Source of the DNA: Balneolaceae bacterium
GTDB lineage: Bacteria; Bacteroidota; Rhodothermia; Balneolales; Balneolaceae
Direction: 5' to 3'
DNA: 37,687 nt
Assembly (NCBI GenBank): GCA_033722635.1
Contig: JAWVYR010000001.1
Span: 1 to 37,687, forward strand
The notes beneath the pieces were generated by a model. That model did no database searches. It saw nothing but the letters and a program-made list of their open reading frames with translations, and had not been told where the DNA came from. Numbering within the stretch: position 1 is the first letter of the stretch; the number at the start of each line of letters is the position of its first letter. Both the position numbers and the translations under genes were made by a program. Shown piece by piece: positions 1-37,687 of the stretch.

Positions 1-228
1 AAACCGATCGCGGATGAACTAAAGATCAGCCTGCCGCAGCTGGCACTGGCCTGGTGCCTGAAAAACCCGAATGTAAGCACCGTGATCACCGGAGCCTCCA
101 AGCCGGAACAGGTGCGGGAAAATATGAAGGCGGTGGATGCGGTTGATAAACTGGACGATGCAGTTATGGAAAAGATCGAGGAGGTTCTGGATAACAAGCC
201 CGAAATGGAGAAGGATTTCCGGCGCTGA
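1..228 (+). CDS. aldo/keto reductase family oxidoreductase, C-terminal fragment (5' end lies outside the window)
   Basis: Frame 1 is open from base 1 to TGA at 226-228. The translation [48 protein letters not shown]... matches the conserved C-terminal region of AKR (Tas/Kv-beta-like) enzymes. It is absent from the ORF track because no start codon is in the window. Confidence 0.7.
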
Positions 229-260
229 AATGGTTATAATCAAATAAAAAAGGTTCAGGG

Positions 261-887
261 ATGAAGAAATTCAGCTTTATCGTATCGTATATATTAGCAT
301 TTCTTGTTTTTGGGACATTCATTTCTGTTAATGCTCAGCAGTCGATACCCTCGAAACAACAGCAAATCGAGGCAGCGATAAGCCCGGCCCCTCGCGGCAT
401 GCGCGATGATGCAACGGTGTACGGATATAATGACAAGGGGCAGTTGATCACTTTGAGGGAGGGATCCAACGAACTGATCTGTGTGGCCGACGATCCCGGC
501 CGGTCCAAGTTTCATGCAGCCTGCTATCACAAGGATCTGGAACCATTCATGAAGCGGGGGCGTGAGTTGCGGGCACAGGGGTTGTCGCGTACAGAGGTGG
601 ACAGCATCCGGCAGCAGGAGATCCGGTCTGGCGAACTGTCGATGCCCCGCAAGCCGATGTCGCTCTACTCGCTGAGCGGGCCCGAAGGCGCATTTAACTA
701 TGAGACAGGCGAGGTCGTCGATGCCGAGCCGCTCTACGTGATCTATATTCCCTTTGCCACCCGCGAGACCACCGGCCTGTCGACCAGTCCAGCCAGCAAG
801 GGGGCACCCTGGATCATGGAGCCCGGCAAACCCTGGGCCCATATCATGGTGATACCCGGCACCAACCTGGGGAAAGGAAATAATTAG
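261..887 (+). CDS. hypothetical secreted protein (N-terminal signal peptide)
   Basis: 208-aa ATG ORF. The N-terminus MKKFSFIVSYILAFLVFGTFISVNAQQ looks like a Sec signal peptide. GC-rich third codon positions resemble neighbouring genes. No family recognised. Confidence 0.6.
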   Translation: MKKFSFIVSYILAFLVFGTFISVNAQQSIPSKQQQIEAAISPAPRGMRDDATVYGYNDKGQLITLREGSNELICVADDPGRSKFHAACYHKDLEPFMKRGRELRAQGLSRTEVDSIRQQEIRSGELSMPRKPMSLYSLSGPEGAFNYETGEVVDAEPLYVIYIPFATRETTGLSTSPASKGAPWIMEPGKPWAHIMVIPGTNLGKGNN

Positions 888-907
888 TTCGGGTACGACT
901 TTCCCGG

Positions 908-1690
908 TCAGTTTCTCAGCTGGCTCTGGAACCGCATGATCTTGTCAAACGGTTCGATCAGCACCACAACCTGGTTCCGGCCGGTTTCCCCGTTTATGTT
1001 TTTAAAATCAGGTTCTTTGCCGTCATGTGTGCCGACGCCGTAAATGAGTATCGTGGAATCGGTTACCTCGTCCAGATGGTAAGTGCCTGCATTGAGCTGC
1101 TCCGGTTGATACGCTTCAAGATCTTCCAGGGTTATGGGGTGGAATGAGCCGTTCCCGTTCGGAATACGGGTAAAACTGCCGTTACCGCCTCCACGGTCAT
1201 GGGGCAGCAAAAACAGTTCGGCGGCCTGCAGGCCGAGGGTGGAGATCTCCTGGCGCAGGTGGTCGGCGTTCCGGCTTCGCTGCACCGATTGCTCTATATT
1301 TGTCTGATGAAAGAGTTGGAAAGCGGTGCCAGCCACTCCAAAAAGCAAACCGGTTAAGGTAAGGATGGCGCCTAAATACCACATCAGGCTTTTGGGTTGA
1401 AACCCGTTCGAAAGCTCTCCTGACCGGTCCGGACGGCTGTCCTCACTTGAAAACCAGAGTACCGGCCCGACCACAAAAAACAGGACGATACCCACCAGGG
1501 ATAGGATCCGGTCATTCCAGTAGGGCCTCATTGTAGGGGTACCGCTCGAGAACATGTTGATCGATTCCAGTACAGATACTCTGTCTGCAATTTCATAGGG
1601 CCAGATACCCAAGAATAACAATAAAATAGCTGCAACAGCGAATGATACGATCCATGGCAGCCATCGAATGAATTTAGTTTTCCACTTCAT
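908..1690 (-). CDS. hypothetical membrane protein (3 predicted TM segments plus ~140-aa soluble C-terminal domain)
   Basis: 260-aa ATG ORF with hydrophobic segments FIRWLPWIVSFAVAAILLLFLGIW, ILSLVGIVLFFVVGPVLWF and YLGAILTLTGLLFGVAGTAFQLF. Its start overlaps the stop of the upstream paralogue-like ORF by 17 nt. Confidence 0.6.
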   Translation of the reverse strand: MKWKTKFIRWLPWIVSFAVAAILLLFLGIWPYEIADRVSVLESINMFSSGTPTMRPYWNDRILSLVGIVLFFVVGPVLWFSSEDSRPDRSGELSNGFQPKSLMWYLGAILTLTGLLFGVAGTAFQLFHQTNIEQSVQRSRNADHLRQEISTLGLQAAELFLLPHDRGGGNGSFTRIPNGNGSFHPITLEDLEAYQPEQLNAGTYHLDEVTDSTILIYGVGTHDGKEPDFKNINGETGRNQVVVLIEPFDKIMRFQSQLRN

Positions 1691-2324
1691 AGCGTACCCC
1701 CTCCGGTGTTAAGACGCCCCGGGTTTGCACCAGGCCAGCCGAGCCGTCGTAGTTTTGGTATTCCTCCTGAATGCCTTTGGCAATAGGAGACTGCCCGACC
1801 ATCACGATACGACCTGGTTCCAGGGTTTCGACAAAAATCATGGGCGATGGATCATCCCGATCCTGCCCGTATTGAAACAGATCGTCATCCCCTATCTTTG
1901 AACCGTATTTGCCGGTGAATATCTCCTGCAGGTTTTGCTCCCCGCGCTCATCCTGGGGATAATAATATTCCCGGAGGGTGGTGAGCATCGGTTCCTGAAT
2001 CTGGGTTTTGGCGATACCGTGAAATATCGTTTCGCGGATATCCATTAAAATCTGCTCCTGCTGCAGACTGCCTCGGTAGTAAATGGCTGCCGATGCGACC
2101 GTAAATAGCATCAACAGAAGCAGAACTACACCGATTGCTTTTTTCGACCCGGCTGCCGATTTCCATTCGCCGAGCAGGTATACTGCCAGAAATACCATCG
2201 CGGTACCGGACGAGAGCAGCACGGAGGGCCAGATCGACCCGGTTTGGGAGGGGATAAAGAATGCCCCGGTCACGGCCGCCACACCTACAGCGGTCCATAT
2301 CCATCTGTTCATAATAGCCGTCAT
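1674..2324 (-). CDS. hypothetical membrane protein (3 TM plus soluble C-terminal domain), architecture-paralogue of 908-1690
   Basis: The ORF track gives 1674-2405 but that start is TTG. The first in-frame ATG is at 2324 (MTAIMNRWIW...), with another at 2312. Three hydrophobic segments precede a C-terminal domain sharing short motifs with the downstream ORF (RIVMVGQS / ILIYGVGT; YQNYDGSAG / FKNINGETG). Confidence 0.55.
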   Translation of the reverse strand: MTAIMNRWIWTAVGVAAVTGAFFIPSQTGSIWPSVLLSSGTAMVFLAVYLLGEWKSAAGSKKAIGVVLLLLMLFTVASAAIYYRGSLQQEQILMDIRETIFHGIAKTQIQEPMLTTLREYYYPQDERGEQNLQEIFTGKYGSKIGDDDLFQYGQDRDDPSPMIFVETLEPGRIVMVGQSPIAKGIQEEYQNYDGSAGLVQTRGVLTPEGVRYEVEN

Positions 2325-2509
2325 TAGATTAATATTTATTAATGGGTCTACATTCAGACCGAATAGAGGGTTCTGCAGTGGGGTAATGGTTCCCGCTCGA
2401 TGCAAAAAAGGGGCCTGCAGAAGCTCAGATGCATATATATCATCAATTTAGCAATCTTCCCTAAATCCTCAAATAGAGGGTAGATGAAATGACCCTGTAT
2501 TGGGAGAAT

Positions 2510-3454
2510 CTATAGAAATCCCCTGGCAAAGAAGAGTGCATAGAGCAGCAGAAGCAATAAACCCATCCATCGGGATAATCGGTTGGTCATCATGAAGACG
2601 GTGAGCATGACTACGGCAGCGATACTGACCGGCAGGTAGAATTCCAGCACCTGATCGCTGATCGGCAGGGGACGTACTAACGCGATGATGCCTGCATTGA
2701 ACAGAAAAAACGCCAGTACCGAACCGATCACATTTCCGATGCTGATGTCGGGGCGACCTTTCAGGGCGGCTGGCAGTTCCCGGCCCAGCTCCTCGATGCT
2801 CACCAGCAGTGCCAGGATGGTCATGCCGAACACAGTGTCGGTCAGCCCGATGCGCGCGATGATGACTTCGGATCCCTCCACCAGCATCTCGCTTCCCAGG
2901 ATGATTGCCGCCAGCGAGAGGATCATCAGTCCGAACGATTTCCAGCGGTCCGGGGTCTCCTCTTTTTCCAGCACCTCGGCCACTTCACCGGCTGCCTTGA
3001 TATCCAGACCCTTGCGGCTGAGCCGAACCAGATAGAGTATCGAAATGAGGTAACCCGCCAGCAGGATGATTCCGTCCAGCCGCGAAAGCAACCCGTCAAC
3101 GCTGAGGATCCCCAACAGGGCAACAGCAGTTATCGGGATTAACAGGACACTTAAAGAGACCTGTTTGAACTCCATCGGGGCGATCAGCACGGTGATGCCC
3201 AATGCAAGCGCGATCGCCACCATCGCCGCACCGATGATGGTTCCCGCCGCGATACCGGTCACCTGTTCTCCGGAGGCCACTGCACCCAGCGCCAGGTTCT
3301 CGGGATCGAAGCCGATGAAGATCACGCTAACCAGGAAGGCAGAGACCCCGAATCCCAGGGAGGTGCCCACGGTGCCTTCCACCAGCTTCTCGGAGAAATA
3401 CACCACCAGTGCAAGACCGGCGATAAAGAGCAGTATGGAGGTGAGCAGATCCAT
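2510..3454 (-). CDS. CaCA-family sodium/calcium (cation) antiporter, YrbG-like
   Basis: 314-aa polytopic membrane protein (~10 TM). The second alpha-repeat SIEELGRELPAALKGRPDISIGNVIGSVLAFFLFNAGI matches the Na+/Ca2+ exchanger signature (PEL...GNVIGS). There is a central hydrophilic loop. Confidence 0.8.
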   Translation of the reverse strand: MDLLTSILLFIAGLALVVYFSEKLVEGTVGTSLGFGVSAFLVSVIFIGFDPENLALGAVASGEQVTGIAAGTIIGAAMVAIALALGITVLIAPMEFKQVSLSVLLIPITAVALLGILSVDGLLSRLDGIILLAGYLISILYLVRLSRKGLDIKAAGEVAEVLEKEETPDRWKSFGLMILSLAAIILGSEMLVEGSEVIIARIGLTDTVFGMTILALLVSIEELGRELPAALKGRPDISIGNVIGSVLAFFLFNAGIIALVRPLPISDQVLEFYLPVSIAAVVMLTVFMMTNRLSRWMGLLLLLLYALFFARGFL

Positions 3455-3486
3455 GTATCAAATCGGTTGCCGTCTATAGTGGAATA

Positions 3487-3864
3487 TCATGTGATTACAT
3501 ATTCGCTCAATGTCTGGTAAATCTCCTCGATGAATTTGTTCTTGCTGAATTCAAGCGTCACCGGCTCTCCCAGTCCCGAGAGCCACAGCAGGATGACCCC
3601 GCCCGACTCAAATCGGCCGGTGGTATCCATCGAAAAGGTGATGATATTCCGGTAGGGGATCGATTGAAAGGAACGCCTGTTGGTCAGCAATCCCTCCTTG
3701 TCCATCAGAATAAGGCGCTTGCCGGTAAATACGATCAGGTCGCGTTGAATCTTGAACGCCTTTTCGATCTCCTCGCCGCGTACCAGGAAGGATTCAAAAT
3801 CGCGTTCTACCTGTTCCCCCTCAATTTCAGAGCTCTGGCTAAACAGATCGCTTAAAAATCCCAT
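3487..3864 (-). CDS. bacterial PH-domain protein (bPH_1 / YokE-like)
   Basis: 125 aa. The pattern EEIEKAFKIQRDLIVFTGKRLILMDKEG...SFQSIPYRNIITFSMDT resembles the small bacterial pleckstrin-homology family. The assignment is from memory of the family pattern. Confidence 0.55.
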   Translation of the reverse strand: MGFLSDLFSQSSEIEGEQVERDFESFLVRGEEIEKAFKIQRDLIVFTGKRLILMDKEGLLTNRRSFQSIPYRNIITFSMDTTGRFESGGVILLWLSGLGEPVTLEFSKNKFIEEIYQTLSEYVIT

Positions 3865-3958
3865 CTTTTCTAAGATCAGTTTGTGTTCCGGTAATCCAAC
3901 GGCCTATGCCGGTGAAAGGTACCGTTTTAAAGCAGAATTATAAACGCATTATCTATAT

Positions 3959-5575
3959 TCAACGGAAATCTTGATCTTCTTTCCCGATCCCCAAAATCCG
4001 ATTCCATCGTAACCCGAGAACCCATCCCCCGAGGGAAAAACCGATCATCATCCATGCGAACCAGGCGCCCCAACGGGCATAGTAGGTTTGCCGGTGAATA
4101 ACGGGTACCTTGTGCCGGAAAGCGGTTCGGGTCCAATAGTCGGTTTCATATTGCACGATCCCCCGGCTGTCGATGAAGCCGGAGATCCCGTTGTTGGCAC
4201 TGCGTACCACCCAGCGTCGAAATTCGATCGCACGCAGCCTTGCATAGGAAAAATGCTGGATATGCCCGCTGGTCTCGCCCCACCATCCGTCGTTGGTGAT
4301 CACGGTGATAAATCCCGCACCGTTTCGTACATAGGTGCCCACCCAGTCGGGAAAGACGGAATCGTAGCAAACCAGGGGCGGGGTTTCCGTGTCGTTTACC
4401 TTGATGGCGGAGGGTTCTCGTCCCTTGCCGTATCCCTGTATGTCGGCCCAGTCAATCCAGCCGAACAGGTCGACGGCGTTCAGCAGGTGAACGAAGGGGA
4501 CCCGTTCGACGAGCGGCACCAGATTGTGTTTGCGGTATACCTGGATGGTGCTGTCGGGCTGAAAACCGAGCCCGGCATTGTAGTAGAGATAGGGCTGGGT
4601 ACCGGAATAGCGCGGCAGGGCCGGCACCTCATTATTATCATCAAACAGATCGAAGTAGGTAGTACCGCTGATCAGGGTGGCTTTCCACGCAATCGCTCTT
4701 CTCAACAGCCGGCGCTTTATTTGAAATGCGGTCTGGTTACCGGTGGGCCTTGAATAGATGGAAGAGCGTATTCCGTTTTCAGGCCAAACGATCAGCCGGG
4801 TGGAATCGGTTCTGAGCGAATCGGACAGGTCGATTAAAACCTGGGTGGATTGCTCTGCGTTTTCGTAGCCTCCATAGGGTTCATAGGTGTCGAAATTGGG
4901 TTGAACCACCACCGTTTCCACGGAGTAGGGGGAGGGATAGTCCACGCTGTAAAACTGGATCAGCGAGACACCCGGGAACAGCAAACCCACCGCCAGAGCC
5001 CCCAGGGCAAAATACCGGCTGGAGAGGCGTATCGCATAATAGATCAACAGGCTGACGGCCAATATCCAGAAGGAGATACCCAGATAGCCGGTGACAGAGA
5101 TGTACTGAACCATTTCGGGATAGTTGGACCATGCGTTACCGAGTGAGAGCCAGGGCCAGGCGAGATCCCAGAGATGGTGCAGGTATTCAAAGCCGATCCA
5201 GGCAGCCGGCAAAAGCACGATCGACTCAAGCGGGGAGTATCGGTTCCGAAAAAATTTCATCAGCATGATTGGCAGGGTCATCACCACCGCATTGGCCAAT
5301 ATTGCGGCCACCCCGGCGGCAACATGGGCCATCATCAACCAGTAGGTGGTGATCAGGTTCCACAGCACAAATCCGGGATAGCTCCAGTAGGCGGCCGCCC
5401 GCACCGTTCCGCTGAGCTCCAGCAGGCGGAACAGGAGAATCCATGCGGGAAAGACCAAAAATGGAAAGGGAAAGGGCGGAAAACTGAAACCGAGGAACAG
5501 CCCCGCCGTGACCGAAAGCAGCCACCTGCTGTTCCAGAGATACCGCAGCATATTTTCAACAACCGATCGAGTCAT
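3959..5575 (-). CDS. lnt: apolipoprotein N-acyltransferase
   Basis: 538 aa. An N-terminal polytopic membrane domain is followed by a CN-hydrolase domain with E-K-C triad contexts LIVWPENG, YRKHNLVP and PLVCYDSVF. Confidence 0.9.
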   Translation of the reverse strand: MTRSVVENMLRYLWNSRWLLSVTAGLFLGFSFPPFPFPFLVFPAWILLFRLLELSGTVRAAAYWSYPGFVLWNLITTYWLMMAHVAAGVAAILANAVVMTLPIMLMKFFRNRYSPLESIVLLPAAWIGFEYLHHLWDLAWPWLSLGNAWSNYPEMVQYISVTGYLGISFWILAVSLLIYYAIRLSSRYFALGALAVGLLFPGVSLIQFYSVDYPSPYSVETVVVQPNFDTYEPYGGYENAEQSTQVLIDLSDSLRTDSTRLIVWPENGIRSSIYSRPTGNQTAFQIKRRLLRRAIAWKATLISGTTYFDLFDDNNEVPALPRYSGTQPYLYYNAGLGFQPDSTIQVYRKHNLVPLVERVPFVHLLNAVDLFGWIDWADIQGYGKGREPSAIKVNDTETPPLVCYDSVFPDWVGTYVRNGAGFITVITNDGWWGETSGHIQHFSYARLRAIEFRRWVVRSANNGISGFIDSRGIVQYETDYWTRTAFRHKVPVIHRQTYYARWGAWFAWMMIGFSLGGWVLGLRWNRILGIGKEDQDFR

Positions 5576-5706
5576 TCAAGGCTTTTCATTTTGCATTGCT
5601 GCCCCACAGTATAGCAACTTTTCCAAATCTCCAAAATAGGGATTGCCGGCGGGGCTGGAACTGTTGCAACGCGGATTTCAGGTGGCTACCGCACCGCTTC
5701 ATGCCC

Positions 5707-6390
5707 TTAATCATCATAACCGGCCGGGGCCACAACCAGTACGAATTCCCCTTTCAGTTGGTCACGGTTTTCAAATTCTTTCAACAATTCTCCCAGTTTT
5801 CCGCGGACCACCTCCTCGAATTTTTTGGTCAGTTCCCTGGCCACACACGCCCAGCGATCGGATCCAAAATGATTGTTCAGCTCTTTAAGGAGTTTTATAA
5901 TTCTGTACGGGCTCTCATAAAAAATGATGGTTCGCTCCTCATCCGAAAGCTCCTTCAGCCGCTTTTGGCGCCCTTTTTTGTGCGGCAGGAACCCCTCGAA
6001 GAGGTACCGGTCGGCCGGCAATCCGCTGACCACCAGTGCCGATGTGGCTGCATCCGGACCCGGAACCACCGATACCTGATGGCCCCGCTGGTGAGCTTCA
6101 CGAACCGCCAGGAATCCGGGGTCGGAGATGCCCGGCATGCCCGCATCAGAGATGATCGCCACATCTCGGTTAGCGTCGAGCAGCTCCATCAGTTCGGATA
6201 GCTTTTCATGTTCATTATGCTGGTGAAACGGGAACGTGGGGGTTTTGATGCCGAAATGGTTGAGCAGCACGCCCGAGGTTCGAGTATCCTCACAGGCAAT
6301 ATGGGATACGCTCTTCAGCACCTCTACGGCCCGGGGCGACATATCTTCCAGGTTGCCGATCGGGGTGGCTACAATGTACAGGGTGCTCAC
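5707..6390 (-). CDS. rsmI: 16S rRNA (cytidine1402-2'-O)-methyltransferase
   Basis: 227 aa with a GTG start. The N-terminal LYIVATPIGNLEDMSPRAVEVLK and ISDAGMPGISDPG motifs are typical of RsmI (tetrapyrrole-methylase fold). Confidence 0.9.
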   Translation of the reverse strand: MSTLYIVATPIGNLEDMSPRAVEVLKSVSHIACEDTRTSGVLLNHFGIKTPTFPFHQHNEHEKLSELMELLDANRDVAIISDAGMPGISDPGFLAVREAHQRGHQVSVVPGPDAATSALVVSGLPADRYLFEGFLPHKKGRQKRLKELSDEERTIIFYESPYRIIKLLKELNNHFGSDRWACVARELTKKFEEVVRGKLGELLKEFENRDQLKGEFVLVVAPAGYDD

Positions 6391-6456
6391 GGTTCGCGAG
6401 AATCATTTTCGGTTTGATAAAAAGTACGGTTTATTATATTGAATTAAAGCGTCACA

Positions 6457-6834
6457 ATGGAGAAAAAGAATCGAACGGATCAGACCAATCCAGGGCAGAA
6501 GTTTTCTATGAATCGGAGGTTGCAGAAGATGCTCGACAGCCTGCCTTTCAAGATCGGCACCTTTATGCTGGCGATCGGTTTCCTGATCTGGCTGCTCTAC
6601 AGGGGGATGCCCGGCTTGTATGAAATGGCCGTCGGGGGACATTCGATCTATGCAAAAGCGCTGAAGTTTGTAGCCCTCCCCGCGTTTATTCTCCTGATGG
6701 CATTTCTCATCCTTCAGCTCAGGGATGCGAGCAGGGAGCTGTGGTATCTGATCAAGAAGCAGTTCGCAGATGAAGAGAAGGCCCGCCCGCCGTCCGATAT
6801 ATCACCGGCGAATAAAGATGAAGAAATAGATTAA
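6457..6834 (+). CDS. hypothetical small membrane protein (2 TM)
   Basis: 125-aa ATG ORF with two hydrophobic segments (IGTFMLAIGFLIWLLY; FVALPAFILLMAFLILQL). Divergent from rsmI. No family recognised. Confidence 0.5.
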   Translation: MEKKNRTDQTNPGQKFSMNRRLQKMLDSLPFKIGTFMLAIGFLIWLLYRGMPGLYEMAVGGHSIYAKALKFVALPAFILLMAFLILQLRDASRELWYLIKKQFADEEKARPPSDISPANKDEEID

Positions 6835-6999
6835 AAAGCTTATTATCAGAGGCTGTTATTTACTGATTCATTTCAGGTTACGATGGCCAGCCAAACGGCG
6901 GTCTGGAACAGGGTCTGGCGGCAGCTGCCCGGTGGGTTGAGGATAGCCGCTGCGTCTCGCAGTTGAACAAACACAAACCAAATATCTCAAAAAAAATTT

Positions 7000-7389
7000 A
7001 TGGCAGAATTTAATCCTTCCGGTATCAACCATATCACCGTCCGGGTTAACGACATCAATCACGCCGAAGAGTTCTACGGCGATATTCTGGGCTTCGAACT
7101 GGTGAGGAAGATGGGGCAGAGTATGGCGGTCTACAGGGTGGGCGATGAGGACACCATCGTGTTGGTGGAGGCCGAAACCAGCTACGATCCATCCTCCCGG
7201 GATTACCGGGTCGACCATTTCGGTTTTTACGTCGATTCACCCGAAAAAGTGGATGAGCTGGCCGAATATTTTAAGGAGCAGGAGGTGACGATCATGAGCG
7301 GACCCGCTAACCGAAAAAGGGGGAGATTTGTGTTTATCGCCGATCCGGACGGGAACATGATCGAAATATTCTACGAAGAGAATGAATGA
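7000..7389 (+). CDS. VOC-family (glyoxalase/bleomycin resistance/dioxygenase) protein
   Basis: 129 aa with the pattern INHITVRVNDINHAEEFYGDILGFEL ... VDHFGFYV ... IADPDGNMIEIF, characteristic of vicinal-oxygen-chelate fold proteins. Confidence 0.8.
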   Translation: MAEFNPSGINHITVRVNDINHAEEFYGDILGFELVRKMGQSMAVYRVGDEDTIVLVEAETSYDPSSRDYRVDHFGFYVDSPEKVDELAEYFKEQEVTIMSGPANRKRGRFVFIADPDGNMIEIFYEENE

Positions 7390-7585
7390 TTTTCCTGTTC
7401 AACGTTGATGATCGTCGGCGGAATGCAGCCAGATGCCCTTCCAGTGGCTGTTCAATGCAACTTTGACAGGAGTACTGTTGTTTATGCCCTGTGGCATATT
7501 ATTTGCATAATTTTAGCTAGATGGAAGGATTTTGTGTTAACAATCAGATTCACGAGCAAAAGTTAGATTCATACAATAACTGCAG

Positions 7586-8188
7586 ATGAGTGAAACCAAC
7601 GAAAAAGTAGACAAGGAAGAACAGGCGGACGGCGAGGAACAGCAGGTTGAAGCCGCAAAACCGGAGGAGAGCCGGGAAACGGATTATGAAGCACTGGAAA
7701 AGCAAGAGCTGATAGCATTGCTTGTCGAACGTGACCGGCAGATCGAACAGATCCAGCAGGAGCTTGAGGAAGCCCAAGATGCCCGTCTGAGGAAGGCCGC
7801 CGAGCTCGAAAATGTCAAAAAGCGGATGGAGCGCGACCGTGCCAGGATTTTTGAATCGGCTCGTATAAGCGCCCTTGAGGATTTTCTACCGGTCAACGAC
7901 GATCTGCGCAGAACATTGAAGGCGTTTGAAGGAACCGATGTGGATCAGAACTTCATGGACGGCATACGGATGGTGGCGGACAAATTCGAGGAGGTCCTCA
8001 AGCGACACGGTGTTGAACGCATCGACGAGGAGATGGTTCCTTTCGATGTGGATCTGCACGACGCAATGATGCGCCAGAAACCCGAGGATGAAGATGTGGA
8101 GAGCGATATGGTGCTGAAAGTGATGGAAAACGGATATCGCATCGGGGACCGTACTATCCGCCATGCAAAAGTAATTGTAAGCGAATAA
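7586..8188 (+). CDS. grpE: nucleotide exchange factor GrpE
   Basis: 200 aa. An acidic coiled-coil N-terminus is followed by the GrpE core (FLPVNDDLRRTL, FDVDLHDAM, GYRIGDRTIRHAKVIVS). It lies immediately upstream of dnaJ. Confidence 0.93.
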   Translation: MSETNEKVDKEEQADGEEQQVEAAKPEESRETDYEALEKQELIALLVERDRQIEQIQQELEEAQDARLRKAAELENVKKRMERDRARIFESARISALEDFLPVNDDLRRTLKAFEGTDVDQNFMDGIRMVADKFEEVLKRHGVERIDEEMVPFDVDLHDAMMRQKPEDEDVESDMVLKVMENGYRIGDRTIRHAKVIVSE

Positions 8189-8206
8189 CAACCCTACGAC
8201 TCCATT

Positions 8207-9376
8207 ATGGCTGATCGTGATTATTACGACATTTTGGGCGTAAGCAGGGATGCGGAACAGGATGAGATCAAGAAAGCCTACCGCAAGAAGGCGATGAAAT
8301 TTCATCCCGACCGCAACGAGTCGGATCCGGAGGCCGAAAAGAAATTCAAGGAGGCCTCGGAAGCCTATGAGGTACTGCGCGATCCGGATACCCGTGCGCG
8401 GTACGATCGCTACGGCAAACAGGGCGTCAACGGCGGCGGTGGATTCCGTGGCGGACAGGGTTTCGAGGATATAGGATTTGAAGATATTTTCAGTCGGTTC
8501 AGTGAGATCTTCGGATCCGAGTTTTTCGGTGGCGAAGCGTTTGGGGGTGGAGCCCGCTCGCGCGGACGCCGTTCAGCCGGACAAACCGGCTCCGACATGA
8601 AACTTCGAATTAGCCTGTCGCTGGAGGAGATCGCCTTCGGTACCGAGAAGCAGCTGAAGGTGAAGAAACAGGTGACATGCGACCGCTGCAACGGTACCGG
8701 GGCCAAAACGGAAAACGATTTCGAAACCTGCGATACCTGTAACGGAATGGGAGAGGTTCGGCAGGTACACCGTACCATGCTTGGACAGATGGTAAACGTT
8801 CAGACCTGTCCGAAGTGTAGCGGTGATGGCCGCATTATCCGGGATAAATGCCCGAAATGCAGCGGTGAGGGCCGCTACAAGGGAGAGGAAACGGTAAAAG
8901 TGAAGATTCCCTCGGGCGTGTCGAAAGGCAATTATATCACCCTGAGGGGGAAAGGTAACGCCGGAAAACGGGGCGGCGATCCCGGTGACCTGGTGGTTCT
9001 AATCGAGGAGGAGGAGCACGAACATTTCGAACGGGATGGCGACGATATTTACTACGATTTGGTGCTCAGTGTGCCGGATGCCGTTCTGGGTACCGAGGTT
9101 AAAGTGCCGACACTCAAAGGCAAAGCCAAGGTGAAGATCGACAAGGGCACCCAGCCCGGCAAGTTGCTGCGGATGAAGGAACGCGGCATCCACGGACTCA
9201 ACAATTCAGGGATCGGCGACCAATTTATCCGGGTGAACGTGTATATCCCAAGTGATCTGAGTGAGGGGGAGGAGGAACATATCCGGGCCCTTCGCGGCAA
9301 TGAGCATTTCGATCCCTCCAATAAGGAGGATACCGGCAAAGGGTTCTTCTCCAAGATCAAGGATGTATTCAGCTAG
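8207..9376 (+). CDS. dnaJ: molecular chaperone DnaJ
   Basis: 389 aa. J domain with HPD (KFHPDRN), a Gly/Phe-rich linker, four CxxCxGxG zinc-finger repeats ([32 protein letters not shown]) and a C-terminal substrate-binding domain. Confidence 0.95.
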
Positions 9377-9395
9377 CGCTACCCGGACGGGTGCC

Positions 9396-9887
9396 CTAGT
9401 TCAGATTCTTTGTTTTATCTTTCGACTCACGAGCCATCTCCTCATGGTATTCTTTCAGCCGGTGGGCAAGCGATTCATCCTGGCTGCCTAGCATGCGTAC
9501 GGCCAGCAAACCGGCATTTTCTGCTTTACCGATAGCCACGGTTGCCACCGGGACGCCGCCAGGCATCTGAACAATCGAGTAGAGACTGTCGAGCCCTCCC
9601 AGCGCACTCGTCTTGACGGGTACACCGATAACCGGCAGAGTCGTATGGGCGGCAAGCATCCCGGGCAGATGGGCCGCTCCTCCCGCTCCCGCAATGATCA
9701 CCTTCAGCCCTCTGTCGCGTGCCTTTTTGCCATACTCGGCCATCAGATCCGGTGTGCGGTGGGCCGAAACGACCTGCTTCTCATAGGGAATCCCGAAGTG
9801 GTCCAATATCTCGCAGGCTTTTTTCATTGTGGGCCAGTCGCTGTCGCTCCCCATCACTACGCCTACCACTGCATCGCTTTTACTCAT
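9396..9887 (-). CDS. purE: 5-(carboxyamino)imidazole ribonucleotide mutase
   Basis: 163 aa with [13 protein letters not shown] and [10 protein letters not shown] motifs. Adjacent to purK. Confidence 0.93.
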
Positions 9888-9963
9888 AGGTAATTGAATT
9901 GATTTGGTTCATCATCGTTGATGGAATATAGAATTCAGAACCCAGAAATCAGAATGCAGGTGC

Positions 9964-11124
9964 TCAAATCCTGATACCGGCTGTCAGGTTTTGAGCACGG
10001 GTATAGACCGTTCCCAGGTCGTCGCCCAAAAGAGTATAATGGCCCATCTTGCGTCCCGGCCGGCTGTCCAGCTTGCCGTAGATATGGAGATGGCCGTCGC
10101 TTTGCCGGAGCGCATCCAGCGCCTGGTCGACGATCGCCTGCCGCTGGTCGGTGCCCAGCAGGTTGATCATTGCAACGGCGGGCGCTCTCAGCCCGGGGGC
10201 GCCGAGCGGCAGTCCCAACACCGCCCGCACATGATTTTCAAATTGTGAGGTGACAGAGCCTTCGATCGTGTAGTGCCCCGAGTTGTGGGGCCGGGGGGCC
10301 GACTCGTTCAGCAGTACCTCGCCCTCCCGGGTCAAAAAGAATTCATAGGCGAACAGCCCCTTGCCGTCGATCGCCTCGGTCGCCCGCACCGCCAGCTCCT
10401 TCACCCGCTCCCTTATAGATGCATCGACAGGAGCGGGGGAGAGAACGGCCACACAGATATGATCTTCCTGCACCGTCTGGCAACAGGGATAGACCACTGT
10501 ACCGGTTTCGTTCCGGGCCACCTGCACCGCCAGCTCATGGGTAAAATCGACATACGCTTCCGCTATAAGCTCATGGCCCGCTTCCCCTCCCAGCTTCACG
10601 AAGGCTTTATCGGCTTCCTCCCGATTGCCCACTGTCTCGTTGCCATATCCGTCGTATCCGCCCTTCGACGACTTCAGCAGGTAGGGCCAGCCGTATCGAT
10701 CGCCGAATCGCCCGAGATCCGCTTTATTTTCAATCCGTTCATAGGGGGTTACCGGAATGCCGGCTTCCTCAAAAGTCTGTTTTTCGATCATCTTGTTCTC
10801 GATCATCGCAAATGAATCGGGGGAGGGGTAGATGGGTACACCGCTTTGCCGCTGTGTTTTGCGCAGGATCTCCGAGCTGATAAATTCATTCTCCAGGGTG
10901 AGCAAATCGCAGGATTCGGCAAAAGCAGACATCTCCTCCGCGGAGCCGAAGGAGCCGGTCGTGGAGTAGGGGGTCATGAACTGCACGGGTTCGTTTTCGG
11001 GCCGGTCGGAATATACTGCCACCTGGATGCCGAATCGGAACGCCTGCAGCGCCGACATGCGGGCCAGCTGACCGGCCCCGAGGAATCCCAACCGAAAGTT
11101 GGCTGAAAGAGGATGATTGCTCAC
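9964..11124 (-). CDS. purK: 5-(carboxyamino)imidazole ribonucleotide synthase
   Basis: 386 aa with a GTG start. N-terminal LGFLGAGQLARM, an ATP-grasp core, and a position directly upstream of purE. Confidence 0.9.
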   Translation of the reverse strand: MSNHPLSANFRLGFLGAGQLARMSALQAFRFGIQVAVYSDRPENEPVQFMTPYSTTGSFGSAEEMSAFAESCDLLTLENEFISSEILRKTQRQSGVPIYPSPDSFAMIENKMIEKQTFEEAGIPVTPYERIENKADLGRFGDRYGWPYLLKSSKGGYDGYGNETVGNREEADKAFVKLGGEAGHELIAEAYVDFTHELAVQVARNETGTVVYPCCQTVQEDHICVAVLSPAPVDASIRERVKELAVRATEAIDGKGLFAYEFFLTREGEVLLNESAPRPHNSGHYTIEGSVTSQFENHVRAVLGLPLGAPGLRAPAVAMINLLGTDQRQAIVDQALDALRQSDGHLHIYGKLDSRPGRKMGHYTLLGDDLGTVYTRAQNLTAGIRI

Positions 11125-11321
11125 TATTATCGGATTTTTAGCGTTATGTAGCAGGGCGCAATGATACTAAATATCAGCTGCAATATGAAGATCAATTCTG
11201 CCGGGATGATGCTGCATAGTTGTTTGCAGTTGAAATTTATATCTTCGGCTCAAGAGTTGTATTTTGATTGGTCCGGTGATCATTTCCCGGGTAGGATATA
11301 CCGCAAGAACAAATTGTCTAC

Positions 11322-12398
11322 ATGGATATTGAGGAAAAATTACAGCAGGTAAAGGAACGGTTTGAAGAGGTGACGGCTGCCATGAGCGATCCATCCGTCT
11401 TCGATGATCCCGATCGGTACACCGAGCTGACCAAAGAACACAGTGAACTGAAGGACCTGGTGGAGGATTATGACGAGTGGAAACAGATCAAAAGCCAGGT
11501 GGAGGATAACCGGGAATTGATGGAAACCGATGAGGACGAGGAGATCGTTGAGATGGCCCGTGATGAGAATGAGGAACTGACACAGCGCCTGGATGAGCTG
11601 GAGGAGCAGATCAAATTAAAACTGATTCCCAAGGATCCGGATGATTCGAAAAATGTGATTGTGGAGATTCGCGCAGGAACCGGCGGTGATGAGGCGGCGA
11701 TATTTGCGGGAGATCTCTTTGAGATGTATCGTCGATACGCCGACAAGATGGGATGGAAGCTCGGTGTGCTCAGCCTGAATGAATCGAATCACGGCGGATT
11801 CAAGGAGATCATCTTCAGCCTGGAGGGCAATGAGGTATATGGCAAGATGAAATATGAAAGCGGTGTCCATCGCGTGCAGCGGGTACCGGAAACGGAGACC
11901 CAGGGTAGGGTCCACACTTCGGCGGCAACCGTTGCGGTGTTGCCGGAAGCGGAAGAGGTGGATGTGGAGATCAACAGCTCCGATCTTCGAATCGACACCT
12001 TTCGGGCCAGCGGTGCGGGCGGGCAGCATGTGAACAAGACCGACTCGGCGATCCGTATCACCCACGAGCCATCGGGGGTGGTGGTGGAGTGCCAGGAGGA
12101 GCGCTCGCAACATCAGAATAAGGAGAAAGCGATGCGGATGCTGAGAACACGCCTTTACGAGATGGAGGAGGAAAAACAGCGAAAAGAGCGGGCCGAGGAG
12201 CGCAAAAGCCAGATCTCGACCGGCGACCGAAGCGCCAAGATACGCACGTACAACTTTCCCCAGAGCCGCCTTACCGACCATCGGATCAATCTGACGCTCT
12301 ACAATCTGGAGGATATCATGAAGGGGGAACTGGAGGAGGTCATTGAGTCACTTCGGGTGCGGGACAATCTTGAGAAGCTGAACGCGGTTATGGAGTGA
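11322..12398 (+). CDS. prfA: peptide chain release factor 1
   Basis: 358 aa. GGQ motif ([19 protein letters not shown]) and an RF1-type codon-recognition segment [26 protein letters not shown]. No frameshift site, as expected for RF1 rather than RF2. Confidence 0.95.
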
Positions 12399-12423
12399 TC
12401 AAGTTGAAAGTCCGTTCGGCGAG

Positions 12424-12717
12424 TTACCACTGGATGCCGATCCGATCCGGCATGATCAGTGCAATGATAAACAGTATGGCGATGGAAACCAGCGTCGAAT
12501 AGAGTGCCGCTCTGCCCCAGGTTGTTTTTTTCACAAAGCTCAGATAACTGTAGCTGATGGTATAGAGAAAAGTAAAGGCCATTGCCGGGATGATCAGTAC
12601 CAGATCTTTTTCACCTCCCCCGAAATCCACCATCTCGTTCAGTAACAGATAGCCGAGAAGAGCTGTGAACATGGCCGGCCAGCCCAGACCGATTAGATGT
12701 TTAAAAAAGGCGTTCAT
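12424..12717 (-). CDS. hypothetical small membrane protein (3 TM)
   Basis: The ORF track start at 12747 is TTG. The first in-frame ATG at 12717 gives MNAFFKHLIGLGWPAMFTALLGYLLL... Three hydrophobic segments. No family recognised. Confidence 0.45.
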   Translation of the reverse strand: MNAFFKHLIGLGWPAMFTALLGYLLLNEMVDFGGGEKDLVLIIPAMAFTFLYTISYSYLSFVKKTTWGRAALYSTLVSIAILFIIALIMPDRIGIQW

Positions 12718-12819
12718 CCGTTTTTCATGGAGATGCAGGTTATCCAATACAGGGATGATAGGAAGCGGGGAGAATCAAGCCCGCTCCCCCCAATACTTTC
12801 CGGCCCGTTATTATATCAT

Positions 12820-14418
12820 TCAGACATTGGGTCCGGCGGCTACCAGCTCCTTGCTGGCCTCTTTCTTGAACTGATCGAAGTTATCCTCAAACATTTTGGC
12901 CAGGCTTTTCGCCTTTTTGTCGTAGGCCTGTTCATCGTCCCAGGTTTCGCGAGGTATCAGCACCGCATTGGGAACGCCGTCAACCTTTTTCGGTATGGAG
13001 AGACCAAAAATCGGGTCCTCTTGAAATTTAGCGTCGCTGAGATTGCCAGAGAGCGCTGCAGTGAGCATGTTCCGCGTGTACTCCAGTTTTATTCGGTTAC
13101 CCACGCCGAACGGTCCCCCGGTCCACCCGGTGTTGATCAACCAGACCGAGGCATTGTGCTTTTTGATTTTATCGGCCAGCAGTTCCGCATACACCGTCGG
13201 ATGCAGCGGCATGAAGGGCGCCCCGAAGCACGCCGAAAACGTTGCCTGCGGTTCCGTCACCCCCCGTTCGGTTCCCGCCACCTTGGCGGTGTATCCGCTG
13301 ATAAAATGATACATCGCCTGTTCCGGCGTCAGTTTTGAGATAGGAGGCAGAACTCCAAATGCATCGGCGGTGAGGAACACCACGTGGTTGGGATGGTTCC
13401 CCCTGCCGCTCCTGCTGGCATTGGGAATAAAATGAATCGGGTAGGAGCAACGCGTGTTCTGGGTGAGGCTGGCATCATCGAAATCCGGTTCCCGCTCATC
13501 ATCCAGGACCACATTTTCCAGGATCGTGCCCGGCATCTGGGTGGTCTGGTAGATCAGGGGTTCACCCTCTTTTGAGAGATTGATCGTCTTGGCGTAACAT
13601 CCACCCTCAAAATTGAATACTCCGTCTTCGCTCCAGCCGTGCTCATCGTCCCCGATCAGAATGCGGTCGGGGTCGGAGGAGAGCGTGGTTTTTCCGGTGC
13701 CAGAGAGACCGAAAAATACGGCGGTGTTTCCGCTGTCATCCATATTGGCCGAACAGTGCATCGCCATCACATCCTGCTTCGGAAGCAGATAGTTCATTAC
13801 CGAAAATATTCCCTTCTTGACCTCGCCGGAATAGAGAGTCCCGCCGATCAGGATGATACGCTTTTGGAAATTCACCAGGATGAAGGTCTCGGAACGGGTG
13901 CCATCCACCTTCGGATCGGCCTTGAAATGCGGTGCAGCCAATACCGTGAACTCCGGCGTATGGCGTTTGAGTTCATCGTCCGAGGGCCGGATGAACATGT
14001 TATGGGTAAATAGTGCATGATACGCTGCTTCACTGATCACACGCACATTCAGTCGGTATTTCTCATCGGCGCCCGCAAAACAGTCCTTTACGTAAATCTT
14101 TTTGTCTTTTAGATAGCCGACCACCTTTTTTTCAAGGCTTTCGTATATCTCGGGAGATATGGGCCTGTTGATATCGCCCCAGTCGATATCATCGTGAATT
14201 TCAGGTACATCCACGATATATTTGTCTTCGGGGGAGCGGCCGGTGTATTTTCCGGTCAGCACACGCAACGCCATATCCTGAGTGAGAATGGCTTCGTCGT
14301 TCTTGATCGCTTCTTCATAAAGCTCTGCAGGGTTAAGATTCCATAAAGCCTTGTCGTTATCCTGTAGTCCCAGGTAGTCCAACCCGGTCGAACTTTTAGG
14401 ATGAGAATTGGTATTCAT
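12820..14418 (-). CDS. pckA: phosphoenolpyruvate carboxykinase (ATP)
   Basis: 532 aa with kinase-1a loop FFGLSGTGKTTLS, the IGDDEHGW motif and the overall length of ATP-dependent PEPCK. Confidence 0.95.
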   Translation of the reverse strand: MNTNSHPKSSTGLDYLGLQDNDKALWNLNPAELYEEAIKNDEAILTQDMALRVLTGKYTGRSPEDKYIVDVPEIHDDIDWGDINRPISPEIYESLEKKVVGYLKDKKIYVKDCFAGADEKYRLNVRVISEAAYHALFTHNMFIRPSDDELKRHTPEFTVLAAPHFKADPKVDGTRSETFILVNFQKRIILIGGTLYSGEVKKGIFSVMNYLLPKQDVMAMHCSANMDDSGNTAVFFGLSGTGKTTLSSDPDRILIGDDEHGWSEDGVFNFEGGCYAKTINLSKEGEPLIYQTTQMPGTILENVVLDDEREPDFDDASLTQNTRCSYPIHFIPNASRSGRGNHPNHVVFLTADAFGVLPPISKLTPEQAMYHFISGYTAKVAGTERGVTEPQATFSACFGAPFMPLHPTVYAELLADKIKKHNASVWLINTGWTGGPFGVGNRIKLEYTRNMLTAALSGNLSDAKFQEDPIFGLSIPKKVDGVPNAVLIPRETWDDEQAYDKKAKSLAKMFEDNFDQFKKEASKELVAAGPNV

Positions 14419-14805
14419 CAGGTCTGTAAATTTTATAATAATTTCGGTTTAAACGCTTAATATCTACCGCTGCTATAATTGTAAAAACAAGTTTCTATGT
14501 ATTCGTTCAACCGTGCTAATAATAAGGATAATTGAAGTGAAATAATGTGGTAGATTGTATTACAGTTTGCCCCGGTATTATCCGGCATTTTCCTAATTTT
14601 TTTGTGTCAGCCTGTTATTTTTTTGAAAAATATGATTTTATTGGGTGCCTCAATGCAATTTTTTAAATGGTTCCCCATTCAGTTAATGTGATCTAGTAAC
14701 GTTGCAGGATCAAAAATTGAGCGAAATACTGCAAGTTGTGGTAGAACGCTGCGTACTTCCCTGTAACCGGTAAAAAACATCTTATTCAATCTTATTTCAG
14801 TATAA

Positions 14806-15672
14806 ATGGATGAATCACACCTTACCATCGGCCTTCTGCAGATGAGCTGTACTGAGTCACCCGACCGGAACGTAGAGAAGGCAGAGGAGATGGTTCGGGA
14901 AGCTGCTTCCAGGGGTGCCGATATCGTCTGCCTGCAGGAGCTCTTTCACACAATCTATTTCTGCAGGGAGATCGATGACACCTATTTCCAATGGGCCGAG
15001 ACGCTTACAGGTCCGCTGATACAACGATTGTCTGCAATGGCCGCTGATCTTGAAATCGTATTGGCGGCTCCTTTCTTTGAAAAAAGGGCTCCGGGTGTGT
15101 ATCACAATTCACTGGTTGTTTTTGACGAGCAGGGAGAACGGTTGGGTCTCTACCGTAAAAAACACATCCCGGATGATCCGGGCTTTTATGAAAAGTATTA
15201 TTTCACCCCGGGTGAGGATGAGTACCAGGTCTATTCCACCTCCTTCGGCAGGATCGGTCCGCTGATCTGCTGGGACCAGTGGTATCCGGAGGCGGCGCGT
15301 ATTACCGCTCTGAAGGGGGCTGAAATTCTGATCTATCCCACGGCGATCGGTACTCTTCCGGGAGAGGATGCCGAGACCGAAGAGCAGTTCCTGGATGCAT
15401 GGCAAACCATCCAGCGAAGCCACGCTATTGCCAACGGGTGTTTTGTGGCCAGCATCAATCGGGTCGGGCAGGAGGGAGAGGTGAAATTTTGGGGACACTC
15501 TTTCGTTACAGGACCCTTCGGGCGAATGATCGGCCAGGCCGGTGGCGAAGAGCAAATACTGCTGGCAGAAATCGATCTTTCTTCAATCGAGAAGCAGCGC
15601 CAGACCTGGCCATTCTTCCGGGATCGGAGGATCGATACCTACGCTCCCATTTTGAAAAGAATGGATGATTGA
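14806..15672 (+). CDS. aguB: N-carbamoylputrescine amidase
   Basis: 288 aa. CN-hydrolase with E-K-C contexts VCLQELF, YRKKHIP and LICWDQWYPE. Immediately upstream of agmatine deiminase. Confidence 0.85.
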   Translation: MDESHLTIGLLQMSCTESPDRNVEKAEEMVREAASRGADIVCLQELFHTIYFCREIDDTYFQWAETLTGPLIQRLSAMAADLEIVLAAPFFEKRAPGVYHNSLVVFDEQGERLGLYRKKHIPDDPGFYEKYYFTPGEDEYQVYSTSFGRIGPLICWDQWYPEAARITALKGAEILIYPTAIGTLPGEDAETEEQFLDAWQTIQRSHAIANGCFVASINRVGQEGEVKFWGHSFVTGPFGRMIGQAGGEEQILLAEIDLSSIEKQRQTWPFFRDRRIDTYAPILKRMDD

Positions 15673-15713
15673 TCGAATAATCGCGGCAATTCTCAGGATA
15701 AAACAGTTATACC

Positions 15714-16811
15714 GTGTCTTCCAACAGTTCTAGCGACCTTCTCATCGACAATCCGGCACAACAGGGATACCGGCTGCCCGCAGAGTGGACCCGGCATGAT
15801 GCAACGCTGATGATCTGGCCCTCCAACAGGGCGACCTGGCCCGGTGGGAGATTACGGCGGGTTGAATCGGTATTTCTGGATATCATCGAGGTGCTGAGTC
15901 GGTACGAGCCGATCTGCCTGTTGGCGGAGAACAGCCGGGTTCGGGATCGGATCAACGGATACTTTTCGGATCGTGATATCGATGCCAGGGAGATCGAAAT
16001 TTGTATTCAGCCGGTCAATGATGTCTGGGCCCGTGACAGCGGTCCGATCTGTATCCTCAAAGAGGGGGAATCGAACAGTAGCTGTTTGTTTACCGATTGG
16101 GAATACAACGCCTGGGGGAGAAAATACCTGCCCTATGAAGATGACAACCGAATTCCTGCTTTCCTGGCCTCACACTTCGGGGTAGACCGGCTGGATCTTG
16201 ATATGGTGCTCGAGGGAGGTTCCGTTGAGACCAACGGCGACGGAGTTCTTCTGACTACGGAATCGGTGCTGCTGAATTCGAACAGAAATCCGAATATGGG
16301 AAAGGAGGCGATCGAACAGCAGCTGATGGATGTGTTGGGGATAGAAAAGATCATATGGCTGAAGCGGGGGCTGGCCGGCGACGACACCGACGGCCATATC
16401 GACGATCTGGCCCGTTTCCTAAACAAAAACACCATACTGGCCATGAAGACCGACGATCCTGCGGATCTGAACCATGAAGCACTGATGGAAAATCTCGAAA
16501 TACTGCGCTCTTCCACCGACCGGCAGGGAAATGAGTTCGAGATCGTGACGCTGCCGATGCCCGAAACCCGCACCGAAGAACCGACGGTTGACGGATCCGG
16601 GGAGGTGCCCGCAAGCTACGCCAATTTTTATATCGGCAACGGCGTTGTGCTGGTCCCGATCTTTAACGATCCGAACGACCGCGAGGCGTTGGCGCTCTTG
16701 AAGCATTATTTCCCCAGGCGGGAGGTGGTAGGAATCAACTGCACCGAACTTGTTTGGGGCCAGGGATCGATCCACTGCATCACCCAGCCGCTGTACGGCA
16801 TCCGGTCTTGA
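15714..16811 (+). CDS. aguA: agmatine deiminase
   Basis: 365 aa with a GTG start. PAD_porph-type motifs WARDSGP, EGGSVETNGDGVLLTTE, DGHIDDLARF and the C-terminal catalytic Cys context GQGSIHCITQ. Confidence 0.9.
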   Translation: MSSNSSSDLLIDNPAQQGYRLPAEWTRHDATLMIWPSNRATWPGGRLRRVESVFLDIIEVLSRYEPICLLAENSRVRDRINGYFSDRDIDAREIEICIQPVNDVWARDSGPICILKEGESNSSCLFTDWEYNAWGRKYLPYEDDNRIPAFLASHFGVDRLDLDMVLEGGSVETNGDGVLLTTESVLLNSNRNPNMGKEAIEQQLMDVLGIEKIIWLKRGLAGDDTDGHIDDLARFLNKNTILAMKTDDPADLNHEALMENLEILRSSTDRQGNEFEIVTLPMPETRTEEPTVDGSGEVPASYANFYIGNGVVLVPIFNDPNDREALALLKHYFPRREVVGINCTELVWGQGSIHCITQPLYGIRS

Positions 16812-16838
16812 AGGGTGTGAATGGTTTTATTTCATTAG

Positions 16839-17396
16839 TCAGAGGTTCAGGAAATCGGCCTGCTGTTGATCGATGCTGATCTCGGGCCGGTGTTGCCTGA
16901 TCAGCTGCATGATCTTTGCGATATCTTTGATCCTGAGCGTAAACTGAATCTTGCCGAGGTCGATAAGCCGCTCTGTTTTCCCTTCCTGTTTTTTAATAAC
17001 CAGGTGATAGTTCGGGGTAAAGTCAAAGAGGGCTTCATCCTCGGAAGGCGGCTGATGAGGGAGGAAGTAGAGTTCTTCGATATCGGGTAGGTGATGCCGT
17101 AAGACGGATATCTTCTCCGTCTCCTGCCAGGCTTCGATCTCCAGTTGATCTCCCGAGACCTGGAGCTCGAAGCGGAAGCGGGGCTCCGAAATTTTCAGGA
17201 TGCCGATAAAGGCTACCACGATAAGCAGCAGTGCTAACAGCTGTTTGTATCCCAGCGTGAACAGGTTCTCCGAGAAGAAGGCGTCGCCCAACAGGTAGGT
17301 AGCCGATCCGGTACCGACGATAATCAGTAACCCCCAGATCAGGGTCGGCTGTTCCTCATATACGGTCAACGAGTGATTCATGGGCGGCTGTGGCAT
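16839..17396 (-). CDS. hypothetical membrane protein (2 TM plus ~110-aa cytoplasmic domain, possibly PH-like/YdbS-like)
   Basis: 185-aa ATG ORF with two adjacent hydrophobic segments (LIWGLLIIVGTGSATYLL; LLALLLIVVAFIGILKI) followed by a beta-rich domain. The PH-like call is only an architectural guess. Confidence 0.5.
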   Translation of the reverse strand: MPQPPMNHSLTVYEEQPTLIWGLLIIVGTGSATYLLGDAFFSENLFTLGYKQLLALLLIVVAFIGILKISEPRFRFELQVSGDQLEIEAWQETEKISVLRHHLPDIEELYFLPHQPPSEDEALFDFTPNYHLVIKKQEGKTERLIDLGKIQFTLRIKDIAKIMQLIRQHRPEISIDQQQADFLNL

Positions 17397-17500
17397 TCAG
17401 ATCAATCCGAAATGGTTAAAATAGCACTAATAAATGGTTTCTATTCTTAATATCTTCCGCGTGCAGCATTCTTGTTTCTAAATCTCTTTTTTATTTCCCG

Positions 17501-18949
17501 ATGTCAACGATAGATCATGAAAATTATGAGGCGGTGATCGGCCTGGAGGTGCACTGCCAGCTGCTGACACGCAGCAAAGCTTTTGCCCCGGTTTCGACGG
17601 AATTCGGGGCCGACCCCAACACCCAGGTGACCCCGCTCTGCCTGGGCCACCCGGGAACCCTCCCGGTGATAAACGAGAACCTGGTGCGGTATACCCTGCG
17701 GATGGGGCTGGCCACCAACTGTTCGATCACCCGAAAATCGATCTTCGCCCGAAAAAACTATTTTTACCCCGATCTGCCGAAAGGGTACCAGATTTCGCAG
17801 TATGAGACCCCGATCTGCCGGAACGGCTATATCGACATCAAGCTGGACGATTATGACAAAAAGATCGGGATCACCCGCATTCACATGGAGGAGGATGCCG
17901 GAAAATCGATACACGACCAGGATCCCTACCACACGCTCATCGATCTCAACCGGGCAGGGGTGCCGTTGATCGAAATCGTTTCGGAGCCGGATATCCGTAC
18001 CCCCCGTGAAGCCTATGCCTACATGAAGAGAATCAAACAGATCGTGCAGTATCTTGAGATCTGTGACGGAAATATGGAGGAGGGAAGTCTCAGGTGCGAT
18101 GCCAACGTATCGGTGCGTCCACGCGGGGAGAAAGCTTTCGGCACCCGGACGGAGCTTAAAAACATGAATTCGTTCCGGAATGTGGAACGGGCGCTTGAGT
18201 TTGAAATCGACCGGCAGATCGAGCTGAGAGAGGCGGGCGAGCCGGTGATTCAGCAGACCCTGCTGTGGGATGCCGACAAGATGGAGACCCGGCAGATGCG
18301 TACCAAGGAGGAGGCTCACGACTACCGGTACTTTCCCGAACCCGATATTCCCCCGGTGATTGTTTCGGAAACGCTGCTCGATGAGGTGCGGGAGGAGCTC
18401 CCGGAGATGCCGGATGTGCGCCAGCAGCGGTTTGTTGAAGAATACGAGCTCACTCTCGATGACGCCCGTATTCTGACGGAGGATCGCTATCTCGCCGATT
18501 ATTTCGAGAAAGCCGCGGAAGAATCGGGAAGCGTCCGGACCACCGCCAACCTTATTCTGACCGAAGTGCTTCGAGTATTGAATGAACGCAGCATCAATAT
18601 CGATGAATTTCCCATCGAAACAGGTCAGCTTTCGGGACTGGTCAGGCTCAGGGAGGAGGACAAAATCAACTCCTCTGCAATGACCAAGATTTTCAATGCG
18701 ATGCTGGAGGGCGACAAATCGGCGGAGCAATACGCCGAGGAGATGAATCTCATGCAGGTGTCCGACAGCGATTTTATTGAACCGATCGTCGATCGGATAA
18801 TCGAGGATCATCCCGATGAAGTGGAGCGTTACAGGGAGGGAAAGAAAGGATTGATTGGATTCTTCATCGGCCAGGTGATGCAGCAATCCCAGGGAAAAGC
18901 CAACCCTCAGCTGGTTCGTGAGCTGATCAGTGAGAAGTTGGAAGATTGA
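17501..18949 (+). CDS. gatB: Asp-tRNA(Asn)/Glu-tRNA(Gln) amidotransferase subunit B
   Basis: 482 aa with N-terminal YEAVIGLEVHCQL, NYFYPDLPKGYQISQ, RIHMEEDAGK and a GatB/YqeY C-terminal domain. Confidence 0.95.
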   Translation: MSTIDHENYEAVIGLEVHCQLLTRSKAFAPVSTEFGADPNTQVTPLCLGHPGTLPVINENLVRYTLRMGLATNCSITRKSIFARKNYFYPDLPKGYQISQYETPICRNGYIDIKLDDYDKKIGITRIHMEEDAGKSIHDQDPYHTLIDLNRAGVPLIEIVSEPDIRTPREAYAYMKRIKQIVQYLEICDGNMEEGSLRCDANVSVRPRGEKAFGTRTELKNMNSFRNVERALEFEIDRQIELREAGEPVIQQTLLWDADKMETRQMRTKEEAHDYRYFPEPDIPPVIVSETLLDEVREELPEMPDVRQQRFVEEYELTLDDARILTEDRYLADYFEKAAEESGSVRTTANLILTEVLRVLNERSINIDEFPIETGQLSGLVRLREEDKINSSAMTKIFNAMLEGDKSAEQYAEEMNLMQVSDSDFIEPIVDRIIEDHPDEVERYREGKKGLIGFFIGQVMQQSQGKANPQLVRELISEKLED

Positions 18950-18993
18950 ACGTTTTTTGTTAAATACGCTGATATCCGTTTAGCTTTAGGAAT

Positions 18994-20367
18994 ATGGGGA
19001 TGAACTCACTTTCACGTACCGTTCTGATTGTTGTTCTGCCGTTTTTACTGTTTGCCTGCGGTGAAAAAAAGGAGGAGGCACTGACCACCCACGTCAAGGG
19101 CAGAATAACCGTTGCCGACTCGGTTGATGCATCCGGCAATTTTTCAGGTATCGGGATTACCATTATCAAAAAAGACTCAGCCAATGCCGATGCGGATACC
19201 CTGTTTCACGAGACCACTGCCGGCGACGGTACATTCTCAGGCACGGCCCGTTTTCCGGAGAAGCGTAGGTATACCATGTTGTTCAGCCGCAACAGCAGTC
19301 GCATCGGTGCCGCCAATGTTATTCTGGCTGACGGCGATACCCTAACGGTGTCCGGTGTTCTGCCAGCCCTGGACCGGACGCTGAAGATGGATTCCAGGGA
19401 GCACCAGGCCTTGAATACATTTCAGCGGGTCGACCGGCAGTTCAGGCGGGTGTTGGCCTATGCACGCTTGGGTGAGATACCGGCCGACAGCCTGAACGTG
19501 GAGCTGGAGAAATGGATCAACATCTACTGGGAAGTTTATGAAGATCATGAGGGTACCATGGCAAGCCGGTTTGCGGCGGCCGAAGCGCTCCGTCTGATGG
19601 AGGGGTGGAAGGGCCGGGAGTTGATGCAGCGACTGCGGTCGATACAAGATGATGACGATCTGGCCGGTTTGGCAGCTCGATACGGGAAAGAGTATCTGGC
19701 CGAGACACACGGCCTGGATCGCTCGCTGAGCTACCTCGATACCCTCCTGCAGATAACAGAGGAGCAGGATATCAGGATGTATATCCAGATGGAACGGATC
19801 AAACTGCTCTACGACAGCGCCCGGACGGAGGAGGCCCGGCAACGCCTGGAGGCCTTTCGGGGCCGGTATGCCCAGAATATGATTGCAAAAAGATGGGCGG
19901 ATGATATCTCCTACGACCTGAACTACCTTTCTCCCGGTGATTCTATCCCCGATTTCGAATTCCGAGCCAACGGAGGCACCCTCAGCAAGGATTCGTTGCT
20001 GGGATCCCCCTATATTCTGGAGATCACCAGCCTCACCAACCCGCTCTATCAGGAACAGTACGACCGAACGGTTGTGATTCACAGCATTTATAAAAATTTT
20101 GGATTGGATGTGGTAACGATCCCGCTGGATACCAGCCAGGTGACGGTCGACAGTTTTTTCGAGGAACGGGTCAGGCCCTGGGTTGTTGCTCCGGCGAAAG
20201 CGTTTGAGCGGGATGTGCTGCTGAAGACATTCAATATCACCGCGATACCGACCCGCTTTCTGGTTGACCGTGAGGGGCGGATAGTCCGCAAGTATGTGGG
20301 GCGCGAGTACAAGGATGTGATACAGGGAATTCAATCACTAATGAAAGAAGAGGAACCCGCTTCATGA
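18994..20367 (+). CDS. TlpA-like thioredoxin-fold lipoprotein lacking the CxxC active site
   Basis: 457 aa with lipobox LLFAC. The C-terminal ~150 aa follow the TlpA/AhpC-TSA fold pattern (PDFEF...L..GSPYILEI ... ITAIPTRFLVDREGRIVRKY). The position of WCxxC reads SLTNPL. The stop overlaps the tpiA start (ATGA). Confidence 0.65.
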   Translation: MGMNSLSRTVLIVVLPFLLFACGEKKEEALTTHVKGRITVADSVDASGNFSGIGITIIKKDSANADADTLFHETTAGDGTFSGTARFPEKRRYTMLFSRNSSRIGAANVILADGDTLTVSGVLPALDRTLKMDSREHQALNTFQRVDRQFRRVLAYARLGEIPADSLNVELEKWINIYWEVYEDHEGTMASRFAAAEALRLMEGWKGRELMQRLRSIQDDDDLAGLAARYGKEYLAETHGLDRSLSYLDTLLQITEEQDIRMYIQMERIKLLYDSARTEEARQRLEAFRGRYAQNMIAKRWADDISYDLNYLSPGDSIPDFEFRANGGTLSKDSLLGSPYILEITSLTNPLYQEQYDRTVVIHSIYKNFGLDVVTIPLDTSQVTVDSFFEERVRPWVVAPAKAFERDVLLKTFNITAIPTRFLVDREGRIVRKYVGREYKDVIQGIQSLMKEEEPAS

Positions 20368-21137
20368 GATCATTTTTAATAGCTGGCAACTGGAAGATGA
20401 ATAAAGGTCCATCGGAAACCCGATCCATGCTGGAGGCGCTGAAAAAGGAGGTTTCGGAGGTGCCGGAATCACTCGATCTGCTGGTATGTCCGCCTTTCGT
20501 ATCGTTGATTCCCGCTGCCGAAGTGCTGGGGCCGTTGGACAGGGCGTATCTGGGGGCCCAGGATCTTCACTATGAAGAGGAGGGAGCCTACACCGGTGAG
20601 ATAAGCGCCGATATGATCCGGGAGACCGGCTGCGATTTTGTGATTGTGGGTCATTCAGAAAGAAGGGAATATTTCGGGGAGACCGATGTGGTTGTCAATC
20701 AGAAGGTGAAGAAGGCCCTTGAAAAAGAGTTGAAACCGGTGATCTGCGTCGGAGAGTCGCTGGAACAGCGCAAGGCCGGGGAACACCGGCAACTGGTCCG
20801 TAAACAGGTGCAGGCTGCCCTGAATGATGTAAAGCCGGAGCATGCCGTACATGTTGTCATTGCCTATGAACCAATTTGGGCGATCGGGACCGGGGAAACC
20901 GCAACCCCGGAGCAGGCACAGCAGATGCAGGAGATGATCCGATCAGAATTCGAGGAGTTGTACGGCAGCGAGCTTGCCGAGGCGCTCAGAATCCTGTACG
21001 GCGGAAGCATGAAGCCCCACAACGCCGGGGAGCTGCTCAGTCAGCCCGATGTAGACGGTGGATTGATAGGGGGAGCCAGCCTGCAGGCGGAGAGTTTTGC
21101 CGAGATCATCCGTACTGCCGAAGATCTATCAAACTGA
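20364..21137 (+). CDS. tpiA: triose-phosphate isomerase
   Basis: 257 aa with motifs AGNWKMN, VGHSERR, AYEPIWAIGTG and GGASL. Confidence 0.95.
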   Translation: MRSFLIAGNWKMNKGPSETRSMLEALKKEVSEVPESLDLLVCPPFVSLIPAAEVLGPLDRAYLGAQDLHYEEEGAYTGEISADMIRETGCDFVIVGHSERREYFGETDVVVNQKVKKALEKELKPVICVGESLEQRKAGEHRQLVRKQVQAALNDVKPEHAVHVVIAYEPIWAIGTGETATPEQAQQMQEMIRSEFEELYGSELAEALRILYGGSMKPHNAGELLSQPDVDGGLIGGASLQAESFAEIIRTAEDLSN

Positions 21138-21168
21138 AAAAGGCAATCTAAGCTACCAACCTATTTAG

Positions 21169-22458
21169 ATGGATATGAATGTATTACTGCTGGGCAGTGG
21201 CGGGCGCGAGCATGCACTGGCCTGGAGCCTCAGCCGATCTAAACATCTCAGCAAGCTCTACATCGCACCCGGCAATCCGGGTACCGCCCAGGAGGGTACC
21301 AACGTGGATCTTTCCCCCTCCGATTTTGAGGCGGTGGTGAATTTCATCGAAGAGCATGATATCGGTTTGACTGTAGTGGGTCCCGAAAAGCCGCTGGTGG
21401 AAGGGATTGTCGACTTCCTGGATGACAAGGGCCACAAGGTGTTCGGACCATCCAAATCTGCAGCGAAGCTCGAGGGGAGCAAAAAATTTGCCAACGAGTT
21501 CATGAAAAAAAACCGGATTCCGACGGCCGACTTTGAGTCCTATACCCGGGACCGTTTTGATGAAGCGTTCGCACGGATAAAACAGGAAAATGAGTACCCG
21601 GTGGTACTGAAAGCCGACGGCCTGGCCGGTGGCAAGGGGGTTTTTGTGTGCGAAACGGAAGAGGATGTAAAGCACCGTTTTGAACAGCTGAAAGAGGGGA
21701 ATCGATTCGGTGGAGCGGCCGACACGGTGGTGGTTGAGGAGTTTCTGGAAGGGGAAGAGGCCTCGGTCTTCGTGATCTCCGATGGGGAGACTGCCAAGGT
21801 GTTGCACAACGCGCAGGACCATAAGCGAATCGGGGAAGGGGATACCGGATTGAATACAGGGGGAATGGGAGCCTACAGCCCCGCACCGATTATCAACCCG
21901 GAGATGCTGGCCCGGGTGGAGAAAGAGATCGTCCTGCCAACCATCACCGCCATGCAGCTGGATGGCAATCCCTACAAGGGAATCCTCTACTGCGGGTTGA
22001 TGATCACCGAGGAGGGTCCCAAAGTGGTAGAGTATAACTGCCGTTTCGGCGACCCGGAATGCCAGGCGATACTGCCATCGATCAAGAACGATATGCTGAA
22101 ACTGATGCTGGCCTCTTCCGAGGGGACACTGAACCAGCATATTGTTGAACTTGACGACCAGTACCGATGCTGCGTGGTGATCGCCTCTGAAGGTTACCCG
22201 AAAGAGTATGAGACCGGGAAAGAGATCTCCGGCATCGACCAGGTTTCATCCGACGCTTATGTATTTCACGCGGGTACCGCCCTGGCGGATGGCCGGCTGG
22301 TGACCGACGGCGGCCGGGTGCTCAATGTGGTGGATTCGGGGGATACCCTCCAGGATGCAATCCGGCATACCTACGAGGAGGTGAAAAAGATCTCCTTCGA
22401 GAACGCCTACTATCGCAGCGACATCGGGGTGAAGGGGCTGGCCCATCTGGAGGATTAG
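21169..22458 (+). CDS. purD: phosphoribosylamine--glycine ligase
   Basis: 429 aa with N-terminal NVLLLGSGGREHALAW, an ATP-grasp core, and FGDPE / GGRVL motifs. Confidence 0.95.
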   Translation: MDMNVLLLGSGGREHALAWSLSRSKHLSKLYIAPGNPGTAQEGTNVDLSPSDFEAVVNFIEEHDIGLTVVGPEKPLVEGIVDFLDDKGHKVFGPSKSAAKLEGSKKFANEFMKKNRIPTADFESYTRDRFDEAFARIKQENEYPVVLKADGLAGGKGVFVCETEEDVKHRFEQLKEGNRFGGAADTVVVEEFLEGEEASVFVISDGETAKVLHNAQDHKRIGEGDTGLNTGGMGAYSPAPIINPEMLARVEKEIVLPTITAMQLDGNPYKGILYCGLMITEEGPKVVEYNCRFGDPECQAILPSIKNDMLKLMLASSEGTLNQHIVELDDQYRCCVVIASEGYPKEYETGKEISGIDQVSSDAYVFHAGTALADGRLVTDGGRVLNVVDSGDTLQDAIRHTYEEVKKISFENAYYRSDIGVKGLAHLED

Positions 22459-22474
22459 AGCTTCCGCCGCTGTT

Positions 22475-23974
22475 TCAGGACCGCTTTAAAAACATTTTCA
22501 GCAGCTCTTCCCGGTTCAGTTTGCCGGTTTGGGTCTTTGGCAGGGAGTCGGCTTGCAGGATCTGCTTCGGCACCTTGTAAGCGGAGAGCCGTTCCTTCAG
22601 CTTTAGCTGCAGCTCTTCGGCCTCGATCGACTGTTCGGCTTTCACCGCCACCACCGCCACCACCTTCTGCCCCCATTCTTCATCGGGTATACCGAAAACC
22701 GCCGCTTCTGATACCGGTTCGATCTTTTCAAGCTCCGATTCAACCTCAAACGGCGATACATTCACTCCCCCGGTGACGATCATGTCTGATCTCCTGCTTT
22801 CGATAAACAGTTGATCGTGGGCATTCATATGTCCGTAATCACCGGTGTTGAACCATCCATCCTCATCAAAAGCCTGGCGGGTCATCTCACTATCGAGGTA
22901 TCCGTCGAATACCTGCGGTCCTTTCAACCAGATCGTTCCGGAATTGTTGGGTCCGAGTGGAGTGCCGTTCTCATCCCGGATTTGAATCTCATTGGGTGAA
23001 AAGATCTCGCCGACACTGTTCCGGGGGGCATAGGTGCCGCTCGGTTTCAACAGGGGATTGGCCGCGATCTGGGCACAGGTCTCGGTCATCCCGTAACTGG
23101 ATACCACCGGGATACCCCTGGATATCGCTTCCTGTATCAGGACGGAAGATACCGGCCCGCCCCCGAGAAGCAGGGCCAACAGATTTTTATGTACGGTAAA
23201 CGCCTTCTGCTCCATCAGCTTCTTCAGCATGGTGGGCACCAGCGATGCTACCTGTACGAGTGGGTTCTCCGATAAAAAGGTTGTAATCATCTCTTCATCA
23301 AAACTGCTCATACGATAGATGCCGGAACCGTACAGGAGTGAACGCAGTATCACCGCCACCCCCCCGATATGGTTCAGTGGGAGGCAGAGAAGCCAGAAAT
23401 GGTTTGTTAGGGGTCTGAAGTTATTGGCCGATGCTTCCGCGGCCAGTTCCATCTGCCGGCGTTTCAGGGGCACGATTTTGGGATCTCCCGTAGTGCCCGA
23501 AGTGAAGAAGTAGCCGAACACCTTCTCGGGCGTCACCACCGGGGTGAACTTTTGGGCTTTGGTACCCAACGTAAGATTCATCTCCAGCGCTTGATCCGGC
23601 TCCAGCAGATCGATCTCTATACAAAGCTCTTCAGGGATCGCTGAGCGGTGGTCCTCATCAGTGAAAATCACCGCGGGAGTAAATCCATCCAGTTGCCGGG
23701 CCAATTCATCCCGGGTGGCCTTGGGATTGAAGCAGACGAACCGCAGCCCCAGCAACCAGCACGATGCGATAGCCATTACCTGTTCGTCACGGGAGTTGCT
23801 GAGAAAACCGATCGGCCTGGATAGGTCGACCTCGTGGTCGATCAGCAGTTGCAGAAAGAATTCCTTGTACCGGTCCAGATCGGCATAGGTGCGCAACCCA
23901 TTCCTGGATGCCAGGAAAAGTCCGTTTTCATCCGGCGGATCGAAGTCCGGCATTTTTTGTGAAGATCTACCCAT
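22475..23974 (-). CDS. menE: 2-succinylbenzoate--CoA ligase (acyl-CoA synthetase family)
   Basis: 499 aa with adenylate-forming motifs FTSGTTGDPK, YGMTE, NTGDYG and PKTQTGKLNR. It is the last gene of the menA-menC-menE string. An alternative ATG lies at 23953. Confidence 0.8.
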   Translation of the reverse strand: MGRSSQKMPDFDPPDENGLFLASRNGLRTYADLDRYKEFFLQLLIDHEVDLSRPIGFLSNSRDEQVMAIASCWLLGLRFVCFNPKATRDELARQLDGFTPAVIFTDEDHRSAIPEELCIEIDLLEPDQALEMNLTLGTKAQKFTPVVTPEKVFGYFFTSGTTGDPKIVPLKRRQMELAAEASANNFRPLTNHFWLLCLPLNHIGGVAVILRSLLYGSGIYRMSSFDEEMITTFLSENPLVQVASLVPTMLKKLMEQKAFTVHKNLLALLLGGGPVSSVLIQEAISRGIPVVSSYGMTETCAQIAANPLLKPSGTYAPRNSVGEIFSPNEIQIRDENGTPLGPNNSGTIWLKGPQVFDGYLDSEMTRQAFDEDGWFNTGDYGHMNAHDQLFIESRRSDMIVTGGVNVSPFEVESELEKIEPVSEAAVFGIPDEEWGQKVVAVVAVKAEQSIEAEELQLKLKERLSAYKVPKQILQADSLPKTQTGKLNREELLKMFLKRS

Positions 23975-23980
23975 TGATAC

Positions 23981-25072
23981 CTATCGTTCAAGGACTTTCA
24001 GCTTCAGTTTTTCCGGGGAAAGTTCAAAAGTTCTGCCCAGTCCGGCACCCTCGGGCAGGTGAAAAAAACCGTTTTCAATATACGCATGATCACTCCAAAC
24101 GTCTATCTCCAGCAGGCTGCCGGTGTCAAGTCCATGCCCCTGATTCCCGGGACAAAGGCCGGCAGCCAGTGTTGCTGTCATCATTCGTCCGATTCCACTT
24201 TCCAGCGAGGTGGTGAAAACGGTCGTATAGTCATGAGTATCAGCCAGCCGTTTTGTTTCAATTATTTTCTGCAGATCTCCCAGTACCATCGGCTTGAAAA
24301 TCAACACCCCGGCAATATTCCTTTCCAGGAGATCGCCGGTCAAGGGAATATCACTCAGCGTTTCATCCAGGGCGATCGGAATCGGGCTATTTTGCACCAG
24401 TTTTTCAAGCACTTCCACCGAGGGATTACGGACCGGCTCCTCGCAGTATTCGATCGGATAGTCCGCTAAGATGGCCAGGTTTTTAACTGCCTCTTCCGCC
24501 GTCCAGGACCGGTTCGCATCCAGGCGAAAGTGGATATCGCTATGCAGGTTCGATGCCTGTTTGACAATATTCATTTCCCGGTCGAAATCTTTTCCCACTT
24601 TTATCTTTATGGTCTTAATTCCCCGATCAACCTGCCGGCGAATCGTTTCGAGTGTCTCCCTCTGGCTTCCCGCGGTGACCACCGAGTTGATCGGTATCTT
24701 GTTGCGGCAGCTGTCGAAGAGGTAGGGGCAGAGGGAGGTGCCGTTTTTTTTGGCCTGCAGATCATGATACAGGGTGTCAAGCGCAAACCGCACCGAGGGA
24801 GCGAGCTGATTCTGTTGCTTTAAGCGTTCCAGTTCTTCGTCACCCGGATCCGTCCGGAACAGCCCTTCCAGCCTATCCGCAATCTCCTTCAGCTGTTGCG
24901 ATACATCCTGCAGGGATTCCCCGGAAAATCCCGGCAGCGGCGCGGCCTCCCCGTATGCTTCCAGCGAATCTGTTTTCCAACGCAGGATAAATCCGTTGCG
25001 ATAGGTATAGGTTTGCCTGCCGGTCACAAAGGGCCGGGCTAGCGGAAATCGATATTGAAATATCTCCATCAT
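23981..25072 (-). CDS. menC: o-succinylbenzoate synthase (enolase superfamily)
   Basis: The ORF track start at 25114 is TTG and would overlap menA by 38 nt. The ATG at 25072 (MMEIFQYRF...) lies 4 nt after the menA stop. Enolase-superfamily motifs KIKVG, RLDANRSW, CEEP and ALDE. Flanked by menA and menE. Confidence 0.8.
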   Translation of the reverse strand: MMEIFQYRFPLARPFVTGRQTYTYRNGFILRWKTDSLEAYGEAAPLPGFSGESLQDVSQQLKEIADRLEGLFRTDPGDEELERLKQQNQLAPSVRFALDTLYHDLQAKKNGTSLCPYLFDSCRNKIPINSVVTAGSQRETLETIRRQVDRGIKTIKIKVGKDFDREMNIVKQASNLHSDIHFRLDANRSWTAEEAVKNLAILADYPIEYCEEPVRNPSVEVLEKLVQNSPIPIALDETLSDIPLTGDLLERNIAGVLIFKPMVLGDLQKIIETKRLADTHDYTTVFTTSLESGIGRMMTATLAAGLCPGNQGHGLDTGSLLEIDVWSDHAYIENGFFHLPEGAGLGRTFELSPEKLKLKVLER

Positions 25073-25076
25073 CCGG

Positions 25077-25964
25077 TCATCCGTAAAAAAGCCCCAGGCT
25101 GAACAACAATCCAAAGAGTACCATGAAAAAGGCGGTAAGTTTCAGGGTACGGTTGAGCTTGCTCTTTTCCTTTTCGGTCCAGATTACATAGACCAGGTAT
25201 CCGGCTACCGGTAAGGCGAACAGCGGCAGCAGTATGATCGGCCGGTAGGAGAGTTGAACGTAGAAATGCAGGGGAACGGCAAATGCCAGCACCATCATCA
25301 CCAGGTACTCCCAGCGCAATGCCTGCTCACCCAGTAGGACGCCCAGTGTATTCTTGCCGGCCGGCCGGTCCTGTTCGATATCCCGCAGATTGTTGACCAC
25401 CAGGATGTTGGTGGCCAGCGCGCCGATCGGTACGGAGGCCCAGAAAGAGGCGGCTGTCCACTCGAGGGTGTTGACGTAATAGGTACCCATGACGGCTACA
25501 ATCCCGAAAAAGATAAACACGAAGAGATCGCCCAGCCCGTTGTATCCGAGCGGGTAGGGCCCGCCGGTATAGAGAATCCCGAACAGCAGAGAGAGCAGAC
25601 CTATCAGCAGGATCACCCATCCGGCATGCCAGACCAGATACAACCCCAGTAAAAAAGCCAGACCCATGGTTAAAAAGGTGGCATTACGCATCTGAGCGGC
25701 ACTCAATTTGCCCGATGCGGTTGCACGTTCAAAACCGATGCGCTGCTCGTTGTCGGCTCCCTTGATGAAATCGAAATAGTCGTTTGCAAAGTTGGTACCG
25801 ATCTGAATGAGAAAGGCGCAAATCAGTGCCACGCTGCTCGCGACCGGATCGAATTGCTGGTTTTTCAGGGCCAGCGAGGCTCCGACCATGACCGGCGCAA
25901 AGGCTGCCGGCAGGGTTTGGGGACGGGCCGCTTTCACCCAGGTGATAAGTTTATCGGTATGCAA
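25077..25964 (-). CDS. menA: 1,4-dihydroxy-2-naphthoate polyprenyltransferase
   Basis: 295 aa with a TTG start, needed to include the conserved WVKAARPQTLPA. UbiA-family polytopic protein with the NDYFD motif and a second Asp-rich region (NNLRDIEQD). Confidence 0.88.
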   Translation of the reverse strand: MHTDKLITWVKAARPQTLPAAFAPVMVGASLALKNQQFDPVASSVALICAFLIQIGTNFANDYFDFIKGADNEQRIGFERATASGKLSAAQMRNATFLTMGLAFLLGLYLVWHAGWVILLIGLLSLLFGILYTGGPYPLGYNGLGDLFVFIFFGIVAVMGTYYVNTLEWTAASFWASVPIGALATNILVVNNLRDIEQDRPAGKNTLGVLLGEQALRWEYLVMMVLAFAVPLHFYVQLSYRPIILLPLFALPVAGYLVYVIWTEKEKSKLNRTLKLTAFFMVLFGLLFSLGLFYG

Positions 25965-26259
25965 CGATCAGGAGATTCATGAAATCGAATGTGGAAAAAT
26001 CGAGAGCATAAATTAGGGAAATTCTAAGCTGCTTAAAAAAACAAACTCAAAGGCTGTTTCGGTCAAAATAAATTAACTGATAGGCGGTATTTGTCGACTA
26101 ATGGCTTAGATATTAAAGTTGTAAAATAAATATGCCTATAATATTAAGATGTTAATAATTATTTGACTAATTTATTTGTGTTTATGATGCTCTTTACTAT
26201 ATATTTTACGCGTTGAAATTCATTGCAGACAAACGACTAACTAAATCCACACTATATCC

Positions 26260-28452
26260 ATGACTAAAGCATTCAGACGTTACGACACCCTTGCCGCTGC
26301 CCGAAACTGGACGCCGGCGACAAACGGCGACCGGAAAGTCGGTTCCATGAATATTACCGAAATATTCGGGGAAAATACCCTCCAACTGGATGATCTGAAG
26401 GAACGGCTTCCGAAGAACATTTGGGATGACCTGAAGAACACCATTTTTGAAGGCGAACAACTCAATCCTGATGTGGCCGATGCCGTGGCTGTAGCCATGC
26501 GTGACTGGGCCACGGAAAAAGGTGCCACCCATTTTACCCACTGGTTTCAGCCCCTGACCGGACTGACCGCCGAGAAGCACGACAGCTTCATCACCCCTAA
26601 CCAGGGCGGAGGAGCTATAGCGGAATTTTCCGGCAGCGATCTCATTCAGGGCGAGCCCGACGCCTCCAGCTTTCCCAGCGGTGGATTGAGGCAGACCTTT
26701 GAAGCTCGCGGGTATACCGCCTGGGATCCCACCTCGCCCGCTTTTATCATGGAGAATCAAAATGGATCCTATCTCTGCATTCCCACCGCTTTTGCTTCCT
26801 GGACCGGCGAGGCGCTGGATCACAAAACCCCATTGCTGCGCTCGGTGGAGGCGCTTGACAAGCAGGCCAAGCGCGCGCTGAAGCTGTTCAACACCCCGGC
26901 AAAACGGGTGACATCCACCGTCGGCTGCGAGCAGGAATATTTTCTGATCGACCAGGAGTTTTTCTATCGCCGGCCCGACCTGATGACCGCCGGCCGTACC
27001 CTGGTAGGGGCCAAACCGCCCAGGGGACAGGAGCTCGACGATCACTATTTCGGCACTATCCCCGAACGGATACTCTCCTTCATGCTGGATGCGGAAAAGG
27101 AGTTGTATAGACTGGGCATTCCGGTCAAAACCCGCCACAACGAGGTGGCTCCAAGCCAGTATGAGATCGCTCCGATTTTTGAAACCTGCAATGTAGCCGC
27201 TGACCACCAGCAGCTGATGATGATCACACTGAAGCGAGTCGCACGCAAGTATGGTTTGGAGTGCATGCTTCACGAGAAACCGTTCGACGGCGTGAACGGC
27301 AGCGGCAAGCACCTGAACTGGTCATTGAGCACCAGTGACGGCATGAACCTGCTGGATCCGGGTCACAATCCGCATGACAATATGCAGTTTCTCTTTTTCT
27401 TCGCTGCCGTATTAAAGGCAGTATATGATCATCAGGATCTGCTGCGCATCTCCATCGCGCACGCCGGGAACGACCATCGGCTGGGTGCCAACGAGGCGCC
27501 TCCGGCGATCATATCGGCCTATGTCGGCGAGCAACTCAAGGATATCGTGAATCAACTGCTCAGCGGCGGCATCAAGAAGGAGTCGAAAGACAGCGGATTG
27601 CTCGGGCTCGGTTCTCCTGTGCTGCCATCGCTGCCGAAGCATGCAGGCGACCGCAATCGTACCTCGCCTTTCGCCTTTACCGGCAACAAGTTTGAATTCC
27701 GGGCGGTGGGATCCAGCCAGTCGATCTCCTTTCCGATCGTTGTGCTCAACACCATCGTAGCCGAGGCACTGGATGAGCTTTGTACCGATATGGAAAAAGA
27801 GCTGGAGAAAAATGACTCGCTGGAAGATGCGCTGGCCGTGGTGCTCCACGATTCGCTGTCCGAAACCCATGACATCATCTTCAACGGCGACGGGTATTCG
27901 GAGGCGTGGAAAAAAGAGGCGGAGAAACGGGGATTACTCAACCTGAGGACCACCATGGATGCGCTTCCGCTTTTCTCCTCCGAGAAAAACATCGAGCTGT
28001 TCGAGAAGCATAAGGTGCTCAATGAGCGGGAGATCCATTCGCGCCTGGAGATCTGGGCCGAGCAGTATCTGACCACCATCAATATCGAGGCGGATACCAC
28101 CGAATCGATGGCAAAGACGATGATCTATCCGGCTGCTGTTCGCTACCTGAACGAGTTGGCGGAAAATGTCACCAAGATCGATGGGCTGGGCCTGGCCACT
28201 ACCGGGCCGTCGGCCATGCTCAACAAGATCAATGAAGGGCTGAACGACCTAAACAAGGCCCTGGAGGATCTGAGGGAAGCGGTGGTGAGCACTAGCAACG
28301 GCGAGGATGTGGTCGATAAAGCGACACTGGTGAAAGACCGTGTGATCCCGGCCATGAACGAGATACGGGATTCCGTTGATTACCTCGAGCGGCATGTAGC
28401 CGATGACTACTGGCCGCTGCCGATCTACCGCGAGATGCTCTTTATCAAATAA
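26260..28452 (+). CDS. glnN: glutamine synthetase, type III
   Basis: 730 aa. The length and motifs ([35 protein letters not shown], long C-terminal extension) match the Bacteroides/cyanobacterial GSIII class. Confidence 0.92.
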
Positions 28453-28467
28453 TCAAACCAACTCAAT

Positions 28468-28613
28468 CCACCCCGTCCGGCCACTAGTCCCCCTTTCGAA
28501 GGGGGTGCCCTGACAACAGTCAGGGCGGGGGATGTTACAGCGGCCGGGAGGGTATAAAAGTACAGAAAAACCTGTTAGGACCCGTTCAAGCGCAAATCCA
28601 GCGCCTGGACGGG
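28468..28613 (+). repeat. structured intergenic repeat, copy A (three hairpins)
   Basis: Hairpin 1 spans 28489-28505 (ccccctt-tcg-aaggggg). Hairpin 2 spans 28507-28526 (gccctgac-aaca-gtcagggc). Hairpin 3 spans 28581-28613 and has the loop aaatcca. The first 64 nt (28484-28547) differ from copy B at 3 positions. Confidence 0.8.
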
Positions 28614-28620
28614 TTTTTTT
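28581..28620 (+). terminator. rho-independent terminator candidate downstream of glnN (possibly bidirectional)
   Basis: 13-bp stem cccgttcaagcgc / gcgcctggacggg (one G-U, one mismatch) with a 7-nt loop, followed by T7 at 28614-28620. It lies between the convergent glnN and the 28640-29068 ORF. Confidence 0.6.
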
Positions 28621-28639
28621 ATTTATTGACCAACCGGCA

Positions 28640-29068
28640 TCAAAACCCGGTACCGCAGTTGCCTCCTCCCGAAAATCCGAAGGAGGATCCCCCGCTGTCG
28701 GTTTCCACAAAAGTGATTCCCGAATTCAACTGCTCAGCGTTTTCGGGATCCATTCCCGCCTCATCATCGAACTCGAGATCAAACAGGTAGACCTTCAGTT
28801 CATCGAGATTACCGGTCTGAATCTCAAGTCGGGTGAGGAATTGTGATTGGAATCGCTCCGAGGTCAGATGTGCAATCTGATTCATATTTGAGGCAGCCTC
28901 GGCATTCATATTCAGCTCGTTATTTTCTTCATATTCCGGCAGTTCGTGGTACGTCGGCACTTCTGCCACTTTGATTTCACCGGATTTCTTCTCGGCATCC
29001 TGGGCCAAAGCAGTGGAGGAGAACATGGCTAGGATTACCAGGGGAAGGAGCAGTTGGAGATATTTCAT
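28640..29068 (-). CDS. hypothetical secreted acidic protein with a Gly-rich C-terminal tail
   Basis: The ORF track start at 29122 is TTG. The ATG at 29068 gives MKYLQLLLPLVILAMFSSTALAQD (signal peptide). The mature part is very acidic and ends ...DSGGSSFGFSGGGNCGTGF. Bracketed by repeat copies A and B. No family recognised. Confidence 0.55.
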   Translation of the reverse strand: MKYLQLLLPLVILAMFSSTALAQDAEKKSGEIKVAEVPTYHELPEYEENNELNMNAEAASNMNQIAHLTSERFQSQFLTRLEIQTGNLDELKVYLFDLEFDDEAGMDPENAEQLNSGITFVETDSGGSSFGFSGGGNCGTGF

Positions 29069-29182
29069 GGCGGTGTCGGCTTGGTTAAAGATGGTTCTAC
29101 ACGAAAGATAGTTTAAGGTCAAAACAAATCTATCACATATTCATGTGATGAGATGGTTTATTCATTGCAATTCTTACTTTCT

Positions 29183-29320
29183 CCACCCGGGCGCTAGTCC
29201 CCCTTTTGAAGGGGGTGCCCTGACATCAGTCAGGGCGGGGGATGTTACAACGGCCGGCCGGGTAGAGACAAAGGCATCTACCTGTAACCGGGCCGACCGC
29301 AAATCCAGCGGGCGGACCGG
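29183..29320 (+). repeat. structured intergenic repeat, copy B (three hairpins)
   Basis: Hairpin 1 spans 29199-29215 and hairpin 2 spans 29217-29236. Hairpin 3 spans 29288-29320 with the same aaatcca loop but a different stem sequence (ccgggccgaccgc / gcgggcggaccgg). Same orientation as copy A. Confidence 0.8.
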
Positions 29321-29336
29321 ATTATAAGGAGAGAAA

Positions 29337-29588
29337 TTATGTGGAGATCCACGGAAACTTCTCCCAGTCCGGGTCCCGTTTTTCCAGGAAGGCGTCCCGC
29401 CCCTCCTCGGCCTCCTCGGTCATGTAGGCCAGCCGGGTCGCCTCGCCGGAGAAGATCTGCTGGCCCACCATCCCGTCGTCCACCAGGTTGAAGGCGTACT
29501 TGATCATCCGGATCGCCATCGGGCTTTTGCCCATGATCTCCCGGCCCCACCGGAAGGCGGTCTCCTCCAGTTCTTCAAGGGGAACCGA
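29337..29588 (-). pseudogene. menB: displaced 3' fragment of menB (last ~82 codons plus TAA stop)
   Basis: The translation ...EELEETAFRWGREIMGKSPMAIRMIKYAFNLVDDGMVGQQIFSGEATRLAYMTEEAEEGRDAFLEKRDPDWEKFPWIST matches the C-terminus of the full-length menB at 33102-33944 except for one residue (R for E). The upstream part of the 123-aa ORF (to the GTG at 29708) is unrelated to MenB. Confidence 0.85.
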
Positions 29589-30023
29589 GGTATTGCGGGA
29601 GAAGACGTGATTGGGTTCGGTGGATAGGTACGTCGACTTATTTGGTGATATTGAGCCGAACTCCCTGACTGTGTTGCCGGGCAATCTTTTAGCAAGATTG
29701 TGAGTCACTGGCTGGGCAGAAAAGAATTCGACGATCGATAATACAGCGGTAACGAGACTGTGCTGTTCAGAGTGAAAAAGTTTTTCCCGATTGGTGTAAC
29801 GACCAAAAATTATTCAAATATTTTAGGCATCTGTTATTTCTTGGCGGTTAATAGCTTACATATTATGAAGATTTATCAAGCTATCCCGAACAATGAATTA
29901 AACTTGCATGTAGTGTTTTTTTTTTTCAACTATGACATAGGAGAATAAGTATAAAAGATTTCAGCAGCAGGAGTTTGGTGAGATTTACGAGAGCGTCAAA
30001 AAAAATGACAATCAGGAAAGAAA

Positions 30024-30986
30024 ATGAGAACTGCAACGATACTGCTGCTGTTGACCGTTACCGCCTGCGAATTGCTGGGCGGAGCCGACGAGGGTCCGCC
30101 TCGTACCATTATATATTCGGCTCAAATTGAAGATGGCACCTTCCAGATCTTTTCGATGCGCGAGGACGGCTCGGGCGTCCGTCAGCTAACCGACGAGGAG
30201 TTCGGATCGACCGAGCCGGCCTGGAGCCCTGATGGGGCCCGCATCGCCTACGCCCGTGGGACCGGCAGCACCGCAGGAAAGGCCCTGTGGGTGATGGATG
30301 CCGACGGGGGCAACAAGCAGCCGCTGGTACTCAACCCCCAAACCGGTAATCCGCAGATGGGCAACCAGCCGGCCTGGAGCCCGGACGGCATGAAGCTGGC
30401 CTTCGACCGATGCCTGAACTGTGAGCTGGGAGGAAAGAATTATGAGGTTTTCGTGGCTGATCTACAAACCGGAACCATTGACACCTTAACCAATCATCCG
30501 GTGGAGGACAGCCACCCCACCTGGAGCCCTGATGGGCAACAGATCGCTTTCACCTCCAACCGTGATTACTTCGATGCGGATACTATGCATTTTAGAGAAG
30601 AAATTTATACAGTGAGCTCCGACGGTACAAAGCTTCAAAGACTCACTGATGCAGGGATTTCCAGAGACCCTATTTGGAATCCAAAAGGGAATACCATTGG
30701 ATTTGGGTCCAACGTTGGCTCATCATTGGGACTATTTCAGGTGGAAGTACAATCTGAGGAAATTTTTGAAATTAAGGTGGATTTTCCTGAGAGATTTCTG
30801 CTGGTACCTATGGCTTGGTCATCAGATGGTCAAAATTTATTGATAATTGCAAGAGATCAATCTACTCCAGAAGATTTTTCTATGTACATAGTTGATACAG
30901 AAAATGGCCAATCAGAATTAATTCCCTTAGAACCGAAATTGATTATAGGCGCCGACTGGTTTACAGATTTTGATAACCAAAATTAA
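30024..30986 (+). CDS. TolB-like (PD40/WD40-like) beta-propeller lipoprotein
   Basis: 320 aa with lipobox LTVTAC. PD40 repeat signatures PAWSPDGARIAY, PAWSPDGMKLAF and PTWSPDGQQIAF, then degenerate PIWNPKGNTIGF and MAWSSDGQNLLI. Confidence 0.75.
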   Translation: MRTATILLLLTVTACELLGGADEGPPRTIIYSAQIEDGTFQIFSMREDGSGVRQLTDEEFGSTEPAWSPDGARIAYARGTGSTAGKALWVMDADGGNKQPLVLNPQTGNPQMGNQPAWSPDGMKLAFDRCLNCELGGKNYEVFVADLQTGTIDTLTNHPVEDSHPTWSPDGQQIAFTSNRDYFDADTMHFREEIYTVSSDGTKLQRLTDAGISRDPIWNPKGNTIGFGSNVGSSLGLFQVEVQSEEIFEIKVDFPERFLLVPMAWSSDGQNLLIIARDQSTPEDFSMYIVDTENGQSELIPLEPKLIIGADWFTDFDNQN

Positions 30987-31180
30987 CAGGAAATAATGAT
31001 AAACGAATATGCTTTCTCATAAAGCATAACTCAAAACCATTAATAAAAGCCCCCGCGGTCGCTCCGCACTTTGCTAAAAGAACAACGGAAGCATTCCTGC
31101 AGGGGCCTGGTGTGTATATGCTCCCGGGTTCGGGAGCATACCGCACCTCCAATATAATCAAATTAGTTGGAGGTTTCATT

Positions 31181-33082
31181 ATGAAACGATTCATTTCACT
31201 ATTTACCCTGCTACTGCTCACCTTAGCAGCCTGCGATTCTCCGGTGAGCCAATTGGGCAGTGACAACAAGACTTCGATTGACAACCCTGAATCCCGGCAT
31301 TCCTATCATTCCTCGTCCGCTCCGGATGACTCTATGCGCCAGGCGCTCTGGCAACAGTTCAAAATCCGGTACGGCCCGGAATGGAGAATCACCTGGGGCG
31401 ACAAGACCGGAACGCCGCGAACGGTGTTTTCCGGAACGACCCAACCTGTTAAGGGCGATCCCGAACAGGCTGCCCGGGAGTTTCTGGCGCAAAACCAATC
31501 TCTGTTTGGTATGCGTAAGGATTTGGCCGATCTGAATCTGATCGAAGTCGATCTTTCTCCCCGTGGTAACCGGCATGTACGCTTTCAGCAGACCTATAAA
31601 GGTACTCCCATATATGATGCTACTTACCAGGTACATATCCGCCCCGATGGACGCATCGATATGGCTAATGGTCACTATTACCCCAACATTGAAGTGTCAA
31701 CCGATCCTTCGGTATCGGCTGCTTCTGCTATACGAACGGTGGAGGCCGACCTGGGGGCTCAGACAATCCTGAAGGAAATTCCTGTAACCGAGCTGATGAT
31801 CTTCCGGAATCCCAAAACAGATGCGTTTGCACTGACCTGGCGGGTTGTGATTGCTGAAAAGGGACTTCATTGGCAGTATTTCATCGACGCTGCCAATGGG
31901 CAGGTCTTGGAAAAGCTGGAAATGTCCACCTCCATTACGGGCGACGGCGATATTATCCAGGAAACCTCCTGCACGACTCCGAACCCGGTAAACAGAGATC
32001 TATTCCGGTTGTTTGGTAATGGATATCTGGAAGGAACTTATGCCAACGTGCATAATGAAGAAACCAGCCGGGCTTTTTCTCAGAATAACAGCTTTCAGTA
32101 TGCTGTGGACAATACTCACTTTGAGGAGGTGAATGTCTATTATCATATCGATACATACCGCCATAACTATTTGGATAACATCGGCTTAGCGGGTGAAAAA
32201 ATCGGCAGCGATCTGGATCTGGAGGCGTTTGTGCATGATCCGATTTATGATGCTAGTTATATTTTTAGCCAGGAAGCTGTTCGCTTCGGTGATCCGCCTG
32301 ATTTTGCCCTTCAGGATGAGGTGATCTATCATGAGTTTGTCCATGCTGCCGCGGATGCAGTAAACGGTAATCACCGCATCGATCCCTGGGATGATGAAGA
32401 AGGAGCGATCGGCGAAGGTACCGCCGATTATTTCCCCGGCTCATTTACAGGCGATGCCCAGATAGGGATTTGTGTGTTGTTCAATCCCCGGGATATGGAA
32501 AATCCTGATATTGCAACCTACGAAGATTATCTGAATAATTTACCTGTAGGTGAACATGAAGGCGGCGAATTCTTTTCAGCCATTTTGTGGGATCTGCGCA
32601 ATTCGGGAGAAATATCATCCCACGACGCCGATGTTATCATCTTTGAGGCGATCCCCCGGTTGTCCGGAGCTCCAGACTTCATCGAATACCGCGATGCCAT
32701 GATGGCGGTAGATTCTGATATCAATTCTGGAATATTTAATGACCTGATTCAAAACACCTTTGCCGATTGGGGCGTTGGAGAACATGTGGTTTATGAAGTC
32801 ACTATCACGGGACCGGGTTCTGTTAACAATGGGGAAAGTGGTACCTGGTATGCGAATTCAGATAATGGTGTTTCTCCATATTCCTATGTATGGTATACCC
32901 GTTCCAGTTCAATGGATCCCTGGACACAGGTAGGTACCGGTTCTTCGTATTCCCAGGCTGTATTAAGTGATTTCGAGTTGAAACTCGAGGGTACAGATGG
33001 AAATAGCGATACGGCCACTGATCTACACTATGTGACAAAGCTGTGTGATCCATGCGACTGGACTTGCCCGTGTTCAAATTAA
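31181..33082 (+). CDS. thermolysin-clan (M4/M36-like) zinc metallopeptidase lipoprotein with propeptide-like N-terminus
   Basis: The ORF track start at 31112 is GTG. The ATG at 31181 is preceded by ggagg and gives MKRFISLFTLLLLTLAAC (lipobox). It has HEFVHA (HExxH) and a downstream Glu ligand context GAIGEGTADYF. It also has GEHEGGEFFSAILWDL, FTP/PepSY-like segments (AAREFLAQNQSLFGM; SAASAIRTVEADLG), a C-terminal PKD-like beta domain and the tail CDPCDWTCPCSN. Confidence 0.75.
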   Translation: MKRFISLFTLLLLTLAACDSPVSQLGSDNKTSIDNPESRHSYHSSSAPDDSMRQALWQQFKIRYGPEWRITWGDKTGTPRTVFSGTTQPVKGDPEQAAREFLAQNQSLFGMRKDLADLNLIEVDLSPRGNRHVRFQQTYKGTPIYDATYQVHIRPDGRIDMANGHYYPNIEVSTDPSVSAASAIRTVEADLGAQTILKEIPVTELMIFRNPKTDAFALTWRVVIAEKGLHWQYFIDAANGQVLEKLEMSTSITGDGDIIQETSCTTPNPVNRDLFRLFGNGYLEGTYANVHNEETSRAFSQNNSFQYAVDNTHFEEVNVYYHIDTYRHNYLDNIGLAGEKIGSDLDLEAFVHDPIYDASYIFSQEAVRFGDPPDFALQDEVIYHEFVHAAADAVNGNHRIDPWDDEEGAIGEGTADYFPGSFTGDAQIGICVLFNPRDMENPDIATYEDYLNNLPVGEHEGGEFFSAILWDLRNSGEISSHDADVIIFEAIPRLSGAPDFIEYRDAMMAVDSDINSGIFNDLIQNTFADWGVGEHVVYEVTITGPGSVNNGESGTWYANSDNGVSPYSYVWYTRSSSMDPWTQVGTGSSYSQAVLSDFELKLEGTDGNSDTATDLHYVTKLCDPCDWTCPCSN

Positions 33083-33101
33083 TTTAATTACAACTGACGG
33101 G

Positions 33102-33353
33102 TCAGGTGGAGATCCAGGGAAACTTCTCCCAGTCCGGGTCCCGTTTTTCCAGGAAGGCGTCCCGCCCCTCCTCGGCCTCCTCGGTCATGTAGGCCAGCCG
33201 GGTCGCTTCGCCCGAGAAGATCTGCTGGCCCACCATCCCGTCGTCCACCAGGTTGAAGGCGTACTTGATCATCCGGATCGCCATCGGGCTCTTGCCCATG
33301 ATCTCCCGGCCCCATTCAAATGCGGTCTCCTCCAGCTCCTCGTGGGGCACCAC
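33102..33353 (-). repeat. direct repeat: 3' end of the intact menB, partner of 29337-29588
   Basis: In a hand alignment at a fixed offset of 3765 nt, I counted 7 mismatches in the first 213 nt. There are perfect runs of 89 nt (29353-29441) and 77 nt (29449-29525). Identity decays over the next ~40 nt. Confidence 0.85.
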
Positions 33354-33944
33354 CGCGTTCACCATCCCCATCTCATAGGCTTCCTGCGCGGAGTAGTTGC
33401 GGCCGAGAAAGAAGATCTCCCGGGCTCGTTTCTGGCCTACCTGGCGGGCCAGCAGGGCGGATCCGTACCCGCCGTCGAAGCTGGCCACATCGGCGTCGGT
33501 CTGCTTGAAGATGGCGTGCTCTTTGCTGGCCAGGGTCAGGTCGCACACCACATGCAGGCTGTGACCCCCGCCTACCGCCCAGCCCGGCACCACGGCGATC
33601 ACCACCTTGGGCATAAAACGGATTAGCCGCTGCAGCTCCAGCACATTCAGCCGGGCGGTTCCCCGGTCATCCTTGTACCCCGACTTATCGCGCACATTCT
33701 GATCGCCCCCCGAGCAGAAAGCGTATTTTCCATCTTTGGGGGAGGGGCCCTCGCCGCTCAGCAGTATGACGCCGATCTCCTGATCCTCCCGGGCGTTCAA
33801 AAAGGCCTCGTACATCTCGAAGAGGGTTTTCGGGCGGAAGGCGTTTCGGATCTTCGGGCGATTAAACGCGATTCGGGCGATACCGTCCGCTTTTTTATAG
33901 GTGATATCCTCGTATTCTTTTACGGTGGTCCAATGGATGCTCAT
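33102..33944 (-). CDS. menB: 1,4-dihydroxy-2-naphthoyl-CoA synthase
   Basis: 280 aa. Crotonase fold with MenB-typical segments FCSGGDQ, VVPGWAVGGGHSLHVVCDLT and DGGYGSALLARQVG. ATGA start/stop overlap with menH. Confidence 0.95.
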   Translation of the reverse strand: MSIHWTTVKEYEDITYKKADGIARIAFNRPKIRNAFRPKTLFEMYEAFLNAREDQEIGVILLSGEGPSPKDGKYAFCSGGDQNVRDKSGYKDDRGTARLNVLELQRLIRFMPKVVIAVVPGWAVGGGHSLHVVCDLTLASKEHAIFKQTDADVASFDGGYGSALLARQVGQKRAREIFFLGRNYSAQEAYEMGMVNAVVPHEELEETAFEWGREIMGKSPMAIRMIKYAFNLVDDGMVGQQIFSGEATRLAYMTEEAEEGRDAFLEKRDPDWEKFPWIST

Positions 33945-34765
33945 ATCGACTGATTGTTTGTTAAAAATGAACGTATGGTGGAAACAAATTCTTCCGGCCT
34001 TTCAATATGCACGCGGTGACCGGTTTTATCCAAAATATTTAATGAACTTTCAGGAATCAGGCGGTGCATCTCTGAAAGGATTGCCCGATATTTCTTATCC
34101 TCCGCACCGCCGATCAGCAGCACCGGAATGGGCAGCGAAGATAGATGACCCTTTACGCCCGGCATGGAGCCGGTGCCGAATCCTCGCAGGCTGGCAGCCA
34201 TATATGTCGGATCTTGATCACGCTGTATCCGGGAATAGGTTTGCAGCAATTCTTCAGCCACGGGAGCCGTGGAGTCAAACAGGGACAGCTCACCCCAACG
34301 ATCCAGGAATACCCCAAAGTTCTTTTCGATCTCTGTCGCCCGCTTCTCATCTGCAGCCATTCGCTGTTCAGCTTCAGCCTGATCCTCGAAGCCCGGGTTG
34401 GCACTTTCCAAAATCAAACCGTCCAGGTAACCGGGATAAGCAACGGCAAATTGAAGGGCCAGCCGCCCACCCATGCTGTACCCGTGGAGAAACAATGCAT
34501 CCGCATCCAGAAAGTGAATGATCTGCCGCAGATCACCGGCCTGCATCGGTGTTCGGTAGCGGTCGGGATCTCGGCTGCCCCCGGTACGGCCGTGACCCAG
34601 CAGGTCGACGGTAACAGGATTGCAAAATTCGGTCAGCTCCTCAATAAGATGGGAAAAAGCATTGGAACTGCCCATAAAACCGTGCAGCAATAACAGGAAT
34701 GGCAGGCCCTCCTGTTGATGGATGGTCAGATGATAGTCGATGCCGTTGCTGGTGAGCTGCATCAT
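33941..34765 (-). CDS. menH: 2-succinyl-6-hydroxy-2,4-cyclohexadiene-1-carboxylate synthase (alpha/beta hydrolase)
   Basis: The maximal ORF reaches the ATG at 34825 but would overlap menD by 64 nt. The ATG at 34765 forms an ATGA overlap with the menD stop. Oxyanion HGFMGS, nucleophile elbow HGYSMGG. Located between menD and menB. Confidence 0.8.
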   Translation of the reverse strand: MMQLTSNGIDYHLTIHQQEGLPFLLLLHGFMGSSNAFSHLIEELTEFCNPVTVDLLGHGRTGGSRDPDRYRTPMQAGDLRQIIHFLDADALFLHGYSMGGRLALQFAVAYPGYLDGLILESANPGFEDQAEAEQRMAADEKRATEIEKNFGVFLDRWGELSLFDSTAPVAEELLQTYSRIQRDQDPTYMAASLRGFGTGSMPGVKGHLSSLPIPVLLIGGAEDKKYRAILSEMHRLIPESSLNILDKTGHRVHIERPEEFVSTIRSFLTNNQSI

Positions 34766-36474
34766 CTGCTCCATTTCCAACAAGCCCGGCGCAGCTCCAT
34801 CGAGGCGTCCGGGTCGGTCCGGCATTCGATGATATGGATGCCCGGTACCTTCCTGAAGGAATCGAGGTTGATATCTCCGAGCTGGGGCTTGCGCTCTATC
34901 CGGTGGTACTGCAGCCCGTGAGCCTCAGACAGTTTTTTGATATCGGCATTTTGCGGCGTCTCAAAATATTTCCGGAAGTAGGCCTGGTGTTCAGCGATGG
35001 GAAGCATCCTGAATATGGTACCGCCCCGGTTGTTCAATATCACCACGACCAGCGGGGCTTTCAGTTTATCGTGATTCAGCAGGGCGTTGGCATCATGGAG
35101 AAATGCCAGGTCCCCGATAAAGAGCAGTCCGGGCTGCCCGGAGTCGATCGTTGCTCCAATCGCCATGGAGGTGATCCCGTCGATGCCGCTGGCTCCACGG
35201 TTCACGTAAACCGGCTGGCCCCCGGGGGATCCGAAAAGGGGATAATCCCTGACGGGAAAAGAGTTGGACAGAAACAGGTTCCAGTGGCCGGGCACCTGCG
35301 TGCTGATTGTATGGAAAACATGGCCGTCCGTGAGCTTATCGGTATCCGCCAGCATTTTTTCCCTGGCGTTAACAAAAGAATCGGATCGTTCAGCCCAGAT
35401 CTTAAGCCATTCGGTATTGTTTGCTCGGGGGATGGTGTCCAGATCGATCGGGCGGTTGTTCCATTCGACCCGGATATCAGTAGAGAAGGTATAATCCTGC
35501 CATTCATCCAGCGAGGAGAAATGTATCTGAACAGCGTCCGAGTTTTCCAGGAGATGGTTCACGATCTTGCTGACCGGTTGCCGGCCGAATCGAAGGATCA
35601 GGTCGGGGGGGTTATCTTTGATGAACGACTTGTCCTGAAGCAGGTTGTCATATCCCGCAATACGGTTTTCCGACAGCGCTGCGATACCGGGATCGGCGAG
35701 CAGCGGGGCACCGATATGCTCCGCCAATTGCAGGGGAGCCTGTTCGTTTTCAAAGGGGTTCAACGGCCCCGCTATAACCAATGCTCTGTCCGACTTCTCC
35801 AGTCGTTCATGTACACTTGGAAAAAGCTTCATCGGCGACCGGTCCCGGTATAATTCAGTATGCTGAATCTGCTCATTATCGAGCGAGAGGTCGATATCGT
35901 TTTTGATCGTTTCTACAAAATGGGGGTCCGGTTCCAGCGGCTTGCGAAAGGGGAAATTGAGATGTACCGGCCCGTTGCGGGCGATCGAGACGGTGAAGGC
36001 CTGGTCTGCAAGCAGTCCCAGCCGTCTAAAATCAGCGGAGTCGGCTACCGGTTCCCCCACCTCATGGAACAGCACCGGATAATCGCCATAGAGTTTTAAC
36101 TGGTCGATCGACTGGGACGTCCCGATTTCCCTGTGCATCGGAGGCCGGTCGGCGGTAGCTACGATCATCGCTACACCCGACTTACGGGCCTCGATCACCG
36201 CCGGGTGGTAGTTAGCGGCAGCGGTGCCCGAGGTACAGATAAGCAGAGCGGGCTTCCCGGAGCTCTTTCCGATTCCCAGGGCGGTGAATGCAGCCGACCG
36301 CTCATCCAGGGTCACATGATCGTGCATTCCCTTGTGAACCGCAGAGGCAAGGGTCAGGGGGCTAGAGCGGGACCCCGGGGAGAGGATCACATGCCGAAGG
36401 CCGCACCGGTGTAGTTCGCGTATAAAAATGCTGGACCAGTAAAACGCGAGATTGTTGGGTGAGATCTCATCCAT
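34762..36474 (-). CDS. menD: 2-succinyl-5-enolpyruvyl-6-hydroxy-3-cyclohexene-1-carboxylate synthase
   Basis: 570 aa. ThDP enzyme with N-terminal SPGSRSSPL and a ThDP-binding motif GDLAFLHD...NNRGGTIF. Overlaps the menF stop by 8 nt. Confidence 0.93.
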   Translation of the reverse strand: MDEISPNNLAFYWSSIFIRELHRCGLRHVILSPGSRSSPLTLASAVHKGMHDHVTLDERSAAFTALGIGKSSGKPALLICTSGTAAANYHPAVIEARKSGVAMIVATADRPPMHREIGTSQSIDQLKLYGDYPVLFHEVGEPVADSADFRRLGLLADQAFTVSIARNGPVHLNFPFRKPLEPDPHFVETIKNDIDLSLDNEQIQHTELYRDRSPMKLFPSVHERLEKSDRALVIAGPLNPFENEQAPLQLAEHIGAPLLADPGIAALSENRIAGYDNLLQDKSFIKDNPPDLILRFGRQPVSKIVNHLLENSDAVQIHFSSLDEWQDYTFSTDIRVEWNNRPIDLDTIPRANNTEWLKIWAERSDSFVNAREKMLADTDKLTDGHVFHTISTQVPGHWNLFLSNSFPVRDYPLFGSPGGQPVYVNRGASGIDGITSMAIGATIDSGQPGLLFIGDLAFLHDANALLNHDKLKAPLVVVILNNRGGTIFRMLPIAEHQAYFRKYFETPQNADIKKLSEAHGLQYHRIERKPQLGDINLDSFRKVPGIHIIECRTDPDASMELRRACWKWSR

Positions 36475-37687
36475 GGCCGTTCATGGCCGAAACCATCGGC
36501 ATAAATTTCAGTTGGCTCTCCTTCCATTCTGTTACGGGATCGGAATCGGACAGGATACCGCATCCCGCATAAAAATGGGCCGTGTCATCCTTGATAATAC
36601 CGCTTCGGATCGCCACGGAAAACTCCCCGCAGCGGTTTAGATTGAGCCAGCCGACCGGCCCGGCATACCAGCCGCGGTCGAACTCTTCGAACCTGCGGAT
36701 ATAATCCAGTGCCTGCTTACGGGGATATCCGCCGACCGCCGGAGTGGGATGCAGGCTACTGATGATATCCAGGTACGCACTTTCTTCTTTCAGGTAAGCG
36801 GTGATCGGAGTGAACAGGTGCTGTACATTCCTGAGTTTTTTGACACCCGGGCGATCGGGATAATCCACATTCTTGGAAAAGGGTTGAAGATTGCGGGCGA
36901 TCGACCGGACCACATAGCGGTGTTCTCTCAGATTTTTGGGGCTGTTCAACAGCTGTTTTTCCATCAGGGCATCTTCGGTAGCTGATTCTCCCCGCGATAT
37001 GCTTCCCGCCAGTCCGTCCGTCAGAAGCAGACGGTTGTTGAGATAAGCCAGCCGTTCCGGCGTGGAGCCGATGAAAGTGCCAGAATTCTTCTGGTGGATC
37101 AGGAAGGAGTAGCAGTTATGATATTGGTTGCGAAGCCGGTTGAGCATCAGGGTGGGGGATATCGGTTGTTTTGATCGGGCGGTAAACCGTCGTGCAAGCA
37201 CGATCTTTTCGAATGATGCCTGCCGGATCTCCTGTTTGACCTCATCAACCATTTTCATCCACCGGTTCTCGATCTCCTCCCCGTCAGGATCGAGGATCCA
37301 TCCGTTTTCCATCGACCGCTCCAGCACCTCGTCCCGGTCCATGTTCAGGGCCGGTAGCAGCTGTTCATGCATCTTTAGAAAGTGTCTTTTGAGCTGTTCC
37401 GTGGATAATCCGCGGTCCTTCCTGGCGGTGAGCGTCAGCAGTCCCAGTTTTCCATCCCTGATAAAGAGCCATTCGGGAACCGTCAGCGAAAAGGCTCCAA
37501 ATCCCTTCCAGATCGGTTCCTCAATCTGATCGAAAAAGGAACCGCCGCCCAGAAAATGGATTCCGCCGTAGCGGTGTTGGATAGGAGAGAAATGATGGGT
37601 ACGCTTTTGCACCTCTTCGATCTGTTCCTTTAGTTCTAAAATTCGGTTGTCTCCCCCTGATCTCAGACGGATCACCTCTCCGCCGGC
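36467..37687 (-). CDS. menF: isochorismate synthase (N-terminus may lie outside the window)
   Basis: Chorismate-binding motifs SLHPTPAVGGYP, GWYAGPVGW and AGCGI. The ORF track start at 37675 is GTG and the frame stays open to the window edge, so the true start is undetermined. Confidence 0.88.
   Translation of the reverse strand, partial: AGGEVIRLRSGGDNRILELKEQIEEVQKRTHHFSPIQHRYGGIHFLGGGSFFDQIEEPIWKGFGAFSLTVPEWLFIRDGKLGLLTLTARKDRGLSTEQLKRHFLKMHEQLLPALNMDRDEVLERSMENGWILDPDGEEIENRWMKMVDEVKQEIRQASFEKIVLARRFTARSKQPISPTLMLNRLRNQYHNCYSFLIHQKNSGTFIGSTPERLAYLNNRLLLTDGLAGSISRGESATEDALMEKQLLNSPKNLREHRYVVRSIARNLQPFSKNVDYPDRPGVKKLRNVQHLFTPITAYLKEESAYLDIISSLHPTPAVGGYPRKQALDYIRRFEEFDRGWYAGPVGWLNLNRCGEFSVAIRSGIIKDDTAHFYAGCGILSDSDPVTEWKESQLKFMPMVSAMNGHG

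Follow-up and report, generated by a model that had tools for sequence, protein, structure and literature searches.

Why does the 3' end of a housekeeping gene, menB, occur twice in this genome with two lipoprotein genes between the copies, and how did those genes come to lie there? The window that we analysed is a whole stretch of 37,687 nt from a metagenome-derived Balneolaceae bacterium (GCA_033722635.1, contig JAWVYR010000001.1, positions 1 to 37,687). A repeat search found a 246-nt direct repeat (29341-29586 and 33106-33351; 94% identity, spacing exactly 3765 nt), the longest repeat anywhere in the window, bearing out the original prediction that the last ~250 nt of menB stand here twice in direct orientation (Table 1). 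The intact menB is the last gene of menF-menD-menH-menB, its product is 82-88% identical to Balneolaceae MenB, and its end, copy B, lies flush against the inserted operon, 19 nt from the peptidase stop codon. Copy A sits within a spurious 123-aa ORF (29337-29708); the MenB HMM aligns to it at positions 182 to 277 only and finds nothing significant upstream of its inner edge, and the adjoining leader has neither a Pfam match nor MenB homology. Inspection of the translations agreed with both enclosed proteins being lipoproteins, their signal peptides having the lipoboxes LTVTAC (PD40) and LTLAAC (peptidase). The PD40 protein is 78% identical to its L087 homologue; the peptidase, with a weak Peptidase_M36 match and its gene taken from 31181 (the mechanical ORF begins at 31112), falls in a 41-protein family, the closest member sharing 76% identity.

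Table 1. Features of the menB repeat locus (window coordinates)
Feature	Coordinates	Strand	Basis or remark
menB, 1,4-dihydroxy-2-naphthoyl-CoA synthase, 280 aa, intact	33102-33944	-	Pfam ECH_1 1.6e-62
Repeat copy B, working menB 3' end	33102-33360	-	
FTP-propeptide / M36-like Zn-metallopeptidase lipoprotein, 633 aa, HEFVH motif, second of pair	31181-33082	+	Pfam FTP 1.8e-12
PD40 / TolB-like beta-propeller lipoprotein, 320 aa, first of pair	30024-30986	+	Pfam PD40 2.1e-21
Operon leader, AT-rich (38.9% GC), non-coding	29596-30023	.	Meets the menB fragment at its left end, the inner junction
Repeat copy A, putative displaced native menB 3' end, pseudogene fragment	29337-~29595	-	
R', copy of structured ~140-nt spacer element	29187-29323	.	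Directly downstream of copy A stop codon
orf160, ORFan secreted protein, 142 aa	28640-29068	-	Bracketed by R and R'
R, structured spacer element with GSIII terminator hairpin, then T-run	28477-28616	.	
Type III glutamine synthetase (GSIII)	26260-28452	+	Pfam, L146 gene table, synteny in L002, L011, L038, L141
menA	25077-25964	-	Beyond GSIII; basis as for GSIII
menC	23981-25114	-	Beyond menA; basis as for GSIII
menE	22475-23974	-	Beyond menC; basis as for GSIII

The two copies are not uniformly alike. Ungapped in-register identity in 30-nt steps was 93-100% over 29340-29549, 70% at 29550-29579, 37-40% at 29580-29639 and at background beyond, and past the stop codon it dropped immediately to 17-27%. 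Between 29337 and 29549 we counted six mismatches (29338, 29340, 29352, 29442, 29448, and 29526) rather than the seven first reported, the seventh being position 29550, outside that interval; all six are indeed synonymous or in the stop codon (TAA versus TGA), and the two uninterrupted matches already noted, 89 nt (29353-29441) and 77 nt (29449-29525) long, were confirmed, as was a single R/E change as the sole difference between the EELEE-to-WIST peptides. The five coding differences in this core part of the repeat, all synonymous, would be improbable under neutrality (P about 5e-4) and, taken alone, equally fit two functional alleles. Divergence is concentrated at the borders: the core at 29353-29549 carries 3 mismatches in 197 nt (98.5% identity), against 3 in 16 at the stop-side edge (29337-29352; 81% identity; Fisher P=0.006) and 15 in 45 at the inner edge (29550-29594; 67% identity; P=7e-10). 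Conversion tracts must lie inside homology, so the edges would be converted least.

The inner edge of copy A also speaks to the age of the duplicate. It is as far from copy B (67% identity) as from every other menB (56-71%), has non-conservative H-to-L and V-to-S replacements at invariant MenB residues, and keeps the ancestral-like codons AAT, GTT, and GCC; such decay indicates that the duplicate is old. At the same time, SPMAIR, EIMGK, and WIST are common to both copies and absent from 120 homologues.

A second assembly from the same species, ENA scaffold_1253 (L001), is 99.77% identical to the window but represents a different consensus, with 18 SNPs. On its one scaffold the enclosed genes and both repeat copies follow one another as in the window, and the two-copy arrangement is thus not an assembly artefact. 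In L001 the cores of the two copies are 100% identical, and its copy A has the copy B states at 29442 and 29448. Outgroups have the Ser codon TCC, the state of copy A in the window, so TCG appears to be derived in copy B and copied into copy A of L001. Between these two consensus sequences we therefore recognize one two-site, conversion-like event, probably from B to A, though the pattern would look no different had copy A of the window undergone two point mutations. Strain SNPs are also enriched in the 518 nt of repeats (5 versus 1.2 expected; P=0.008). Synonymous-only divergence had been taken to mean that copies from two lineages were juxtaposed, a view not supported by the shared lineage-specific residues, the edge-clustered mismatches, the decayed inner edge, and the exchange seen in L001; together these point to an old duplicate with a gene-converted core.

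Gene order in relatives suggests what was interrupted. The 'empty' sites that the original prediction proposed looking for do occur: menB, closing menFDHB, is directly convergent with GSIII-menA in L002, L141, and L038, with spacers of 84, 469, and 369 nt, and L011 likewise shows this arrangement. GSIII is, on this synteny, the ancestral convergent neighbour of menB, and copy A still adjoins the ancestral flank, namely the R' spacer, on the native menB-GSIII spacer side, followed by GSIII-menA-menC-menE. Synteny thus supports an insertion that parted menB from its native downstream flank and left the 3' end of menB duplicated. The ORFan orf160 looks like a second insert between direct repeats (R and R'); it has no Pfam match, and a search of 5.8 billion proteins returned itself alone.

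The same operon has met menB elsewhere. The PD40/peptidase pair adjoins menB or a menB stub in at least four other lineages (L144, L088, and L084, with a stub only in L087), two of which carry decayed menB 3' stubs; an extra partial menB is absent from 80 other menB loci. In L088, L089, and L090, which come from three samples, a 66-nt menB C-terminal remnant (HMM E=1.6e-6) precedes PD40 in the expected orientation; it is ~82% identical to the menB of its own lineage and shares its derived 'EY'. The peptidase-menB spacer is 19 nt in the window versus 170-208 nt in L144, L088, and L084, so the right junction may postdate the adjacency in relatives. L084 and L088 are sisters for the men genes (98% bootstrap), yet their peptidases are only 48% identical, and this incongruence between the FTP-peptidase and men-gene phylogenies suggests more than one acquisition at the site.

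We consider the locus best explained by an old insertion with duplication whose repeat core has been homogenised by gene conversion, a reading to which we give a probability of roughly 55%. The operon of PD40 lipoprotein and FTP-M36 peptidase would have been inserted long ago between menB and the flank of spacer R and GSIII-menA-menC-menE, duplicating the last ~260 nt of menB; copy B would complete the working gene, and copy A would be the displaced native end, non-functional and decaying since. The central ~200 nt of these direct repeats, 3.8 kb apart, would recombine by RecA-type gene conversion, which may hold the core at 98.5-100% identity. The surviving core differences would be synonymous because the working copy, under purifying selection, keeps overwriting the fragment. 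We infer that conversion, rather than recent arrival, explains the identity of the core. Homology-driven integration and a since-lost integrase are both candidates for the original insertion, which we think proceeded through menB homology (a Campbell-type or ends-in event, or homology-facilitated illegitimate recombination). No site-specific recombinase would be active here now. A crossover in the repeat core, as had been proposed, would delete the segment and leave the MenB protein unchanged.

A more mobile history is possible, if clearly less probable: the operon plus one menB 3' end may form a recombinase-free cassette that loops out through its repeats and re-enters related genomes by a single RecA-dependent Campbell or ends-in crossover at the conserved menB end, the present repeats then reflecting a recent conspecific re-integration. 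The operon adjoins menB in several lineages whose peptidases do not form one clade, and 'occupied' L084 has 'empty' L002 as its sister (100% bootstrap). L087 carries the operon beside a menB stub of ~100 nt, with menB itself absent within 10 kb, and the remnant in L088 has a different outer neighbour, FtsX, so that insertion may be independent. Furthermore, the longest SNP-free gap between the window and L001 (29449 to 33290; 3.84 kb) is about one repeat period long with ends in the two repeats at complementary offsets, which would also fit a recently shared circular unit. However, a simple Campbell event predicts uniform divergence, not a 98-100% core with edges of 67% and 81%, and the decayed inner edge makes the fragment far older than the strain split. 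Neither a circular form nor a polymorphic empty site was seen, the closest peptidase relatives (L139 and L082) do not adjoin menB, and repeat-mediated losses and rearrangements explain the patchy distribution equally well.

Somewhat less plausible still is a decayed islet, in which an element of the tyrosine-recombinase type, bearing a surrogate menB 3' end, would have integrated into menB, as e14 and phage 21 do at icd, and later lost its integrase and all but two cargo genes, leaving the repeats as old attL/attR. A gene 3' end repeated in direct orientation, with the native copy pushed aside, is what such elements classically leave (cf. e14 icd/icdC; PMC13626634), relatives have empty sites, and the segment is somewhat below the core genes in composition, with 47.5% GC (window 52.9%, menB 61%) and GC3 of 49-53% versus 58-73% in neighbouring core genes. 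The segment is thus lower in GC, as had been noted, although the hand-counted 30-48% is true only of sub-regions; the internal low-GC stretch of the PD40 gene is common to its whole gene family and so is not evidence of recent import. Against an islet, the Pfam search covered the two enclosed genes, 10 ORFs in other frames of the segment, and the window's large ORFs and found no integrase or transposase domain, and the predicted lack of a recombinase extends to excisionase and any other mobile-element gene across the segment and the 37.7-kb window; none adjoins the operon in L084, L085, L087, or L088 either. We found no tRNA or terminal inverted repeat here, IMG/VR viral contigs yielded neither menB nor the peptidase, and plasmids yielded distant M4 peptidases only. 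Nor are the enclosed genes foreign island cargo as first suggested, but a conserved chromosomal operon of the family, kept as a pair in about 50 metagenome loci of varied context, mostly without flanking repeats.

One-sided homologous capture appears improbable. Here a donor with peptidase-menB adjacency would have anchored in menB, with its other end joined illegitimately inside the recipient menB, orphaning its last 260 nt. The family has both GSIII-menB and peptidase-menB types, which the window combines; menB is better conserved than any other gene here (82-93% aa versus 42-66% for its neighbours) and hence a good recombination anchor; and this model was also put forward to account for the orphan 3' ends of Rhs and T6SS loci (PMC5361080). 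Yet unless followed by conversion, capture predicts a sharp inner junction and uniform divergence, which were not observed; there is no identifiable donor (closest peptidase 76% identical), and the L088 architecture would require a second such rare event. Among the origins first offered, a decayed islet and homology-driven capture thus keep some probability, and nothing supports current mobilisation in trans. An assembly artefact or strain chimera, in which the assembler would have joined copies from different strains, is very improbable: the source is a metagenome and two ENA-assembly scaffolds end inside R' (29283 and 29291), but L001 carries both copies and the operon on one scaffold, a repeat-induced join gives one hybrid copy rather than two 3.8 kb apart with a non-homologous inner junction, and L088, L089, and L090 have an analogous remnant.

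Several known systems resemble this proposed old insertion with a converted core in part. In the account of icd given in PMC13626634 (Hill et al. 1989 cited therein), e14 and phage 21 integrate into the icd 3' end in E. coli, leaving icd and an icdC pseudogene fragment whose differences are largely synonymous, and recombination between the copies removes the insert, leaving a chimeric gene that works. As that account has it, the gene likewise stays intact through a second 3' end, the other copy being left beyond the insert as a C-terminal pseudogene fragment, but e14, a prophage of 15 kb, encodes an integrase and an excisionase of its own and is excised on SOS induction, whereas the menB insert is 3.5 kb, holds only a lipoprotein/peptidase operon, and lacks a recombinase. 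The identity profile of the menB repeat is of conversion type, unlike the uniform att homology of the e14 type. At Rhs, CDI, and T6SS effector loci, orphan 3' ends have been proposed to arise by homology-facilitated illegitimate recombination; as may hold for menB, a conserved region serves as anchor, DNA is added after it, and the old 3' end is pushed downstream with its conserved piece without a dedicated recombinase (PMC5361080). Those ends are different toxin tips with immunity genes, in arrays under diversifying selection, whereas in menB, which encodes a housekeeping enzyme, both ends specify the same peptide and the inserted genes have no relation to that enzyme.

In Campbell-type insertion-duplication, one crossover of circular DNA leaves an insert between direct repeats, with one complete and one truncated gene, and is reversible. 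The menB locus has exactly that topology, but such integration has been described chiefly for suicide vectors and amplifiable units, and the menB locus shows no sign of a circular intermediate, a replicon, or a transfer function; its uneven repeat divergence would need later conversion. Bacterial repeats also evolve in concert through gene conversion, as in tufA/tufB and in silent copies of the pilE/pilS type; in menB one partner is neither a full gene nor a dedicated silent cassette but a 260-nt fragment without function, and the exchange has no apparent function. The likeness lies in a near-identical middle, diverged homology borders, and paralogue states that appear to move between copies across strains, and we regard the locus as a fairly ordinary case of insertion and concerted evolution rather than a newly arrived genomic island.

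The menB 3' end occurs twice in the window, where the repeat search returned it as the single long direct repeat (29341-29586 and 33106-33351, 246 nt, 94% identical, 3765 nt from start to start). Both copies, 246-260 nt in length, lie on the minus strand, with copy B forming the end of intact menB and copy A separated from it by an operon of two lipoprotein genes. When the copies were compared in register, identity was 93-100% per 30 nt across 29340-29549, 70% at 29550-29579 and 37-40% at 29580-29639, with background beyond, and past the stop codon it was at once 17-27%. The search and this profile bear out the original prediction of a menB end repeated in direct orientation at this spacing. 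Perfect runs of 89 and 77 nt and a lone R/E difference between the encoded proteins were likewise as described, and the mismatches at 29337-29549 are indeed all synonymous or in the stop codon, though they number six rather than seven. Mismatches were rare in the core of the repeat (29353-29549; 3 of 197 positions) compared with the stop-side edge (3 of 16, Fisher P=0.006) and the inner edge (15 of 45, P=7e-10). No significant MenB homology was found upstream of ~29595: a BLASTP alignment extending to residue 140, together with 36% nucleotide identity at an in-frame offset, was set aside because the MenB HMM had no match in the upstream part alone. Gene callers present the menB fragment as a 115-123-aa "ECH_1" (enoyl-CoA hydratase) protein (14262-14609 in L001, a same-species ENA scaffold), which is most likely a misannotated pseudogene fragment.

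Features of the menB locus and same-species scaffolds, in window coordinates
Feature	Position	Strand	Remarks
R	28477-28616		structured ~140-nt element
orf160, ORFan secreted protein gene	28640-29068	-	142 aa, exactly between R and R'
R'	29187-29323		~140-nt direct repeat of R
Copy A, menB fragment	within 29337-29708	-	inside a mechanical 123-aa ORF
PD40 (TolB-like) beta-propeller lipoprotein gene	30024-30986		
FTP-propeptide / M36-like metallopeptidase lipoprotein gene	31181-33082		HEFVH motif
Intact menB	33102-33944		280 aa; Pfam ECH_1 1.6e-62; 3' end is copy B
ENA scaffold L146	18640-29291		99.75% identity
ENA scaffold L001	29283-37687		99.77% identity, 18 SNPs

On the minus strand, menF-menD-menH-menB are followed by the 3.5-kb segment holding the operon, copy A, R', the ORFan secreted gene and R, beyond which lie the type III glutamine synthetase gene (GSIII) on the plus strand and then menA, menC and menE. 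Four relatives (L002, L141, L038 and L011) have menB directly convergent with GSIII-menA across spacers of 84 to 1707 nt, in which both the operon and any extra menB piece are absent. The empty sites that had been anticipated therefore exist, at genus or family level only; no same-species empty site was found, the sole conspecific sequence being a second assembly with the same arrangement, and the nearest MenB after that, in a search of 5.8 billion proteins, was 88% identical. Given the menB-GSIII order of these relatives, copy A is the native menB end still on its ancestral flank, and copy B directly borders the insert, with the peptidase stop codon only 19 nt away. Overall, what was originally observed is confirmed, and the interpretation put on it finds partial support. 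We put a probability of roughly 55% on the feature being an old insertion in the men cluster, one that brought in a conserved lipoprotein/peptidase operon but has no recombinase, with the displaced menB end kept by gene conversion.

The window derives from a Balneolaceae population, and the same species is represented in ENA assembly ERZ28654005 by two scaffolds, L001 and L146. L001 is a different consensus, yet it carries both repeat copies and the enclosed genes, which excludes an assembly artefact. Both ENA scaffolds (25.9 kb and 49.8 kb) stop inside R', at 29283-29291 with a 9-nt overlap, so the link from copy A to GSIII rests on the window assembly, the colinearity of R' and R, and synteny in relatives. 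Candidate causes of these scaffold ends are a coverage drop, structural polymorphism and scaffold splitting. Over the 19 kb in which the window was compared with L001, the longest SNP-free block (29449-33290) spans about one repeat period and ends in both repeats, which is suggestive of a shared unit, though chance could also give it. Strain SNPs were over-represented in the repeats (5 observed vs 1.2 expected). SNPs were also clustered elsewhere, with 12 in 0.8 kb across menB-menH (33291-34104) against zero at 29449-33290, and others at, for example, 19605-19713; this clustering looks like within-species imports by homologous recombination.

The original prediction took the synonymous-only divergence of the copies as a sign that two functional menB lineages had been juxtaposed. 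Several observations argue against this, beginning with residues found only in this lineage: SPMAIR, EIMGK and WIST occur in both copies and in none of the homologues listed, and the copies are 98% identical to each other vs 72-83% to any relative. The clustering of mismatches at the edges, the decay of the inner edge and converted sites in L001 point the same way. The inner edge of copy A is 67% identical to copy B and 56-71% to any other menB, has H->L and V->S changes at invariant positions and keeps ancestral-like synonymous codons, so it has evolved alone for long. A foreign origin of this edge was considered and rejected, as no menB in 86 loci was closer than 71%. Copy A of L001 agrees with copy B at both 29442 and 29448, and the two cores in L001 are 100% identical; outgroups mark TCG as a derived state that arose in copy B, so copy A of L001 received it from there. 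This polymorphism represents a single event seen in consensus sequences. Identity that peaks mid-homology, lineage substitutions common to both copies and linked states acquired from the paralogue are all as expected of gene conversion, and the surviving differences are synonymous owing to purifying selection on the working copy. On balance, the alignments favor reading the repeat as an old duplication in which gene conversion has homogenised the core. Because conversion can sustain a fragment in this way, synonymous-only repeat divergence is unusable as proof of two functional lineages.

The enclosed DNA is lower in GC than its surroundings, as expected (47.5% vs 52.9% for the window), and its GC3 is 49-53% vs 58-73% in neighbouring genes. 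Homologue and locus searches recovered the operon gene pair in the same order in about 50 loci. It is convergent with menB in several lineages (L144, L088/L089/L090 and L084), including the one with the closest peptidase (L144, 76% identical), whose menB is cut by the contig end, and it lies elsewhere than menB in L139, L082, L085 and many others. A recombination breakpoint was considered for the PD40 gene, whose 3' third is low in GC, and rejected, since the same drop appears in all homologues and is a family-wide feature. GC3 in this gene falls sharply, from about 50-73% over the first 600 nt to 18-49% beyond them (window, L087, L088, L082, L138 and L139), and the drop is kept across lineages of differing genomic GC.

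To find further menB stubs, six-frame translations were scanned with an HMM derived from 120 MenB homologues. The window fragment corresponds to HMM positions 182-277, and extra partial menB pieces were found only in loci with the operon; there was none in 80 other menB loci. Three operon loci (L088, L089 and L090) carry a 66-nt menB remnant upstream of PD40 on the predicted strand (E=1.6e-6); it is ~82% identical to the menB of that lineage, with which it has the derived "EY" in common. A fourth (L087) has a ~100-nt menB stub right after the peptidase and no menB within 10 kb. The operon and duplicated or truncated menB ends thus occur together repeatedly, and their association is real. Direct repeats around the operon were rejected as a general signature, the repeat in L097 being a T9SS C-terminal domain shared by two proteins. 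Two operon-type loci do carry short direct repeats. In L113, a distant metagenome contig, a ~90-nt repeat starting CATAACAAGCGC and faintly attC-like flanks the PD40-peptidase pair (4530-4615 and 7995-8080). L138, with two PD40 genes and a peptidase, has a 26-nt repeat of 88% identity at both contig ends (2-27 and 4779-4804), which suggests a contig bounded by a repeated sequence.

Several routes could have produced this arrangement. A single homologous crossover by a circle carrying a menB end would give the observed topology, as would an ends-in linear fragment or one-sided homologous capture, or an integrase element with a surrogate 3' end whose integrase was later lost. In topology, an orphaned 3' end beside a conserved anchor would fit a displacement model; the junction is old and decayed, so that any microhomology there is unreadable, and the peptidase search brought up no donor, the closest homologue being 76% identical. 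In the men-gene tree, the empty L002 and the occupied L084 group with 100% bootstrap and are joined by the occupied L088 at 98%, and the window pairs weakly with the empty L141 (58%). Between L084 and L088, peptidase identity is only 48%, and the two proteins belong to different subclades. The phylogeny suggests more than simple vertical descent, and explaining the incongruence takes either several losses, whose precision the repeats would account for, or recurrent gains or replacements at one and the same site. The operon may itself be a recombinase-free mobile cassette with a surrogate menB 3' end, one that loops out across the repeats and re-targets the strongly conserved end of menB in other Balneolaceae by RecA-only Campbell or ends-in recombination. 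Such a cassette would account for menB stubs turning up in three lineages, for sister genomes of which one is occupied and the other empty, and for the incongruence of peptidase and men genes, and if true would provide a homology-targeted route for moving operons among related genomes; we nevertheless consider it unlikely.

Dedicated mobility genes, in agreement with the original prediction, were absent: Pfam searches of both genes, 10 alternative-frame ORFs and all large window ORFs detected no tyrosine or serine recombinase. Neither the segment nor the window contained an integrase, transposase, tRNA or terminal inverted repeat, and no recombinase adjoins the operon in L084, L085, L087 or L088. 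Nor does the segment resemble a transposon, IS or integron, as it has no relevant inverted repeats, transposase or IntI, and its duplication is ~260 nt rather than 2-15 nt. In one other locus (L082, NCBI MAG contig CAYPZI010000032.1), a small T5orf172/MUG113 (GIY-YIG-like) ORF at 4731-4973 follows a second PD40 gene directly past the peptidase. Carriage of the operon or menB by phages or plasmids was rejected, as IMG/VR held no menB or peptidase relatives and plasmids only distant Bacillus M4 peptidases. The only "phage" match of the search (MT835589.1 19839-30594, deposited as "UNVERIFIED Bacteriophage sp.") holds a full high-GC bacterial men locus with menA, menE, full-length menB, menC and menD, and is probably not a phage sequence.

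The R and R' elements beside copy A are 91% identical over their first 78 nt and strongly structured (z = -5.5 to -6.7), with a 3' hairpin in which the loop AAATCCA is kept and stem changes are compensatory. They had no Rfam family at the gathering threshold or E<0.1 and no tRNA or tmRNA, and the menB-GSIII spacers of relatives lack the element. They could represent a bidirectional terminator in two copies, or else an RNA or repeat element of unknown type. The orf160 protein, searched against 5.8 billion proteins, matched only itself and has no Pfam domain. With R and R' on either side, orf160 looks like a second insert with flanking direct repeats at the same locus; that it is a second product of the cassette process seems doubtful.

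This locus is a natural example of a conserved housekeeping gene end serving as a landing point for extra genes with no visible dedicated recombinase, and of a 260-nt pseudogene fragment kept "alive" for long by gene conversion. Integrase-less, repeat-flanked segments of this kind can mislead both island predictors and gene callers. The feature is a variant of known phenomena, and a teaching case rather than a new system. In architecture, its closest analogue is e14 or phage 21 at icd, with the icdC fragment (PMC13626634): as in e14/icd-type islands, an att-like duplication of a 3' end accompanies an intact target gene. It differs from that integrase-island class in having no recombinase and in its graded identity (98.5% in the core, 81% and 67% at the edges), where att homology would be uniform with sharp ends, and the window repeat and the L088 remnant share no crossover core motif beyond menB coding sequence. 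In mechanism, the nearest systems are the orphan ends of Rhs and T6SS genes, for which homology-anchored "displacement" has been proposed (PMC5361080), and ordinary Campbell insertion-duplication is also near.
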